Below, piece after piece: positions 1-64,000 of a DNA stretch of 64,000 bases. The position numbers and the translations under genes are program-made. The notes under the pieces are model-generated. The model saw only the letters and a program-made list of their open reading frames with translations. It ran no database searches and was not told where the DNA came from. Numbering within the stretch: position 1 is the first letter of the stretch; each line of letters begins with the position of its first letter. The DNA comes from an uncultured Chloroflexia bacterium. GTDB lineage: Bacteria > Chloroflexota > Anaerolineae > CG2-30-64-16. The stretch lies in NCBI GenBank assembly GCA_963774265.1, contig CAVZDU010000005.1, positions 384,001 through 448,000 on the forward strand, given 5' to 3'.

Positions 1-1
1 G

Positions 2-658
2 CTCACCGGTCCCGTCCGAGACGATCGCCCGACGCTCCGGGTGGGCGAGCTGGTGATCGGCCGCGATGCCACCGGCGACGACCTGGCCAATGCGGTCTTT
101 CGCGTGGCCAATCCCAATGCCGACCGCGGGACCGGCAGCCTGCCGTACCAGGTCACCGTGTATGACGCCCAGGACTTCGTGTTGGGCACCCAGACGGGCA
201 ACACCCCGATCGTGTTCCCGGGCGAGGAGGTGGCCGTGATCGTCTCCCGGTTCGCCATTCCTCCCGGGAGCTCGATCGCTCGCGGCGAGGTGCAGATCAG
301 CCCGCTGACGCCGGAAACTGATCTGCTCGACTTCCGCGGCCTGGGGATCGAAGGAAATCCCTTCGGAGTCACCGGCGTTGCGTACGCGGTGCAGCGCTCG
401 TCTCCGCACGTGACCTGCGTTCTCACGAACAGCTGGAAGAAGCCGATGACGCAGCCGGTGGTAGTCGTCGCAATCGCCTACGATGCCGGTGGGCGGATGG
501 TCGGTTTTGGCGCTAATCCCGTGTATAACGTGCCGGCCAACGCGCAGGTCGACGTCGACATCTGGATGACGATGGCGGTTGATTACGATGGCGTTCCCGC
601 GCGCATAGAGACCTGGGCCTACGTGAGTCATCTGTCTGACTTCAGCATTGGGCCATGA
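2..658 (+). CDS. Exported beta-sandwich protein, FxLYD-like repeats (5' truncated by window)
   Basis: Frame is open from the window start; two similar beta-rich units (VTVYDAQDFVLG / VVAIAYDAGGRMVG) resemble FxLYD domains. Confidence 0.5.
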   Translation, partial: LTGPVRDDRPTLRVGELVIGRDATGDDLANAVFRVANPNADRGTGSLPYQVTVYDAQDFVLGTQTGNTPIVFPGEEVAVIVSRFAIPPGSSIARGEVQISPLTPETDLLDFRGLGIEGNPFGVTGVAYAVQRSSPHVTCVLTNSWKKPMTQPVVVVAIAYDAGGRMVGFGANPVYNVPANAQVDVDIWMTMAVDYDGVPARIETWAYVSHLSDFSIGP

Positions 659-842
659 AGTGCTGCGTCAGGCTGCCCCGACGCGTGCCATCCTTGACGC
701 GTCTCGTTGGGGCAGCTGCCGCTGTGCAATCATCAAACACTGCGAGGCCGTAACGCGACGCTCTCCTCGCGCTCTTTAGATTACAGAAGGGCGTTGATCA
801 GCCCTGCACCAACCGTGATGTTCACCAGCGAGGAGGTGCCCC

Positions 843-3800
843 ATGTCGCAGAAGATCGATGCTTTGAAGGCCGCAGGCGACGTCGCCGGCTTGAGCAGGC
901 TCCTGGACAGCCGGAAGACCGAAGAAATGGGCGAGGCAGCCGAGGCGTTGGTGAGCCTGGGCGCCGCTGCCGTGCCGGCGCTGCTTTCCGCAGCAAAATC
1001 CCCAAAGTCCTCCGTCCGCATGGCGGCGGCGCTGGCGCTGGACTCGATCGCCCCACAAATGTATGCCGGCGCTCTCGACGAAGTAATCGCGGCCTTAGTA
1101 GGGCTGCTGGGGGATCGTGATGCGATCGTCGGCGTCGTGGCGAGCGACTCGCTTGCCAAGCTGGGGCCAGCAGCGCTGTCCCAGCTGACGGCTGTCCTGC
1201 AGGGATCCGGCAGCTCCGCGGAGCGAGCCGGGGCGGCGGAGGTGCTGGGCAAGATCGGAGACCCGGCTGCCGTCGCTGCCCTCCGGGCGGCTGCGGCTGA
1301 GGGGAGTCCGCTGGTGCGCCGTGCCTGCGAAGAAGCGCTGGTCAGGCTTGCAGAGCCAGGCCCGGCCGAGAATGCTGATGGCCTGGTCGCCGCACCTGCC
1401 GCACCCGGCGCCCCGACAGGCACGAACGACGACCTGGCCGCCGGACCGGAGGCCGAGGGTTCCCTGCCGTCCGCGTCAGCCGGTGGACCTGGACCCGTGC
1501 AAAACCTCTCGATTATCGTCGCCCACGGCAAAGTCGAGCGCGACGGCGAGCGGTGGGTCTTCCGAACCGGCGGCTTCTCCGAACGCACCATCTCCATGAC
1601 TCCACAAGCGTTGCGTTTTGCATACCTGTTCCTGCCCCAGCAGTTCAAGTGGCGGGCCATCCTGCCGTCGCAGACGCGCTACCGCTACCTGAACCTGGAC
1701 TCCTTGTCGGATGACGAGTATGCCGAGTTGGAGTCGGAGCTCGCTCGGCAATACCAAACCCTGGACGGGTTCTTCAAGTTCGTGCTGGCCGACCTCGAGG
1801 GCCGGGTGGTAATAGCCTCCTGGAAGGCCTTCCGCGAGGGCGGGATAGACCCGATCGAGGCGTTGGGCCGCACGCGCGCCGAGCGGCAGGGAAGCCGCGA
1901 TCGCTGGCTCAAGACGAACCCCAGCGTTGTGCCGCCGGGGAGCCGGGGTGCCCTGGCGAGCGCCATCAGCATGAATGCGGCCGGCGCTAGCTCCGGATCG
2001 CGTTTCATCCCTTGGGAATCGGTGGAGCATATCGAACTCGCTGAGGCTTATTCCTTACTCCTGTCGACTGTATGTTTTGTCAAATTTATCGCAAAGAAGG
2101 ATAGCCGGTTGAGAGGAATCAGGACAGCCATATCGCCCAAGCACGCGGAAGCCTGCTTCGCCGAGACGGACTTCTGGCGCTCCTTGGGCCGCACCCAGGT
2201 CTGGGCCACTGCGCCGGTGCAGGCAGCGACTGCCAACGTCCCGGCGCGAGGGGGATCACAGCCCGGCGCGCCCCCTGCCCCACCGGAGACGAGCCGCATG
2301 GCGATCGCCAGCCTCGCGACCGGGATCGCCACCTGGATCATCCTGCCCCTCGTTGGCGCCATCGCAGCTATCGTCACCGGCCACCTGGCGAAGAAGCAGA
2401 TCCGCCAGAATCCCAACCGGCTGACCGGTGCGGGCATAGCCACCGCCGGCATGACACTGGGATATGCGCAGCTCGGCATCGGGTTGCTGATCGCCATCGT
2501 GACGGGCATCGCAGCCATCGCCAGCCGGACGGCATCGCCGATGGCAACCCTGTCGCCCAGGGCAACTGCGGCGCCTGTGCGGCTGGCAGCCACGGCTGTT
2601 GCGGCCCCCACGAACGCAGGGGCCGCGGCCGCGGTCCGCTGCAGCGTGCAGGACGGCAAATGGACAGGGACGCTTGGCTTCAGCCTCTCCGGCTGCGTCA
2701 TCACCGATCCCATGCTCACCCTGATCACCAGCAAGGGCGATCAGGTTCAAGTCTACTTCTACTACCTGAACGACGAGATTCGGATCGAGAACGGCCGTCT
2801 CTCATATCGGAAGGCCCGCGATGGCGGGCAGGTAACGATCGAGGGCGCGTTCACCTCCCCGACAGAGGCCTCCGGAACCTGGGTCCTGACCAAGGGAACA
2901 AAGATCGCCGGGGGCACCGCGACTGTCACGCAGGACACCACCGGCAGCTGGACCGCTTCGCTCGGCCCGCCCCAGGCAGCCACGGCAGCGGAGGTGAGCC
3001 GTGCGTCGACCGCAGCGCCGCTCGTGGCGCCGACCAGGACACCGACCCGGACGCCCACCAGGATCCCGACCGCCACCGCCACGCCGCGGCCGTCGCCGAC
3101 CGCTAGCCCGACCACCGCTCCAACCTTGGAGGCGGCGGCCCCGGTCTCGCTGGGCGAGGCGTTGGACAAGAAGTTGGCCGACATCCAGATCCTGGGCATG
3201 GGCGGCGCATCGGGCGCGAGCATCCAGATCATTGCCAACGCGACCGGCAGCAGGTCTGTCTCGATCGAGATCGCGCCCGGCACGGTCCTGCGCAGCTCCG
3301 TCCCCGGCGAACAGGACATGGTGGTGCGGCGGCTCCTCGGCCTGCGCCAGGGCGAGCAGAGATATTCTCCCACTGAGGTCATCTTCCTCCCCGGCCTCGC
3401 CGCAGGCCCGCAGTCCTACGTCGTGGATGCCTACTGCCTCAACTTCCACAAGGGCAATCCCAGCGCGACCACGTCGATGGCCGTGGACGCCGGCAGCCTG
3501 GTGTCTCCGGCCGTTGCTGCAGTCCTGGCCGCCGCTGCCCGGGTGCCCGGAGCGGAGCAGGATATCGATGCCATCCAGGCCGCGGTCTGGACGGTAACCG
3601 ACCATCCGACCTGGCAGGAGATGGCCGATCGCGGGTATTCGCCGGAACGCCAGATGGTTGCCGCACTGCTGCAGTCCGCGCGCCTCGACCAGGAGTGTGC
3701 GCAGTTGTTCGGGCAAGCTTGCACGGTGCCGGACTGCTTGCAGAGCAACCCGACCGGGCTGGGCGGGACGCGTAGCGGACCCTGCGTCAGCAGGGTCTGG

Positions 3801-5336
3801 CAGCCCGACGCCGCGACGCCTGCGCCGGCGCCAATGCCCACGACGGCCGTCGTTGCTACGACCACGGTTCTCGATACGCAAGTCCTGAAGCTCTTCGCAC
3901 CCGGCCCGGACACCGCCGGCATCGCGGTCACCAGGGACGCCATCTGGGTGGCGGACGGCGAACAAAAGCGCATCCACCACCTGGACCGCAGCGGCGCGCC
4001 CGTGGGTTCGTTCCAGGTCAAAGCGCAGGGTGAATTCCGCGGCCTGGCCTGGGACGGCGAGGCGCTGCGGCTGCTGGTGCACGACTACCAGTTGGGCAGC
4101 CAGGTGATCCGCCTCGATGTGCAGGGCAAGGTCCTTTCCACCTTCACGGTGCCGGCCGACCTCCGCGATCTCACGTGGAACGCGGTCGACGAGTCCTTCT
4201 GGACCATCGTCTCAGGGTCAGATGGCTTCCTGCTGGAGCTCGGCGCCGGTGGCGAGCTGCGGCAGACGCTCAACGTGCCGGTGTTCGGCAGCATGGAGAG
4301 CCTGGCCTGGGCGCCGGACGGCCTCTGGATGCTAAGCGGGTTCGGGAAATGGCATCGATTCAGCTTCGATGGGGAATACCTCGCGTCAGCTGAGCTGCCG
4401 ATGGAGGTATTCGCCAAAGATCCGGCGTTGGCCTGGGATGGGGACGGTTTTCTCTGGGTCAGCGTGGCGGACACACGCGAGATCTATCAGTTCGCTTTAC
4501 GCCAGGCGGCAGTCGATGTAGAATTGCCATCGGAACTCCGCTCAAGCTCGGAGGCGGGTGTGGAGGGCCAATTGCCCCTGCCGCGGCCGTCTTTCCGGGC
4601 CTTGCCGGGCAGCACCAACGCCATCCTCCACGTGGCCAATGGTCTCTCTGCGCCGCTCATCGTGGCGCTGGACAGCACCAGCGGCGGCGACGTACACCAG
4701 TCGGCCGCCGCAGCACCGGGCGAGACCTGGTCGGCCGCGATCGCCAAAGGCGGCGCCTTCACCCTTTTCGTCGGCGCCAACGCAGCGGAGCCGGTCGCCT
4801 ACTACGGCAAAATCTTGCTTCTCGCCGGCTATGAGTACACCTGGGTCATCGGAGATGCCGTGACGATCACCCCACCGCCCGCGGCCACCGCCACGCCGTC
4901 CGTCCCGCTCGCCTCGGCCACGGCCGTCCCCCCGACCGCGGCGCCGACTGCCCGGGGTGCGGCTCCGCCGACCGCGGCTCCGACCCGCGCGGCCACCCAG
5001 CCTAAACCGGCGACTGCGCCGGCAGCTGCCTGCGCGGACTCGCGGGCCCGGATCACCTACCCGGCCAATGGCGCGGCCATTTCCGGAGTGACCAATTTCC
5101 TCGGCACAGCCAACCTGCCGGACCAGGCCTATTACAAGTTCGAGTACAAGCCTGCCAGCTCCCCGACCTGGCAGTACCTTACCCAGGTTGACGGCAAGAC
5201 GGTGATCAACGACAAGCTGATGGACTTCTTTACCACGACCATCGCGCCGGGCGTATACGACTTCCGACTGATTGCGGTGGACCGATCAGGCAACTATCCG
5301 TCGCCGTGCGAGATTCGGCTGACGGTGCAGCGGTGA
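843..5336 (+). CDS. 1497-aa multidomain membrane protein: HEAT repeats, DUF4190-like TM pair, P/T/A stalks, thioester(TED)-like domain, beta-propeller, C-terminal Ig-like domain
   Basis: RBS GAGGAGG; HEAT-like RAGAAEVLGKIGDP; DUF4190-like MAIASLATGI..GHLAKKQIR..GAGIATAG; YCLN and IQAAVW motifs; GLAWDG/LAWAPDG propeller blades. Confidence 0.75.
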   Translation: MSQKIDALKAAGDVAGLSRLLDSRKTEEMGEAAEALVSLGAAAVPALLSAAKSPKSSVRMAAALALDSIAPQMYAGALDEVIAALVGLLGDRDAIVGVVASDSLAKLGPAALSQLTAVLQGSGSSAERAGAAEVLGKIGDPAAVAALRAAAAEGSPLVRRACEEALVRLAEPGPAENADGLVAAPAAPGAPTGTNDDLAAGPEAEGSLPSASAGGPGPVQNLSIIVAHGKVERDGERWVFRTGGFSERTISMTPQALRFAYLFLPQQFKWRAILPSQTRYRYLNLDSLSDDEYAELESELARQYQTLDGFFKFVLADLEGRVVIASWKAFREGGIDPIEALGRTRAERQGSRDRWLKTNPSVVPPGSRGALASAISMNAAGASSGSRFIPWESVEHIELAEAYSLLLSTVCFVKFIAKKDSRLRGIRTAISPKHAEACFAETDFWRSLGRTQVWATAPVQAATANVPARGGSQPGAPPAPPETSRMAIASLATGIATWIILPLVGAIAAIVTGHLAKKQIRQNPNRLTGAGIATAGMTLGYAQLGIGLLIAIVTGIAAIASRTASPMATLSPRATAAPVRLAATAVAAPTNAGAAAAVRCSVQDGKWTGTLGFSLSGCVITDPMLTLITSKGDQVQVYFYYLNDEIRIENGRLSYRKARDGGQVTIEGAFTSPTEASGTWVLTKGTKIAGGTATVTQDTTGSWTASLGPPQAATAAEVSRASTAAPLVAPTRTPTRTPTRIPTATATPRPSPTASPTTAPTLEAAAPVSLGEALDKKLADIQILGMGGASGASIQIIANATGSRSVSIEIAPGTVLRSSVPGEQDMVVRRLLGLRQGEQRYSPTEVIFLPGLAAGPQSYVVDAYCLNFHKGNPSATTSMAVDAGSLVSPAVAAVLAAAARVPGAEQDIDAIQAAVWTVTDHPTWQEMADRGYSPERQMVAALLQSARLDQECAQLFGQACTVPDCLQSNPTGLGGTRSGPCVSRVWQPDAATPAPAPMPTTAVVATTTVLDTQVLKLFAPGPDTAGIAVTRDAIWVADGEQKRIHHLDRSGAPVGSFQVKAQGEFRGLAWDGEALRLLVHDYQLGSQVIRLDVQGKVLSTFTVPADLRDLTWNAVDESFWTIVSGSDGFLLELGAGGELRQTLNVPVFGSMESLAWAPDGLWMLSGFGKWHRFSFDGEYLASAELPMEVFAKDPALAWDGDGFLWVSVADTREIYQFALRQAAVDVELPSELRSSSEAGVEGQLPLPRPSFRALPGSTNAILHVANGLSAPLIVALDSTSGGDVHQSAAAAPGETWSAAIAKGGAFTLFVGANAAEPVAYYGKILLLAGYEYTWVIGDAVTITPPPAATATPSVPLASATAVPPTAAPTARGAAPPTAAPTRAATQPKPATAPAAACADSRARITYPANGAAISGVTNFLGTANLPDQAYYKFEYKPASSPTWQYLTQVDGKTVINDKLMDFFTTTIAPGVYDFRLIAVDRSGNYPSPCEIRLTVQR

Positions 5337-5392
5337 GTTGGCTGGAGTGCAACCGTCCTTACAAGAGGGACAACGCAGAAAGGGGTGCTCTT

Positions 5393-7612
5393 ATGTGTCA
5401 GGAAGATCACATCATCCGCAGCAGAAATCGGTCAGCCAAAGGCGCCTTTGCGTTTCGCCCGACGGCCGCACGCATGAGACGCGCTGGCTTCGTACGGACA
5501 TGCCTGCTGCTGACGCTGCTCGCCGCCTGTCTGCCGGCATCGCTGGCAGGAGCGCAAGCCCTCGAAGGAAACGCGGCCGAAACGGCAGCTTCGCCAGAGG
5601 CCGCCATCTGGAGTCTCTATCCGATCTATGGCGGCAACATGGAGGCACTGGTCAGCGATCCCAACAACTCCCAGGTGTTCTACGCCGGCACCGAAAGCGC
5701 AGGTGTGTTCAAGGCCACCGATGCAGGCTCGACCTGGCAGCCGGCGCGCAGCGGCCTTCCCCCCACTGCAAAGGTGATCAGCCTGGCGGTGGACCCGCAA
5801 AATTCGAACTCCCTGTACGCGGGCACGGACGAGGTGGGCATCATCTGGAAATCGCAGGACGCGGGCGCAACGTGGACGAACATCACCCATAACATGGAGA
5901 CTGGCACGTTCGCCGACGCGTATTTGCCGTACAACATCGTCGTCGATCCGAACAACAGCAACACCGTTTACGTGGGCCTGGGAGGCTACGCCGGGCAGAT
6001 CTACAAGACGACCGACGGCGGCGCCATCTGGTGGGTGATGGACAACGGCATCCCCCGGGACGATGACACGTACACCGACGAGATCACGGCGTTAGCCATC
6101 GATCCCACTCAGTCCTCCGTATTGTACGCGGGGGTGCGCAAGGACGGCGTTTACAAGACCATCGACGGCGGTGCAAACTGGACGCCCCTGAACGAGGGCG
6201 TGCCATTTTACAGAGATGAATACAAAGAGGTGACCGCGCTTGCGGTCGACCACCTGCACGACAACCGGCCCGCAGGCATCATTGACGGCAAGTACTATGT
6301 CTTCGGGACCGACAACAAGTGGTCCCTGGTCAGCACGGGCTACGGGATCAACAGCAGCTGGGAGCACGCGCATCTGGTCTTCCATCCCACCGACACCAAC
6401 ATCATCTACAGTGCGGGAGATCAGCTGACCAAGAGCAGCGATGGCGGGATAACCTGGGTGTCAATCTCCGGTGATTCTTACAGCTGGGGGCATCCCGACA
6501 TGGCCTTTCACCGGTCGGCTCCGAACGCGCTCCTGGCCGCCAACCAGGTGACCTATGGCGACAGAGCGGCCGGCGTGCGGAAGTCGCTGAACGGCGGCGT
6601 CAACTGGATCGATGCCTCGTCGGGCATTGCCGCCCACCCGATCCAGGGCGTCGCAATTGATCCACAGAACGCGAACAACCTTTACGCCGGACGCTCGGAG
6701 GGGTATTCGGGCGTCTGGCGGAGCACCAATCGCGGCGTCACCTGGGACTACACCGCGACCGACGGCCAGATCCAGGATATTGTCGTGGATCCGCTCGATT
6801 CCATGAAGGTCTATGCCGCCGCCGATTATTACTTCATGGTTTCCAACGACCAGGGTGTCAGCTTCACGGTCATTGAAGATGTCAACGCAACCTGCCTGGC
6901 CGTCACGCCTGGCGCCTCGAACCCCGTGTATGCAGGCGGCCGCGATGGTGTATACAAAAGCATCGACGGCGGCCTGACATGGGTGCCTAAGGACAGCACC
7001 TTCCCAACCAACAGTAGTGGCGACCCAGCGCAGGTCATGAGCCTGGCCGTGGACCCCAACAACACGGCCATCGTCTGGGCGGGGACTGCCGTGGAAGGCC
7101 TGGTGCGGTCGCCGGACGGCGGTGAAAGCTGGCAGTATAAGGGCTTCCTCGACATGCCTGACGTCGACGCGGTGGCCGTCAGGCCCGGAGACAGCAATAC
7201 GATCCTGGTGGGAACCGGAGACTACCGCGGGTCGGGCGGCAGGACCGGCGGGATCTATAAGTCCACCGACGGCGGGCAGACGTGGCAGCCGAAGCAGCTC
7301 GGTGCGAGCACCATCACGGACTTTGTATTCGATCCCAGGAATCCCGACTGGGTCTACGCCGGTACGGGCTACGTGCCGAGTTACGGACCCGGGGGCACGG
7401 AGGGGATCGGGGTGCTGCGCTCCGTCGACGGCGGCGAGCATTGGTCCGTCTACAGCTCCGGGCTGTTCAACCAGGTGGTTTTCTCGCTGGCAATCAGCTC
7501 TGAGGAATCGCCTTTGCTCCTGGCCGGCACGATGGGATCGGGGTTGTACGGCACACAACCCTCACAGCCTCCGCCTATGCGGCGGTTCTACGTGCCGCTG
7601 ATTGCGAAGTAG
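5393..7612 (+). CDS. Secreted BNR/Asp-box (VPS10/YCF48-like) beta-propeller protein
   Basis: Signal-like LLLTLLAACLPASLAGAQA; many S/T-x-D-G-G-x-T-W Asp boxes; C-terminal RRFYVPLIAK; start codon uncertain. Confidence 0.8.
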   Translation: MCQEDHIIRSRNRSAKGAFAFRPTAARMRRAGFVRTCLLLTLLAACLPASLAGAQALEGNAAETAASPEAAIWSLYPIYGGNMEALVSDPNNSQVFYAGTESAGVFKATDAGSTWQPARSGLPPTAKVISLAVDPQNSNSLYAGTDEVGIIWKSQDAGATWTNITHNMETGTFADAYLPYNIVVDPNNSNTVYVGLGGYAGQIYKTTDGGAIWWVMDNGIPRDDDTYTDEITALAIDPTQSSVLYAGVRKDGVYKTIDGGANWTPLNEGVPFYRDEYKEVTALAVDHLHDNRPAGIIDGKYYVFGTDNKWSLVSTGYGINSSWEHAHLVFHPTDTNIIYSAGDQLTKSSDGGITWVSISGDSYSWGHPDMAFHRSAPNALLAANQVTYGDRAAGVRKSLNGGVNWIDASSGIAAHPIQGVAIDPQNANNLYAGRSEGYSGVWRSTNRGVTWDYTATDGQIQDIVVDPLDSMKVYAAADYYFMVSNDQGVSFTVIEDVNATCLAVTPGASNPVYAGGRDGVYKSIDGGLTWVPKDSTFPTNSSGDPAQVMSLAVDPNNTAIVWAGTAVEGLVRSPDGGESWQYKGFLDMPDVDAVAVRPGDSNTILVGTGDYRGSGGRTGGIYKSTDGGQTWQPKQLGASTITDFVFDPRNPDWVYAGTGYVPSYGPGGTEGIGVLRSVDGGEHWSVYSSGLFNQVVFSLAISSEESPLLLAGTMGSGLYGTQPSQPPPMRRFYVPLIAK

Positions 7613-7624
7613 TAGAAGGCGCGG

Positions 7625-7650
7625 AGGGCAGGCCAGACATGGCCTGCCCT
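7625..7650. terminator. Hairpin between convergent genes
   Basis: AGGGCAGGCCA-gaca-TGGCCTGCCCT 11-bp stem. Confidence 0.55.
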
Positions 7651-7688
7651 GCTTCCTCGTTGCCAGGGGATTTGGACCCTTGCACTAC

Positions 7689-8687
7689 CTAGAATCGCGC
7701 CAGGTCGAGCGCCTCCCGGTAGATCTTCTCCGCGTTCGGCCGGTACGCGTCCTCGAGTGGAGGGCTGAAGGGGACCGGGGTGTCGAGCCCGCCGAGGCGG
7801 CGCACCGGGCCGTCCAGGTAGCGAAACGCGCGGTCGGAGATGAGGGCCGCAATCTCGGCGCCCAGGCCGGCAAGCCGGTTCGCGGAGTGGACGACCAGCA
7901 CCTTGCCGGTCTTGCTTGCACTTTCGAGGATCGCACCCTCGTCGAGCGGCTTGAGCGTCCGCAGGTCCAACACGTCGCATTCAACGCCGTCGGCCGCGAG
8001 CCGCTCGGCGGCCGCCAAGGCCTGGTGTACCTGTGCGCCGTAGGTGATGATGGACAGGTCGGCACCCGCGCGGGCGAGGCGCGCCACCCCGATCGGGACG
8101 ACGTATTCCCCGGACGGCACAGGACCGGTCAGCGAGCGGTACAAGGGTTTGCTCTCGAAGTAGATCACGGGGTTGTTATCGCGGATCGCGGCGGAGAGCA
8201 AGCCCTTCGCATCCGCGGGCGTGGCGGGCGCGACGACCTTGAGCCCGGGCGTGTGCACGAACCACGCTTCGGGGTTCTGGCTGTGGAACGGGCCGGAATG
8301 CAGCCCGCCGTCGGAAGGCGCTCGGATCACCAGGGGGACGGCCGCGCCCCAGCGATAATGCGAGGTCGCCGCGAGCTGCACGATGCTGTCGAACGCGGTG
8401 CTGATGAAGTCCGCGAACTGCATCTCCACCACGGGCCGCAGCCCCATGAATGCCATGCCCACGGCCATGCCGGTGAATCCCAATTCGGCGAGCGGCGTGT
8501 TCATCACCCGCTTGGGGCCAAATTCCGCGGCGAGCCCTTTGGTGGCCTTGAACGCGCCGCCGAAGTCACCACCCACGTCCTCGCCCATGACGAGCACGTC
8601 CGCGTCGCGGCGCATCTCCTCTGCCAGCGCTTCGGTGATCGCGGCCAGGTAGGTGAGCGTGCGTTCCTCGCTTGTGCCGGCGCTCAA
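7689..8687 (-). CDS. 2-oxoacid (pyruvate/branched-chain/acetoin) dehydrogenase E1 beta subunit
   Basis: GEDVG..GGAFKAT, NTPLAE, VVEMQFADF, HSQ, GLKVVAP motifs. Confidence 0.93.
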   Translation of the reverse strand: MSAGTSEERTLTYLAAITEALAEEMRRDADVLVMGEDVGGDFGGAFKATKGLAAEFGPKRVMNTPLAELGFTGMAVGMAFMGLRPVVEMQFADFISTAFDSIVQLAATSHYRWGAAVPLVIRAPSDGGLHSGPFHSQNPEAWFVHTPGLKVVAPATPADAKGLLSAAIRDNNPVIYFESKPLYRSLTGPVPSGEYVVPIGVARLARAGADLSIITYGAQVHQALAAAERLAADGVECDVLDLRTLKPLDEGAILESASKTGKVLVVHSANRLAGLGAEIAALISDRAFRYLDGPVRRLGGLDTPVPFSPPLEDAYRPNAEKIYREALDLARF

Positions 8688-9721
8688 CGCTGCACCTCCG
8701 GACGCAGGTTACGGGTTGCAGGTTGCGGGTTTTTCCCCGCGCCCGGCGACTCAGCATAGACGCCCTCCGTCACCGTCTCTGGGCGAGGCAGGGGGCTGGC
8801 TTCCGCGAACGTCACCGCGTCCGTCACTTCCACCTGGCAGCGGCCTTCGATCTCGTCCAGTTCCACCGGATCCGTGACGCCTTCCTGCACCAGCCGCGCG
8901 GCATAGCCGATTACGGGGTCGCGCGCCTCCCACTCAGCCAACAGCCCCGCGGGCACGTATTCCGCGCCGTCGTGGATGGCGTGGCCGAGCATGCGCATCG
9001 TCTTCGCCTCGATGAGGGTCGGTCCGCCGCCCCGGCGCGCTCTTTCGATGGCTTCAGCGGCCACATTGTAGACCGCCTCCACGTCGTTGCCGTCCACGGA
9101 CAGCCCCGGGATGCCGTAGCCCCCGGCGCGTTGCGCGATCTCGGTCACCTTCATCGTGTCGTGCGTGGGGGTGGAGTAGGCGTACTGGTTGTTTTCGACC
9201 ACTACCACCAGCGGCGCGTTGTAGAGGCTGGCCATGTTCAGCGTCTCGTGAAACAACCCGGCATTGCTCGCGCCATCGCCGGTGAAGGCGACCGCGACGC
9301 GCGGTTCGTCACGATAACGAAAAGACATCGCCGCACCGAGCCCCACGGGCAGCGACTGGGGCAGGTGGCTGATGAAGCTGAAGATGCCGAGATCCAGGTC
9401 ACCGACGCCGTGCAGGTTCACGTCGCGGCCGCCGGTCGGCCCCGTCTCGCGGCCCAGCAGGTTGGCGAACATGCGCCGCGGGGTGATGCCGCGCAGTAGA
9501 AACGTGCCCAGGTCGCGGTGCATGGGAGCGACCACGTCGTCGGGGCCGAGCGCGTAGCCGACGCCCACGCTGGTCGCCTCATGGCCGCGCTGGGAGAAGG
9601 TGCCGCCCACCCCGCGGCCCTGTTTCCAGAGCGCCACCATGCGCTCGTCGAAGGTGCGCGTCAGGCGCATCCAATAGTAGAGTTCGAGCTTCTGTTGCGA
9701 TTCAAGTTTGGCTGGATTCAT
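8684..9721 (-). CDS. 2-oxoacid dehydrogenase E1 alpha subunit (TPP-dependent)
   Basis: TPP motif GDGASNAGLFHETLN..ENNQYA; VDGND; GHAIHD; 4-nt overlap with E1 beta. Confidence 0.93.
   Translation of the reverse strand: MNPAKLESQQKLELYYWMRLTRTFDERMVALWKQGRGVGGTFSQRGHEATSVGVGYALGPDDVVAPMHRDLGTFLLRGITPRRMFANLLGRETGPTGGRDVNLHGVGDLDLGIFSFISHLPQSLPVGLGAAMSFRYRDEPRVAVAFTGDGASNAGLFHETLNMASLYNAPLVVVVENNQYAYSTPTHDTMKVTEIAQRAGGYGIPGLSVDGNDVEAVYNVAAEAIERARRGGGPTLIEAKTMRMLGHAIHDGAEYVPAGLLAEWEARDPVIGYAARLVQEGVTDPVELDEIEGRCQVEVTDAVTFAEASPLPRPETVTEGVYAESPGAGKNPQPATRNLRPEVQR
8704..8731. repeat. Four degenerate heptamers (GCAGGTT/ACGGGTT/GCAGGTT/GCGGGTT) in the E1 alpha tail
   Basis: Read directly from the sequence. 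Confidence 0.5.
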
Positions 9722-9794
9722 ATGGCCGGATTATAAACCGCAGCGCGCCTACGACAAACTGCCGGAATTTTCCAAACGAGTTTTCGCAAAAGAC

Positions 9795-9840
9795 TTGACA
9801 AGATTGAACAAACATGATATATATGTATACAGTTTGTATA
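9795..9840 (+). promoter_or_regulatory. Sigma70-like promoter and palindromic operator upstream of ABC permease
   Basis: TTGACA 9795-9800, AT-rich -10 near 9818-9823, palindrome TATACA-gtt-TGTATA 9826-9840. Confidence 0.55.
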
Positions 9841-9863
9841 AGTAAGCGAAGCGTGGAGGATAT

Positions 9864-11027
9864 ATGGCGTTTTACCTTGCCATCAAGGAAATCTGGCGGA
9901 CACGGGGCCGCTTTCTCCTGTTCAGCGGCGTGATCGCGCTGATCACGATGCTGGTGCTGTTTGTGGCCGCGCTGGCCGAAGGGCTCGGCTCCGGCAACCG
10001 GCAGTATATCGAGAAGTTGAACGCAGACCTGGTCGTCTATCAGGACAAGCTGGACCTTTCTGCGTCGGCCTCGCGCATCAACGTGTCCGGGATGAACAAA
10101 ATTCGCCGGGTGGATGGCGTGAGAGCGGTCGGGCCGATCGGCGCGGCAAGTGTGGCGCTCGTCAGCCCCCTGAAGGAGGGCGCCGACCCGCTCAATGTCG
10201 CGTTGATCGGTGTGGAGCCGGGGCTGCCGGGCGAGCCGCCCGCGTTCGAGGGCCGCCAACTCGGCGGCCGCCAGAGTCGCGAGGCAGTGCTGGATCGCAA
10301 TGTAGCGCTCCGCACGGGTCTGCAGGTGGGCGATGTGCTCACCATTAAGTCCATCCAGGACACCCGGGAGCAATTCTACGAGCTGCGTGTGGTGGGGATC
10401 AGCGACGGGCGGCAGTATTCGCTGCAGCCGTCCATCGTCGTGCCCTTCCGGACGTGGGATGAATTGCGGCCGCAGGCGGTGATCGGTGGCACGCCGGGCG
10501 CCGAGCTGGTGGCCAACATCGTGGCGGTCCAGCTTGACAACCCGGCCGACCGGGAAGCCATGGCGCAGCGCATCGACGATGAGGTGCGCAACGTGGAGGC
10601 GGTGGACACCGTTACTGCGTACAAGGCGACGCCAGGTTACAGCGCGCAGCAGAGCACGCTGGACACGCAGCGCTATTTCGCCCTGCTGATCGGCATCCTG
10701 GTCATCGGCGGCTTCTTCCAGATCCTGACCCTGCAGAAGGTGGCCCAGATCGGCATGCTCAAGGCAATCGGCGCACCGAACTCCGTCATCGGCGCCGCGG
10801 CGATCCTGCAGATCATCGCGGTGACGGTCGTCGGCGTTGCGGGGGGTGCGGCCGCGTCACTGGCGCTGTCGCTCGGCTTCCCGCCCCAGGTGCCGATTAT
10901 CTTTTCGCCGTCGGCAGTCGCGGCGGCCATCGGTTCGCTGCTGCTCATCGGGCCGATCGGCGGGCTGGTGTCCGTGCGTTATTCGTTGAAGGTCGAACCC
11001 TTGACCGCGCTGGGGTTGGCGCAGTAG
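9864..11027 (+). CDS. ABC transporter permease, FtsX/MacB-like
   Basis: N-terminal TM, large extracellular loop, three C-terminal TMs, [10 protein letters not shown] motif. Confidence 0.88.
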
Positions 11028-11037
11028 CAGCAGCCGT

Positions 11038-11052
11038 AGGTGCCCGGCACCT
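11038..11052. repeat. REP-like palindrome, half unit
   Basis: AGGTGCCCGGCACCT; same family as 25201 and 38966. Confidence 0.55.
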
Positions 11053-11062
11053 AAGAAAGAGG

Positions 11063-11868
11063 ATGCAGAAGATGGAAATGGCACTCGAGACTCGTAATGT
11101 AACAAAGACCTACGGCACGGGCGCGACCGCGACGAAGGCAGTGGATAACGTATCGGTCAGCGTGCGTGCTGGTGAGTTCGTGGCGCTGGTCGGGCCGAGC
11201 GGCTCAGGCAAGACGACACTGCTGGCCATGCTGGCCGGGCTGCTGCGCCCCACCGACGGCGAGATCATCATCGCCGACGCGGACCTGGGGCGGATGAAGG
11301 ATAATCCTCGCACGGCCTTCCGCCGGGAGAAGATCGGCTTCACTTTCCAGGCCAACAACCTGGTGCCCTACCTGACCGCCTGGAAAACGTCGAGCTGATG
11401 CTGCGGCTGAACGGCCGGCTGAATCGGGAAGGCAAGGCCCGCGCTAAGGACCTGCTCGTCCGGCTGGGGCTGGGCGACCGGTTGAACAACCTGCCGCGGC
11501 AGCTTTCCGGCGGCCAGCAGCAGCGTGTGGCCATCGCCCGTGCGCTGATCCATGAGCCCGCCGTCGTGCTGGCCGACGAGCCGACGGCCAGCCTGGACAC
11601 CGAGCGGGCGTTCCAGGTGGTCGAGACTTTTGCGACGATGATCCGCGAGCAGAACCGCGCGGGCATCATGGTCACGCACGATCTGCGCATGGTGCAGTAC
11701 GTGGACCGGGTGCTCCAGATGCGCGACGGCAAGCTCGCACGCGAGATTACTGACCCGGCCGACATCCTGGCCCTGGCCGATGCGGGCGTCCATGATGCAC
11801 CGGTTGCAGTCACTCTGCCCGAAGCTATGCCGGCTTTCGCACCTGTACCCGTACCTGTCTACGGCTAA
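11063..11868 (+). CDS. ABC transporter ATP-binding protein (LolD/MacB-like), 1-nt frameshift near 11380
   Basis: Walker [27 protein letters not shown]; one added C restores LTALENVELM. Confidence 0.88.
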
Positions 11869-12080
11869 GGAGTTGAAGAGGACGAAGAAGCTGTTTATCG
11901 CACGACCCTCTTAAGTTGCACGTCCTAATCCTTTTGGCGTAGACCTTCCTTCCTACTAATCGAGTATCCAAGACCATAGTCTTTGCGGAGGCGCCCACGA
12001 CTAGGTTGCGCGATACTTGCACCAGCGGCGGATGCTCGAGCCGTGGTAAAACGTCGTCTGGTGACGGAAGAGAAGATGCG

Positions 12081-12758
12081 ATGGCACACGCCGACCTGGA
12101 TGGTTACACGGCAGATAAGGTACTGATCGACCGGGCACGCGGGGGACGGCTTGACGCGTACAACCAGCTCGTCTTGCGGCACCAGGCGCTGGCGTACGGT
12201 GTGGCTCATCGCATGCTGGGCAATGCCGATGCGGCCGCTGATGCGACCCAGGACAGTTTCCTTAAAGCCTACAAGCGGCTCGACCAATATCGCGGCGGCG
12301 GGACATCTTTTCGCGCCTGGTTGATGCGGATCGTGGTCAACACGTGTTACGACATGCTGCGCAGCCAGCGCAGGCACAGCGCACGCGTCGTGAGCATCGA
12401 CCTGGATTGCGGCGACGACGAGTGGAGCAGCAATCTGCAGGATCCCGGTGAGCGGCCGGAGGACTACGTGCTGCGGCGTGAGGTCGCCGAACGTCTTGAG
12501 GCGGCCATCGATTCCCTACCGGTTGACCAGCGCACAGTCCTGATCCTCAGCGATGTCGAAGGTCTCCCGCATAACGAGATCGCGGACATCATCCGGACGC
12601 CCGTCGGCACTGTGAAGTCGCGGCTGTCGCGAGCCCGGGCCCGCGTCCGCCACATCATCCAGGCCAGGCAGCCCGGGCTGGCCCCGGGTAGCTCCACCTC
12701 AGCGCCGCGCTTCGCGTCCGCCCCCCGGAGCTTGGACTCGCAGGATCGGTTACGCTAA
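12081..12758 (+). CDS. ECF sigma-70 factor
   Basis: DATQDSFLKAY, FRAWLMRIVVNTCYD (region 2), EIADII..PVGTVKSRLSRAR (region 4). Confidence 0.9.
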   Translation: MAHADLDGYTADKVLIDRARGGRLDAYNQLVLRHQALAYGVAHRMLGNADAAADATQDSFLKAYKRLDQYRGGGTSFRAWLMRIVVNTCYDMLRSQRRHSARVVSIDLDCGDDEWSSNLQDPGERPEDYVLRREVAERLEAAIDSLPVDQRTVLILSDVEGLPHNEIADIIRTPVGTVKSRLSRARARVRHIIQARQPGLAPGSSTSAPRFASAPRSLDSQDRLR

Positions 12759-13465
12759 GTCCCTGCGTATTGCCTCACGTAAGAATCTTACTTTAGGGTT
12801 ATCGTTGCCTCATAAAGAGATCTTACTTTTACCGCGGCAAAACGTAGCAGCTTGTTAAGGTTAAGGAGGGGTGGGGGGAACCTGGGTTCCCCCCGGCACG
12901 GCTGGCACAGCCGGCGCACAGGCGAGCTGCCAGAGTGCGGCTTGCCGGCGCTGGATTTGGCGCAGCAGTTCGGCTGGGTTGAGCGTGTCGTAGAGTTGGC
13001 GTAAGCGCACTTTGGTGGCGGCATCGATCTCCGGGGCCTCCAGGACCCGCTGGTAGGGTGTCTTGGGTACATCATACCGCTTTTTGACCTGGGCGCCGAG
13101 GCGCTGCTTGTCGACCAGGACCATGACGGGTTGAAAGAAGTTGAGGTACAGGCGCACGACGTGGTACAGAGCCTGCAGTGCGGTGCAGGCGCGGTCACCT
13201 TCGTAGCGCTCGTAGCCGACCAGCTGGCGCACGGCGGTCCAGTTCTTTTGCTCGACATAGGCCTGATCATTTTTCTGGTAGGGTCGGCAACGGGTGAAGG
13301 TGATCTGCTCCTGTTCGCAGAAGTGTTTGAGGTCGTAGTTGATGAATTCGCTGCCGTTATCCGAATCCAGGCCCCGTAAGGGATAGGGCAAGCGAATCTG
13401 ACAGTCGATCAGGGCGGCCAGCACCGTGGCTTGACTGCGGTTGCGTAAGGCCGCTAACTCGACCC

Positions 13466-15085
13466 CAGCAATTCTGAATTTGGCATGGCTCCAAGCCGGT
13501 GAAGTCAAGGTCGGAGGTAGCCGGGGGCTGCCTGCGTGCGGGTGGACAGCCGCGGTGGCAGATTGAGGGCCGGAAAGAGGCGGGTCGGGCGGCCGGGAGT
13601 GGAGCTGGCGGCACTGGGCGCTGGCGCTGGACAGGCGACAGCCTCCGACCGGGGCCGGGATCAATGGGCGGTCAGGCCCATCGGGCATTAGGCTGGGGCT
13701 GGCGGACCCAACTCCAGTTGGCGATACATGAAGCTGAGCAGGTGCTGGAAGCTGCGCCAGTAGAGATAGGTCGTCAAGCCGCGCAGGTCATCGAAGAACT
13801 TGCGGCGGGTGCGCAGCTTCTGGCGGATGGCCTGGTACATCAGGCAGGCCAGGTCCAGCGCCGTGTGGAACAGGAAGGCCAGCAGCAGCAAACTCAAAAG
13901 CACAGCGGCCAGGTGCTGGTCGCCATGTCCGTAGTTGTGCTCGAAATGGTAGCCGCGCTGCTTGAGCACGTTGATGCCTTCGTTTTCGACCTTCCAGCGG
14001 CTCCGCCCATCCTGGGCGACGGCCTCGACTGAAGTTTCGTCCAAAGCGTGGTCGGTGAGCCAGGCGTTGTGATACAGCTGCTCGCCGCTCTCCTGGTTGA
14101 TCAGCCGCAACTCACACCAGTTGACCTTGAGTGCGTCCTGCCCTTCGCGGATCGGCAACTCACTCGCCCAACGATATTGCCAGACCTCATGATGGCGGCC
14201 GTTCCAGCGCCGGATGCGCTTGCTTCCCACTGCCCCCTCGACCCGCTCCAGAAGCTGCAACTCTTCGTACAGCGTCGGGTGCGAGTCGGGTTTGCAGGTG
14301 AGGATGAAGTGCAGGTGGTGATCCAAGAGTAATTGACAGACCGGCTGGTGCGCATGCAGATCGTCGGTCAAGACGGTCGTACTCCAAGGCGCAAAGCGCC
14401 CGGCATGCTGCTTGACCCAGCGCTTGATGGCCCGCTGCTCGCAGTCCTGTTTGTCTGCCCCGTCCTGCGGCGTGATGAACTCCGGCGGCAGACAGACCAC
14501 GTGCGGCTGCGCGGGCGCGCCCACTACTGCAAGCAACACTTGATGCGCATAATAGGTACGTCCGTCGCGTACCGTCACCCGGCAGTTGTCACAGTGCACC
14601 TTCTGGGATGCAAAGGACTGCGTGCCGTCCAGCGACACCAACTGACTACCAGTCGCACCGTGATAGTCCCGCAGCGCCCCACGCCGGGCCAGCAGTTCGT
14701 AGCTCGCCCAAAAGGGTTCGCCCAGCAGGACCGGATCGACTGGATCGAGCAGATTGCGAGTCTGCCCATCGCTGGGAATCTCCGCCACGCCAAACAGGCT
14801 CTTGGCGTTATTGCGCCCGTGGTTCTCCTGCAGGTTCGTTTGGTAGGCCAGAAAGGAGGGCTCCTGCATGAAGAACACCGAGAAAGCCGCTAGCCCGGCA
14901 TCCGCAATCGCATAGTGCCCGTTCTCACCCCGCCGGTGCTCCGGAATCCGTTCCAGGCTGGCCCGCAAAAACCGCAGCAACTCGCTGAACCTTACCTGTT
15001 TCCCACCCATGCCTCGCCCCACCTCACGCCGGATTCGCTGGCTCACCTCCCAGTCTACCACTCCCCGCCATATTTAGAATTGCTG
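13466..15085 (-). mobile_element. Inner IS, 1620 bp (ISNCY/ISAs1-like DDE family)
   Basis: 19-bp TIRs CAGCAATTCTGAATTTGGC / CAGCAATTCTAAATATGGC (2 mismatches); 9-bp TSD ACTCGACCC at 13457-13465 and 15086-15094. Confidence 0.93.
13688..15010 (-). CDS. Inner IS transposase (intact)
   Basis: LDGTQSFASQKVHCDNC, KQDCE, GRSRWKVENE..LKQRGYHFEHNYGHG. Confidence 0.88.
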   Translation of the reverse strand: MGGKQVRFSELLRFLRASLERIPEHRRGENGHYAIADAGLAAFSVFFMQEPSFLAYQTNLQENHGRNNAKSLFGVAEIPSDGQTRNLLDPVDPVLLGEPFWASYELLARRGALRDYHGATGSQLVSLDGTQSFASQKVHCDNCRVTVRDGRTYYAHQVLLAVVGAPAQPHVVCLPPEFITPQDGADKQDCEQRAIKRWVKQHAGRFAPWSTTVLTDDLHAHQPVCQLLLDHHLHFILTCKPDSHPTLYEELQLLERVEGAVGSKRIRRWNGRHHEVWQYRWASELPIREGQDALKVNWCELRLINQESGEQLYHNAWLTDHALDETSVEAVAQDGRSRWKVENEGINVLKQRGYHFEHNYGHGDQHLAAVLLSLLLLAFLFHTALDLACLMYQAIRQKLRTRRKFFDDLRGLTTYLYWRSFQHLLSFMYRQLELGPPAPA

Positions 15086-15907
15086 ACTCGACCCAGCGCG
15101 TCTTGACATCGACCATATCCAGACTATGGAGATACTCGCCGGCCGTGCTGGGGCCACAGTGGGCGACCAAATCGACTTCCATGAAGCCGGGCTGCGCATC
15201 GTCCCACTCGGCGAACGTCCGCACGGGAATCGCCGCCTTCAGCAGCGTCCCCGGTTTGGTCGTACCCAAGCCGTGGGGCTTGGTCGCCGCCCGCGCCCGC
15301 ACGAGCAGCCGATCGGCCGTGGCTGCACTGATCTGCAGCAGCAAACCCCACGTTTCGGGATCCAACGCCAACTCACCATGCCGTTCCAGGGCCTCGACGT
15401 AGTGGGGCAGGACGGCGACCAAGCGTTTGCCGCAGATACCGTTGGCCACGCGCCACACGTTTTCGAGGGCCGCCTGCACCCGGCCGCCATACTTGCTGCG
15501 CCGCGGCCGCCGCCTGGCCACGCTGCGCGGCGGCGGATGGTTCAGCAAGTGAATCGCATACTTGCGGTGGTAGCCCGTAGCCGCCACAAATTCGTCCAAA
15601 ATCTGCTGCTTAGCCGGCCGTTGGCCCAGCGTATAGCGTGGCCGGATCGCCTTCAGCAACTCGCGCTTGCTTGTCGGACTCATCATGCCTCACATTCTCC
15701 CCGGCCCCTCGTCTTGGCTGTGACGACACGCCGGTAAGATTATGATCTGAGGCAACGATCCTTGGAAAGTAAGATTTGGCGTGAGTCAATTCGCCCTGGT
15801 GACAAAGCGTCAAAAGCGTGCTAGACTACACGTCAGCCAGGGCTATGTGGCGCCACCCGGCGCCACATTTGCGTTCGCGGGTCCCCCCTTACCGATAGGA
15901 GCCAGCC

Positions 15908-17743
15908 ATGTACTGGATCAGGCCATCTCTCGCCCGACGACCTGCCGGATGGGCTGTCAGAGTCGTCATCATCCTCCTGATCGCTGCATCCTTCATGGCC
16001 GCGTGCCAGGTGCCGGCAACTCCGCCGCCCGCAACGGCTGCTCAGGCGGCCACGGTCACCACCGAGCCACCCACCGAGACCGCTACCACCCCGCCCACGG
16101 CCACATTGACCGCTGTCCCTACGGAAACGGCGACGCCCCGCTCCACCCCGACCCCTGAGAGTGCCCCAACCGACACGCCGAGCCCGACCGTCGTGGCGAC
16201 CCCGACGATCACGGCCAGCCCGGTGCCTACGATCACGCCTGGCGCATCCCCGCGCCCCAGCGCCACGCCCCAGCCGCGCGCCACCGCCGGCCCCGCGCGG
16301 TTGCCCGACTTCGAGTCGGCGATCAGTTGGGTGCGGGGCAACCAGCCCTATGGGACCTTCGAACGTTCCGCGGACCGGCCCAAAACGGGTTCCTACTCGG
16401 GTAGGCTGAGCTACGACTTCCCTGCGGTGGCCGGCAACTTCGTGGTGTTCGAGCCGCGGCCGGCCATACCGTTGCCCGGCAAGCCTTCCGGCATCACCGC
16501 CTGGGTGTATGGTGACGGATCGGGTCACTTCCTCAATATCTGGCTGCGGGACGCGGGAGGCGAACGCCGATCTTACACGTTCGGCCCTGTGGGGCAGGCC
16601 GGCTGGCAACAGATGACTGCCTGGTTCGACGACGCGCGGGGGTGGCCTAACGGACATATTGACGGCCCGGACAACGGCCAGGTGGACTTCCCGGTGAGCC
16701 TCAACGCGTTGGTGCTGGACGGCGTGCCCGACGGTCAGGCGAGTCGTGGCGTCATCTACGTGGATGAGATGGCGACGACCGTAGAGCCGATAGCGCGTCC
16801 AACGGCGAGCCCAACGGCGCCGCCGGAAGCCAGCCCGACGCCCGCACCTACCACCGAGTCCGGGCCAACTGCCCCATCAGGGGAGTCCGTGCCCGCACCC
16901 TTAGCGGGCCGGATCGCGGTGCCGATCTATGCCCCCGATCGCGCGACCTACGATATTTACATTTTTGACCCCGCCTGCAACTGCATGGATCGCGTGATCG
17001 ACGACGCCAGCCAGCCGGCCCTCAGCCCGGACGGACGGCGCCTGGCGTTTCGCCGCTGGAAGAGCGATGATCGCGGGGTTGTGGTGATGGACACCTACGG
17101 CGGCAACAAGAAGCGCCTCAGCAACTTCCTGGAGGACGCGCTGCCCACCTGGTCGCCCGATGCTCGCACCCTCATCTTCTCCTCGCGGCGCGAGAGCGAT
17201 CGCCAGTCGCGGATTTACGCGGTGGAGGTGGCCGGCGGCGGCGACTGGCAGTTGCAGCGAGACGGGGGGCCGGTTTACGGGCAGCACCCGACCTGGGCCG
17301 CCAACAATCAGGTGCTCTATCACACAGATTGGCCCGATGTCGGCGTGGGGCTCATGAACCCGGATGGGGGAGGCTTCGCTCAGGTCGTGGCGGACGGCTC
17401 GGCCACAGCGCCTTCACCCGCCCCGGACGGGCAGGCCGTGGCCTACATGTCGCAAGTGGGCGGGTCGTGGGATATCTACCGTGTGAACGCCGCTGGCGGC
17501 GGTCGCGTCCGGCTCACCGAGAACGGCGCTAACGATGGCCTGCCGGCCTGGTCGCCTGACGGCCGCAGCATCGCTTTCTTGTCAGACAGGAGCGGCGCCT
17601 GGGCGTTGTGGGTGATGAACGCCGACGGCAGCGCTCAACGCAAGCTGGTCGACCTGCCCGGCCCGCCCGATGGCCGCGTCCGCCAGGAGCCCGACTTCAG
17701 CACGCGCGGCTGGACCGACGAGCGCATCTCCTGGGCGCCCTGA
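15908..17743 (+). CDS. Lipoprotein with P/T stalk, carbohydrate-binding-like domain and TolB/PD40 propeller
   Basis: Lipobox MAAC; P/T low-complexity region; PALSPDG, PTWSPD, PAWSPDG repeats. Confidence 0.8.
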   Translation: MYWIRPSLARRPAGWAVRVVIILLIAASFMAACQVPATPPPATAAQAATVTTEPPTETATTPPTATLTAVPTETATPRSTPTPESAPTDTPSPTVVATPTITASPVPTITPGASPRPSATPQPRATAGPARLPDFESAISWVRGNQPYGTFERSADRPKTGSYSGRLSYDFPAVAGNFVVFEPRPAIPLPGKPSGITAWVYGDGSGHFLNIWLRDAGGERRSYTFGPVGQAGWQQMTAWFDDARGWPNGHIDGPDNGQVDFPVSLNALVLDGVPDGQASRGVIYVDEMATTVEPIARPTASPTAPPEASPTPAPTTESGPTAPSGESVPAPLAGRIAVPIYAPDRATYDIYIFDPACNCMDRVIDDASQPALSPDGRRLAFRRWKSDDRGVVVMDTYGGNKKRLSNFLEDALPTWSPDARTLIFSSRRESDRQSRIYAVEVAGGGDWQLQRDGGPVYGQHPTWAANNQVLYHTDWPDVGVGLMNPDGGGFAQVVADGSATAPSPAPDGQAVAYMSQVGGSWDIYRVNAAGGGRVRLTENGANDGLPAWSPDGRSIAFLSDRSGAWALWVMNADGSAQRKLVDLPGPPDGRVRQEPDFSTRGWTDERISWAP

Positions 17744-17756
17744 AATAGGAGTCAAC

Positions 17757-18995
17757 ATGAAGATCGATGGAAAACGGCTCAACGACCGGCTGGCACGATT
17801 GGCCGCGTTCGGCCAGACCCCTGAAGGTGGGGTCACGCGGCCCACGTTCACGCCCGCGTATATGCAGGCCGCGGAGGTGGTCGCCGGCTGGATGGCCGAG
17901 GCTGGGCTGACCGTCCGCCGGGACGCGGTGGGCAATCTGATCGGCCGCCGGGAAGGCACGCGGTCCGGTTTCCCTGCTGTTGCCCTGGGCTCACACATTG
18001 ACACTGTCATCAGCGGTGGCCGCTACGATGGCGCGCTGGGCGTGTTGACCGGGATCGAGGTCGCGCAGGCGCTGCACGAGGACGGGGTGCGCCTGCAGCA
18101 TCCGCTGGAAGTCATTGCGTTCATCGAAGAAGAAGGGACGCGATGGGCCACTGCGATGTTGGGCAGCCGTTTGATGCTCGGCCTCATCTCCGAGGAGTTC
18201 GTGCAGCAGCGGACCGACCGCCAGGGTGTGACCATCAGCCAGGCGCTGGCCGGCGCGGGCCTGGACCCCAGCCGTTTCCGTGAAGCGGCCCGCGCGGCGG
18301 ACGAGTTCCACGCTTACGTTGAACTGCACATCGAACAGGGCGCGGTGCTCGAGAGCCTGGGGCTGCCAGTGGGCGCGGTGACAGGCATTGCAGGCCCGCT
18401 GTTCCTCGCGTTGCGCCTGCGGGGGCGCACCGACCATGCAGGCGCAACACCCATGCACCTGCGCCGCGATGCCCTCGTGGCCGCCAGCCAATTGGTATTG
18501 GCCGCACAAGAGGCCCCCGCGACCGTGTCGCCCACGGCTGTGGCCACGGTTGGACGGTTGGAGGTGAGCCCCGGCGCCATCAATGCGATCCCGGGTGAAG
18601 TCTTCATGACATTTGACCTGCGCGACATCGTCGAAGCCCAGCGCGACCGCCTGGAGCAGACCGTACGCGCGGCCATCGACCGGATCGCGTCCGCGGCCGG
18701 GCTGGCCTACGAGGTGGAGGAACTCACCCGCCATAAGCCCGTGCTGCTGCCCGAGCACATGGTGAATGCGGTAGTCGGTGCGTGCGAAGCCGCGGGCGTC
18801 CCAATCCACCGGCTACCCAGCGGCGCGGGCCACGACGCGCAAGTGATGGCCGAGATCACCGACACGGCGATGATTTTTGTGCGGAGCCAGGATGGCATCA
18901 GCCACAGCCCGCGCGAGTACAGCTCGCCGGAGGACATCGTCGCGGGCGCTGAGGTGCTCTATCGCACGACCCTGGCCCTGGCGGGAGCCGGCTGA
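17757..18995 (+). CDS. M20 Zn amidohydrolase (allantoate/N-carbamoyl-L-amino acid hydrolase family)
   Basis: GSHIDTV..GGRYDG, EEEG, ELHIEQG, HAGATPM, SGAGHDA, SHSPRE. Confidence 0.92.
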   Translation: MKIDGKRLNDRLARLAAFGQTPEGGVTRPTFTPAYMQAAEVVAGWMAEAGLTVRRDAVGNLIGRREGTRSGFPAVALGSHIDTVISGGRYDGALGVLTGIEVAQALHEDGVRLQHPLEVIAFIEEEGTRWATAMLGSRLMLGLISEEFVQQRTDRQGVTISQALAGAGLDPSRFREAARAADEFHAYVELHIEQGAVLESLGLPVGAVTGIAGPLFLALRLRGRTDHAGATPMHLRRDALVAASQLVLAAQEAPATVSPTAVATVGRLEVSPGAINAIPGEVFMTFDLRDIVEAQRDRLEQTVRAAIDRIASAAGLAYEVEELTRHKPVLLPEHMVNAVVGACEAAGVPIHRLPSGAGHDAQVMAEITDTAMIFVRSQDGISHSPREYSSPEDIVAGAEVLYRTTLALAGAG

Positions 18996-19038
18996 ACTGA
19001 GACCGTGCCGCTATTGTTTTCAAAGGAGTCCCGTTCGA

Positions 19039-19188
19039 TTGAAAGAGTCACCATCTACAAAGCGGCGCTACCCTCGGTTCTGGGAGCGCGCAGTGCCCAT
19101 CGCGGTCGCCATCATCGGCCTTCTCATCCTCGCACTGCTGATTTTTGTCGTTGCGGTTGCGCTTGGGCTGACGCCCGGCGGCCGCTAA
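19039..19188 (+). CDS. 49-aa single-TM small protein
   Basis: AAGGAG RBS then TTG; MKESPSTKRRYPRFWERAVPIAVAIIGLLILALLIFVVAVALGLTPGGR. Confidence 0.55.
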   Translation: MKESPSTKRRYPRFWERAVPIAVAIIGLLILALLIFVVAVALGLTPGGR

Positions 19189-19242
19189 GGCCTGCGCCGG
19201 AAGACGCCGGTCACCCTCCTCATTCGTTTTCGGAGTCGAAAT

Positions 19243-19962
19243 ATGCCTGCAATCTATCGAGTCTTGCCTTTCGTTTCTTGTGTTGTAAGCTTCATCCTGG
19301 CAGCCGCCCTGCTCAGACGCTACGCCGCGAAACGCGGCGCGCACCAGTTGCTCTGGGGGCTGGGCATGGTCTTTTACGGTATTGGGGGACTGTGCGAAGG
19401 CTATCACGGTGTCGCCGGTTGGAACCCGCTGGTGTTCAGGATGTGGTATCTCTTCGGCGCGGTGCTGGTCGCCGCGTGGCTGGGCCAGGGAACGGTCTAC
19501 TTGCTCGCGTGGCGTAGGGTAGCCAACATCCTCATGGTTGTGTTGGGGCTGGCCTCCCTGTACGCCGCGATTCGCGTTTTCGGCGCCCAGCTCGACCCGA
19601 CCTTGATGACTGGCAGCGTGCACACCGGCAGCGAGATGAGCGGCCACGCGATCGTAACACCCGGCGTACGGAGCCTGACGCCGTTCTTCAATCTCTACGG
19701 CACCGTGACCCTGGTCGGCGGCGCCGCGTACTCGGCCTGGGTTTTCTGGCGGAAGCGCGTGCTTCTCCACCGCGCGATCGGGAATGTCCTGATCGCGGTC
19801 GGTGCGATCTTGCCCGCGTTCGGTGGCGCGTTCAGCCGGCTTGGCATCGGCGGCGCGCTTTACCTGAGCGAGCTGTTGGGCGCGCTCCTGCTCCTCGTCG
19901 GTTTCTGGCGCGCCATCACGCCTATCGGGTCCGCGACTGACGTGGCCGTGAAGGACTTCTAG
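19243..19962 (+). CDS. Polytopic membrane protein of unknown function
   Basis: About 7 hydrophobic segments; GGAG RBS; WYLFGA..LGQGTVYLL. Confidence 0.7.
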   Translation: MPAIYRVLPFVSCVVSFILAAALLRRYAAKRGAHQLLWGLGMVFYGIGGLCEGYHGVAGWNPLVFRMWYLFGAVLVAAWLGQGTVYLLAWRRVANILMVVLGLASLYAAIRVFGAQLDPTLMTGSVHTGSEMSGHAIVTPGVRSLTPFFNLYGTVTLVGGAAYSAWVFWRKRVLLHRAIGNVLIAVGAILPAFGGAFSRLGIGGALYLSELLGALLLLVGFWRAITPIGSATDVAVKDF

Positions 19963-20028
19963 CGCGCTCGCCGCCGCGCGACATATAATGTGACCGCACG
20001 TCCATCTCACACCAGGGATATCCTATCC

Positions 20029-23000
20029 ATGCCTGACGACCACTACGACCTCGATCTGACTCCCGGCGACATCGGTCGGTTAGAGAACCGTGAGGCGCTG
20101 ATCGCGCTCTTTGCGCGACTGGGCTACAACGTCGACGATGCGGCGAAGACGCCGCACAGCAGCCTGGGCCTGGACGCGGAGGACCTGAAGCACCAGGTGC
20201 ACTCCATCTACCGCCTCGCCGCGGACCCGGAGGATGGCGAGATTGTCATCTACCTCTACGAAGTGCGCTCAGTCACCAAAGCGCTCATCGACGCGGTCAG
20301 CCGGCCGTTCGGCAGCCGGGGCGGCTCACCCCTGCTGGTTCTGACCCACGATTACGAGCAGCTCGATTTCGTCCTGGTGCTGCCCCAGAAACGGACCCCG
20401 GGCCGCGATGGCGTGGTGCGCTATGGCGTTGAAACCCGGAGCATCAAGGTCGACCGGCGAAAGGTGTCGACCGTGCACCTGCGCGTGCTCAAACGGTTTA
20501 CCTTTACCGAGGCCGAAAGCGACCAGCAGTGGGACAAGCTCGTCGCCGCGTTCACCTACGCGGCCACCGCGGGCGAGTTCTTCAACAACCGTGCGCTCTT
20601 CTCCGATTACTACCTGACCCACCGCCTGACCGACCGGCAACTGACCCCCGAATGGCAGGAGGAAGACCAGGCGCGCTACCTCGCGCGAGCGGCCAGCCGG
20701 CTGCTGGTCAACGCGCGGGTCGCGACTGGCCAACCAGCCTCAGTCCGTCATCCGGCGTGAGCTTTTCGAGCCGCTCTTCAAGGATCTACGCCTGAAGCCG
20801 GAGGCACCGCCCAGGAACGCCGCGACGGCCAGGCAGGCTCAGCCCGACTACCTGCTCTTCGACCCCGATGACCGGACCGCCGCGCTGGCGGCCGCGCTCA
20901 TCTATCCCTGGGATCGCAACCTCGACGACGCGGACCGCCAGCGCGACCCCGAGCGGGGGGACGAGATCCCCGGCGCGCGTGTGGTCAGCGTGCTGGCCGA
21001 AGGGGGCGTCAACTGGGCGATCGTCACCAACGGCAAGGCCTGGCGGCTCTATGCGGCCAACGCGGACAACCGCGCGACCAACTACTACGAGATCGACCTG
21101 GAAGAAGCGTTGGCCTCGGTCGACCACCTGACCGCTACCAAATACTGGTGGCTCTTCTTCCGCCGCGAGGCGTTCACCGGGTTTCTCGACCGCATGCTGA
21201 AGGGGTCGGCCGAGTACGCCAAGGGGCTACGCGAGCGCTTGAAGGACCGCGTCTTCGAGGATGTCTTTGCGGCCTTCGCCGAGGGGTTCATCCTGTACGG
21301 CCGCGCGCGGGGCGCCGAACCATCCCTCGATGACGCGTTCGGCGGCACGATGACCTTCCTGTACCGGCTGATGTTCATCCTTTATGCGGAGAGCCTGGGG
21401 CTGCTGCCCGAATATGAAGCGCGCGGCTACGGCGAAAAGAGCATGGGGCGGCTCAAGCATGAAATCGCCCTCGCGGGGGGCGATGTGGAGGATGAAGCGC
21501 CTGCCCGGCTGGCCGCGGCGTATCGCGCCGACAACACGGATCTGTACCGGCGGCTCAGCGAGCTCTTCACCGCGGTCGACCAGGGCGACGCGGGCCTCAA
21601 CCTGCCGCGTTACAACGGCGGCCTGTTCAGCAAGACCACGCCTGCGGGCCAGTTCCTGGCGAGCCACGCCATCCCGGACCGCTACCTGGCGCTCGGTCTC
21701 GACCGGCTGTGCCGCGACCTGGACGACAAGACCCACGCCCTGGTCATGGTCGACTACAAGACGCTGGGCGTGCGCGAGCTCGGCTCGATCTACGAAGGGC
21801 TGCTCGAATTCAAGCTGCGAATCGCGGGGGAGCCGCTCGCGGTCGTGCGCGAGGGCGGCAATGAGGTTTACTTGCCGCTCGAAAAGGCCAAGGGCAAACG
21901 CGTGCGTCGCGGCGAAGGCTATCGGCGACGTCTACCTCGAGAACGATAAGCGGGAGCGCAAGGCCAGCGGCTCGTATTACACGCCCGACTACATCGTCAA
22001 GTACATCGTGGCGCACACCGTGGGCCCGGTGCTCCAACGCAAGTTCGAGGGGTTGCGCCCGCAGCTCGACGACGCACAGCGGAAGTATCGCAATCATAAG
22101 AAGAATGTGCTCGCGAGCGGCAATCTGCAGCCGCCTGAGCTCTTCTGGAAGAATGACGCCATGGCCCGGCTGGCGGACGACTGCCTGGACATCAAGGTGC
22201 TCGATCCGGCCATGGGCAGCGGCCATTTCCTCGTCGAGGCGGTCGATTTCGTCTCCAACCAACTGATCGACTTCCTGAACGGCTGGAGCGAGAACCCGGT
22301 GTGGGGGCTGCTGGCCCGCACGCAGGAGGACATCCTGGCCGACATGGTGCGCCAGGAGGTGACCATCGATCGGCGCAAGCTGACGCGCGTCAACCTGCTC
22401 AAGCGCGCGGTGCTCAAGCGCGGCATCTACGGCGTCGACCTGAACGAGATGGCCGTGGAGCTGGCCAAGCTGTCGCTGTGGCTGGATGCGTTCACGCTGG
22501 GCGCTCCGCTGAGCTTTTTGGATCACCACCTGAAGAACGGCAACAGCCTGATCGGCGTGCGTATCAAAGAGGTGGAGGACGCGCTCGAGGCGGCCGAAGC
22601 CGAGCAGTTGGGGCTGCTGGAGCAGAGCCAATTCGCGGGCGTGATGCTGGCGACCGACCTGATGCGGCAGGTGGGCTATCTCAGCGATAACACGGTGAGT
22701 CAGTTGGAAGAGAGCCGGCGGCAGTATGAGCAGGCCGTCGCCCACCTTGCGCCTTACAAACGCATGTTGGACGTGTACACGTCGCGCTGGTTCGGCAACC
22801 ACCCGAATCTGGGGAAGGCCAAGGCGTTCGACCCGACGATCGCGTTCCTGAAACGTGACGACGCGGTTGACTGGTTGAACGATCCGACGAAAGCCTTCCC
22901 CGAGAGAGACTACATGGACGCGCGGGGCGTGGCAGCGACCGCGCTGGCCGCGGCAAAGGGAAAACGCTTCTTTCATTGGGAGCTGGAGTTCCCGGAGGTG

Positions 23001-25188
23001 TTTTTCGCCGCGAGCACGCCAGGCGGGCAGGACATCGATCTACGCGAGGGCGCGGGGTTCGACGCGGTGGTGGGGAATCCGCCGTATGCAGAGCTTTCGG
23101 AACTCGATGCTGGTCGTTCTTTACCTGAGAAGGATTTTTTTAACTCGTACCCAGGATTCGGATCCGCACAAGAATCCGAAGGCCGACTCAACTGGTATCA
23201 CTACTTCATGGTTCAAGGCCTCAATCTGGCAAGACATGCTGGCCTATGCAGCTTCATTGTACCGATGTCTTGGATGGGGGACAGCTTCACCGTCGGTGTG
23301 CGAAGATGGATGCTCCGCGAGCACACACCGCTTCGCGTTGAAGCCTTTCCTCAGAAGGACGATCCGAGAGATCGAGTCTTTTATGAAGCCAAACTGCCTA
23401 CAAGTATCTTCGTCTCGCAAAAGGGCATCGTGCAGGCAGAGCTGCGGGTTCGAGTGCACCCAGGACGTTTGATTCTTCCGAGTCCACATTATGAAGCTAA
23501 TCTCAGTGCAATCATGGCTTTAAGCCCCAATTCCTGGCTGATCCCTCTCGTTACTCCGGACGAATGGCGAATATTATCCCGGCTTGCTCAGGATTCGAAC
23601 CTTGGTCGCCTTGACGCCCACGGAGCAGTCCCCACATCCGGGGAAATCATCTTTAATGCCGCCACACGTCCGTACATGACCTCCGACAGTCACTATGATC
23701 TGATCTTGAGGGGTAGTCACGTCCAACGCTACGAACTCGTTGAAAAGGCGAAGCAAGGGGTTCCTGAATACTTGAACACGGCCGCATACCTGGCGCAAGC
23801 AGGTACAGACTCTAAGGCTTTTGCTTTCAAACACCCTCGAATCGTGTATCAAGAAGGATCTGCTATCGATGCCTGGCGACGTGTAGTGCCCACATATCTC
23901 CCAGCGGGGGCGATTTGCGGTCACAAAATCTGCTACTTCACCGATTACAAGATAGACATGTTCGCCTTCTTGGCGATTTATGCCAGCAACTTCGTGAATT
24001 GGCTCGTTGAGAAACTGAGCGTAACGAACAGTCTTCCGGCTTACCTCATCGGCAGTCTCCCCTTTCCGATTCTCAACAAGCCGGTGAATGAAGAGCACGA
24101 AGAACTATCACAGGAAAACTTGGCTCGTTTGGCTCACCGAATGCTCGACCTCAACAAACGCCGCGCCGTCGAGACCAAGCGTTTCCTCACCTGGCTCGAA
24201 TCGCGCCTCCACATCAAACTGGACAAGGACGGCGCGACCGGCATCGACTCACTGGCGGGCAAGTCCATCCTCCAGAACTACCTGGGCGATTACCAGAAGG
24301 GCGAGCGGGAGCGGACGTGGGATGAGTTCTACGGCCGCCTCTTTCAGAATCGCCGGCGCTTCGGCGTGGTCCTGGCGGACGTCAGGGGCGAGATCGAAGC
24401 TGAGTACGAGAAGTCGCTGGCGGTGCTGCAGCCGATCAAGCAGCAGCTTGCGGCCACCGACAACCTGATCGACAAGATCGTCTATCGGCTCTACGGCCTG
24501 ACCGAGGAGGAGATCGCGATCATCGAGGGGCCCGCGTTCGAGCAGGCACAGGCCGACGCGAAGGCGGCGGTGGTCGGGGACAAAGAGCTGCAGGCCGACC
24601 CGGACAAGGCCCTTGCAGAGATGGCCGACCGGGTGCGCGCTGGCGGGCGAGCGGGTGGTCAATCAGCTCTCGCTGGCAGAAGAGCGCAGGCTGCTCGATG
24701 CGGCGCTGCCCGGGTGGAACCTCTTTCCCGACGACGTCGCCAAGGCGCTGCTCACGGGCGAATATTCGATCCGCAGCATGCCCGATGGCCTGGACTTCTC
24801 CGGGACGGTTGTGGAGTACGGCAAGGCAGTGGAGGCCGCGATCTATCATCGCATCTTCCTGCGCTTTCGCGCGGAGGCCGGGTGCACCGCGGATGATGTC
24901 CAAAACGAAGAGGTGTTCAAGCCGTTCATGGGGAACCCGGATAAGAAGATCACGCTCGGCAGCTTCACCATGCTGTTCAGTTCCAAGGAGAAGGCGTTGC
25001 ACGCGTTCGTCCGTCGCATCTACCCGCGCGTGGATGAAGTGATCTACGGGAAGGCGGGGGTGCTCAAGCTGTTGAGCGATCAGGCGAATATCGATCTGCG
25101 CAACGCGGCCGCGCACGACAAGGTGCTCGACCGCGAGGCGGCGAAAGCCGTGCGTGCGTGGGCGTTTGCGGTGCTGCGGAATCTGTAG
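20029..25188 (+). CDS. Type IIG/Eco57I-like N6-adenine DNA methyltransferase with TRD and C-terminal HEPN-like domain; split by several frameshifts
   Basis: FLYRLMFILYAE, YNGGLF, LGSIYEGLL, SGSYYTP, motif I VLDPAMGSGHFL, motif IV VVGNPPY; tail DFSGTVVEYGKAVE..RNAAAH; frame breaks near 20720-20840, 21910 and 24640; TATAAT at 19984. Confidence 0.82.
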
Positions 25189-25200
25189 AGGTGCGGACTT

Positions 25201-25232
25201 AGGTGCCCGGCACTTCGAAGTGCCGGGCACCT
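25201..25232. repeat. Perfect 32-bp palindromic REP-like element
   Basis: AGGTGCCCGGCACTTC-GAAGTGCCGGGCACCT. Confidence 0.75.
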
Positions 25233-25256
25233 GGCGGGGCACCTGACCGAAGCGCA

Positions 25257-25307
25257 TTGACACGCCTGGCCGGCAGTGCTACAATGTGACCACATGAAGT
25301 GGTCACA
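25257..25307 (+). promoter_or_regulatory. TA promoter with autoregulatory operator
   Basis: TTGACA-N17-TACAAT; inverted repeat TGTGACCAC-atgaa-GTGGTCACA at 25285-25307. Confidence 0.8.
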
Positions 25308-25324
25308 AAGGGACGAGGTGTATC

Positions 25325-25591
25325 ATGCCGGAGATTGGCATTCGTGAATTGAAGAGCCAGGCATCAGAAATCGTGCGCGCGGTGCGCGAAGGCCGGGTGG
25401 AGTATGTGATCACCCACCGCGGCCGGCCGGTTGCGATGATCGTGCCGTTCGAGGAAGCATCGGAAGAGACAATGCGGTCTCATGAGGCGTTTTGGGACGA
25501 GATGGACGCGTTGGCGGATGAGTTGGCCGCAACATGGGACGCTGAGAAGAGCCCGTTGGAATACTTCTTTGAGCAGAGGCGCCAGTCGTGA
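25325..25591 (+). CDS. Phd/YefM family antitoxin
   Basis: IGIRELK..ASEIVRAV..ITHRGRPVA; acidic C-terminus. Confidence 0.9.
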   Translation: MPEIGIRELKSQASEIVRAVREGRVEYVITHRGRPVAMIVPFEEASEETMRSHEAFWDEMDALADELAATWDAEKSPLEYFFEQRRQS

Positions 25592-26035
25592 TTCCTTCGA
25601 TCATCGTACTCGATCCCAGTGTCCTCGTTGCCTCGGTCAGCCAGATGGAAGATGGGCACCAGAGTGCGAGAGTACTTATGCGCCAACTGGCAGCAAGCCC
25701 GATGCAGATCTTGATGCCAGTGATTGGATTGCCGGAGCTAGCCTCCGGTCTTGGTCGCGGCCGGCGGTCGCAACCTACCGCGTTCAAGTTGCTCTCGCGT
25801 TTCAGGGAAACACCCAACCTGCACTTGCGGCCTGTGCTGGAGTCGCTGGCTGATGTCGCTGCAGAGTTGGCGCTGAGCCACAGAATCAAAGGTTGCGACG
25901 CTATTTACGTGGCATTAGCGCGCGAAATGCAGATTCCACTCATCACGCTCGATCAAGAGCAAGCGAGGCCGCGCGCCTGTGGAGGTTATAGTCCTGACGC
26001 CCGAACAGGCCCTGGCGGAGTGGTTAGCAACGTGA
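25588..26035 (+). CDS. vapC: VapC/PIN-domain toxin (1-nt frameshift near 25968)
   Basis: IVLDPSVLV, E in LPELAS, DAIYVALA, LITLD; shifted frame gives APVEVIVLTPEQALAEWLAT* ending in a GTGA overlap with the next gene. Confidence 0.82.
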
Positions 26036-29000
26036 AGCGCATCCCTTACGTCATCGACAACATCTCGGTCACGCTGGCCGACGTGCTGAACCAGCTTATT
26101 GCGGAGCAGGGCGGCCGGCAGTTAGATATCGCCACGGCCTACTTCAGCGTGCGCGGGTGGGCGCTGCTGCGGGATAATCTGCGGTCGGTGCGCCATTTCC
26201 GCCTGCTGCTGGGCGATCAACCTGCGGCGGGCGACGACATCGGATTGGGACCCGACTCCGCCGCATATCTCCGTCACGAGTTGAACGCGGAGCCGCTGAG
26301 CGAGGCGACGCGGCGGCTGGTGGAGGAGTTGGTGCGCTTCCTGCACCGCGAGAGTGTGGAGGTGCGGCTGTATTTGGGGTATGAGCCCGGGGAAAACGAG
26401 CGGCGGCGTTTCCTGCACGCCAAGTGCTACCTGCTGTACGGCGATACACATGGCCGGACGTCGCTCATCACGCACCTGAACCCCCTGATCGGCATCGTGG
26501 GGTCGAGCAATTTCACCGCGCCCGGCCTCGTTTCCAACCGCGAGCTCAACCTGGTGCACAAGACGCTGCTCGCGCCCGACGAGGTGGAGGACCCGCTGGC
26601 GGCCGCGGCCGTGACTCGCCAGGGCCAGCACCGCGTCGATGGACACGTGCTGCCCGAAAACCGGCAACTGATGAAGAGCGAAGTCGGTGCGCGCGCCATC
26701 CTCGATCTGGTCGAGTGGTACGACGACCAGTGGCGGCTGGCGGAGGATTTCAAGGATCGGCTGATCGAGATGCTGGAGAACTCGAAGTTCGGCGGCCGGG
26801 AGTACACCCCGTACGAGATCTACATGAAGGCGCTCTTCGAGTACTTCCGCGATGACCTGGAAGGCGAGGCGCCGCAGGCCGCGACCCGTTCGGCCGTGGA
26901 GCTGTCGGAGTTTCAGGACGATGCGGTCAAGAAGGCGCGGCGCATCCTGGCGCGCTACGATGGCGTCCTGGTCGCGGACTCGGTGGGGCTGGGCAAGACG
27001 TGGATCGGCAAGAAGCTGCTGGAGGATTTCGCCTATCATCAGCGGCAGAAGGCGCTCGTCATCTGCCCCGCGTCACTGCGTCTCATGTGGGAGCACGAGC
27101 TGCAGTCGGCCACGATCTCGGCAGCCGTTCTCTCGCAGGAAGAGCTCGGCCAGGAGGACTTCGATCTGCGGCGGCTGGCCGACGTGGATGTCGTGCTGGT
27201 CGACGAGGCGCACAACTTCCGAAACCGGCGCACCGCGCGCTATGCAGCCCTTGAGCAGTTGCTGGCCCTCAACGGCCGCCGGGGGCGGAGCGGGGGCCGT
27301 AAGAAGCTGATCCTGCTGACTGCCACGCCGATCAACAACAACATCTTCGACCTCTACAACCAGATCAACCTGTTTGCAGGCAACGACCGGACCTACTTCG
27401 CGAGCGCGGGCATCGGCGATCTGTACAAGTATTTCCTGGCCGCCCGGCGCGATTCGATCGAGCAGGGCAGCGTGCGCATCTTCAACCTGCTCGAAGAAGT
27501 CGTCGTCCGCCGCACGCGCCAGTTCATCCGCAAGGCCTATCCCGAGGCGACCATCGGCGGCAAGCGCATCCACTGGCCCGAGCGGCGGCTGCGCACGGTA
27601 CGCTACGACCTGGAGGCGACTTACGAGGGGCTCTATCGGGAGGTCGTGCCGCGATATCGAGGCGCTGCACCTGCCGCACTACAACCTGGAGTCGTACAAG
27701 GCGGATCAGCAGAAACAGGATGACTTCGAGCTGGGTCGGCAGGAGGCGCTGGTCGGCATCTTCAAGAGCCGGTTCCTAAAGCGACTCGAGTCGAGCATCG
27801 ACGCGTTTCGCATCTCGATCCGTCGCGCGCTGGAGTTCGTCAAGACGTTTGACGAATACGTGCAGGAAGGCGTTATCCTGGACGCCGCCTCGTTCCAGGC
27901 CGCCATGCGGTTGGTCGCTGCAGATGAGGAAGACGCTGATGGCGGCTCGAACGGCCACGTGCCCGGCTCGCAGGCCGAGCGGATCGATGAAGTCGCCGAA
28001 GCGCGGGCCATCATCGAGAGCCTCCCGCGGCTCGACCCCACGAAATACGACCGCCGGCAGCTGCACCGCGACCTGACCAGCGACATCGAGACGCTCGACC
28101 GACATCTGGTACAAGGTCCGCGACATCACCTACGTAGCAAGACGACAAGCTGGCCGCGTTCAAGGCGCTGCTCCAGGCGGAGCTGCGCAGGGCAAGAAAG
28201 TGCTGGTCTTCACCTACTACAAGGACACGGCGCGTTATCTCTATCGCGCGCTGACCGACGGCGGAGAGGCGCGGCTGGCGCGAGGCCGCGGGCGATCCGC
28301 ACGATCCGCCGCATCGACAGCGGCGCCGATCCGACGGGACCGGGTGCGGCTGATCGAGGCGTTCGCGCCACGTGCCAACAACCGGCCGGAGCTCGCGGGC
28401 AGCGACCGGGAGATCGACATCCTGATCTCGACCGACGTGCTCTCCGAAGGCCAGAACCTGCAGGACTGCGGCTACCTGCTCAACTACGACCTGCACTGGA
28501 ACCCGACGCGCATGGTGCAGCGCGCCGGGCCGCATCGATCGCCTCGGGCCCGAATTCGACACGCTCTCGATCTACAACATGTTCCCCGAGGAGGGGCTGG
28601 AGGACCTGCTCGGTCTCGTCGCGCAGCCTGACGGCCAAGATCGACGTGATCAACCAGACCGGCTTCCTCGATGCCAGCGTGCTGGGCGAGGTGGTCACCC
28701 CGCGCGACTTCAACACGCTCCGCCGCATCGCGGAGGAGGACAACACGGTGATCGAGGAGCAGGAATCTTTCCTCGAGCTGGCGAGCAGCGAAGCCATGCT
28801 GGCCGAGTTGCAGCGGGTGCTGGCGACCGAGGCCGCGCGTTGGGTGACCGACCTGGACGATGGGATTCATTCAGGGCTCGCGCCGGGAAGGTGCGCGGGG
28901 TGTCTTCTTCTATTTCAAGGCCCGCCGCGGCAACGGCAGCACATCCCACTTCTGGCGTTACTACGATCTGCGGCGACGAGAGATCATCGACAACCGCTAT

Positions 29001-29465
29001 CAGATCGTGCAACTCATCGCCTGCACGCCGGAGACGCCGCGCCATCCGCCGCCCTACGACGAGGTCGACATCTACGATGTACAGGGCCGCGTGCTTGCCG
29101 ACATCGTAGGTCAGGCCGAGGAGCAGCAAGGCGCCGCGTTGGTGGCCAAGCCGGTGGCGGAGGAGCAGATGACCGCCTCCCACATCTTGCGCGAGCATCT
29201 CAACGATTCGACCTTGGATCGCAACGAGGTGCGAGAGCTCCGCAAGTTCTTGAAAGAACCACTGGTGGGCGCGTCGGTCCAGGAGCTGCGCCGCGCGTTG
29301 AAGGCCTTCACTGCCACGTCAGATGTCCTGCCGCTCGTGACGACCGTGCGTGAGATCGCCAGGGAGCAGAGCGTGATGCGGGAGGAAGCGTCTGCCTATG
29401 GCACGGCAAGGGGCCTGCGTCGCGAGGATTTGCATCTGGTTTGTTACGAGTATATCTGCACGTGA
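26032..29465 (+). CDS. PLD-nuclease-SNF2 helicase fusion, multiply frameshifted
   Basis: FLHAKCY and GSSNFT..NRELN (PLD); ADSVGLGKT, DEAH, LTATP, STDVLSEGQNLQ, NYDLHWNPTRMVQRAG (SF2). Confidence 0.85.
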
Positions 29466-29503
29466 AATTCGGGGAACCCGATGCGCTGTGTCCCCCCGAT
29501 AAA

Positions 29504-29531
29504 GCAGGGGCGACCGGCCGGTCGCCCCTGC
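29504..29531. terminator. Perfect 28-bp palindrome between convergent genes (terminator or REP)
   Basis: GCAGGGGCGACCGG-CCGGTCGCCCCTGC. Confidence 0.65.
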
Positions 29532-29549
29532 TCCATGGGTCCGCCGGCT

Positions 29550-29786
29550 CTACCCACCACCCACCGCCGTAAAGAACTCGACCGTATCCCCGTCCCCGGC
29601 GACGCTCGTCTCAAGGTCGACCGCGCGACGGTTCACTGTTGCGACGGCGATCTCCGCGGCCGGGATGCCCAACTTGCGCACCAACTCGAGCAGGGTGATC
29701 GGCCCCGGCTGGGGCAGCTCCAGCCAGGGCCGTTTCTGGGGATCGTACCAGCTCAGGTGGCCGCCGAGATGGACCCGCATCGTCAC
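29550..29786 (-). CDS. MoaD/ThiS sulfur-carrier protein
   Basis: 78 aa; GDTVEFFTAVGGG C-terminal Gly-Gly; follows AOR. Confidence 0.85.
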   Translation of the reverse strand: MTMRVHLGGHLSWYDPQKRPWLELPQPGPITLLELVRKLGIPAAEIAVATVNRRAVDLETSVAGDGDTVEFFTAVGGG

Positions 29787-29794
29787 TCGCCCCG

Positions 29795-31699
29795 CTACAC
29801 GCCCACCAGGTTAGCGGCCCACTCGAGCTCCAGCTCAGCCAGGCGGCCGCGGGTGGGGACCGTCGTGACCGGGTCCCACCCTTTCCACTGGTACAAGGCC
29901 GTCATGGCCTGCTCGAATTCCTCTCTGGAAATGGCAATGCCCGCCAGCGCGCCGTTTTCCAGTGGCTGGAAGAGGCGCTCGGGCAGCGTGTCATCGCGGC
30001 GGGTGAAGCCCTCGCGCACGTTGAAGAGGCGCGCCAGGTTGGTTGCCCGCTCGCCGATGCGCAAGAGATCCCCGGCGTCGACCTGCCAACCGCTGGCTGC
30101 ACGCACCGCGGTCAAAACATCTTCAACTGGAATGAACGAACGCGGCGTGGGGCCGAAAAAGCAGAGGCCGATGACCTTTTCGAAGCTGGCCCAGTTTTCC
30201 ATCAGCCAGTAGTTGCGAGCCTTCCTGGCGCTGAGCTCCCGGGGCGGCAGCGCCTCGGTGATTCCGAGCGGCTGCGCGCCCTTGAAGCTCAACGAATCGG
30301 GGTTCGCCAGCGCGGGATCGTGCACCGCGGTCAGATGATCGGCGCCTGCTTCGTTGATCGCATAGCCCAACCCCAGCCCCACCTTGCCGCGCGGGTCGTG
30401 CATGGCCAGCTCCTGGCCCTTCACATGCATGGCGAAGAGCGCGGCGCCGCCGCCGATGGTCTCGGCCGCGCGGCGCACGCCCTCGGCCAGCAGGTCGCCG
30501 ATGTGCTCGCGTCGCGCGATCAACTCCACGCACGCGACCATGGCCTCGGCATTCCCGAAGCGCAGATCCAATCCACCCGTTTCCTTTGGGCCGATCAGCC
30601 CGTGCTCGAAACATTCCATGGCGAATGAAATCGCCGAGCTGGCTGAGATCGTATCGATGGTGTAGCGGTTGCAAAGCTCGTTGGCCTTGGCGACCGCCTG
30701 CAGATCGTCGATGCCGCAGTTCGAGCCGAAGCCGGCTACGGTCTCGTATTCCGGGCCGCCGTACGAGTCGCTGACCTGGTATCGGTCGTTTACCTTGACC
30801 TCGCGCTTGCAGCGCACCGCGCAGGCGTAGCAGCTGCGCCGGCCGCTGAGCAGTTCTTTCTCGTACGTCTCCCACCGCAGGCCATCGACGCCTTCGAACG
30901 CACCCTGCCGGAAATTGCGCGTGGGCAGGATGCCGGCCGCGTTGAGGCCCGCGGTGAGGCCCGGCGTGCCGCGCACCTGCAAATCCCAGCTGCTGGGATG
31001 CTCTTTGACCGCCTTCGCGAGGCGCCGGCCCAGGTCGCCGAGGGGCGGCGCTTCGTGGGCTGCGTCGAGGTACTTGCCCGAACCGCGCACTGCGACCGCC
31101 TTTACCTGTTTGGAACCCATTACCGCGCCCAAGCCCGACCGGCCGTTGAAGTGCCGCAGCTCGTTGGTCAAGGCGCCGTAGCGCACCAGGTTTTCCGCGC
31201 CGAGGCCGATCTGCAGCACCCGGGTCAGCTTCTCCTCTGTCTCCTGCCGGATCGTGGTCTGGACCTCTTCGGGGTCATGGCGCCACAGATGCCGGGCATC
31301 CCGAATCTCGACCAGGTCGTCCTTGATCCACAGGTAGACCGGATCGGCCGAGCGGCCGGTCATGACGATCGCTTCCCAGCCCGCCAGCTTCAGCTCGGGG
31401 CCCCAGAAGCCGCCCGCCTCCGATTCGCCGAAACCGCCGGTGAGCGGCGAGCGGGCGACTGCTGAGAAGCGCGTTGCGGTCGAGAATGGGGCGCCGGTCA
31501 GCAGCCCATTGGCCAGGATCAGGATGTTGTCCGGTCCAAGGGGATCCACGCCGGGGTCCAGCTCTCGGAGCAGGATGGCCGCAGCGAGCGCCTTGCCGCC
31601 GGGATAGAGATGATAGAACTCCTCGCTCAGCGACTCCGTCCAGGCCTTGTGGTTTGTCAGATCGACCCGCAGAGTCTTGCCGGAATATCCGTATCTCAT
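29795..31699 (-). CDS. Aldehyde:ferredoxin oxidoreductase family (W/Mo-pterin)
   Basis: RSPLTGG, GRSGLGAVMGSK, CYACAVRC, GPEYET, IDTIS, DDTLPER. Confidence 0.93.
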   Translation of the reverse strand: MRYGYSGKTLRVDLTNHKAWTESLSEEFYHLYPGGKALAAAILLRELDPGVDPLGPDNILILANGLLTGAPFSTATRFSAVARSPLTGGFGESEAGGFWGPELKLAGWEAIVMTGRSADPVYLWIKDDLVEIRDARHLWRHDPEEVQTTIRQETEEKLTRVLQIGLGAENLVRYGALTNELRHFNGRSGLGAVMGSKQVKAVAVRGSGKYLDAAHEAPPLGDLGRRLAKAVKEHPSSWDLQVRGTPGLTAGLNAAGILPTRNFRQGAFEGVDGLRWETYEKELLSGRRSCYACAVRCKREVKVNDRYQVSDSYGGPEYETVAGFGSNCGIDDLQAVAKANELCNRYTIDTISASSAISFAMECFEHGLIGPKETGGLDLRFGNAEAMVACVELIARREHIGDLLAEGVRRAAETIGGGAALFAMHVKGQELAMHDPRGKVGLGLGYAINEAGADHLTAVHDPALANPDSLSFKGAQPLGITEALPPRELSARKARNYWLMENWASFEKVIGLCFFGPTPRSFIPVEDVLTAVRAASGWQVDAGDLLRIGERATNLARLFNVREGFTRRDDTLPERLFQPLENGALAGIAISREEFEQAMTALYQWKGWDPVTTVPTRGRLAELELEWAANLVGV

Positions 31700-32038
31700 C
31701 GACAGCCTCAACCTTTACGATCGTAACAGCGGAATTGTGGCGTTGGCCCAGGGCATCACCCCGATGGCTGAAGCACACTCGGACATCATTTGTGACTTAC
31801 TTGCAGCAGTCTTGCCGTACAGGCTGTGGCGCGAAATAGCAGCAAGCCTGTCAGGTCCACGTCGATATGCTCGGACATGGTTGCGACGGTCAGCGGATTG
31901 GACGACCTGGCCCACCTCACCGGCGGTCGCCCTGTGGTGAGCCAGGCCGGCTCTGAGCCTGAGCATCTCACTGCAGTGGATTTTGGCCGGGCGCGCATCC
32001 CCTCGCAGGGCTGAGCGGCCACCGGCACCACGGGCGTG

Positions 32039-33124
32039 TCAGTCGGGTCTAAGCCTGATCAAGACCGGCAGGTAGCCCCTCCGTGCTGGCATCGGAACCT
32101 GTTCGACTGGAACTGCCAAATGCGCGGCAATCGCTGTCGTGGCCTTCACCTGCTCCAGCCAGTAGTCGAGATTCATATGGGCAATCGTGTCTTCTGAGGT
32201 GTGGTCGTAGGGAGTTCGTTCGTTCTCGTAGCTCTCGATCTGCAGCCCCGTCGGTATGCCCTTCTCACGGAAGGGGAGCTCGTCCCCTCAGCCGCAGCCG
32301 ACAACGAGCCTGGGCGCCAGGTCAAGTCGATAGGCCTTGATTGTCTCACTCATCATCTCTGTCACGACTGTGGATTGCGGACGCCCTCCGTGCCAAAGCT
32401 CCATGACGCCATCGCGGTTGCCGTCATAGCCAACCACGTCGATATCTACGGCAACCTTGATGGCGTCTATTTCTGACGGCGAGAGCTGATCGAGATAACT
32501 CCGGACTCCAAGCTTACCTTGCTCTTCTCCCGTCGAGAACAGCAGAACCACCGTACGGCTGAATTGTTGGCTGCTGAGAATCCTCGCCACCTCCAGCAGA
32601 TCAACTGCGCCACTGGCGTTGTCATCCGCGGCAGGAAACCGTTCTTTGGCGTTTGGCCTGACGCCATCGACATGAGCGACAAGGTAGACCTCCTCGGCCG
32701 GAGCACGGGATCCCGGTTTCCTGGCGATCACGTTGCGATCAGAACGTCCGGAACGAGACCAATTCTTAAGCTCAACCGAGTAACCCAGGCTGACAAGCTC
32801 TTTGGCAATATAGTCAGTTGCCCGTTTGAGCCCCTCACTGCCGGTCAGCCGATTGGTGATCGTATAGCAGTCGGTCCCGGCACAGATGGGCTCTTCACCG
32901 GTCAGCCGGCGGAGATCGCGCAGGGCTCTGGCCCGGTCGACTTGTCCCAGCATCTCTCGTACAACCCCGGTGGGCGAAATGACCGTTGCCCGGCTCGATT
33001 CCGGGAGAGAGACCGGCTGCGCCTCTCGATCCCGCGTTTGCAGTCCGCAGGCCGACGCGATCGCAACCGAGAAAGCCAGGCCCAAGAGAATAGTGACGCA
33101 GAGGGCCAATATTCCTTTTCTCAT
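32039..33124 (-). CDS. Secreted M28 metallopeptidase with in-frame UGA at 32288-32290 (candidate selenoprotein)
   Basis: AHVD, ADDNASG, GEEQG, DIDVVG before the UGA; after it, in frame, GDELPF..G.P..PYDHTSEDT and a RRGYLPVLIR tail. Confidence 0.8.
32259..32290 (-). other. Putative bacterial SECIS hairpin
   Basis: UGA-GGGGACGAGCUC-CCCUUC-CGUGA-GAAGGG: 6-bp stem from +13, GU-containing loop at +19 to +23. Confidence 0.5.
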
Positions 33125-33156
33125 GAAATCTCCCTCCCTCGCGGCGCTCTGAGTCA

Positions 33157-33792
33157 TTATGCGAGCGATGTGACGGTCGCGTCATGCAGGCTGTAGCGCA
33201 TTCCCACCACCTGCAAACCGCCGTGGCTGATTGCTTCGGCCAACACCGGCTCACCTTTGAGGCGGGCCACGGTCTCGACGATGTGCGCGTCGATGACATT
33301 TGCCACCGGGTCGCCGTCCTGCCCGCGCACCTTCTCCAGCGCAGGGCGGATGCAGCTCATGATGTTCGGAAGATGGCCCTGGGCAGGCGCGTTGGGAGCC
33401 GTCGCCGCGTAACTGGCCACTGTGGCGGTGACCGCGCCGCACTTCTCGTGGCCCAGGACAACGATCAACTGCACGCCGAGGTGCTCGACCGCATATTCCA
33501 GGCTGCCCAAGCTGATATCGTCGAGCACGTTGCCCGCGTTGCGGACGACGAACAGCTCTCCGAGGCCCCGGTCGAAGATGATCTCGGGCGGAACGCGCGA
33601 ATCGGAGCAACAGAGGATCGCAGCAAAGGGGTGCTGCGCCTGCAGCAACTCCTGAGCGCATCCGGATTGCACTGCGCTGCTGAAGCAGCTGTCACGGAAG
33701 GATTGGTTGCCGGCGTGCAAGCGCGCAAGCGCCGCGTCAGCGGGGACGGGTGGGTGGCTGTTCGGGTGGGAGCCGTGACTCTGTGACATCAT
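33157..33792 (-). CDS. Beta-class carbonic anhydrase
   Basis: CCSDSRV, LFVVRNAGN, LEYAV, GHEKCGAV; the upstream extension in the ORF track is spurious. Confidence 0.92.
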   Translation of the reverse strand: MMSQSHGSHPNSHPPVPADAALARLHAGNQSFRDSCFSSAVQSGCAQELLQAQHPFAAILCCSDSRVPPEIIFDRGLGELFVVRNAGNVLDDISLGSLEYAVEHLGVQLIVVLGHEKCGAVTATVASYAATAPNAPAQGHLPNIMSCIRPALEKVRGQDGDPVANVIDAHIVETVARLKGEPVLAEAISHGGLQVVGMRYSLHDATVTSLA

Positions 33793-33857
33793 GCCTCCAG
33801 CTGCGTCGCGTGGTATGGGGTCATTTAACACCGGCCCGTCGATTTTGCCTAATACCC

Positions 33858-34622
33858 CTACGCCGGAGCGCGGGAATGGTCCAGCTCTGCGCGCAATTGC
33901 CGCCATCCCGGGAGGAAGCGATCCATGTGGGCTTTGAAGCGGACCCCGTGGCCGCGTTCGAGCAGGTGGACGAGCTCGTGGACGAGGACGTATTCCAGCA
34001 GGCGGGGCGGCTTCTTGGCCAGCTCCAGGTTGAGCCAGATGCGCCGCGCCGTGGAATTGCACGACCCCCACCGGGTTCGCATATCCTTGACGCCCCACGC
34101 GGCAGCCTCGACGCCGATCACCGGCTGCCACTTCGCCAATAGGGCGGGGATCTGTGCCTTGAGCTCCGCCCGATACCACGCGGCCAACACGGCCGCGCGC
34201 TGCGCAACGTTGCTGCCCCTCCGCACGTACAGGTCGATCACGGGGGGGCGGCTGTCCCTGATGGGCGAGGGGCGCAAGTATGTATGGTCGGCTTCGTCGC
34301 CGTCGCGTCGAACCACTCTGCCCCGCCCATCGTGCTCGATGACGTTCAACAGGTGGCCGACGCCGCCGAAATCGTGGGTCTCGCCCGAGACATATTCGCG
34401 CGGCGCGTGGGCCACCCGACCGCCGCTGCTCGCCAGGTGGCGCCTGATCCAAGCCAGCCGCGCGACGACCGCCTGGCGCACCGCCTCGTCGTCCGCCCTA
34501 AGCGGTGCGGACACGCGGACGCGGCCCTCGGACGGGTAGACGGTCAGGCGCAGATGCCTGACTTTTTTGCGGATGACTTCGACGGCAAGGCCTTCAACGC
34601 TGATCTGATGCATGCGACTCAT
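33858..34622 (-). CDS. YgjP/DUF45 (M48-like) metal-dependent hydrolase
   Basis: MRTRWGSCN, IWLNLELAK, YVLVHELVH (HExxH). Confidence 0.88.
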   Translation of the reverse strand: MSRMHQISVEGLAVEVIRKKVRHLRLTVYPSEGRVRVSAPLRADDEAVRQAVVARLAWIRRHLASSGGRVAHAPREYVSGETHDFGGVGHLLNVIEHDGRGRVVRRDGDEADHTYLRPSPIRDSRPPVIDLYVRRGSNVAQRAAVLAAWYRAELKAQIPALLAKWQPVIGVEAAAWGVKDMRTRWGSCNSTARRIWLNLELAKKPPRLLEYVLVHELVHLLERGHGVRFKAHMDRFLPGWRQLRAELDHSRAPA

Positions 34623-34678
34623 TTCCGGCTGGAGTAAGACCGCTGCAGCCATTATAGCCGAACTTCGCAAATTGGGTC

Positions 34679-34736
34679 TTGACAAATCCTCCTTCGAGGC
34701 GTACAATTGCGCCAAGTACTTTGTTGTGCAAAGTAC
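34679..34736 (+). promoter_or_regulatory. Sigma70 promoter with operator
   Basis: TTGACA-N17-TACAAT; GTACTTTG-ttgtg-CAAAGTAC at 34716-34736. Confidence 0.75.
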
Positions 34737-34778
34737 ATTACAGCGCAGAAAGCCCCGACTATCTACAGGAGGGTTGAT

Positions 34779-35420
34779 ATGACAGGGCAGATCAGCAGTC
34801 AGGAAGCTCGGCGCAGGGTCGCCCAGCTCAGTACGTTTGAGGATGGCTTGTGGGACATGCTGCTGGGCAAGGTCTTCATTCTGCTCAGCATCTATCCGGT
34901 CACCAGGAACCTCTTGGGGCGAACCCTCAACCTGTTCCTCTTTTTTGGCCTGTTGGCGTTGCTCATCGCGGCCATGAGCGTCGCCCGGCGCACGCTGTCG
35001 ATCCCCCGCGTGGGCATGGCGAAGCTCAGCCACAGTCCGCTGGCCACTGTCGCCCGGATCACCTTGTTTGTGGTTACGGTGACACTGGTCTTCGCCACGT
35101 TGTTCATGACCCAAACGGTGAAGCAGCCGGCGTTGGCCGGAGCGCCCCCGTGGCTCAACCGGTTGAGCGGCGACATCTTTTTCGCTGCACTGATCATTGG
35201 CTTCTTTACGCTGTTCGCACATTTCACCGGCGTCCCGCGCCTGCACCTGTATGGCTGGCTCCTGGGGCTGGGGAACCTGGCCTCGGCCGCGCTGGCGCTC
35301 TACGCCGGTTTCACCTTCAGCCTGCCACTCGCGCTTGTCGGGCTGATCATCGTCCTGGTGGGCGCCAACCTGTTCTGGCGCTTCCTGCGCCGCTATCCCG
35401 TCCCGACCGAGGACAACTGA
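34779..35420 (+). CDS. Membrane protein (about 6 TM)
   Basis: AGGAGG RBS; FEDGLWDMLLG; hydrophobic segments. Confidence 0.7.
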   Translation: MTGQISSQEARRRVAQLSTFEDGLWDMLLGKVFILLSIYPVTRNLLGRTLNLFLFFGLLALLIAAMSVARRTLSIPRVGMAKLSHSPLATVARITLFVVTVTLVFATLFMTQTVKQPALAGAPPWLNRLSGDIFFAALIIGFFTLFAHFTGVPRLHLYGWLLGLGNLASAALALYAGFTFSLPLALVGLIIVLVGANLFWRFLRRYPVPTEDN

Positions 35421-35421
35421 G

Positions 35422-35754
35422 ATGACAAAGCTGAGCGAGTCCGGCGGGGAGCTGCATCCCCTGGCCAGCATCGACCGGATGGTTCACGAGCCGGCCCGGC
35501 TGATGGTTCTGAGCTATTTGGACGCGGTCCAGAGTGCGGATTTCGTCTTCTTGATGCGCCTGACGGGGCTGACGTGGGGCAATCTCTCCTCGCACCTGAG
35601 CAAGCTGGAGGAAGGCGGGTATGTCGCGGCGGAGAAAGCGTTCGTCAACAAGAAACCGCACACGATGATCCGCTTGACCGATCAGGGCCGGGCGGCCCTG
35701 CAGTCGTATCGGGAGGTCATGCAACGGGTGCTGAACGACGGACGGCCGGGGTGA
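35422..35754 (+). CDS. Winged-helix transcriptional regulator (HTH_34/MarR-like)
   Basis: IDRMVHEPARL..LTWGNLSSHLSKLEEGGYV. Confidence 0.88.
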   Translation: MTKLSESGGELHPLASIDRMVHEPARLMVLSYLDAVQSADFVFLMRLTGLTWGNLSSHLSKLEEGGYVAAEKAFVNKKPHTMIRLTDQGRAALQSYREVMQRVLNDGRPG

Positions 35755-35766
35755 TGGACGCGCCAC

Positions 35767-37764
35767 TCACCTTTCCTTGCGTACTACCCGCACATCGCGC
35801 GGCCCAATCTCGACGGCGCCGGCTGCTGCGCGGACGGTCTGCGTTTCATCGGTGAAGTTGAGCAGCAGTGTGTACGGGCCGCGACGAGCAGCCATCACAC
35901 CGGGCGGCAAATCATCCGCCAGGCGCGCCACGCCGGCCCCGCCGGCCAGGTAGCCCAGGATGGCCGATGCCTGCGCTTCGGTGGGATACCAGCCGAGATA
36001 GAGCACCTGCCCGCTGCCGGCCGCGCGGGCCGTCAGCGCCGCAGCGCCGGCGAACGGTCCAGAGGTGTATCGGGCCAGGGCCGATGTGTCCGGATCAGGC
36101 GCCAGCGCCTCGACCCAGAAGGAAGCCTGTTCCGGCAGGCCGGGCAGGTCCGTGCTGAGATCGTAGCCGATGCCCGGCGGCAGGCTGCCCCAGTCAGTTA
36201 CAGTCGCGCCTACCAGGTCACGCAATACGCCCGGCAACGGCTGGTCGGTCACCAGGTTGCTGGGGGTCTTGACCCCGGATCGCACGCCGAACAGCACCGT
36301 GCCCCCCGCACGGGCGTACGCAGCCAATCGCTCGGTCAACGCCTCGCTGGCCAGGATCGCCGAAGGGGCTGCAACCAACTTGTAGCGGCTCAGGTCCGCG
36401 TCTGGCGGGATGATATCCGCTAGGATGCCCAGCTTTGCCAGGCTGCGGTGGAAGAGGAACAGGTGGCGGAGGTGGGTGAAATCCTGGCGGTGCGGCTGGA
36501 TCTGGATGGCCCATAGGTCGTTGTAGTCCAGCAGCAGCGCCACCTCCGCCGTGACGGGATGCGCAGCGATCTCCGCCATCAGGGTTCGCTCGCCAGCCAT
36601 GGCCAGCAGCTCGCGGTAGCCGGTCGCGAGCGTCGCGTCGTGATGCAACATGCCGGAGTGGTACTGCTCGAACGCGTACCGGCACGCGCGCCAGCGGAAG
36701 TAGACCACGGCGTCCGCGCCTTCGGCCAGCGCGTGCCAGGTCCACAGGCGCATCGTGCCGGGGCGCACAGCGGTGTTGAACCGGCTCCAGTTGATGGGGC
36801 CGCACTGCTGCTCCATCACCCAAAAGGGCGCCTGCTTGTGCCCGCGCGCCTGTGCGTGGCAGAAGCCAGTGATGGTCGGGTCGCCCATGTCATAGGGGAA
36901 GGTGCAGCCCGGTTTCTCCGGCAGATAGAGGGCCTGCCCCATGTGCTCGGCATGGCCGGTCGGGTAGGAATCCCAGGCGATGAAATCAAGCGGCCGGGCC
37001 AGGTCGTGATAATCCAGGTCTTCGAAGTCGCCGAGCGTGTTGGTGGTGATAAACTGGCCGGCCGTGTTTTGGCGCAGGAGGTCTACCTGCAGCTGCTGGT
37101 ATGACACGGTTGTCTCGGATGCGAACCGCGCGTAGTCCAGCACGTGGCTCGGATTGGCGCCTGTGGGGGTCAGGTTGGGCAGCCGGATCTCCTCCCATCG
37201 GCCATAGCTCTGGCTCCAGAACACTGCGCCCCAGGCTTCGTTCAGCGCATCGAGGGTCCCGTATTTGCGCTTCAACCACTCCCTGAATGCAGCCGCACAC
37301 TGGTCGCAGTAGCAGCGTGCGGTGTCATGACAGCCGAACTCGTTGTCGATCTGCCAGCCGACCACGGCCGGGCGCCCACCGTAATGCTCGGCCATGGCTC
37401 GCACGATGCGTTCGCTGTGGCGGCGATAGGTGGGGCTGGTGGGGCAATAGTGGCGCCGCGTCCCGCTGTTCCGCACGCGGCCCGCCGCGTCCACCGGCAG
37501 CACGTCGGGATAGTTGTGGGTCAGCCAGGCGGGCGGCGCGGCCGTCGGCGTGCCCAACACCACCTGCAAGCCTGCGCCGGCCAGGGTCGCGATGGCCTCA
37601 TCCAGCCAGTCCCAGGCGAACCGTCCCTCGACCGGCTCCATGAGGTGCCACGCGAATTCGCCGATACGGACGTAGTCCAGGCCCGCGTCACGCATCATTT
37701 GCGCGTCGATCGGCCAGCGGTCGTGCGGCCAGTGTTCGGGGTAATAACAGACGCCAAGTTTCAT
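35767..37764 (-). CDS. GH42 beta-galactosidase
   Basis: GVCYYPEHW, IGEFAW, GTPTAAPP, WQIDNE, CYC..C, VMEQQ, EQYHSG. Confidence 0.93.
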   Translation of the reverse strand: MKLGVCYYPEHWPHDRWPIDAQMMRDAGLDYVRIGEFAWHLMEPVEGRFAWDWLDEAIATLAGAGLQVVLGTPTAAPPAWLTHNYPDVLPVDAAGRVRNSGTRRHYCPTSPTYRRHSERIVRAMAEHYGGRPAVVGWQIDNEFGCHDTARCYCDQCAAAFREWLKRKYGTLDALNEAWGAVFWSQSYGRWEEIRLPNLTPTGANPSHVLDYARFASETTVSYQQLQVDLLRQNTAGQFITTNTLGDFEDLDYHDLARPLDFIAWDSYPTGHAEHMGQALYLPEKPGCTFPYDMGDPTITGFCHAQARGHKQAPFWVMEQQCGPINWSRFNTAVRPGTMRLWTWHALAEGADAVVYFRWRACRYAFEQYHSGMLHHDATLATGYRELLAMAGERTLMAEIAAHPVTAEVALLLDYNDLWAIQIQPHRQDFTHLRHLFLFHRSLAKLGILADIIPPDADLSRYKLVAAPSAILASEALTERLAAYARAGGTVLFGVRSGVKTPSNLVTDQPLPGVLRDLVGATVTDWGSLPPGIGYDLSTDLPGLPEQASFWVEALAPDPDTSALARYTSGPFAGAAALTARAAGSGQVLYLGWYPTEAQASAILGYLAGGAGVARLADDLPPGVMAARRGPYTLLLNFTDETQTVRAAAGAVEIGPRDVRVVRKER

Positions 37765-37778
37765 TAGGTGGATGCCTT

Positions 37779-38938
37779 TCACGCTCGATGATGGTCGATG
37801 ACCTGCCGGTACAGCCCCTCCAGCCGGTCCACGTGCGCCTCGATCTTGAACTGCGCCGAGAGCTCCCGTGCATTGCTGGCGAAGGCGCGCCGGCTCGCCT
37901 CGTCCTGCAAGATTTCGGAAAGCCTGTCCGCGACCTCTGCGTCTGTGTCGGCCAGGTAACCGTTGAAGCCCTGGCGAACCAGATCGCTGAAGCTGCCATC
38001 ACGCCTTGCCACGATCGGCAAGCCGCACAAGGTCGCTTCGATCAGCGTCATCGGATGGATTTCGCTGAGCGAGACGGTCGCGAACACATGCGCGATCGAA
38101 TAAATCTCGGGCATTCGCTCCCAGGCGATCGGTCCCGCCAGCAGCACCTGGCGACTGAGGCCGGCCGCATGGGCCGCGGCTGCCAGCTCGGCCCGCGCGG
38201 GGCCTGTGCCTACGAAGAGCGCCCTGTAGCGTTCTTGCGTCTGCAAGACGGGCCGCAGCGCCTCCAGGAGTGCCAGCACCCGCTTCTCCTGCGCCAGCCG
38301 GCCGACGTAAAGGATGACGCGGTCCGCCGGGTCGAGGCCAAGGGCAGCGCGCGCCTGGTCGCAGTCCGCGCCTGTGATGCGGTCCGGATCAAACCACTCG
38401 GTGGACGCACCGTTGCCGATCACACTTGTGCGGAGCTCCGGGATGAAGGAGGCGACATAGGCGCGCCCCTTTCCGACGGGCAGACCGCCATATCATACCC
38501 GCGCAGGAGCGATGCAAGCAACCCGGAGATCGCCCGTTCGGGCAGCAGATGGCCCAACGGCACATAGTGCCGGTAGGCTGGGTAAAGCGTGTGCAGGGTG
38601 TGAACCAGCGGCAGGTTCGCCCGCCTGGCCGCGCGTTTGCCGGCCCAGCCCAGGGCGAATTCGGTGTGCGTGTGGATGATGTCCAACTTCTCCCGCGCCA
38701 CGATGCGGTCAATGGCCGCCTGTGACGTCAACCCGAGCCGGATTTCGATTTGTGCGTTGAACGGGAGCGAGGGAAAGCGGTAGACGGAGGGATCGCACTC
38801 GGCCGCGCCGGGGCTGGCGACGGTGAACAGGACCACTTCGTGGCCGCGGCGCTCCAACTCCCGCCTGGCCTGAACGATAGCAGTCGTCACGCCATTCTTG
38901 GTGGGCAGGTAGCAGTCCGTGAAGATGCCGATTTTCAT
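37779..38938 (-). CDS. GT4 glycosyltransferase (diacylglycerol glucosyltransferase-like), frameshift near 38468
   Basis: MKIGIFTDCY..NGV, IHTHTEF, YVGRLAQEK, SEIHPMTLIEA. Confidence 0.85.
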
Positions 38939-38965
38939 GTTTACCGGAGCATGCCAGGTGCTGCC

Positions 38966-39019
38966 AGGTGCCGGGCACTTGTCGCCAGGTGCCGGGCACT
39001 TCGCAAGTGCCCGGCACCT
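38966..39019. repeat. REP-like cluster (three AGGTGCCGGGCACTT-type units)
   Basis: Two direct copies and one inverted copy of the 25201 unit. Confidence 0.75.
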
Positions 39020-39064
39020 CTTAGCGCGCGCCTGTGCTGCGCCCACCCCGCGTGGACCCCTGCC

Positions 39065-40588
39065 CTACGGGCGTTCGAACCTCTTGCCGGTCGCCAGCTC
39101 GACGCACTTGTACGCGCCGTCGTAGATGCCGATGCGCTTGTTCTTGACGATGCAGTCGCAGTACAGCTCCAGCAGATCGGCGCCGTTTGTCAGCAGGTCG
39201 ATCGCCTGCAGGGTCTGCGGGATGGTGCGCGTTTCGACGGTGCCGTCGCCTAGCTCCGCGCCGCGGATCGCGCCCCACATCTCGTGCCCGCCCACGCGCG
39301 CGTTGAAGATCTTCGGCACAGGATAGAAGGCCAGCTCGCTGGGCTTGGTGATCATGACGTCGATCACTCGCATCAGGTAGTTGGTGGCATAGACGGCATG
39401 GAAGGTGTTGTCGTGCAGGAACACGTGCATCCCTTCGGCCGGCCCGGACCGAATCTGGTCGACCAGCACCTTGGTGTCATCCCACGTGAAGTGCGTCTGG
39501 ATAAGTTCCTTGTACGAGGTCAGCTCACCCTGCAGCCAGACCCAGTTGTCCTTGTGATCGCCCAGGTTGACGAACAGTGTGATCTTGCCGGCCTTGACCA
39601 GCGGGATGCAGTGCTCGATGATGGCCTTGAATAGCTCGCGTTGCGCGCCTGCGCCGCCCATGGTGACGAGGAAGCGACGCGGCGCTCCGCCTCGCATGCG
39701 CGCGAGCCGCGCAGCGCAATCGACCTCGATGTTCTCCACCAGCTCGTGGTCCACGTGGTGGCCGGTGTAGTAGATCGCATCGGGCGGGGTTGGGTTCAGG
39801 ATCGCACCCTTTTCGTCGAAGCCGCGCATCGCACGGAAGCCGTAGTAGCCCGAAGGAGACTGCACCCCGTGCTTGGCGCCCTCGGTCAGCTGGAAGGCCA
39901 TCGGCCAGTTGTCGAACATCATGTCGACGACGTTGGTCATGCCGCCCGCGACCGCACCCATGCAGGTCCACATGTGCGACGTGAGCACCGGCATGTCGGA
40001 GGGTAAAGCCTCGTGCAGGTTGCGGAACAGCTCGCTCATCTTATAGTCTTTGACGTTGGTCTTCAGAAAGCGCCAGGGCCAGCCCACGGTCCAGCTGTTC
40101 AGGAACGACCAAAGCCCCGGCAGCGTGCGCTCTCCGGTGGTGACCGACTCCCAGACATATTTGTTGAACAGCTCGCTCCGCTGCGAGATGCGGGACCAGC
40201 GGCTGTACCAGGTGTTGCACCAGTTGATCACGTCGGTGGTGATGCCGGGGATCGCCAACATGTCCAACCAGTACGGGGTGAAGCCCATCGCCCTGGCGCA
40301 CGACGCGCCGGCCATCGCGATACGGTAGTGCCCGAACCCCATGCGGATCGTGCTGCAGATGACCGCGTTGTCGGCAACGATCGGCTCACCATCATCCCCG
40401 CGCAGGATGTCCTTCAGCCCAAAGATCGAGCCCCCATACGGGTTGTCCTTTAGGCAGAGTGCGTACTTCTCGTGCGGGTCGTAGTTGAACTTCTTGACGA
40501 ACATCGCCTGCCACTTGGTGGCCTTACGGGATGCTGATTCGCTGAGTGCGTTGCCGTACACGACGTAGCGGCCGTTTTCCATCTTCAT
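39065..40588 (-). CDS. Uncharacterised GT-B-like protein
   Basis: MGFGHYRIA, VTMGGAGAQ, ITKPSEL resemble MGDG-synthase/GT28-type motifs. Confidence 0.55.
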   Translation of the reverse strand: MKMENGRYVVYGNALSESASRKATKWQAMFVKKFNYDPHEKYALCLKDNPYGGSIFGLKDILRGDDGEPIVADNAVICSTIRMGFGHYRIAMAGASCARAMGFTPYWLDMLAIPGITTDVINWCNTWYSRWSRISQRSELFNKYVWESVTTGERTLPGLWSFLNSWTVGWPWRFLKTNVKDYKMSELFRNLHEALPSDMPVLTSHMWTCMGAVAGGMTNVVDMMFDNWPMAFQLTEGAKHGVQSPSGYYGFRAMRGFDEKGAILNPTPPDAIYYTGHHVDHELVENIEVDCAARLARMRGGAPRRFLVTMGGAGAQRELFKAIIEHCIPLVKAGKITLFVNLGDHKDNWVWLQGELTSYKELIQTHFTWDDTKVLVDQIRSGPAEGMHVFLHDNTFHAVYATNYLMRVIDVMITKPSELAFYPVPKIFNARVGGHEMWGAIRGAELGDGTVETRTIPQTLQAIDLLTNGADLLELYCDCIVKNKRIGIYDGAYKCVELATGKRFERP

Positions 40589-40600
40589 GTCTTGACTCCA

Positions 40601-41440
40601 TTACCCTTTGGTGGCGCCCAGTGTCAGCCCCGCGATGAAGTAGCGCTGCAGGAACAGGAAGACGAGCACCGTGGGCAGGGTCGCGATGAGTGAGCCGGAG
40701 ATAATGACAGTCCAGTCCATGACATATTGCCCACGCAGTGCAGCGAGACCGGTCGTCACCGGCTTCAGCTTGTCGTTTTGCACCAGGATCAACGCCCACA
40801 AGAAGTCGTTGAAGATCCAGGTGAACTCCAGCGTCGCCAGGGCAGCCATTGCGGGTAACGTCAGCGGCATCATGATCTGCCGATAGATGCGGAACTCACT
40901 GCAGCCGTCCATGCGCGCGGCCTCCAGGATTTCGTCCGGGATTGTGCGCATGTAGTTGCGCAGGACGAAGGTGCAAAATCCTAGCTGGAAGGCCGTGTGG
41001 AAGATGATTAGCGCCCAGTAGGTATTGTAGAGGCCGATGGCGTTCACCAATCGAAAGACCGGCAGCAGCAGGATCTGGAACGGCAGCATCATGCCCGCGA
41101 CAAAGACAAACAGGATCAGCCGGTCACCCCGGAAGCGGAACCGCGAGAGCGCGTAGCCCGCCAGGGATGAGAGAAACAACGTCAACACCAACGACGGGAG
41201 GGTGATGATGAAGCTGTTGGGCAGGTAATGCGTCAGGCCGCCGCGCGTCCACGCCTCGCCGAAGTTCTTGAGTGTCAGCACACTGGGCAGGGACCAAAAC
41301 CCATGGGTGAGGATGTCGTTGTTGGTGCGCAGCGCGGTGATCAGCGCGGTGAGCACCGGCACCAGCCACAGGAGGGTCAGCGCGTAGATAAAAATGTAGA
41401 CAGCCCAGCGCTGGAGCAGACCCTTTTGTTTGTCAGTCAT
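40601..41440 (-). CDS. Carbohydrate ABC transporter permease
   Basis: EAA loop ILEAARMDGC; NDFLW. Confidence 0.92.
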   Translation of the reverse strand: MTDKQKGLLQRWAVYIFIYALTLLWLVPVLTALITALRTNNDILTHGFWSLPSVLTLKNFGEAWTRGGLTHYLPNSFIITLPSLVLTLFLSSLAGYALSRFRFRGDRLILFVFVAGMMLPFQILLLPVFRLVNAIGLYNTYWALIIFHTAFQLGFCTFVLRNYMRTIPDEILEAARMDGCSEFRIYRQIMMPLTLPAMAALATLEFTWIFNDFLWALILVQNDKLKPVTTGLAALRGQYVMDWTVIISGSLIATLPTVLVFLFLQRYFIAGLTLGATKG

Positions 41441-41449
41441 GGCGGCCTC

Positions 41450-42364
41450 CTAATACTCCAGCTCGGTGCGCAGTGTCTGCCACAGGTAGATGAAGATGAA
41501 GACGGCGGTGATCAGGAACAGGATCACCGCGATCGCGGCGCCATAGCCCATCTTGTAATTGTTGAACGCTTCGATGTACATCAAATTCGCGAGCACGCTC
41601 GAGGAGTTGGCCGGACCCCCGCGCGTCATCACGAAGACCAGGTCGAAGGACCGCAGGGAGTCGATGATGCTGATGACCACCACCACGACCGTGATCGGGC
41701 TGAGCAGCGGCAAGATCACGTGGCGGAACGTCTGCCAGAAACTGGCCCCATCCACCTGTGAGGCATCGATCAACGATGGATCCACGCCCTGCAGGCCGGC
41801 CAGGTACAATGTCATGACGTACCCTACCTGGCGCCAGATCGCTGCGGCGATGATGCACCACGTCGCCAGCCGGGGATCGCTCAGCCAACCCGGCGTCTTA
41901 GTAATTCCGAGCGCATTCAGCACGCTGGTGAAAAGCCCGGAGGCAGGCTGGTACATCCAGCCCCAGATCAGGCCGATGACCACCGGTGCGATGATGTAAG
42001 GCGAGTAAAAGGCCGATTTGATGGCCCTGGCGCCCGGGATGTCGCGGTTCAGGACCATCGCCAGGGCCAGGCCGATGACCACCGGCGCGGTGATGAAAGA
42101 GACCACCCACTTGGCGTTGTTGGCGAGTGCGGTCCAGAAAATCGGATCATCGAACAGTCGCACGTAGTTCCGCAGGCCGATGAACCCCGGCGTCGACACG
42201 CCATCCCAGTTGGTCAGGCTGAGATAGAAAGAATAGATCATCGGGCCGATGACCCACATGAGGAACAGGGCGAGCGGGGCTGCCAGGAAGAGATAAGGAA
42301 TCCACGCGGCCTTCCCGCCAGACTGCCGCCAGCGGCCGGGTCGTGTGGCGCTCTTGGTTGCCAT
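41450..42364 (-). CDS. Carbohydrate ABC transporter permease
   Basis: FIGLRNY, LIDASQVDGA. Confidence 0.92.
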   Translation of the reverse strand: MATKSATRPGRWRQSGGKAAWIPYLFLAAPLALFLMWVIGPMIYSFYLSLTNWDGVSTPGFIGLRNYVRLFDDPIFWTALANNAKWVVSFITAPVVIGLALAMVLNRDIPGARAIKSAFYSPYIIAPVVIGLIWGWMYQPASGLFTSVLNALGITKTPGWLSDPRLATWCIIAAAIWRQVGYVMTLYLAGLQGVDPSLIDASQVDGASFWQTFRHVILPLLSPITVVVVVISIIDSLRSFDLVFVMTRGGPANSSSVLANLMYIEAFNNYKMGYGAAIAVILFLITAVFIFIYLWQTLRTELEY

Positions 42365-42382
42365 GGTGCACCCTCCGTGGGG

Positions 42383-42431
42383 GCATGATGCGTGAAACGT
42401 GAGCAACGGCGTCACGCCCCACGCATCATGC
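42383..42431 (-). terminator. Intergenic stem-loop after the binding-protein gene (mRNA stabiliser/attenuator)
   Basis: GCATGATGCGTG..CACGCATCATGC 12-bp stem plus an inner stem. Confidence 0.55.
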
Positions 42432-42446
42432 AGCGCGTCTTGCGTG

Positions 42447-43850
42447 TTACTGCGGAGCGAAGATCAGCGCCCGTTCCTTTTCCAGGCCGGTCAGGATCTT
42501 GTCGATCTGTTTGGTATCGTTCCAGAACGCCTGGAACGCGGCCATGCCTTTCTCGGCCATTTCGGGCGTGGTGTCGCGATCGTAGAACTGCGCGATGTAG
42601 TCCGCGCCCTTGAGCAGCTCCATGCCCTTCTTCGACGCCTCGTCGTAACCAGTCGTATCCACGTCGAGGTTGGTGGGCAGGCGCTTGAGCGTGCCCGCGA
42701 AATAGGTCTGGGTTTCCTTGGAACCCAGGAACGCCAGGAACTGCTTGGCGGCCTCAGGATGCGGTGCGTTGGCAGCCGCAAAGTAGCCATCGGTCGGTGC
42801 ATCTTCGCCGACAGGGACCTTCGGGTCGATGATCGGGAAGCGGAAGAAGTCGAAATCCGCCTTGTTCTCCGCAGGGACCGAGTCCATGACGAACTGGCCC
42901 ATCAGGTACATCGCGGCCTTGCCCTGCAGCATGAACGGGATTACATCCTGCCAGGCGTAGGAGGCAGCGTTCTCGATAAAGTAGCCTTTGTCCAGGAGCG
43001 TCGCCCAGTACTCGAAGGCCTTCTTCACACGCGGGTCGTCATACTTCTCCGTGCCGAGCATCAGGTTGATGTGGAACTCAGGGCCATTGACCCGCATGTT
43101 CAAGTAGTCGAACCAGGCCGCCGCGGGCCATGCGTCCTTGGTGCCGCTGACGATGGGGGTGATCCCGTTCTTCTTTAGAGTCTCACAGACGGTCAGGAAT
43201 TCGTCCCACGTCTTGGGCGGCTGCAGGTTGTACTTGGCAAAGATCGGCTTGCTGTAGTAGACCGCCCACCAGTAGTAGCTGGTCGGCACAAAGTACTGCT
43301 TGCCGTTGACCGTGCTCAGCGCCTGGAAGCCCTTGGGATAGGACTTGTCCCAGCCTTCCTTGGTCCAGACGTCGCTGATGTCCATGATCTGGCCCTTGTC
43401 GATGAAGAACCGGGCGCGGTTGCCCGCGAACCAGGTCATGACGTCCGGCGGCTGCGACGAGGTCAGGTAGGCGCGAATCGCTTGCTTGAAGTCCTCATGT
43501 GCGACGGTGCTTTGGATCACCTCGATGTTCGGGTATTTCGCCATGAACATCTTCACGGTTTCTGCGTCGGCCGCGCGCGGTGCGGGATCACTCTGGTAGG
43601 TGTTGTAGACCAACATGGTCTTGGGGGCCACGGTGACCTGCTTCTCCACGATCTTTTCAACCGATTTCTCGACCACCTGGGTCACGACCTTCTCGACCTC
43701 GACCGGCTTCTCGACAACTTTCTCCTGCGTGACCACCTGGGTGACGATCTTCTCGACCACTTGAGGGGTTGGGGCGGCGCAGGCAGCCAGCATCGCCACC
43801 ATGGCGAATACGGCAAAAACGCTTAGCAACTTGAACCACTTGGACCGCAT
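42447..43850 (-). CDS. Sugar ABC substrate-binding lipoprotein
   Basis: Lipobox LAAC; VVEK/VVTQ stalk; PDVMTWFAG, PKTWDEF. Confidence 0.92.
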   Translation of the reverse strand: MRSKWFKLLSVFAVFAMVAMLAACAAPTPQVVEKIVTQVVTQEKVVEKPVEVEKVVTQVVEKSVEKIVEKQVTVAPKTMLVYNTYQSDPAPRAADAETVKMFMAKYPNIEVIQSTVAHEDFKQAIRAYLTSSQPPDVMTWFAGNRARFFIDKGQIMDISDVWTKEGWDKSYPKGFQALSTVNGKQYFVPTSYYWWAVYYSKPIFAKYNLQPPKTWDEFLTVCETLKKNGITPIVSGTKDAWPAAAWFDYLNMRVNGPEFHINLMLGTEKYDDPRVKKAFEYWATLLDKGYFIENAASYAWQDVIPFMLQGKAAMYLMGQFVMDSVPAENKADFDFFRFPIIDPKVPVGEDAPTDGYFAAANAPHPEAAKQFLAFLGSKETQTYFAGTLKRLPTNLDVDTTGYDEASKKGMELLKGADYIAQFYDRDTTPEMAEKGMAAFQAFWNDTKQIDKILTGLEKERALIFAPQ

Positions 43851-43951
43851 GGTTGCTTCCCTCCTTTGGGTGCTAGATTGGAACAAACGGCAAGTCAGAC
43901 AGCCAGGGATGTGTCTCCGATCCCCAATCGCGAGCGGGGCTTCACCTCCAT

Positions 43952-44974
43952 TCAACGGGGAGTAAACGATGCAGTGGTCTGGCGCACCACCAGCGACGCT
44001 TCCAGCCGGATCTGCCGGGGACCGGCGTCAGGCTGGCTGAGGGCTTCCATCAGCAGGCATGCACACGCCTGTCCGATGGCGAAGGTGTCCTGGCGCATAG
44101 TCGTCAGAGGCGGATCGAAGTAGGAGGCCAGGGGCATGTCGTCGAAACCGATCACCGAGAGGTTGTCGGGCACCCGCAGACCCAGCTCACGCGCGGCCTG
44201 GAGGATGCCTACGGCCATCCGATCGTTTTGGGCCACGACTGCAGTGAGGTCGGGCGCCCGGGTCAGCAGTTCCCGCAGGGCGGTATGCCCCGACGTAGCC
44301 GACCAATCCCCCTCCATCACCAGCGCCGGGTCGGGCTGGATGCCCGCTGCGGTCAGCGCGTCGCCATACCCGCGGCTGCGTTCCTGGGCGCAGTCCTCGG
44401 TCAGGGGACCAGTGACCTGTGCAATGCGCTGGTGGCCCAACTGCGTGAGGTGCTGCGTGGCCACGTAAGCTGCCTGATGGTTGTCCAGATATACCAGGTT
44501 TTGCACGTCATCGCGTTGGCAACCGCCCATCAGCACGGTTGCGAAAGCAGTTGGCAAATGCTGCACGGGCAGCTCGACAAACGGGCTGATAATGATCAGC
44601 CCATCCACACGCCGGGGGGCCACCAGTTCATCCACGAGGGCTACGAACTGGCGCTCATCCGCGAATGGAGCGCAGAGCAGGTAGTATCCGCGCTCGCGCG
44701 CCACAGATTCGGCGCCTTCCATGTTGGATGCATAGGTGAAATCGGTGAGGTTGGGCGCCAGGCAGGCCAGGGTGTTGGTGCGGCCTTGGGCCATCGAGCG
44801 GGCAATCGCGTGGGGCCGGAAATCGAGATCCTGGATCGCTGATTCGACGCGAGACTGGGTTTGGGGCATCACACCCGGCGCGCCGTTGATCACGCGCGAA
44901 ACAGTCTGGTGGGAGACTCCCGCCAACAGGGCCACGTCGCGCAACGTGGGACGCTTCGTCGACGACCGGGTCAT
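43952..44974 (-). CDS. LacI family regulator
   Basis: TLRDVALLAGVSHQTVSRVIN; VPDNLSVIGFDD; PPLTTMRQ. Confidence 0.94.
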   Translation of the reverse strand: MTRSSTKRPTLRDVALLAGVSHQTVSRVINGAPGVMPQTQSRVESAIQDLDFRPHAIARSMAQGRTNTLACLAPNLTDFTYASNMEGAESVARERGYYLLCAPFADERQFVALVDELVAPRRVDGLIIISPFVELPVQHLPTAFATVLMGGCQRDDVQNLVYLDNHQAAYVATQHLTQLGHQRIAQVTGPLTEDCAQERSRGYGDALTAAGIQPDPALVMEGDWSATSGHTALRELLTRAPDLTAVVAQNDRMAVGILQAARELGLRVPDNLSVIGFDDMPLASYFDPPLTTMRQDTFAIGQACACLLMEALSQPDAGPRQIRLEASLVVRQTTASFTPR

Positions 44975-44994
44975 ATTGGGCCACCGGAGAGGGC

Positions 44995-45052
44995 ATGTTA
45001 CCGGTCACTTTACCGGTAACATCACTATACGACCGTTTACGGGGTTTGTCAA
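44995..45052 (-). promoter_or_regulatory. Promoter and LacI-type operator
   Basis: Minus strand TTGACA-N17-TATAGT; palindrome ATGTTACCGGT-cacttt-ACCGGTAACAT at 44995-45022. Confidence 0.78.
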
Positions 45053-45219
45053 TCCCCAATTTTTTCGGGGCCGAGAAGTCGCCCCGCGATCTGGGCGATG
45101 TCATCGACCGCCGCGTAGAACTCGATCTCGTCTACCTGGGACGGTTTGATGAAGCCGCTGATCTTGCTGATGAACTGCAACGCGGCCGCGTGCATCTCGT
45201 TCTCGCGGAAGGTCGCCGG
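45049..45219 (-). pseudogene. DUF2277-like remnant
   Basis: PAT..NEMHAAALQFISKISGFIKPSQ..FYAAVDDIA; the family N-terminus is missing and there is no in-frame start upstream. Confidence 0.55.
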
Positions 45220-45297
45220 GCTGTTACGCGCACGGCGACCTTCACGGTAGTCCGCCCCTGCCTGCTCATCAGATCAGGGGCAGAATGAACTCGATCT

Positions 45298-46206
45298 CTA
45301 ATAGTCGGGCGGCCACTGCTGCGCGGCTATCTGCGCACGCTGGTGCGCCTCTGCTTCCCTCAGCTCGGGCGTGAACTCCTCGCCAAAGTCGTCCTCACCG
45401 AATACCTGGCGAAGCTCGAGCTCGACCTCGCCGTCAGCGTCGAGCGCCGGCCAGCGCCTCACCCATGCAAGCGCCTCTTCCATCGAATGCACCTGGATCA
45501 TCGTGAAGCCGGCGACGAGCTCCTTCGACTCAGTGAAAGGCCCGTCGATCACAGTCCGCTTCCCTCTTGAGTACCTGACTCGCGCGCCCTTCGAGCTTGG
45601 GTGAAGTCCTTCACCCGCGAGAAAGACGCCCGCGTTGATCCCTTCTTCGTTGTACGCTCCCATCGCGGCGAGGAGCTCCTCGCTCGCCGCCGCGTTCGCC
45701 TCGGTGTCCTTATCGGCCTTCCGAAAGATCACGAACCGCTTCAGCCTGGGGTTGACCGCAGGCGATTCAGTGCTCCCCGCCCGGAATTCCGCTTCCTTCT
45801 CGCGCCACCCGGATTCTTCCGCACTGACGGGGAAGTCCTCCAACTCGAAGATCTGGCGCACCTCGACTTCGCCAACCCCGTCACGGTTGGCCGGAGTCTC
45901 GCCGGCCTCGAAGGGGATGCGCTTGGCCCATTCGATCGCCTCTTGCTTCGACTTCGCCTGAATGATCCAGTAGCCTGCGATCACTTCTTTTGCCTCGGCG
46001 AAAGGCCCGTCGGTCACGGTGGGCTTACCTTTCGAGAATTTGATGCGCGCCCCCTTCGAAGTCGGGTGGAGTCCCTCGCCCGCGAGCAGCGCGCCCGCCT
46101 TCACCAGGGCGTCGTTGTACTTGACCATTTCGGAAATCAGTTTTTCATCCGGCAGCACGCCCGCTTCCGACTGCTCATCACCCTTGATCATCATCATGAA
46201 TCGCAT
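45298..46206 (-). CDS. Tandem YciI/DGPF-domain protein
   Basis: Two copies of GEGLHP..DGPF.E.KE..AG. Confidence 0.88.
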   Translation of the reverse strand: MRFMMMIKGDEQSEAGVLPDEKLISEMVKYNDALVKAGALLAGEGLHPTSKGARIKFSKGKPTVTDGPFAEAKEVIAGYWIIQAKSKQEAIEWAKRIPFEAGETPANRDGVGEVEVRQIFELEDFPVSAEESGWREKEAEFRAGSTESPAVNPRLKRFVIFRKADKDTEANAAASEELLAAMGAYNEEGINAGVFLAGEGLHPSSKGARVRYSRGKRTVIDGPFTESKELVAGFTMIQVHSMEEALAWVRRWPALDADGEVELELRQVFGEDDFGEEFTPELREAEAHQRAQIAAQQWPPDY

Positions 46207-46376
46207 CGCCTTATCTCCTTCTTTATTTACGTTTCCGGTCGATCTCGGCCGGCTGCATGCTGGCACCAGTGTCACAGCAAACCGTCGCACCGGGGCGTTG
46301 ATTGGCTGTGAACACTAGATAGTCGTTTTTGGGGGACCCAAATCGACATTGCCGCCTGCGGCCCTGCATCGACACA

Positions 46377-46673
46377 CTAGCCTCCGGCGATGGCCCCGAG
46401 AATCTTAAGCGGTTCCGCACCCGTCACCACCGCATCGGGCAGAGGAGCATCCGGCGGTTGATGGGATAGATCGCGTCCGACGGCGTAGAACCTCATCAAC
46501 GGCCGGCGCTGCTGTGTGACCTGGTCGCGGATCGTCCCGCGCAGGGCGGGATAGGCGCTCTCGAGCGCGTCGAGGACCGAGCGCTGTGTCACCGGACCCT
46601 CAACCTGCAGCTCCACCTCTTTTCCGACTTGCGCCAGGTTCCGCAGATGGTATGGAAGCACGACGCGGATCAT
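46377..46673 (-). CDS. MoaD/ThiS-like ubiquitin-fold protein
   Basis: [24 protein letters not shown]-terminal Gly-Gly. Confidence 0.85.
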
Positions 46674-47785
46674 GGCAGCATCTGCACTTCGACGGACATG
46701 ACGGCCGGCAGATCGCGTGCGATGGGGACCCAGGTGTCGCCAGCATTGGCCGAGGCATACACCTGCCCGCCGGAGGTGCCGAAGTACACGCCGCACGGAT
46801 CGAGTGAGTCTACGGCCATCGCGTCGCGCAGTACGTTGACGTAGCAGTCACTCTGCGGCAGACCACGCGTGAGCGCCTCCCACTCGTTTCCGCCGGTCCG
46901 GCTGCGGTACACGCGCAGCTTACCATCCGGCGGGTAATGCTCGGAATCGCTTTTGATCGGTACAACGTAGACCGTGTCCGGCTCATGCGTGTGGACTGCA
47001 ATCGGGAAGCCAAAGTCGGATGGCAGGTTGCCGCTCACCTCATGCCATGACTCACCCGCGTCGTCGCTGCGCATCACATCCCAGTGCTTCTGCATGAACA
47101 GCACGTCAGGTCGCGAAGGGTGCATCGCGATGCGGTGGACACAGTGGCCGGTTTCGGCCGCGGGATCAGGGATATACTCGGACTTCAGGCCCTGGTTGAT
47201 CGGCCGCCACGTCTGGCCGGCATCGTCGGTGCGGAACGCGCCCGCGGCCGAGATGGCGATGAACATCCGCTGCGGATTGCCCGGATCGAGCAGAATCGTG
47301 TGCAGGCACATCCCCCCTGCGCCCGGGCTCCAGGAGGGCCCTGAGGGGTGCCGGCGCAGGCCGGAGAGCTCCTCCCATGTCTTGCCGCCGTCCACGGTGC
47401 GGAAAAGGGCGGCGTCTTCCACCCCGGCGTAGACCGTATCCGGATCTGTCAGAGACGGTTCGAGATGCCACACCCGCGCGAATTCCCAGGGATGCTGCGT
47501 GCCGTCGTACCACTGGTGTGTGCCGACCCCCCCTTCGTACGCGAACTGATTGCCGACCGGCGCCCATGTCCTACCGCCGTCATCGGAACGGTGGATCGTC
47601 TGCCCGAACCACGAGCTGGATTGCGAGGCATATACCCGGTCGGGATCCACAGGTGAACCTTTGACGTGATAGATCTCCCAGCCTCCAAAGTGAGGACCAT
47701 TGATGTCCCACCGCTCGCGTTTGCCATCGGATGTGAGAATGAACGCGCCCTTGCGCGTACCTACCAGAACCCGTACGCCACTCAT
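46670..47785 (-). CDS. Cytoplasmic BNR/Asp-box beta-propeller protein
   Basis: VLVGTRKG; several S/T-D-D-x-G-x-T/S-W boxes; no signal peptide. Confidence 0.85.
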
Positions 47786-47830
47786 CGTTTGCTCCTTCCT
47801 ACACTGCCAGATGTGCTCTGGCCGATCTCT

Positions 47831-49087
47831 TCAATCAAGCAGGCCGGCCAGTCGCTGTTCGAGAAATCGGCGCTGCGTCTCCTGTTTCGCGAGACCCAGC
47901 GCCCGTCCGTAAGAGATGCGGGCATCCATCGTTTTTCCCAGTCGTCGGCACAGCTCGGCCCGCGCTGCGTGCGCCAGGTGATAGTCCGACAAATCGCCGT
48001 TGGCCAGGATAGCGTCAATCAGGGCCAGACCGGCGGCAGGGCCGTCAACCATCGCCACCGCCACGGCACGATTCAACGCCACCACAGGCGACGACGCCGT
48101 CTGCGCGAGCATGTCGTACAACTCGACAATCCGCACCCAGTCCGTCGCTGCAAAATCGAGCGCCTGCGCGTGCACGGCTGCGATCGCGGCCTGGAGAGTG
48201 TAAGGGCCGAACCGGCCCGAAGATAACGCCCTTTCAGCCAGAGCCACGCCCTCCGCAATCTGACCTCGGTTCCAGAGCGAGCGGTCCTGATCTTCCAGCA
48301 GCACCAGGTCTCCTGCCGCCGAGATGCGCGCGGCGCGTCGTGATTCCTGTAGCAGCATCAATGCCAGCAATCCTGTCACCTCGGGATCTGGCAGCAGCCC
48401 GATCAGCAGCCGGCCCAGGTGGATCGCCTCACCCGAAAGATCGGGCCGGGTCAACGATGCACCCTCCGAGGCGGTGTATCCTTCGTTGAACACCAGGTAG
48501 ATTACTTGAAGAACAGTGTCCAGGCGGGCGGGCAACTCCTCCGGCGGCGGCACCTGGTAGGGGATGGCTGCGTCGCGGATCTTCGCCTTGGCGCGCACGA
48601 TGCGTTGTGCCAGCGTAGACGGGGCGGTGAGAAAGGCGTGAGCGATTTCCTCGGTTGTGAGCCCGCACACCTCCCGCAACGTTAGCGCCACCCGGGCCTC
48701 AGGCGGCAGAGCCGGATGGCAGCAGGTGAAAATCAGCCGCAGGCGATCGTCCTCCACGACCTCAGGGTCCCATCCTTCAGAATCACTCGTGGATGCGCGA
48801 AGTCGTTCTGCCAATCCTGCCAGCTTGGTGTCGAACCGGACGCGTCGGCGGATCGTATCGATGGCCTTGAAGCGACCGGCCGAGACCAGCCACGCCCGGG
48901 GATTCCTGGGCACGCCATCTCGCGGCCACTGCCGCACGGCCGCGGCGAAAGCTTCCTGCAAGGCTTCCTCGGCGAGGTCGAAGTCGCCCAGCAGCCGGAT
49001 CAGGGTCGCGAGAATCCGGCGCGACTCGGAACGATAAACGTCCTCCAGTGTCGCGCTGACCTCATCAACCTTGTGCTCGCTCACCAT
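47831..49087 (-). CDS. ECF sigma factor with long C-terminal TPR-like extension (ECF42-like)
   Basis: DFDLAEEA, DDRLRLIFTCCHPAL, YLVFNEGY, LQAAIAAVH; DGPF gene in the operon. Confidence 0.88.
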   Translation of the reverse strand: MVSEHKVDEVSATLEDVYRSESRRILATLIRLLGDFDLAEEALQEAFAAAVRQWPRDGVPRNPRAWLVSAGRFKAIDTIRRRVRFDTKLAGLAERLRASTSDSEGWDPEVVEDDRLRLIFTCCHPALPPEARVALTLREVCGLTTEEIAHAFLTAPSTLAQRIVRAKAKIRDAAIPYQVPPPEELPARLDTVLQVIYLVFNEGYTASEGASLTRPDLSGEAIHLGRLLIGLLPDPEVTGLLALMLLQESRRAARISAAGDLVLLEDQDRSLWNRGQIAEGVALAERALSSGRFGPYTLQAAIAAVHAQALDFAATDWVRIVELYDMLAQTASSPVVALNRAVAVAMVDGPAAGLALIDAILANGDLSDYHLAHAARAELCRRLGKTMDARISYGRALGLAKQETQRRFLEQRLAGLLD

Positions 49088-49210
49088 CTCGATTCTTCCG
49101 GTCCGACGAATCCAAAGACCACAACAACTCTAGCACATAAGTACGGTGTTTCTATGGTGTTTTCGCTACAAAGCACTGAGGTTGATCCTTAAAAATGTGC
49201 TTTAAGTTAT

Positions 49211-49248
49211 AATTAAGTATTGACTTAATTAAGTGTTCGCTGTATAAT
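49211..49248 (+). promoter_or_regulatory. Promoter with ArsR-type operator, probably leaderless
   Basis: TTGACT-N17-TATAAT followed by ATG at 49255; AATTAAGT-attg-ACTTAATT palindrome. Confidence 0.7.
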
Positions 49249-49254
49249 CCGGTC

Positions 49255-49596
49255 ATGGATAGATTCTACGCACTCGCTGAGCCTACAAGACGAAGGATAC
49301 TGGAGATGCTGGCGGGGGAGGGTCAGTTATCTGCCACAGAGATAGCCGACCGATTTGATGTCAGCTCCTCCGCAATCTCACAGCATCTCAAGGTCCTGCG
49401 TGAGTCGAAGTTGGTGCAGATGGAGAAACGGGCGCAGCAGCGCCTCTACCGGATCAATCCGGAGGCCATGCTGGAGGTGGAAGACTGGGCCAGGCACATG
49501 ACGCAACTCTGGCAGCAGCGTCTTGATGCTCTGGATGCGGTGTTGAAGGCAGAGAAACTGAAAAATGAAGAGGAGCAGTCAGATGTCAAAGGATAA
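49255..49596 (+). CDS. ArsR/SmtB family regulator
   Basis: FYALAEPTRRRILEML..AISQHLKVLRE. Confidence 0.9.
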   Translation: MDRFYALAEPTRRRILEMLAGEGQLSATEIADRFDVSSSAISQHLKVLRESKLVQMEKRAQQRLYRINPEAMLEVEDWARHMTQLWQQRLDALDAVLKAEKLKNEEEQSDVKG

Positions 49597-50086
49597 AACG
49601 GGAAACGGCATCACAATCTGGACGTTCCCGACGGATGCGGAGATTAAGATAGAGCGCGTATTCGATGCACCGCGCGAGCTCGTGTTCCGGGCGTACACAG
49701 ATCCGACCCTGATACCGAGGTGGTGGGGGCCCGGGCGCCTGACGACGACGATCGACAAGATGGATGTGAGACCGGGTGGCGCCTGGCGCTTTATCCAACA
49801 CGATGCCGACGGCAATGAGTATGCGTTTCGTGGCGAGTATCGCGAAGTCGTGCCGCCCGAGCGGCTCGTCAACACCTTTGAATATGAGGCCGAGCCGGGC
49901 CATGTATCGATTGACACCATGACCTTGGAAGATCTGCACGGCAAGACGAAGATGACGATCACATCTTCGTTCGACTCGAAGCAGGATCGCGACGGGATGA
50001 TGCAAGAGGGGGCTGAGGAAGGCGCGAACGAGGGCTATGATCGCCTCGATGCGCTTCTGGCTGAATTGGCACGAATGGGAGCCTAA
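49583..50086 (+). CDS. SRPBCC/AHSA1 domain protein
   Basis: RVFDAPRELVFRAYTDP..WWGP..DVRPGGAWR. Confidence 0.9.
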   Translation: MSKDKTGNGITIWTFPTDAEIKIERVFDAPRELVFRAYTDPTLIPRWWGPGRLTTTIDKMDVRPGGAWRFIQHDADGNEYAFRGEYREVVPPERLVNTFEYEAEPGHVSIDTMTLEDLHGKTKMTITSSFDSKQDRDGMMQEGAEEGANEGYDRLDALLAELARMGA

Positions 50087-50091
50087 ATGCA

Positions 50092-50125
50092 GGTCGCCCG
50101 CCCGACCAGTGGCGGGCGGGCGACC
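50092..50125 (+). terminator. GC-rich hairpin
   Basis: GGTCGCCCGCCCG..CGGGCGGGCGACC. Confidence 0.55.
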
Positions 50126-50314
50126 CACAAGTCAGAGCCGCGGCGCGTTATTGCCCTCGCAAGATCATCGGCAGACGGGTCCACCTCAGCTTTAGATCAG
50201 GGAATGGGGCGTAGCCGTGTTAGAATAAGTGTCGGACGAGGGGCAGGAGGCCGTCTTCTCAGTGGCGGTAATCCCGGCTACGGCCGTACGCTGTATCTGA
50301 TGCAGGTGAAACCC

Positions 50315-51382
50315 ATGGAAACGTTTGTCCCGACCAAACACGTCCATCGTCGTCTCAATCCGCTGACAGGCGAGTGGGTGCTGGTGTCGCCGCACCGCAC
50401 CCAGCGGCCGTGGCAGGGCCAGGTGGAGCGGCTGCCCGGCGAGCAGCGCCCGGCCTATGACCCGACCTGTTACCTCTGCCCCGGGAACGGCCGCGCCGGG
50501 GGCGCACGCAACCCGGCCTACGAGAGCACGTTCGTCTTCACCAACGACTTCGCCGCGCTCGTGCCTGACGCACCAGCCGCAGGCAGTGACGATCCGCTCT
50601 TTCGGGCCACGCCGGTCCCGGGTGACTGCCGGGTGATCTGCTTCTCCCCGCGGCATGACCTGTCCCTGCCGGAGATGCCCGTCGAGCAGATTCGCACGGT
50701 GGTCGACGTGTGGGCGGCGCAGACTGCGGAGCTGGGTCAAACGTACCGTTGGGTGCAGGTCTTTGAGAACAAGGGGGCGGTCATGGGCAGCTCCAACCCG
50801 CATCCCCACGGCCAAGTCTGGGCGCTGGACGCGCTGCCCAATGAGCCGGCCAAGGAGGACCGCCAGCAGCGGAGCTACCACGCCGAGCACAGGCGGCCGC
50901 TGCTGCTGGACTATCTGGCGGTCGAGCTGGACCGCGGGGAGCGCGTGGTGGTGGCGAACGATGCCTGGGTCGCGGTCGTCCCCTACTGGGCCGTCTGGCC
51001 GTTCGAGATCCTGCTGATACTGCGGCAGCACATGCTGCGCCTACTCGATCTGGACGACGCCCAGCGTGACGCGCTGGCGGATATCCTCAAGCGCCTGCTG
51101 ACGCGCTACGACAACGTCTTTGAGACTTCGTTCCCCTATTCGATGGGCTGGCACGGCGCGCCGTTCGGAGCGACCCATCGGACTTCCGATGACCTGGACG
51201 GGTCTGACCGGGATCACTGGCAGTTGCACGCGCATTTCTACCCGCCCCTGCTGCGGTCGGCCACGGTGAAGAAGTTCATGGTCGGCTACGAGCTGCTGGC
51301 CGAGGCCCAGCGCGATATCACTGCTGAACAGGCCGCCCGTCGATTACAGGAAATGTCCGAAGTTCACTATAAGGAGCACTGA
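50315..51382 (+). CDS. galT: Galactose-1-phosphate uridylyltransferase
   Basis: [43 protein letters not shown]; start uncertain. Confidence 0.95.
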
Positions 51383-51392
51383 GGGGGTCGTG

Positions 51393-51545
51393 ATGAAGGT
51401 ACTTGTCAGCGGCGGCGCCGGCTATATCGGGAGCACGGTTGCACAGCAGTTGTTGGTGGCCCAGCCACCCCGAGCTGCGCGAGATCGTCGAGAGCGCCCG
51501 GCTGTGGCACCAGGACCATCCACACGGTTACGGAGAACCCAATGA
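51393..51545 (+). pseudogene. galE: UDP-glucose 4-epimerase remnant with large internal deletion
   Basis: MKVLVSGGAGYIGSTVAQQLL joined out of frame to PELREIVESARLWHQDHPHGY (GalE C-terminus). Confidence 0.8.
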
Positions 51546-52692
51546 CGGTTGATCGACAAGTCGTCCAGGCCTTTGAGGAGCGTTTCGGCGCGGCGCCGGC
51601 CTTTGTGGTGCGCGCGCCCGGCCGAGTCAACCTGATCGGCGAGCACACCGACTATAACGACGGGTTTGTGCTGCCACTGGCCATCGACCGGGCCGCGTGG
51701 ATCGCGCTGCGGCCCGTGCCGGGTTCGGTGGTGACCGTCCACTCCCTGGATTTCGGTGAGGTGGACACCTTCGATCTGGACCGCCTGACCCCACAACCCG
51801 GCTCGTGGGCCAATTATGTGCGCGGGGTGACCTGGGCGCTGCAGCAGCGCGGCTATACGCCGGCCGGTTGGGAGGGCGTGATGGCCGGTGATGTGCCACT
51901 GGGCGCGGGGCTCTCGTCCTCGGCCGCGCTGGAGATGGCTGTGGCGCGCGCGTTCGCGGCGGTGGCCGGCTGGCCTTGGGATGCGCCGAGCCATGGCGCT
52001 GAGCGGTCAATTGGCCGAGAATAAGTGGGTGGGTGTCAACACCGGCATCATGGACCAGATGATCTCGGCCGCGGGTGTGGCCGAACACGCGCTCCTCATC
52101 GACTGCCGTTCGCTGGACACAACGCCCATCCCGCTGCCCGCGGGCTTTGCGGTCGTTGTGCTGGATACGTCCACGCGGCGCGGGCTGGTCGGTTCGGCGT
52201 ACAACGAGCGCCGTTTGCAGTGCGAGACCGCAGCCCGCCATTTTGGGGTTAAGGCGCTGCGTGACGTCAGCGACGCGGCAACTCGAGGCGGCGAGATCCG
52301 AGCTCGATCCCCTGATCTACCGCCGCGCCCGGCATGTCGTCACTGAGAACGACCGGGTGTTACAGGCGTGCGATGCGATGCGGGCCGGCGATGCCCACGC
52401 AGCGGGCCGGCTGTTGGACGCCAGCCACGTCAGCATGCGCGACGATTTCCAGATTTCCAACCGCGAATTGGATATCTTCGTCGAGATCGCGGCGGCCCAC
52501 CCGGCGTGCGTAGGCGCACGCATGACCGGCGGCGGGTTTGGCGGGTGCGCGGTGGCCCTGGTTGGGGATGCGGGTATTCCGGGGTTCGTCAAGAGCGTGG
52601 CTGCCGAGTACACAGTTCGTACCGGCCTGTCGCCGCGCGTCTATGTTTGCCGCGCGACTAATGGCGCGGAGGCTGTGGCCTGCGCTCCTTAA
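51542..52692 (+). CDS. galK: Galactokinase, two frameshifts (near 51990 and 52278)
   Basis: [44 protein letters not shown]. Confidence 0.92.
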
Positions 52693-52699
52693 TTACGGC

Positions 52700-53896
52700 T
52701 CACACGCGTAGCCCCTTGCCCCTGGGTGCTGCGAATACCGCGTTCACCAGCGGCAGCGCAGCCAGATTCAGCGCAGCCAGGATGAGGAAGGTCGTGCGAT
52801 AGCCCACCGCATCGACCAGCATGCCTGACACTGCCAGGCCGATCCCCGTGCCCAGATTCGCAATGGCCATGAGGATGGCGAACATAGAGGCGGCGATCCG
52901 CAGGTCGGAGAACCGCATCGCGGCCGCAAAATAGACCGCTTCGTAGAAGCCGAACGCAAATCCGAACGCAATCACCAGCGGCCAGGCAATCTTCGGCCCG
53001 TTGATGAGCGCGAGCACCGCGATGGCGACGAGCGCAGCCATCAGCGCGCCCTGCACGGCGCGGCGATGTCCCAGCCGATCAGCTCGCCGCCCGCCGTCCA
53101 CCCCGCCGAGAATCACGCCCACGCCCCACGCGGCGGTGTAGAACCCCGCGGTAAGGTAAGAGATGCCGTACTCGGCCTGAAGGAACGGATTGACCACCTG
53201 GTTAGCGCCGTTGATGATGAGCGAGTAGAGCGCGCCCAGCAGCCCCAGCGCGATGACAGGCCAAGCCGCGAACGACCGGAACGCGGCCCACTCGAAGCGG
53301 CGCTCCGGCGGGCGGGCCGGCTCTCGTGTCATCAGCACGAGGGGCAACGGCAGCAGCGTCACCGCGGCCAGCGTCCAGAAAGCGATCTGCCACGACGAAA
53401 GCTGCGCCAGCGCACCAATTGCTGCGGACACGATGACCACGCCCGCCGCGCGGCCGCCCACCATGATTCCTTGCACACGGCCCTGTTCCTCTACCGTGGT
53501 GGTGTCGAGGGCGAGGCCGTCCGTGCAGGTGTCGTAGAGCGCCATGCCCGTCATAATGAAGAATGCCAGGCCGGCGAACAGCCCGAATTGCGTCGCCGGA
53601 TTCAGGAAGGGCACGATGACGAGGCCGCCGGCCTGCATGAGCAGACCCAGCACGATGTACGGGATGCGGTGGCCGCGGCCGAGCAGGTTGAAGCGGTCGC
53701 TCACCATGCCGAGGAAGATCTTGAGCACGAACGGCGTCAGCGCGATCGCGCCGAACAGCCCAATCTGCCCCATCGTGAGGTTGAACGAGAGCAGGTAGAG
53801 CGCGTTGAGCGCGGTGAAGTAGGAGAGGATGCTACCCTGTGCGAAATAGAGCAGGGCGAATAGGGCGTAGCGCGCGGTGCGGGGCATGGGCGACAC
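52700..53896 (-). CDS. MFS transporter (AmpG-like)
   Basis: LYFAQG, PFVLK, DTCTDGLA; about 12 TM. Confidence 0.85.
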   Translation of the reverse strand: MSPMPRTARYALFALLYFAQGSILSYFTALNALYLLSFNLTMGQIGLFGAIALTPFVLKIFLGMVSDRFNLLGRGHRIPYIVLGLLMQAGGLVIVPFLNPATQFGLFAGLAFFIMTGMALYDTCTDGLALDTTTVEEQGRVQGIMVGGRAAGVVIVSAAIGALAQLSSWQIAFWTLAAVTLLPLPLVLMTREPARPPERRFEWAAFRSFAAWPVIALGLLGALYSLIINGANQVVNPFLQAEYGISYLTAGFYTAAWGVGVILGGVDGGRRADRLGHRRAVQGALMAALVAIAVLALINGPKIAWPLVIAFGFAFGFYEAVYFAAAMRFSDLRIAASMFAILMAIANLGTGIGLAVSGMLVDAVGYRTTFLILAALNLAALPLVNAVFAAPRGKGLRV

Positions 53897-54012
53897 CTCT
53901 TTCAGACCGGAGCAAGAAGGGCGGAGCGGGACAGCCTTGCATGCTATTATACCGCTTGGAGCCGGAAGATATTCACCTTGAATACGATCTCACGGTGGAC
54001 CGCTGATGGGAG

Positions 54013-55038
54013 TCAGTCCGCGGTCACGGGCAGCGGGATGGTCCAGCTTGCCCCAAGGATCGGGCGGAGGCCGCGGACTTCGAGCCGGGCCTGGCTCGCG
54101 CCGCCGGATTTCCCGAACCAACCGGGATAGGGCCGGTAGATGAGTATGATCTCGCGCACGCGGTCGGGCGCCAAGAGTTCACCGCGGGATGCGCAGCAGA
54201 AGTAGACCAGGTCGCCTGCTCGACCCTGGGTATCGACGAGCTGAAAGAAGCGTTGGTCCAGGTCGAGGGCGATTGGCTGGTTGCCGGTGTTCCTTATGGC
54301 GAAGGTGAAGCTCAAGGCCGGCGTGGCGCCGTCCGTCGCGACGATCTCGCCGTACTCGAAGCGCGTCAGGCGCAGAAAATCCGTGATCGTCTCGGATGCC
54401 AGGATCCCTGGCTCGTAACGATACTCGGTCGGCGTCAGGTATTCCGGGTCGACGAACACGTAGTTCGAGACGAAGGCCACTGCGGGAAAGGGGGTTGGTC
54501 GGGCCGGCGTCCAGGTTGGCGGCGGAATGGTGGCGGTCGCAGTTGAAGGCACGAGCGTGGCGGTGGGGGATGCGGTCGCCTCGGTGCGAGCGGTCGCGCT
54601 GGGCGAGGCTTCTGCGATCGGGCCCGGTGGGGCGGTCGCCGGGCGCAGCACCAGCACCCCAATCACCGCGAGTACCAGCACGCCGGCCGCGATCGCGAGA
54701 CGCGGCCGGGGGGTCAGCATACGCCACGGCTGTGGCTGGGCCGCGATCACAAGCTCCGGCGCGGCCACAGTACTGCCCGCATGGAATGCGGCGACTGCCG
54801 CGGCCAGCTCAGCATTGTCGCCGTAGTCTTGCTGGGTGACCGTGATGACCGCGGCCACCCGATCGCGGTTCAGCGCCTCGTTCAGCACCTGGTGCCAGAC
54901 ATCGATCGCAGGGCCGTCGAAGTCGATGAAGGCCGCATCCAGGCCGGCTCCCGCGGCCACGCGCCGAGCATCGGCCTCGCGGGTGTACAGATCGGCCAGG
55001 ACGGCCTGCAAATCATTGAGTGCCGGGTCCCAGGACAT
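54013..55038 (-). CDS. EAD1-like domain + single TM + P/T stalk + extracellular beta domain
   Basis: N-term VLADLY..AGLD..IDFDG..WHQVLNEA; TM RPRLAIAAGVLVLAVIGVLVL. Confidence 0.7.
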   Translation of the reverse strand: MSWDPALNDLQAVLADLYTREADARRVAAGAGLDAAFIDFDGPAIDVWHQVLNEALNRDRVAAVITVTQQDYGDNAELAAAVAAFHAGSTVAAPELVIAAQPQPWRMLTPRPRLAIAAGVLVLAVIGVLVLRPATAPPGPIAEASPSATARTEATASPTATLVPSTATATIPPPTWTPARPTPFPAVAFVSNYVFVDPEYLTPTEYRYEPGILASETITDFLRLTRFEYGEIVATDGATPALSFTFAIRNTGNQPIALDLDQRFFQLVDTQGRAGDLVYFCCASRGELLAPDRVREIILIYRPYPGWFGKSGGASQARLEVRGLRPILGASWTIPLPVTAD

Positions 55039-55041
55039 GGG

Positions 55042-56049
55042 CTACCGCACCCCCTTGTCCGTCAGCCCCGCGATGACCACGTTGATGTGGATCCCCTGGT
55101 TGCGCATATACTTCTGGTTCGATTCCGGTTCGACCAGCCAGCCTCCCTTGTGATGCAGCGCGACGACCCGCCAATCGGTGTCGAACACTGGCGATCCCGA
55201 CGACCCTTCCAGCGTATCTGTCATGTACTGCACGCGGCGCGCATCGGCATACGCGACCACGTTGTGCGACAACGCGATCTGCTTCGGCCCGCCGCCAGGG
55301 TGCTGGACGATAATGACTTCATCGCCTTTGCGAGGGGCGCCGTCGGGGAGCGGTGCGAGCGGCAGCACACCCCACTTCGCGGCCGGATCACCCTTCACTT
55401 TGACGACGGTCCAGTCGTCGCCGCCTTGATCGTCCGTGGGCGAGGTCGCGAATACCTGATCAGGCGCCAGCTCGTAGCGATCGATGGGTTCATCGCGGCC
55501 CTCCGGCGTTTTCTGGTAGTTGAACTCTACATAAGCGGTGGCCGCGACGTCGGACGCATTGAGCACGTGGTGGTTGGTGATCAGCAGGTTGTCCGCGATC
55601 AGGAATCCGGAGCCGCTGCTGCGGTTGGCCAGGACCACGCGAGCAACCGGCCTGGAAACCTGGTAGCCGCGGAGCAGAAATCCAATCGGCCGCAGGCTGC
55701 TGACCGCGCCCGTGATCTTCTCCAACCCGGCCGCATCCGCTGGGCCGCGCCACGCGTCCTCGGTCATCTCGGGCGTGCGAACCGCCAATAGCGCATCCTG
55801 GGCGGCTAGTTGGAGCGACTGCACCTCGGGTTTCTCCTGGCGGGCCAGGTCGATGATCGCGAGCACCTTGGCGTGGTGGTCGGCCTCGGTTAGTACGCTT
55901 TGCCAGGTGTTGACCGGCCGATCGTCCCACGCGATGTACGACGGCTCCAGCCCGACGCTGGTCAGGATGCGCTCGATATCCCGGTCGCGGTAGTACAGCC
56001 GCGCGAGCAGATCGCGCAGGTTGGCCATGGTCCGATAGTCAAGGGACAT
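55042..56049 (-). CDS. EAD1-like domain + trypsin-like serine protease
   Basis: LLARLY..GL..I..WQSVLTEA; GSGFLI..ITNHHV, DWTVV, IVQHPGG, TLEGSSGSPV (His/Asp/Ser triad). Confidence 0.88.
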   Translation of the reverse strand: MSLDYRTMANLRDLLARLYYRDRDIERILTSVGLEPSYIAWDDRPVNTWQSVLTEADHHAKVLAIIDLARQEKPEVQSLQLAAQDALLAVRTPEMTEDAWRGPADAAGLEKITGAVSSLRPIGFLLRGYQVSRPVARVVLANRSSGSGFLIADNLLITNHHVLNASDVAATAYVEFNYQKTPEGRDEPIDRYELAPDQVFATSPTDDQGGDDWTVVKVKGDPAAKWGVLPLAPLPDGAPRKGDEVIIVQHPGGGPKQIALSHNVVAYADARRVQYMTDTLEGSSGSPVFDTDWRVVALHHKGGWLVEPESNQKYMRNQGIHINVVIAGLTDKGVR

Positions 56050-56117
56050 GTTTACCTCCCGGAATCCGGCATCAGACCTGTCAGCGAGGGCGGATGGTCT
56101 TCGCACACCCTGCGCAC

Positions 56118-56190
56118 AGTGTAGCATTCCGCGCGGTTAGCGTCAATAGATTTTTGTCCCATTGACACAGGCGGCTGCAGGCCGTATTAT
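56118..56190. promoter_or_regulatory. Back-to-back divergent sigma70-like promoters
   Basis: Minus: TTGACG-N17-TACACT (56146-56118); plus: TTGACA-N17-TATTAT (56162-56190). Confidence 0.68.
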
Positions 56191-56230
56191 TAGAATTGAC
56201 CACATACGCAATCTCTCGGGGCCGATAGCT

Positions 56231-58010
56231 ATGCCTCCAGATAGCGACTTCAACCGCCGCATGCGCGAGGTCCTGGCCGGGACCTACTCACAACGCGAAA
56301 CCGCCAGGTTGCTCGCACACGATGCTGGCCTGGATCTGACCCACATCGATCTTGCCAACGCGCCGGCTGTCTTCTGGCAGGCTATCGTCGAAGAAGCTGG
56401 ACGCGGTGGGCAAGGTCGAGGCGCTTCTTGTTGAGGCATGCCGCCGTGCGCCGGCTGTCGACGAGTTTGGTGCGCTGATCGAGGAATGCCGCACCCGCCA
56501 GGCGGCCGGCTGGCAGCCGGTGACCACGACTGGCCCCGATATGTCGCCTTCCGCGCGCGCCCGATGGCGCATCTCCAGACGGAAAATCGCCAGCCTGGTT
56601 GGGCTGGCGGTCATCGTGCTGGCCGCGGCTGCAGGCCTCTACTGGTGGCGCGTGCCTGCGACGATGACGGCGTCTTTCACCGTGGCCGTAGCCGAGTTCG
56701 GGTCGCTCAATGCCGACAACCAGCACCAAAGCTCGCCCTTCGAACAGGCTGTGAGCCGCATGGTGTACGACCGGTTGCAGGCGGTGCTGCCTTCACGTCC
56801 CTCGGGGAATCCAAACCCCATCCCTGATCCCCCTGAGGTCCAGATTTGGCACGACAGCTTGGGCTGGACTCAGAAACGCACCGCCCTTGGCATTGTAGAC
56901 GGAAGTTCGTCCGAGATACGGCAGACTGCAGCCCGGAGGCTGGCTGACGCCGTCTCCGCGGACGTGGTGATCTATGGCCAACTCGATGGAGAAGGCCGCG
57001 ACGCCAAATTGTGGTTGCGCATCTACGCGCCTGAACTTGCTGACAGCCGGGAACTGTTGGGCGAACAACAACTTGGGAGGCCAATCCCGGTCACCAACCC
57101 TACGCGGCCTGAGCTCGGAGTCAGCTACGAGATTACATCACGGGTTGAGGCGCTGGTTTTCATCGTGAAAGGGCTGAACTTCGAGTTTCAGGGTCAGCCC
57201 CAGGAGGCAGTCGACCCCTACAGCCGCGCCGCGCAGGTGCCTGGCTGGCACGATGACCAGGGGAAGGAGATCGCTTATTTTTTCATCGGCCGCGCGCAGT
57301 TGAAGGCTGGCAACTACGATGGGGCGACGGAGGCCTTTGAGAAATCCCTGGAGCTCAACCCGGAGTATGCGCGGCCGCAATTAGGGTTGGGCAACGTGGC
57401 GCTGGAGCGTGCGCGTCACCTGCCGGCCGACCAGTTGGACGCGCGGCTGCGCCTGGTCGACGAGGCGATCGCGCGTTACGCCAAGGCGCTTGCGGCTGCG
57501 ACCACTTCGCCGGGCGAGGCGCTAGCGGTCAAAGCCCGGCTCGACCGCTGCACCGCGTACCAGGTGCAAGCGCAAGCAGAGATGGAGGCAGGTCATTATC
57601 CCGAGGCCGATGACGCGCTCAACCTGATGATCGAGGAGGGGCAATTGGCCCTGGCCGGGGCTGACCAGGCGAAGTCTTCACCGGGACAGATCGCGGAGCT
57701 GCGCGGCCTGGCCCATTACGACCTGGCCATTGCGTTCCACCAGAAGGGATATCTGTGGTGTGGCCAGGATCTGACCCAAAGCGCCAGCTTCTACGAGGAG
57801 GCCCGAGCGCACTTCGCCGAGTGCGCCCGGTTTGCCGACATACAACTCGGCGAGAGCCATTCCAGGTTTGTTGATGACTTCAAAGCGGACTGCTCAAACC
57901 AGGAGGCCTGCACGCAACTGTGCATGAATAAGTTGCAGGGAGGACAAAGTGCCTGTTCGGACGATGTTTGCCTCAACCGCTGCCAGGCGTTATCTGCTGG
58001 GGGTGGCTAG
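56231..58010 (+). CDS. EAD1-like domain + single TM + extracellular alpha/beta domain + TPR + Cys-rich tail (frameshift near 56410)
   Basis: VLAGTY..AGLD..IDL..FWQAIVEEA|KVEALL; TM RRKIASLVGLAVIVLAAAAGLYWW; ADVVIYGQL; TPR FEKSLELNPEYA. Confidence 0.72.
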
Positions 58011-59427
58011 CCGCGCCTGGTTCGTCGTGTTGCTGTGTCTGATGGGATATGCGGGCGGAGTCCAGGCGGCCGAGAACCCGCCAGCCGCGCCGTTTTCTTG
58101 TACGGTCAGGAACGACTTCCTGCGCGCACGCCAGGGGCCGGGCGTCAACTATCCCCTGGTGAAGATGCTGCCCGCCGGCAGCCAGGTCACAGCGGACGCC
58201 CGCAATGCAGACGCGACATGGCTACACATAACTGCCTCGAATCTGAATGCCTGGGTGATGGCCGGAGACGTGGTTTGTACGGGCCAGATTAGCAAGTTGC
58301 CACTACCAAAGCCGCCGCCATCGCCGCCGCCAAAGCTGGCTGCGCTTTCCGCACAATCCAACGGTGCACCACCGTACAAGGAGCAAGAGGCTCGTTATAC
58401 TCAGGCCAACTCGCCGGTCCAGTGGGTGATCGAGTACGACGTGGATCGGGGAGGCAGAGACTATCGCCACTTCGACTTATCGGCAGCCGTGCCGGATCTT
58501 TGTCAGCTGGCGTGCCAGCGCGAGGAGCGCTGCCAGGCCTACGTCTACGCCGAGCCCGGGCTGCGGTCGGAGCGGGCCCACTGCTGGTTGAAGGATGCGA
58601 CGCCAGCGGCGGTGGCGAGTGCGGGTTTCATCTCGGGCTTCAGGACGTTCGGCGCTTGGGAAGAAGGAATCGATCGGGCCGGCAGCGATTTTGGTTCCTG
58701 GCCAGTTGGTTCCCCACAAGAGTGCATGGACCGTTGCCGGGCAGACTCGTGCTGCGCCGCGCTGGCGTACGTGCAACCGGACACGGCAGGCGGTACGGGG
58801 ACCTGCTGGCTTAAGTGGGAGGCGCCCGTGGGTGTGCGTCGCAGCGGGATTCTTTCGGCGGTCAAGCTTTTTGGAGCTATCCGTCCGCCGGGCCCCATTC
58901 CGATTGGCGCAGCGGCCGGGTGCAGCGGCAAACTGGTCTTTCGGGACGACTTCGAACGCGGCTTGGGTTCGGCATGGGCCGCCGATCCGGCGTGGCGAGT
59001 CGAGTCCCTGTCTGGCTCGTGGGTGCTGCGGGGCCGCAATCACTTTTGGGCCACGGTGCGGGGCAGCGGTTGGGGGGACTATCAGCTCTCAACCTGGTTG
59101 CTGTTGGAGCGAGGCACGATCCATCTCAACGTCCGCAAGCAGGGCCAGGATCGCTATTTCCTTGGCTTCCAGGCAGGCAACCTCTATCTGAACCGGCAGC
59201 AAGGCTCGGCCTTCCGAGACCTGACCAGGACGAGCACGCCGTTCAAATTGGGCGAGTGGCATCTGGTGCAGATGGCGGTTCGTGGCGGGCACATCGAGGT
59301 ATTCGTGGACGGCGTTGAGCAGCTTGACTATACGGATCCAAATCCGTTGGGCATCGGCACAATCGCCTTTGAAACCATTGAGAACTCGGTGGCGCAACTC
59401 GACGATGTACAGGTTTGTGTAAGGTAA
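57949..59427 (+). CDS. Secreted protein: SH3b + two PAN/Apple domains + ConA/DUF1080-like domain
   Basis: GGAGG RBS; signal peptide ..GGVQA; LRARQGPGVNY; DRGGRDY..C..C..C..CWLK twice; FRDDFE..WHLVQM..VFVDG. Confidence 0.78.
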   Translation: MPVRTMFASTAARRYLLGVASRAWFVVLLCLMGYAGGVQAAENPPAAPFSCTVRNDFLRARQGPGVNYPLVKMLPAGSQVTADARNADATWLHITASNLNAWVMAGDVVCTGQISKLPLPKPPPSPPPKLAALSAQSNGAPPYKEQEARYTQANSPVQWVIEYDVDRGGRDYRHFDLSAAVPDLCQLACQREERCQAYVYAEPGLRSERAHCWLKDATPAAVASAGFISGFRTFGAWEEGIDRAGSDFGSWPVGSPQECMDRCRADSCCAALAYVQPDTAGGTGTCWLKWEAPVGVRRSGILSAVKLFGAIRPPGPIPIGAAAGCSGKLVFRDDFERGLGSAWAADPAWRVESLSGSWVLRGRNHFWATVRGSGWGDYQLSTWLLLERGTIHLNVRKQGQDRYFLGFQAGNLYLNRQQGSAFRDLTRTSTPFKLGEWHLVQMAVRGGHIEVFVDGVEQLDYTDPNPLGIGTIAFETIENSVAQLDDVQVCVR

Positions 59428-59528
59428 AGAACAGGGAGGAAAGAGACCGTGCGGCCCCTTCCCTCCCGATTGAACTCCGGCAAAGTCGCTACCCAGATCG
59501 GTTACCCGGCCGCGTCACCGTGCCAGAC

Positions 59529-60323
59529 ATGGAAACCCAAACCGACGAAACGAGCCGGTTCATGTTCGACTTCTACACCCGCTTCTACGAGGCCGCTGCA
59601 TCCAGCGCGGCCAACGCCGAGTACTGCGACCGCGTCTATGGCCGCAACCTGTGCCAGCATGGGTTCGCCGACCTGCCCGACCTGGACGAGATGGTCCATG
59701 TCAGCGGCATTTCGGCGAGCAGTCGCGTGCTCGACCTGGGCTGCGGCAACGGCATGATCGCCGAGACCATCGCAGATCAGACCGGCGCGCACGTCACCGG
59801 GATCGACTTCATCGAGCGGGCTATTCGGGATGCGCAGGCGCGCACAGAAGCCAAGCGGGAGCGCCTGGCGTTCCTCGTGATGGACATGTCCCGCCTGGAC
59901 TTCCCGCCGGCCAGCTTCGATGTCGTCATCTCGATTGACACCCTCTACTTCGGGGACGCATACGAGACGCTGCGGCCGATCATTCCCATGCTCCGGCCTG
60001 GCGGCCGGCTGGCTGCGTTCTTCGACCAGAGCTGCGGACCAGACACGCCGCAGGAAAGCTATCCCAAGGATCTGACCCTGCCCGACAGCACCGAGCTGGC
60101 CCAGGCGCTGCAACGCCTCGGGTTATCGTATCGGACGTGGGACTACACCGGGAAGATGCTGGCGCACGTGCGCCGCAGGAAGCCGGTCCTGCAGGCCCTC
60201 AAGGCGCAGTTCGAGTCGGAGGGCAACCAGTTCCTTTACGACAGCCACCTGGGCGAGGCGAACGGGATCGAACGGGCCTACGTCAACGGCGCCGGCCGGC
60301 GGTATCTGTACCTGGCGCAGTAG
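59529..60323 (+). CDS. Class I SAM-dependent methyltransferase
   Basis: VLDLGCGNG, VTGID, FDVVISID, LRPGGRL. Confidence 0.88.
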   Translation: METQTDETSRFMFDFYTRFYEAAASSAANAEYCDRVYGRNLCQHGFADLPDLDEMVHVSGISASSRVLDLGCGNGMIAETIADQTGAHVTGIDFIERAIRDAQARTEAKRERLAFLVMDMSRLDFPPASFDVVISIDTLYFGDAYETLRPIIPMLRPGGRLAAFFDQSCGPDTPQESYPKDLTLPDSTELAQALQRLGLSYRTWDYTGKMLAHVRRRKPVLQALKAQFESEGNQFLYDSHLGEANGIERAYVNGAGRRYLYLAQ

Positions 60324-60399
60324 CCTATCAACTCCGGCGCTGGGGGCGGGATTCGGGATGCCATCCGTCCGGGCATCTTTTCACGGCGCGCGGCAGGTC

Positions 60400-62655
60400 T
60401 CAGCCGTCCACCGCATCCATCACCGCCACCGCGGCGATGTCCACGATGTCCCGCACATCGTCGCCCATCTGCAGCACGTGCACCGGCGCGCCCATGCCCA
60501 GCAGGATCGGGCCGATGGTCTCGGCGTTCCCCAGCCGCGCCAGCAACTTGTAAGCCACGTTCGCGGCTTCCAGCGAGGGGAAAACCAGCACATTGGCGTC
60601 CTTCACCTGGCTGAACGGGTAGCGCTCCTCCACGATCTCCGGCACGACCGCGGTGTCGGCCTGCATCTCGCCGTCCACCGCGAGACCGGGACAGCGCTCC
60701 CGGACCAGCTCGACGGCCCGGCGCACCTTTTCGGTCACGGGATGCCGGGTGCTGCCGAAGTTTGAGAAGGAGAGCAGCGCGACGCGGGGCTCCAGGCCGA
60801 GCCGCCGCGCAAATTCGGCTGCCAGGCAGGCGATGTCGGCCAGGTCTTCGGCAGTCGGCTCGATGTTGACCGTCGCATCGGTGAAGAGGTAGGGCCGGTC
60901 ATTCACGATCATGATGTACACGCCGGCCACCAGGCGCGAGCCGGATGCGGTATGGTGGATCTGCAGCGCGGGCCGGATGACGTCCGGGTAGTGGTGCACC
61001 AGGCCGGAGAGCGCAGCGTCGGCGTCGCCCAGCTTAACCATCATAGGCGCCAGGACGTTCGGATCGCGCATCAGCCGGCGGGCATCCTGCAGCGTCATGC
61101 CCTTGCGCTGCCGCAGCTCCTGGTAGGCCACGGCGTACACCTCGCGGCGGTCGAAGGCTTCGGGGTCCACCACCTCGGCACAGCACTCCAGCCCCAACCG
61201 ATCCAGCTCACGGTTGATCACCTCGGGCCGGCCCAGCAGGATCGGCAGCGCGATCTTTTCTTGCACCAGCCGGACTGCGGCGCGCAGGATCTTGGGTTCT
61301 TCGCCCTCGGCGAACACGACCCGCTTTCCACCGCCCGAACGTTGCGCGGCGTGGAGGAAGTGATGCCGCACCTGTTCGCCTCTGCCCAGGCGGCAGGCCA
61401 ACTGCTCGCGGTACTCGTCCAGGTCGAGCTGCCGCCGCGCGACGCCGCTCTCCATGGCCGCGGCCGCAACCGCGGGCGCCTCCCACAGGATGACGCGCGG
61501 GTCCAGCGGCTTGGGCACGATGTAGTCGGGCCCGAAGCGGAGACTCTCCAGACCGTACGCCCGCAGCACGCTATCCGGCACGTCTTCGCGCGTCAACGCA
61601 GCCAGGGCGTGGGCCGCGGCCAGCTTCATCTCCTCGTTGATGGTGCGCGCCCGCACGTCCAGCGCGCCGCGGAAGATAAACGGGAAGCCGAGCACGTTGT
61701 TGATCTGGTTGGGGTAGTCCGAGCGGCCGGTGGCGATGATCGCATCGGGACGGGCATCGCGCGCCAGCTCGTAGCGGATTTCCGGGTCAGGGTTGGCCAT
61801 TGCGAAGATCAGGGGCCGCTCGGCCATCGTCTTCACCATCTCGGGCTTCAATACATCCGCGGCCGACAAGCCGTAGAAAACGTCTGCTCCCCGCACAGCG
61901 TCCGCCAGCGTCCTGGCGTTGGTGTCCGCCGCGAAGCGTTCTTTGTACTTGTTCATCGATTCGGTCCGGCCGCGGTAGATCACCCCGCGCGAGTCCACCA
62001 TGAGGATGTTCTCGCGGGGCACACCCAGCCGCACCATCAGCTCGGAGCACGAAATCGCGGCCGCGCCCGCGCCGGAGACGCAGATCCGAATCTCATCGAT
62101 GCGCTTGCCGGTCAGCTCCAGCGCGTTGAGCAACCCCGCGGCCGAGATGATGGCTGTGCCGTGCTGGTCATCGTGGAACACCGGGATGTCCAGCGCCGCG
62201 CGCAGCGTCTGCTCGATGTCGAAGCATTCCGGCGCCTTGATGTCCTCCAGGTTGATGCCGCCGAAGGTCGGCGCGATGGCCTTGACCGTCTGGATCACAA
62301 CCTCGGGGTCGTGGCTGTCCAGCTCGATGTCGAACACGTCGATGTCGGCGAACTTTTTGAACAGGACCGCCTTGCCCTCCATGACCGGCTTGCTGGCCAG
62401 CGCGCCGCGGTCGCCCAGGCCGAGGATGGCGGTGCCGTTAGTGACCACCGCGACCAGGTTGCCCTTGGCCGTGTAGTCGTAGGCCAGATCGGCATCCCGG
62501 GCGATTTCCAGCACGGGCACAGCCACGCCGGGCGTGTACGCCAGCCCCAGGTCATACTGGGTCGCCATCGGCTTGGTGGGCACGACGGCCAGCTTGCCGG
62601 GCTTACCGCCCAGGCGGTGGTATTCGAGTGCGTCGTCGGGGGTTATTTTGCGCAT
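60400..62655 (-). CDS. maeB: NADP-dependent malic enzyme with phosphotransacetylase-like domain
   Basis: [47 protein letters not shown]. Confidence 0.95.
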
Positions 62656-62677
62656 GAGGGCACCTCAAAGAATGGGA

Positions 62678-63373
62678 TCACACCACCGCGCCGAAAAGGG
62701 CGCCGACCGCATATGTGATGGCCATGGCGAGCGCGCCCCAGAATGTGACGCGCAGGACACCCCTGGCCTTCCCCGCGCCGCCGATACGCGCGGACACCCA
62801 TCCCAGGAGCGCGAGGGAGACGAGCGAGGTGATCAGGACAAAGGCCACCAGGCCCAGGCCCTTGGCGGGAACCAGCACTGCCACCAGCAGCGGGACTGCA
62901 GCTCCGACGGCAAACGAGCCCGCGGAAGACAGGGCGGCCTGCACCGGCCGTGCGCGCTGCATCTCCGTGATGCCCAACTCATCACGCAGGTGCGCGCCGA
63001 GGGCATCGTGGGCCATGAGCTGCTCCGAGACCTGCCGCGCAAGCCCCGGTTCGAGCCCGCGGGCTTCGTAGATCCCCGCCAACTCCGCCTTCTCCGAATC
63101 GATCTGGGTGGCCAGCTCATGGCGCTCGCGTGCCAGGTCGGCCGCTTCGGTGTCGGCTTGCGAGCTGACCGAGATGTACTCGCCGGCGGCCATGGACATG
63201 GCCCCTGCAACCAGGCCCGCCATGCCCGCGACGGCCACGCTGCTACCCGGGGCGCCCGCGGCGGCCACGCCGAGGATGAGGCTGGCGGTCGACACAATGC
63301 CGTCGTTGGCGCCCAGGACCGCGGCGCGCAACCAGCCGATACGATCGAAACGATGCATTTCACGATGGGGCAT
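62678..63373 (-). CDS. VIT1/CCC1 family transporter
   Basis: WLRAAVLGANDGIVS, SMAAGEYISVSSQ. Confidence 0.93.
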   Translation of the reverse strand: MPHREMHRFDRIGWLRAAVLGANDGIVSTASLILGVAAAGAPGSSVAVAGMAGLVAGAMSMAAGEYISVSSQADTEAADLARERHELATQIDSEKAELAGIYEARGLEPGLARQVSEQLMAHDALGAHLRDELGITEMQRARPVQAALSSAGSFAVGAAVPLLVAVLVPAKGLGLVAFVLITSLVSLALLGWVSARIGGAGKARGVLRVTFWGALAMAITYAVGALFGAVV

Positions 63374-63554
63374 GATTAGATCCCTTTCCGCATGTGAGGA
63401 GTCAGTGAGGGTTGCTGATCCGGAAAATCGTCTGCAACCATGTTCAGTAGCTTACTACCAGGTGTAGCCGCGCACAAGTTTCAGAATCCGCGTAGGGTGA
63501 CCTATAATCCCCGCGCAGGAACGCGCCAACTCATCTGGAGACGGACGATCGCTG

Positions 63555-64000
63555 ATGAATTCCTACGAACGCTATGAGGCCCGGCTGCGCGGCGAGCCGG
63601 TGGACCGCGCCCCCAACTTCGATATCATGATGCAGTACGCGGCACACCACATCGGACAGCCGCTCTCCCGTTACTATCTCGACCATCGCGTCCTCGTTGC
63701 GGCGAACGTGGCGGTGGCAGAGGATTTCCACCTGGACATCCTCCAGGCCATCTCAGATCCCTATCGCGAGGCCGCGGACCACGGGCTGGAGGTCGAGTTC
63801 CCCCAGGATGGCCTGCCGCTGAGCAAGGCGCCTCTGCTGACCGGCCCGGACGATCTGGCGCAGCTGCGGCCGGTCGCGCCCGAGGCGGGCCGGCGGATGA
63901 ACGATCGACTGGAGGCGATCAGCAGCTTCCGCGGGCAGGCTGGCGGCCAGACGCCGATCATGGGCTGGGTGGAAGGCGCCCTGGCCGAGGCGGCCGACCT
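63555..64000 (+). CDS. Uroporphyrinogen decarboxylase/MtaA-CmuA family protein (3' truncated by window)
   Basis: MNSYER..GEPVDRAP..ISDPYREAAD..MGWVEG; GGAG RBS; open to the window end. Confidence 0.8.
   Translation, partial: MNSYERYEARLRGEPVDRAPNFDIMMQYAAHHIGQPLSRYYLDHRVLVAANVAVAEDFHLDILQAISDPYREAADHGLEVEFPQDGLPLSKAPLLTGPDDLAQLRPVAPEAGRRMNDRLEAISSFRGQAGGQTPIMGWVEGALAEAAD

Follow-up and report, generated by a model that had tools for sequence, protein, structure and literature searches.

The minus strand of the 64,000-nt window, the whole stretch of DNA analysed here, carries a predicted M28 peptidase gene whose reading frame is interrupted by an in-frame TGA (Table 1). Translated from ATG 33124 or from an alternative upstream ATG at 33157, the frame runs to ...VVGCG, meets a TGA at 32290–32288 and continues as GDELPFREKGIPTGLQIESYENERTPYDHTSEDT...RRGYLPVLIRLRPD for 82 codons up to a terminal TGA at 32041–32039. 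The initial annotation of this DNA had described the VVGCG-TGA junction with its 82-codon continuation, a Cys two residues before the UGA and a CCCUUC-CGUGA-GAAGGG hairpin at +13; translation and mapping of these elements bore out all of them. The ATG at 33124 has a GGAGG 8 nt upstream, and the corresponding M-x-[RK] is where homologues start. Residue numbers used here (C288-G289-U290, His319) count from ATG 33157. Neighbouring genes in the window encode an aldehyde:ferredoxin oxidoreductase, a β-carbonic anhydrase, a YgjP-like peptidase and a GH42 galactosidase, and suggest no functional link.

Table 1 Features of the predicted read-through gene, with positions in the window and residues numbered from ATG 33157
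Feature	Position	Strand	Basis or remark
Predicted read-through CDS, M28 peptidase selenoprotein	32042..33124	(-)	361 aa from the MRKGIL start
Signal peptide with lipobox-like ...IASAC, putative	33047..33124	(-)	By eye; Cys is residue 37 (from 33157)
Cys92...Cys97 pair (ICAGTDCY)	32867..32884	(-)	Invariant columns in homologue alignment
Four predicted zinc ligands and general base	32438..32674	(-)	phmmer alignment to 1amp/1rtq; invariant among homologues
His162	32672-32674	(-)	Aligns with His97 of Aeromonas aminopeptidase
Asp179	32621-32623	(-)	Aligns with Asp117 of Aeromonas aminopeptidase
Glu211/Glu212	32522-32527	(-)	Align with Glu151/152 of Aeromonas aminopeptidase; Glu211 is the predicted general base
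Asp240	32438-32440	(-)	Aligns with Asp179 of Aeromonas aminopeptidase
C-x-U motif: Cys288, Gly289, predicted Sec290 (UGA 32288-32290)	32288..32296	(-)	Homologue comparison
Apical SECIS-like hairpin, 6-bp stem CCCUUC/GAAGGG, 5-nt loop CGUGA	32259..32275	(-)	12 nt after the UGA
Possible extended SECIS, lower helix: UGA and flanks pair with CUNCAR about 45 nt downstream	32240..32291	(-)	RNAalifold consensus
PYDHTSEDT with predicted fifth zinc ligand His319 (32201-32203)	32186..32212	(-)	Aligns with His256 of Aeromonas enzyme
C-terminal YLPVLIR	32054..32074	(-)	Common to homologues and many other large predicted proteins of the genome

The Pfam M28 model (PF04389) matches residues 142–331, a span that includes the TGA, with 100.7 bits (cut-off 21.3, E 1.1e-28). 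The best solved relative is the M28 leucyl aminopeptidase of Aeromonas (Vibrio) proteolytica (1AMP, 1RTQ; E 1.3e-20 in pairwise and 1.1e-40 in profile comparison). Alignment to this enzyme, with 1amp residue numbers checked by counting along it, recovers counterparts of His97, Asp117, Glu152, Asp179 and His256, which we take to be its zinc ligands, and of Glu151, presumably its general base. The initial annotation had placed a C-terminal zinc-binding His beyond the UGA, in agreement with the alignment of His319 to His256; His319 lies 29 codons past the UGA and is at least 90% conserved in homologue alignments. Among NCBIfam models no aminopeptidase equivalog was found, the best match being LapA with 67.8 bits against a cut-off of 600. 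Taken jointly with Sec read-through, the predicted product is very probably a complete dizinc M28 aminopeptidase.

Both ends of the predicted protein carry further motifs. The lipobox motif is [LVI][ASTVI][GAS]C; inspected by eye, the N-terminus reads AIASAC in this protein, most homologues have L-[AS]-x-[AG]-C, a few have an uncleaved hydrophobic anchor instead and some have no lipobox Cys. Export of the peptidase is plausible from this lipobox-like N-terminus as judged by inspection, and lipid anchoring is probable. Cys92 and Cys97, which we infer to pair, are clade-specific and missing from M28 relatives of about 33% identity. A motif of the YLPVLIR type occurs within the last 12 residues of 22 of the 12,516 open frames of at least 150 aa in the same genome, where about 2.5 would be expected.

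The interrupting codon is conserved in this peptidase family of Chloroflexota bacteria. At the Sec column, TGA is found in each of 17 distinct homologous DNA loci, made up of 13 loci comprising this one and L023 to L034 (47–75% identity) and four further loci (L113, L115, L116 and L117). Among the 120 best protein-database matches, 117 stop at the UGA column and 115 end in G-C-x; all 117 stopped proteins have Cys at position −2. Of the 150 best representatives of clusters at 50% identity, 16 also stop at this column. The homologue P0124 reads G-C-F-C-A-D-E at the motif, a C-x-C arrangement with Cys at the Sec column, and P0124 and P0274 (358 aa, 47–50% identity) both read C-F-C-A-D-E. The cluster of P0124 has five members from three sources and is the only Cys-form cluster found. 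P0004, a nested paralogue, has neither Cys nor Sec at the motif, so at least one copy can do without it.

Conservation extends to the RNA that follows the UGA. The 17-nt hairpin is identical in 13 of 15 aligned sequences, and the other two carry one mismatch each, at the outermost pair. Across codons +5 to +9 synonymous identity reaches 1.00, compared with 0.463 on average for the gene, and the 6-codon window from +4 ranks first of 265 for synonymous constraint along the gene. The genes in this codon comparison range in GC3 from 0.36 to 0.92; Arg +7 is CGT in 13 of 14 of them, a codon that elsewhere makes up 0–21% of their Arg codons, and residue +8 varies (E/A/G) solely through the last nucleotide of the loop. 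Judged from these aligned codons, constraint on the hairpin acts on the RNA itself. Published rules for bacterial SECIS (bSECIS) elements specify a loop of 3–9 nt, an upper stem of 4–16 bp and a UGA-to-loop distance of 16–37 nt (PMC13188914, section 5, Fig. 2 legend), together with a G at loop position 1 or 2 that has G or U after it (PMC13188914). The conserved hairpin conforms to this geometry with a CGUGN loop of 5 nt, a stem of 6 bp and a UGA-to-loop distance of 18 nt, and loop positions 2–3 are G-U, or G-G in L116.

Support for the hairpin is comparative rather than energetic, because the single-sequence local fold is no more stable than shuffled sequences (z = −0.76). The 17-nt hairpin has an energy of −7.3 kcal/mol, narrowly short of the bSECIS-model threshold of −7.5 or lower, with homologues ranging from −5.5 to −9.9; 45-nt stretches give −9.6 to −17.3 kcal/mol, with the conserved hairpin not always in the optimal fold, and the unconstrained minimum-energy fold of the sequence at this locus favours a competing, unconserved hairpin. 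Five of the six apical stem pairs never vary among the 15 aligned sequences, and no compensatory change was found in this stem. An Rfam scan of 32100–32400 with E values up to 10 returned chance-level matches only and no SECIS family. When the whole genome was searched for this hairpin, one copy turned up besides that at this locus; as the other copy has no suitably spaced UGA, the hairpin is not shared with other genes of the genome. An extended SECIS element with a lower helix is possible, and the signal for it is weak: on 15 sequences 94.3% of cells pair, compared with at most 59.5% with slid partners. Alignment pair 6–57 is C-G in seven sequences, U-A in six and unpaired in two, a covariation that we rated weak as proof of the lower stem, both columns being third codon positions that track GC content.

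The machinery for Sec insertion is present in the five genomes examined that carry the gene. The genome containing the window encodes a tRNA-Sec (73.2 bits; SeC(tca) by ARAGORN), selA (506 bits), selB (293 bits) and selD (382 bits), and tRNA-Sec, selB and selA score above cut-offs in four of four other genomes carrying the gene. The selD gene of this genome itself has an in-frame TGA, and its UGA precedes a different hairpin. Its selA gene shows an apparent frameshift within a run of five G, which is probably an assembly error.

The combination of in-frame TGA, Cys at −2 and hairpin is more than chance, because all three recur in the 17 distinct loci. On comparative grounds, the gene is very likely a real selenoprotein gene in which Sec is inserted at residue 290 via SelB and the hairpin. 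The initial annotation had arrived at Sec read-through giving a peptidase with a CxU pair, and had named homologues at the TGA column, a bacterial SECIS and the Sec genes as the places to look; the conserved TGA, the Cys homologue, the SECIS geometry and the Sec machinery all support it. SelB with Sec-tRNA(Sec) would recognise the conserved hairpin past the UGA, selenocysteine would enter as residue 290 and the ribosome would add the last 82 residues, including the fifth zinc ligand.

Three other accounts of the TGA do without selenocysteine, and the comparative data weigh on each. A pseudogene, its TGA owed to a nonsense mutation or to faulty sequencing or assembly, might be entertained for an assembly with at least one probable homopolymer indel (that in selA), but it is refuted, and in our view practically untenable, given the same TGA in 17 of 17 independent loci of different assemblies and a downstream frame that is intact and under selection. 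A search for RNA or proteome data turned up none; four soil-metagenome DNA runs of one study, each containing only small shares, also bear on this point, as one 151-nt contig (run X4; 32221–32359) covers the TGA without any difference, although run X4 may be the source sample. It is most unlikely that translation mostly ends at the UGA to give a working 289-residue product, with the downstream frame left as a relic or forming a small gene of its own. Because Sec is as a rule inserted inefficiently, shortened chains are probably made too, and the 289-residue form is exactly what gene callers give in the 117 best matches that stop; such a product would nevertheless be without the fifth zinc ligand His319. 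Furthermore, the downstream frame stays in phase up to the C-terminus wherever the locus extends that far (L033 ends early at a contig end), and median dN/dS is 0.187 downstream of the UGA against 0.226 upstream (47 pairs; the downstream part being 62 codons), so that by this measure the frame after the UGA is under purifying selection as strong as that upstream. Nor is there a conserved start codon after the UGA, the first Met lying 37 codons downstream, past the His ligand. Read-through without Sec, by a suppressor or near-cognate tRNA (Trp, Cys, Arg, Gly) or under a reassigned code, draws on two database proteins, P0003 and P0016, that have W at the Sec column. Both, however, lie on short contigs (1,260 and 1,617 nt) and are nested deep among TGA-stopped forms, and, judging from the protein records, they would fit a gene call under a TGA=Trp table. 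TGA is not a general sense codon, because six of the 12 complete family genes, this gene included, use it as their true stop; the Sec machinery occurs in all five carrier genomes (selD being among the genes searched in the genome of this locus only); the genuine homologue has Cys, not Trp, at the Sec column; and RNA-level constraint on a hairpin at SECIS distance would be pointless in plain suppression. We therefore consider non-Sec read-through exceedingly improbable.

With Sec taken to be inserted, its position points to a possible role. Sec290 aligns with Cys227 of the Aeromonas aminopeptidase in both pairwise and profile alignments, and the structural report on that enzyme describes a Cys223–Cys227 disulfide and a rigid loop directly over the two zinc ions (PMC4012986). 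Because Sec290 aligns with one half of this loop-stiffening disulfide, we infer, with confidence a little short of even, that it and the invariant Cys288 are joined by a selenenylsulfide on the loop covering the dizinc site, which would staple or reversibly gate the active-site loop. The Se–S bond may persist or exchange fast in the reducing surroundings outside the anaerobe cell, where a disulfide would not. Alternatively, Sec could be inserted and stay unbridged, its free selenolate binding metal or substrate; it might then be an inhibitory cap like a cysteine switch, supply a third metal site or attack as a nucleophile. In the Aeromonas enzyme the loop that corresponds to the Sec-bearing one lies immediately above both zinc ions (PMC4012986), which is compatible with such a selenolate, as are the replacement of the adjoining S-D-H of ordinary M28 enzymes by G-D-[EV] in this clade and the suggestion that Sec may serve as a metal-binding ligand in some prokaryotic selenoproteins (PMC13188914 section 7). 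Yet all five canonical zinc ligands are kept, and the Cys at −2 that a paired motif predicts is found in 117 of 117 stopped proteins and retained as C-x-C in the Cys form; a free selenolate thus seems rather unlikely. Extending the Cys288–Sec290 selenenylsulfide into a fuller picture, we tentatively suggest, as a possible though doubtful synthesis, that selenium acts here as a structural or regulatory cross-link and not in redox catalysis, that the bridge serves anaerobic Chloroflexota, and that Sec is the ancestral, preferred state of which the Cys and motif-less forms are rare derivatives. If true, in an extracytoplasmic lipoprotein peptidase the disulfide pinning the lid loop above the dizinc site would have given way to a selenenylsulfide, and this bridge would stay closed, or switch fast, at redox potentials that break disulfides.

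The great majority of selenoproteins are thiol-type oxidoreductases, and a metal-dependent peptidase would be an addition to that list. The initial annotation had called a peptidase unusual in such company, in line with a 2026 catalogue of 119 prokaryotic selenoprotein families and subfamilies that contains no metallopeptidase and no M28 peptidase (PMC13188914 Table 1). Our literature search likewise found no M28 or aminopeptidase selenoprotein, with a listing in the BSepDB supplement still possible. The predicted protein would be a hydrolase with Sec in place of a structural disulfide cysteine beside a dizinc centre, in a family where, unusually, the Sec form is common and the Cys form rare, and would offer a natural system for asking what advantage selenium has over sulfur in roles other than redox catalysis. 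In the databases, at least 117 entries of this family end at the UGA, without one zinc ligand, and therefore need re-annotation; the largely invariant 17-nt hairpin offers an easy means of locating such mis-annotated entries.

Among known systems, the closest is the Aeromonas enzyme, with which the predicted peptidase shares the same five zinc ligands and general base and a cysteine-type residue at the same column over the dizinc site, Cys227 there and Sec290 here. The two differ in the arrangement of the pair, a C-x3-C disulfide (Cys223–Cys227) in the Aeromonas enzyme (PMC4012986) and C-x-U here, whose partner Cys aligns with Tyr225; the motif that follows is S-D-H in the Aeromonas enzyme and G-D-E here. 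Unlike that enzyme, this family would have selenium for sulfur, and it has Glu or Val in place of His230, the invariant Cys92/Cys97, a lipobox-like N-terminus and a YLPxI C-terminal tag.

Mammalian thioredoxin reductase has a C-terminal G-C-U-G redox centre, a Gly-flanked Cys/Sec pair that forms a selenenylsulfide, and its adjacent C-U sits on a flexible C-terminal tail that serves electron transfer. The motif here is C-G-U instead and lies within a hydrolase active-site loop. UshA enzymes are exported dinuclear-metal hydrolases, and a UshA-like selenoprotein (NF041198) is another point of comparison. It is listed with the same C-x-U motif (PMC13188914 Table 1), but it is a metallophosphoesterase without sequence relation to this family, and P0001 gave no match to its NCBIfam model. 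In a study of the Global Ocean Sampling metagenome, a Sec-containing trypsin-like serine protease and a MucD-like secreted protease were predicted from UGA conservation, Cys homologues and bSECIS elements (PMC2398784). These are likewise secreted hydrolases, not oxidoreductases, with predicted Sec in place of a conserved Cys (PMC2398784), and they differ in being serine proteases that lack a metal site and have an unrelated fold. The balance of forms is also reversed: that study gives nine Sec against 128 Cys forms for the marine proteases (PMC2398784), whereas here the predicted Sec forms dominate, at 117 of the 120 best matches.

The initial annotation had described an M28 peptidase frame that stops at VVGCG-TGA yet stays open for 82 codons, with a CCCUUC-CGUGA-GAAGGG hairpin just downstream, and every element of that observation was located in the window. 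Translation of the frame gives 82 further open codons past the internal TGA, GDELPFREKGIPTGLQIESYENERTPYDHTSEDT...GYLPVLIRLRPD, up to a second TGA, and the Pfam M28 model spans the internal TGA (residues 142–331, 100.7 bits; cut-off 21.3). Cys288, Sec290 and His319 are numbered here from the alternative ATG.

Coordinates of the M28 selenoprotein gene and of other loci discussed (positions are in the window unless a contig of the source genome, G000, or a homologue locus is named)
Feature	Position	Strand	Remarks
M28 peptidase ORF start, ATG	33124	minus	GGAGG 8 nt upstream
Alternative start of M28 peptidase ORF, ATG	33157	minus	
In-frame TGA of M28 gene	32290–32288	minus	preceded by ...LAPRLVVGCG
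Hairpin CCCUUC-CGUGA-GAAGGG	32275–32259	minus	begins 12 nt past UGA
C-terminal YLPVLIR	32054–32074	minus	common to homologues and other Chloroflexota M28 proteins
Terminal TGA of M28 gene	32041–32039	minus	
Eco57I-type restriction-modification methylase gene (1170 aa), then 711-aa frame	21384–27723	plus	711-aa frame with PIN, PLD-like and SNF2-related domains
Two adjoining Effector-associated domain 1 (EAD1) genes	54016–56127	minus	one fused to trypsin-like peptidase domain
selD (L013)	G000 C1:464620–465552		one in-frame TGA (...SACAG-U-ASKL...)
selA (L009/L010)	G000 C1:1423592–1424922		apparent shift of frame within five consecutive G (...GTGGGGGAGG...)
Formate-dehydrogenase-alpha-like gene (L108/L110)	G000 C3:234465–236391		matched piecewise, TGA and TAA inside matches
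M28 homologue in L026 (= L118)	L026:3001–4078		frameshift upstream of UGA, tblastn pieces in different frames

Of 8000 candidates scored in a search of 5.8 billion proteins, 357 were relatives, and the gene calls of 117 of the best 120 halt exactly where our own gene call does. All 117 carry Cys at position −2; 115 end G-C-x at the UGA column and 2 more end C-C-G or S-C-P. The remaining three of the 120 read through the column, two with W at the Sec position (P0003 and P0016) and one with A-A-R-A in place of G-C-G-U (P0004). At the DNA level, TGA occupies the column in our own locus and in 12 public genomic and metagenomic loci with 47–75% identity over the C-terminal query (13/13), as well as in four further genomes from a class-level search (L113, L115, L116 and L117), giving 17 of 17 distinct loci once L112, L114 and L118 are left out as repeats of L025, L024 and L026, respectively. 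Among the best 150 50%-identity representatives in a scan of 1.84 billion, 16 end G-C-x, and the sole listed representative of at least 40% identity with a match extending past residue 289 is P0124. This 358-aa protein (47–50% identity; cluster size five, with members in ENA, JGI and Logan) places G-C-F-C-A-D-E-V-A-F opposite our G-C-G-U-G-D-E-L-P-F, so that both outcomes sought in homologues by the initial annotation, TGA and Cys, are found at this column. Judged by these alignments, the UGA is conserved and is no accident.

Every locus that extends far enough keeps the frame downstream of the UGA in phase and conserved up to the C-terminus. Among 47 pairs of sequences in which dS is not saturated, median dN/dS is 0.187 for the 62 codons that follow the UGA and 0.226 for the 225 that precede it; by this signature of selection, translation continues through the downstream part. 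It also holds the zinc-binding His predicted to lie there: in phmmer alignments to the Aeromonas aminopeptidase (1amp, 1rtq), with residue numbering verified by counting along the alignment, His319 aligns with His256, and His162, Asp179, Glu211/212 and Asp240 align with His97, Asp117, Glu151/152 and Asp179, all of them ligands of that enzyme. Because His319 lies in the downstream part, a product stopping at the UGA would be without one zinc ligand.

The source genome (5.5 Mb, 10 contigs, 84% complete) contains all the Sec genes sought: tRNA-Sec (73.2 bits, called SeC, anticodon tca), selA (506 bits), selB (293 bits, or 333 counting same-frame neighbours) and selD (382 bits). The selA gene has an apparent frameshift which, if real, would mean that the strain could not make Sec; the expected SelA segment V-G-G-G-S-L-P-G resumes in the other frame, and the shift probably reflects a homopolymer error in the assembly. 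In the public genomes holding homologue loci L023–L026, tRNA-Sec (67.5–70.2 bits) and both selB and selA over their cut-offs are present in four of four. The true stop is TGA in 6 of 12 complete family genes, and TGA is therefore not generally a sense codon. Owing to its own in-frame TGA, selD is a selenoprotein gene too, with a downstream hairpin unlike that of the M28 gene, and the formate-dehydrogenase-alpha-like gene is possibly another, with frameshifts.

The hairpin itself carries the strongest synonymous constraint in the gene. Ten genes were aligned by codon, leaving out L028 because it nearly duplicates L027; codons +5 to +9 have a pairwise synonymous-codon identity of 1.00, versus a mean of 0.463 over 242 columns, and the six-codon window from +4 ranks first of 265. 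Across 14 genes spanning GC3 0.36–0.92, the hairpin codons are CCC (13/14), TTC, GNG and AAG (14/14 each), and the Arg codon is CGT in 13 and CGG in the remaining one, with CGT accounting for only 0–21% of Arg codons elsewhere in each gene. Residue +8 switches between Glu, Ala and Gly solely through one nucleotide, the last loop position. From this codon usage, the hairpin is constrained as RNA. Its 5-nt loop, 6-bp stem and 18-nt UGA-to-loop distance are all within the rules of the consensus bacterial SECIS model, which it fits (loop 3–9 nt, stem 4–16 bp, distance 16–37 nt; PMC13188914); loop position 2 is G, followed by U (G in L116). The bare hairpin, at −7.3 kcal/mol, falls narrowly short of the −7.5 kcal/mol energy threshold, which is reached only with flanks included. 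Single-sequence folding of the region does no better than shuffles, the optimal fold in the source genome's sequence is a competing, unconserved hairpin, the apical stem has no compensatory change (5 of 6 pairs are invariant), and no Rfam family matches the hairpin region. RNAalifold proposes a lower helix in which the UGA itself pairs with a site ~45 nt downstream; 94.3% of cells pair versus at most 59.5% for slid partners (15 sequences). One of its pairs alternates between C-G (7), U-A (6) and unpaired (2), a switch possibly explained by GC content because both columns are third codon positions, and the lower helix is a weak candidate. The proposal of Sec readthrough is supported by UGA conservation, downstream selection, the hairpin, the Cys form and the Sec machinery; the UGA is very probably read as Sec, and the M28 peptidase is a genuine selenoprotein family with an ordinary bacterial decoding mechanism.

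By record titles and source names, carriers of the gene belong to Chloroflexota/Anaerolineae. It is present in 3 of 37 genomes of the order, in 8 of 401 in a class sample (TGA lies within seven matches, and the eighth locus also has TGA) and in the source genome only in a phylum sample of 401; these counts are from samples with many incomplete genomes, and the distribution is patchy. In a quick maximum-likelihood tree (41 rows chosen from ~270 proteins, truncated ahead of the Sec column, with ten ~35%-identical relatives as the root), Sec, Cys, W and motif-less forms make one clade (SH-aLRT 99), with the Cys form on a long branch inside it and both W forms deep among TGA forms. Most inner branches are below 95, so an ancestral Sec and derived Cys are only suggested by this topology. 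P0004 is full-length but has neither Cys nor Sec at the motif (...LIAARAGDDGPF...). In the tree this paralogue sits next to P0017, whose gene call stops at the TGA and which comes from the same contig set, and it may be a recent duplicate that lost C-x-U. For the frameshifted L026 homologue the two readings are an assembly indel and a decaying copy.

A pairwise alignment and a 27-sequence profile agree in placing Sec290 on Cys227 of the Aeromonas aminopeptidase, with Cys288 on Tyr225. In that enzyme a Cys223–Cys227 disulfide keeps the loop above the two zinc ions rigid (PMC4012986). Gly291, Asp292 and Glu293 fall on Ser228, Asp229 and His230, which puts the UGA beside the SDH-equivalent loop, as the initial annotation had it. 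This is an unusual place for Sec, beside a dizinc hydrolytic centre. M28 relatives of ~33% identity, mostly longer, have G-x-S-D-H at the site and no Cys pair; the clade has thus acquired C-x-U where another M28 branch has C-x3-C, and also an invariant Cys92/Cys97 pair. A Se–S bond would be more resistant to reduction than a disulfide, and a Cys288–Sec290 selenenylsulfide could staple or gate the lid loop, a role to which we give slightly less than an even chance. Its main rival is a free selenolate of Sec that binds metal or substrate.

By inspection, the N-terminus resembles a lipoprotein signal (...AIASAC here; most homologues have L-[AS]-x-[AG]-C). At the other end, a tag of the form [YF]LP[LVIMF][ILVM] ends 22 of 12516 open frames of at least 150 aa in the source genome, with ~2.5 expected, and looks like a lineage-specific sorting or anchoring signal. 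Between the tag and the stop there is usually an R or K, many tagged frames exceed 1000 aa, and those besides the window lie on contigs C2, C3, C5, C6 and C9; it also terminates M28 proteins of other architecture in relatives. Gene calls P0122 and P0123 start from a Met within the region encoded after the UGA (MNLDYW...) and extend into Big_2/PKD-like domains, and some members therefore have long C-terminal extensions that annotation has cut from the peptidase. FemAB/Acetyltransf_6 genes lie within 3 kb in four of eight related loci examined, and the flanks of five (L023–L026 and L031) hold genes for DegT/DnrJ aminotransferase, PALP, PglD-like acetyltransferase, ATP-grasp, glycosyltransferase, UDP-GlcNAc 2-epimerase and UDP-glucose dehydrogenase proteins, an arrangement resembling a gene cluster for surface glycan or glycopeptide. 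Because FemAB, DegT, PALP and glycosyltransferase/UDP-sugar enzymes occur near homologues, the context hints at processing of a cell-envelope glycopeptide; no glycan-type neighbours surround the M28 gene in the window. Elsewhere in the window, the methylase gene and the 711-aa frame look like a defence island, and a pair of EAD1 genes is also present.

The M28 selenoprotein family is apparently undescribed. Of the 119 prokaryotic selenoprotein families and subfamilies in Table 1 of a 2026 review, none is M28 or any other peptidase, and the review mentions no peptidase, aminopeptidase, M28 or protease (PMC13188914). No peptidase-type selenoprotein appears in the BSepDB paper and the part of its supplement consulted, or in the main text of Haft and Gwadz's preprint; the deep-Sep main text has no peptidase and its three supplementary files show only a trypsin-like serine protease. 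A full-text literature search found no paper on an M28 selenoprotein, and NCBIfam release 20 has no dedicated model (top match LapA, 67.8 bits against a cut-off of 600). The nearest precedents are Sec-containing trypsin-like and MucD-like secreted proteases of the ocean metagenome, with Sec in place of a conserved Cys (PMC2398784); another is the UshA-like C-x-U selenoprotein in the review's list (PMC13188914).

Follow-up and report, generated by a model that had tools for sequence, protein, structure and literature searches.

Within the 64-kb window (the whole stretch of DNA that we analysed), three neighbouring genes within 5.4 kb, here called A, B and C, carry an EAD1 domain (C once its frame is restored), and a fourth gene, D, adjoins C (Table 1). 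The stop codon of B lies 3 nt ahead of the start codon of A, and the reading frame of B is open from 56127.

Table 1. Features of the locus, with positions in the window and the basis of each assignment.
Feature	Position	Strand	Description
Gene A	54013..55038	-	ORF, 341 aa: EAD1, one TM, Pro/Thr/Ala-rich linker, beta-sandwich ectodomain
Ectodomain of A	54016..54486	-	Ig-like beta-sandwich (structure model, Foldseek, VIA-align)
TM of A	54640..54699	-	About residues 114-133; Arg on N-terminal side (hydropathy scan)
EAD1 of A	54787..55023	-	Residues 6-84 (Pfam); five-helix model, pLDDT ~90
Gene B	55042..56049	-	335 aa from ATG at 56049; EAD1 and trypsin-like serine protease, without TM
Trypsin_2 of B	55156..55614	-	Pfam, 89.3 bits; His161, Asp212, Ser284
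EAD1 of B	55795..56043	-	Pfam, 31.3 bits
Divergent promoter-like sites	56118..56190	both	Consensus scan
Gene C	56231..58010	+	EAD1, TM, alpha/beta domain, TPR-like solenoid, Cys-rich tail; +1 frameshift
EAD1 of C	56255..56489	+	Spans frameshift; 40.3 bits read through
Frameshift site of C	56408..56411	+	GGG run at 56408-56410; GGGC taken as one step restores frame
TM of C	56583..56654	+	Preceded by basic stretch SARARWRISRRK (hydropathy scan; helix in model)
Post-TM alpha/beta domain of C	56676..57041	+	Conserved FxVAVAEFG start (model and alignment)
TPR-like helical solenoid and Cys-rich tail of C	57126..57959	+	Pfam TPR_2, model, Foldseek
Gene D	57964..59427	+	Secreted; signal-like N-terminus, SH3b-like, two PAN, LamG/3-keto-disaccharide-hydrolase-like; overlaps end of C

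A preliminary description of this DNA held that the three genes begin with the same domain. Against the Pfam EAD1 model (PF19955, cut-off 24.2 bits), the N-termini of A (30.6 bits) and B (31.3 bits) scored as true EAD1 domains as they stand, and that of C did so only after its frame had been restored. C is split over two frames, with the N-terminal part of EAD1 at 56231-56434 and the TM, TPR and Cys-rich tail at 56352-58010; since no single open frame runs through the gene, the EAD1 as assembled scored 22.5 bits, below the cut-off, and covered only profile positions 9-60 of 90, whereas skipping one G of the GGG run gave 40.3 bits over positions 9-89 of 90. The break in C is probably a 1-base assembly indel, as galK and rpoD are also split in the assembly and intact 594-aa orthologues of C (P0002 and P0003) are 73-74% identical. 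No read cover was found at the GGG run. The earlier observation held up apart from this break, which it did not mention. The EAD1 heads are predicted to adopt a death/CARD-like fold: for the A model, the best VIA-align match was the CARD 9frr_A (Z 8.8, rmsd 2.6, 82 residues aligned), and the model also matched the Fas/FADD death domain (Z 7.2) and the bacterial death-like 8ss1 (Z 7.1). We infer that the heads of A, B and C bind one another.

B is the cytoplasmic trypsin-like protease with an intact His/Asp/Ser triad that had been claimed; it has no TM, and H161, D212 and S284 are invariant in 7/7 orthologues. The locus showed no evident substrate of the protease and no evident effector, a gasdermin for example. 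A and C each contain one hydrophobic segment with K/R enriched on its N-terminal side, in agreement with the earlier topology, and are predicted to be single-pass, N-in membrane proteins. In the C family, one TM lies between the head and the conserved module in 14/15 members.

The ectodomains of A and C differ, as previously noted. In A, the modelled beta-sandwich (pLDDT ~80 in most 10-residue blocks) had 4eae and 4r4g (YcdA) as its top Foldseek matches and VIA-align Z scores of 7.3-7.6 to 4r4g, 4les, 3cfu and 4eae, and an adjacent Cys-Cys pair is conserved in the alignment. In C, the models contain an alpha/beta domain, TPR-like helices and a Cys-rich tail; the first gave an Atlas lead, and only a lead, to CsgG/LpoB/TolB-N-like clusters (score 0.87), the solenoid (pLDDT >90 across much of the region) matched TPR_2 at 27.7-27.9 bits in Pfam and TPR proteins by Foldseek, and the tail has 8 Cys within the last 90 residues. 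As modelled, both ectodomains are non-enzymatic binding folds, an Ig-like sandwich and a TPR. In line with the secreted SH3/PAN protein described beside the putative receptors, D has a signal-like N-terminus and matches PAN_4 at 87.8 bits; its matches to SH3_3 (24.4 bits) and to LamG-type domains fell under the cut-off or close to it.

The EAD1-TM-ectodomain architecture recurs in 12/77 surveyed representatives of 230 aa or more, and A has homologues of identical EAD1-TM-beta architecture elsewhere (P0016 and P0017). The module is rare, since none of 40 relatives contains a full-length homologue of A and the C-like module is present in 6/401 genomes of the phylum, the present one included. The TM-sensor module of C is also fused directly to CHAT proteases (P0005/7/9/10, L030, L031 and two paralogues in the present genome) and to nSTAND1 (L028/L029); this exchange of heads is what one would expect of a module that signals to a protease, and it supports reading C as such a sensor.

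The Pfam model and a custom HMM recovered the same 8 EAD1 copies from the 5.5-Mb genome, and 3/8 fall inside 5.4 kb, a clustering far beyond chance. Divergent transcription from back-to-back promoters had also been proposed, and the consensus scan found promoter-like sites on both strands between B and C, 16 nt apart: TTGACA-17-TATTAT on the plus strand (56162-56190, 11/12 consensus positions) and TTGACG-17-TACACT on the minus strand (56146-56118, 9/12). The intergenic region holds 3 promoter-like sites compared to 1.2 expected from shuffles, and the plus-strand site is kept upstream of the C orthologue on the metagenome contig L025. Together, the clustering and the paired sites suggest co-regulation.

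The same contig raises the alternative that two independent units abut here, B-A (protease and membrane partner) and C-D (sensor and secreted partner), with the EAD1 of C pairing with other effectors, for example an EAD1-Shedu-type nuclease. L025 keeps the order C-D-methyltransferase-malic enzyme, and the 258 nt that it offers ahead of C contain no recognisable B start, so the locus may be two such units. On the 10.9-kb contig of L034, a Chloroflexota MAG, B and an A-type gene are adjacent and there is no C-type gene; the A-type EAD1-TM-beta gene, the EAD1-trypsin gene and a further EAD1 gene form an array on one strand. Beyond the present locus, each pair (B+A; C+D) was found at one extra locus, so that support for conservation is thin. 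Pairwise identity between the three EAD1s is 24-28%, whereas the C domain is 53-54% identical to those of distant paralogues, the Shedu-type nuclease (SduA_C) and a TM-FGE-sulfatase protein. Homotypic death-fold contacts do not require high identity, however, and both the suggested co-regulation and the short upstream reach of L025 count against two separate units, which we consider unlikely. The grouping of the C EAD1 with other paralogues is contrary to the trend described in PMC7159879, where adjacent EADs tend to be mutual closest relatives.

In agreement with the reported lack of a MoxR/STAND/GTPase core, no NTPase gene was found in the locus or among the ORFs scanned in the window, 0/8 EAD1 proteins of the genome are fused to an NTPase (4/8 are EAD1-TM-ectodomain proteins), and none was found on the L034 contig or in the flanks of the EAD1-trypsin operons L046 and L052. 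Of the earlier interpretation, true EAD1 domains and an NTPase-free locus are supported, and the proposed EAD-EAD contacts are putative. A, B and C could nevertheless be satellites of an NTPase-centred EAD network, in which a STAND or other NTPase encoded elsewhere would be the switch, the membrane proteins extra sensors, anchors or localisers, and B one recruitable effector of several. Such an arrangement fits the rule set out in PMC7159879, by which the scattering of EAD copies through a genome correlates with the presence of a cognate EAD in a core component. The present genome encodes two EAD1-EADx adaptors, one EADx-trypsin, one EADx-metallopeptidase-like ORF and a coiled-coil-EADx gene immediately downstream of TIR-nSTAND1-WD40, so an indirect NTPase link could exist; the EADx matches to EAD2/EAD8 are weak and sub-threshold, however, and the tie to nSTAND1 is one of adjacency. 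In the relative G031, an EAD1-TM-FGE-sulfatase gene, of a type that the present genome also encodes, adjoins an EAD1-NACHT-FGE-sulfatase gene, and STAND or VMAP domains occur on 15/76 surveyed EAD1 proteins, including the EAD1-nSTAND1-TM-sensor fusions P0068 and P0104. Because the genome is 84% complete, an EAD1-bearing NTPase could also be missing from the assembly. Given the evidence on both sides, we regard a satellite role as possible but doubtful.

Housekeeping genes surround the locus (gal genes, an MFS transporter, malic enzyme), with no obvious defence island around it, and the ectodomains are generic binding folds. These features would also suit a device by which a filamentous bacterium signals at its envelope or between cells. 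The recruited protease would then perform regulated proteolysis in the manner of HetF, a CHAT protease described as having a role in cyanobacterial division and differentiation (PMC9457339, PMC8406250). EAD1 partners in the present genome and in relatives are typical conflict effectors, however (SduA_C nuclease, TIR, SIR2, FGE-sulfatase sensors, DGR reverse transcriptase), the heads that replace EAD1 on the C module are CHAT and nSTAND1, and B weakly matches the PADLOC defence protease model RT-Protease_XI (34.9 bits). A function outside immunity thus seems very unlikely.

We favour, with a rough probability of 0.45, a reading in which the locus encodes the membrane-anchored arm of a network of EAD1 adaptors. 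The shared EAD1 module probably joins the cytoplasmic protease B to the outward-facing A and C, whose cytoplasmic heads would be coupled to ectodomains that bind a ligand outside the cell; C would probably act with the co-encoded secreted SH3b/PAN/LamG protein D. Phage, a foreign cell surface or envelope damage could then alter the oligomeric state of A or C, and the clustered heads would recruit and concentrate B and possibly also the EAD1-nuclease encoded 84 kb from the locus. B would be activated by proximity and cleave cellular or membrane-proximal targets, leading to cell suicide or a signalling response. In this scheme, we infer which way the signal runs, that no NTPase is needed, and both the ligand and the substrates.

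A death-receptor-like mechanism for the locus is plausible but unproven. In animal death receptors (Fas/TNFR1 - FADD - caspase-8), an ectodomain, one TM and a cytoplasmic death-fold lead to an adaptor-bearing protease that is activated by induced proximity. The logic is alike, but the ectodomains and the protease are not homologous (a serine protease here, a cysteine protease there) and the present locus has no separate adaptor protein; its function is putative, and the likeness is one of analogy, not membership.

Among bacterial systems, the locus resembles the 'EAD principle' of Kaur, Burroughs, Iyer and Aravind (eLife 2020, PMC7159879) in having EAD1 on adjacent genes, one of them fused to a trypsin-like peptidase, with a predicted homotypic adaptor role. 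A further likeness is that some members of the lineage are filamentous and that a genome holds several EAD1 paralogues joined to varied partners. In those systems, a core component (VMAP, iSTAND, Ubl, GAP1 or STAND) bears one copy of the EAD. The partners in the present locus are instead single-pass membrane proteins that bear ectodomains, the 84%-complete genome yielded no EAD1-bearing NTPase and the adjacent EAD1s are not mutual closest relatives. EAD1+TM forms may already be included in the supplementary architecture tables of PMC7159879. In the work of Wein et al. (bioRxiv 2023, PMC10312443) on bacterial gasdermins and related systems, a CARD-like domain on a trypsin-like protease is described as essential for anti-phage defence and as mediating protein-protein contacts. 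The cytoplasmic trypsin-like protease of the locus likewise begins with a death-fold-like domain, and the A EAD1 model matches the deposited 8ss1 and the CARD 9frr_A, a likeness by structure model only; as described in that source, the sensor is a cytoplasmic STAND ATPase and the cleaved effector a gasdermin or phospholipase-nuclease, compared to membrane candidates and no evident effector substrate here. A sensor is also paired with an EAD that recruits a trypsin-like protease in EAD/STAND systems whose sensors are of the FGE-sulfatase type (C-type-lectin fold; Kaur et al. 2021, PMC8195603; Dore et al., PNAS 2024, PMC10907252). Some of the sensors are predicted to be periplasmic and some are retroelement-diversified; they occur together with STAND or MoxR NTPases or as fusions to them, whereas the present ectodomains have other folds and no reverse transcriptase lies nearby. 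The Myxococcus xanthus transmembrane anti-sigma factor DdvA (Sci Adv 2024, PMC11506125), which controls a CBASS/CRISPR island, is also single-pass with a TPR-containing periplasmic part (TPR-CHAT), and is described as relaying a phage-related signal across the membrane with proteolysis in the relay. DdvA acts by releasing an ECF sigma factor and has its CHAT in the periplasm, in contrast to the cytoplasmic adaptor domain and separate cytoplasmic protease of the present locus. If read as we favour, the locus would represent an unusual membrane-bound form of predicted bacterial immune wiring, akin to EAD/CARD-protease conflict systems.

Genes A (EAD1, a transmembrane [TM] segment and a beta domain), B (EAD1 and a trypsin-type protease), C (EAD1, a TM segment, an alpha/beta domain and TPRs) and D (a secreted SH3b/PAN protein) make up the locus. 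The preliminary description held that three adjacent genes start with the same domain, and comparison with the EAD1 profile (Pfam PF19955; curated cut-off 24.2 bits) bears out this homology: the N-termini of A and B score 30.6 and 31.3 bits, respectively, both above the cut-off, and that of C scores 40.3 bits over profile positions 9–89/90 when a frameshift is read through, its N-terminal fragment alone reaching 22.5 bits, under the cut-off. The same EAD thus occurs on three adjacent genes, where EAD-coupled systems have it on at least two, and in B it is joined to an effector enzyme, a Trypsin_2 protease whose triad is intact. The stop codon of B and the start of A lie 3 nt apart. The back-to-back promoters proposed for the divergent genes correspond, in a consensus scan, to a near-perfect predicted sigma-70-type site for C (TTGACA-17-TATTAT, 56162–56190, + strand), kept on the metagenome contig L025, and to a weaker promoter-like site for B on the opposite strand (56146–56118).

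Genes of the EAD1 locus, in window coordinates
Gene	Position	Strand	Basis
B	55042–56127, likeliest start ATG at 56049, 335 aa	−	ORF
A	54013–55038, 341 aa	−	ORF
C	ATG 56231 to stop 58010	+, diverging from B	ORF
D	57949/57964–59427	+	ORF; overlaps C end

Gene C is split between two frames, with the first 59 codons of its EAD1 in one frame, ending at 56434, and the remainder in the +1 frame, open from 56352. The shift lies at a GGG run (56408–56410) that would have one G too many; skipping one G completes the EAD1, and for this reason the claim of three EAD1 genes is right in substance although the frameshift had been overlooked. Apart from that omission, the original observation is correct. The C orthologues P0002 and P0003 (594 aa, 73–74% identical) carry EAD1, TM segment and TPRs in a single chain, and one of them sits on L025 with the gene order found here. 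Because intact orthologues exist and the assembly (84% complete, 10 contigs, rich in indels) splits other genes expected to be intact, a homopolymer indel error is the likeliest cause. In the window, galK (51542–52692) occupies three frames, its first and last pieces corresponding to residues 17–149 and 259–389 of a solved 392-residue galactokinase, which points to assembly indel errors or gene decay, and an ABC-transporter ATPase gene (11063–11868) is cut at 11398 into two adjacent ORFs that match positions 2–78 and 80–137 of Pfam ABC_tran; outside the window, rpoD, a pyruvate formate-lyase-like gene and a TIR-nSTAND1 gene are also split. The share of sampled words present in four public sequencing runs is 0.07 or less, and 56329–56465 is without cover in their contigs; the public-run look-up lists no RNA run containing the sequence.

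Protein B had been described as a cytoplasmic trypsin with an intact His/Asp/Ser triad, in agreement with its Trypsin_2 score of 89.3 bits, the invariance of H161, D212 and S284 in 7 of 7 orthologues, and a hydropathy scan that finds no hydrophobic segment. Six residues ahead of the catalytic Ser lies an invariant Asp, D278 (window 55213–55215), in what we take to be the register of trypsin Asp189; this residue and the basic juxtamembrane stretches of A and C jointly give a purely inferential hint that B may prefer Arg/Lys sites. A and C each have a single TM-like segment about 25–45 residues past EAD1, and, because Arg and Lys concentrate on its N-terminal side, the predicted orientation puts EAD1 in the cytoplasm and the C-terminal part beyond the membrane. 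The hydropathy scan and structure models thus predict the same single-pass arrangement with differing outside domains as had been proposed.

The outside part of A consists of a Pro/Thr/Ala-rich linker and a modeled beta-sandwich (pLDDT about 80 in most blocks) that resembles secreted Gram-positive lipoproteins with no assigned function (4eae, YcdA 4r4g, YjhA 3cfu and 4les; Foldseek E down to 2e-5, VIA-align Z 7.3–7.6); apart from EAD1, Pfam returns no family for A, with E limits of 0.1 for the full-length sequence and 1 for the C-terminal 228 residues. That of C is modeled as an alpha/beta domain, a long TPR-like solenoid and a tail (pLDDT 79.6, pTM 0.76), with 8 Cys within the last 90 residues. 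Likeness of the alpha/beta domain to CsgG/LpoB/TolB-N is a lead, from language-model look-alikes in the Atlas that score 0.87, under the lead threshold of 0.9; Foldseek matches of the C model are generic TPR proteins, with the CadC periplasmic domain at rank 49 and low TM-scores. D, noted previously as a secreted SH3/PAN protein, begins with a signal-like N-terminus and carries two PAN domains (87.8 bits), with Pfam matches to SH3_3 and to LamG/3-keto-disaccharide hydrolase that fall below or near threshold. No catalytic domain is recognisable in the ectodomain proteins A, C and D, and PADLOC gives no match for A, C, D or three further EAD1 proteins.

The module formed by the TM segment, alpha/beta domain and TPRs of C has 12 homologues at E ≤ 0.001 in a large protein collection and was found in 6 of the 401 phylum genomes sampled, source genome included. 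Its members combine a homologous C-terminal module and a single TM segment with a variable N-terminal head, and exactly one TM segment separates head from module in 14 of 15 aligned C-type members. The head is EAD1 in C, P0002 and P0003; a CHAT caspase-like protease in P0005 (42% identity over 93% of C), P0007, P0009, P0010 and the loci L030 and L031; an nSTAND1 NTPase in loci L028 and L029; and a short helical segment in P0006 and P0008. Two CHAT-headed paralogues lie in the source genome itself (L032 and L033; G000:C2:128789-131458 and G000:C3:350728-353376), each followed by a secreted-looking gene. A constant module whose head switches among adaptor, protease and STAND NTPase is, in the excerpted text of Kaur et al. 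(PMC8195603), the pattern that defines conflict systems, and this swapping argues that the C module may pass information to a protease-type output.

L025 keeps the C–D pair, and the methyltransferase and malic-enzyme genes come after it as they do here; this contig was the one locus returned by a metagenome scan with C, and the start of B is unrecognisable in its 258 nt upstream of C. Several C-type genes are directly followed by genes for secreted proteins, two of five of which match SH3_3 (16–18 bits, under the cut-off), and D has a single BLASTP match to L036dn (E 1.4e-4 in a tiny database). These matches are a lead that a secreted SH3b protein may be a conserved partner of C-type sensors.

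For A, four clear homologues of the ectodomain (P0014–P0017, 53–62% identity) and a weaker fifth match were found, two being full-length EAD1-TM-beta proteins. A genome-contig scan with the A alignment returned one locus, the 10.9-kb Chloroflexota contig L034, which carries a same-strand array of an unknown protein, EAD1-Trypsin_2, an EAD1 gene plus a 409-aa unknown ORF and, last, EAD1-TM-beta, with no NTPase on the contig. Thus, B+A adjacency recurs once. A SufB-like ORF on L034 (679–2694) appears, by eye from its translation, to have an intein-like insertion. The 344–395-aa protein encoded upstream of EAD1-trypsin in L034 and in genome G002 was considered as a core part and set aside, its homologue being absent from the source genome. 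Among 40 closer relatives, matches to A are confined to its EAD1 part or low-complexity linker, none being full-length; B-type proteases there adjoin EAD1-EAD2 adaptors in three genomes (G024, G010 and G031), and G031 also has a protease 68% identical to B beside an EAD1-coiled-coil protein. The examined flanks of the relatives' B-type protease genes contain no NTPase. Receptor and protease thus recur as neighbours at one further locus (B+A on L034), and the C–D pair recurs at one as well (L025); no NTPase lies on the L034 contig or in the examined protease flanks, but the EAD1-TM-FGE-sulfatase gene of G031 lies with an EAD1-NACHT gene.

Eight copies of EAD1 occur in the genome, the same set with the Pfam model and with an HMM built from 16 EAD1 sequences; a further candidate at C3:69203-70582 (E 0.031) looks by eye like an RNase II/R-type protein and was rejected. 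Four of the eight combine EAD1 with a TM segment and an ectodomain (A, C, a 350-aa protein at C7:506877, and at C2:832041 a fusion to FGE-sulfatase, a lectin-fold sensor domain), two are effectors of the cytoplasm (B and a protein that carries EAD1 and the Shedu-type nuclease domain SduA_C), and two are adaptors joining EAD1 to a second small domain, EADx. The nuclease gene (G000:C5:523728-524675; L011 8311-9258) lies 84 kb downstream, with an EAD1 53% identical to that of C and nearer to it than those of the neighbours. EADx gives weak EAD2/EAD8-like Pfam matches, may be an undescribed adaptor subtype, and also occurs on a second trypsin, a metallopeptidase-like ORF, and a coiled-coil gene that immediately follows a TIR-nSTAND1-WD40 gene. 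At G000:C6:242639-246525 (L010 9001-12887), four genes encode the two EAD1-EADx adaptors, the metallopeptidase-like ORF ending in EADx, and the EADx-trypsin. No core component (VMAP, iSTAND, Ubl, GAP1 or STAND NTPase) is joined to any of the eight EAD1 copies in this 84%-complete, indel-rich genome. The ORFs scanned in the window contained no NTPase core, as had been stated for MoxR, STAND and GTPase types at the locus, and neither they nor the locus include an adjacent STAND ATPase sensor or cleavable effector gene. A STAND NTPase may still be reached indirectly, by way of the adaptors.

The EAD1s of the locus are 27% (A–B), 28% (A–C) and 24% (B–C) identical, and that of C is 53–54% identical to the EAD1s of the nuclease at C5:523728 and the FGE-sulfatase protein at C2:832041; the three adjacent EAD1s are thus not each other's closest relatives. 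These identities would suit a genome-wide network, or two units that happen to abut, no less than they suit a closed module of three genes. A prediction, with alignments, of the complex between residues 1–95 of B and 1–95 of A scored 0.00, below the mark, a result that counts neither way. The EAD1 of A is modeled as a five-helix bundle (pLDDT about 90). Among about 48,000 representative solved chains, the A model as a whole came closest to the CARD 9frr_A (Z 8.8, rmsd 2.6, 82 of 91 residues aligned), and residues 2–94 also matched a Fas/FADD death domain complex (Z 7.2), the bacterial death-like domain 8ss1 (7.1), the Apaf-1 CARD (6.8), the FADD DD (6.7), the RIP2 and NLRC4 CARDs (6.4) and a viral FLIP DED (6.2). 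Because helical bundles at Z below about 13 may share only a common arrangement, these matches to a single EAD1 model are suggestive of a death/CARD-like fold rather than proof of one.

In a profile search of 1.84 billion representatives, 2752 EAD1 proteins were found at E ≤ 0.001. Among the best 150 of these, 73 were shorter than 230 aa and were left out of the architecture analysis, leaving 77 (76 scanned with Pfam, plus P0002). An N-terminal EAD1, one TM segment and at least 150 further residues occur in 12 of the 77 drawn from this best 150 of 2752, with C-terminal parts that are FGE-sulfatase (3), PASTA (1), TPR (2) or without a Pfam family (6). STAND or VMAP domains occur in 15 of the 76 scanned proteins, and two surveyed proteins are EAD1-nSTAND1-TM-sensor fusions (both counts within the same best 150). 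A G031 locus (L043, G031:C26, 4923–15315) encodes EAD1-TM-FGE-sulfatase, EAD1-TIR-FGE-sulfatase, an RVT_1 reverse transcriptase and EAD1-NACHT-FGE-sulfatase, and looks like a diversity-generating-retroelement sensor locus. From the survey counts and the G031 locus, the membrane-anchored EAD1 class is real and recurrent, and occurs with and without an NTPase nearby.

Real support for the death-receptor-like reading of the preliminary description comes from the topology and predicted death-fold, from the swap of CHAT and nSTAND1 heads, and from the second locus with B+A, yet that reading is still one that we infer. In its full form, ectodomains of single-pass proteins, with secreted SH3b/PAN/lectin-type co-receptors, would detect an outside threat, and cytoplasmic death-fold (EAD1) heads would then assemble and activate the EAD1-protease through induced proximity with no NTPase switch. 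We put at roughly one in four the chance that bacteria have true TM death receptors of this kind and that the EAD1-TM-ectodomain class (12 of 77) is a widespread but so far unrecognised branch of prokaryotic immunity that works from the outside in. If so, this class, with its FGE-sulfatase, PASTA, TPR and unknown ectodomains, would parallel Fas/FADD/caspase-8. To our knowledge, experimentally studied bacterial systems of the death-fold/CARD or EAD type all sense infection intracellularly, via STAND or MoxR NTPases. If EAD1 membrane heads relay an outside signal to a protease, phage or foreign cells could be detected at the cell surface, ahead of cytoplasmic cues or in their absence, and the receptor/death-fold/protease logic of extrinsic apoptosis in animals would have a prokaryotic counterpart. 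A further result is a sensor cassette of TM segment, alpha/beta domain and TPRs, often with a gene for a secreted protein after it, that can be swapped between heads; its EAD1, CHAT and nSTAND1 forms are a natural construct set for studying how such signals cross the membrane.

About 25 kb from the locus, window 21384–28631 holds a defence-like pair: an Eco57I-type restriction-modification methylase (1170 aa), then a PIN-PLD-SNF2-type protein and a helicase C-terminal fragment. Among known systems, the locus shares EAD1 family membership and the idea of EAD coupling with the EAD-coupled systems of Kaur et al. (2020), but those have an EAD on an NTPase-type core, which was not found here, and adjacent EADs that are closest relatives, from which the locus differs. 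The main texts of Kaur et al. (2020, 2021; PMC7159879, PMC8195603) discuss membrane-proximal systems and TM-anchored "effector" domains, and their consulted parts do not describe an NTPase-free pairing of EAD1-TM receptor and EAD1-protease, which the supplements may list; likewise, literature on EAD1, CHAT-TM-TPR and CARD-trypsin yielded no description of such modules, which supplementary tables may hold. The EACC1 two-gene membrane system (Kaur et al., 2020) places an EACC1 single-TM domain beside a caspase-type gene; no caspase gene adjoins A. In the available sections of Dore et al. (2024; PMC10907252), periplasmic sensing is proposed for some STAND-linked lectin-fold sensors, together with EAD-mediated trypsin recruitment, and DdvA, according to part of PMC11506125, is a TM protein with periplasmic TPR-CHAT that can control antiviral genes. 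In gasdermin-type systems (PMC10312443, excerpted text), the partner of the CARD-protease is a STAND ATPase, whereas none was found at the locus; anti-phage defence there requires a CARD-like domain carried by a trypsin-like protease, and it is to this work that the EAD1 fold matches tie the locus.
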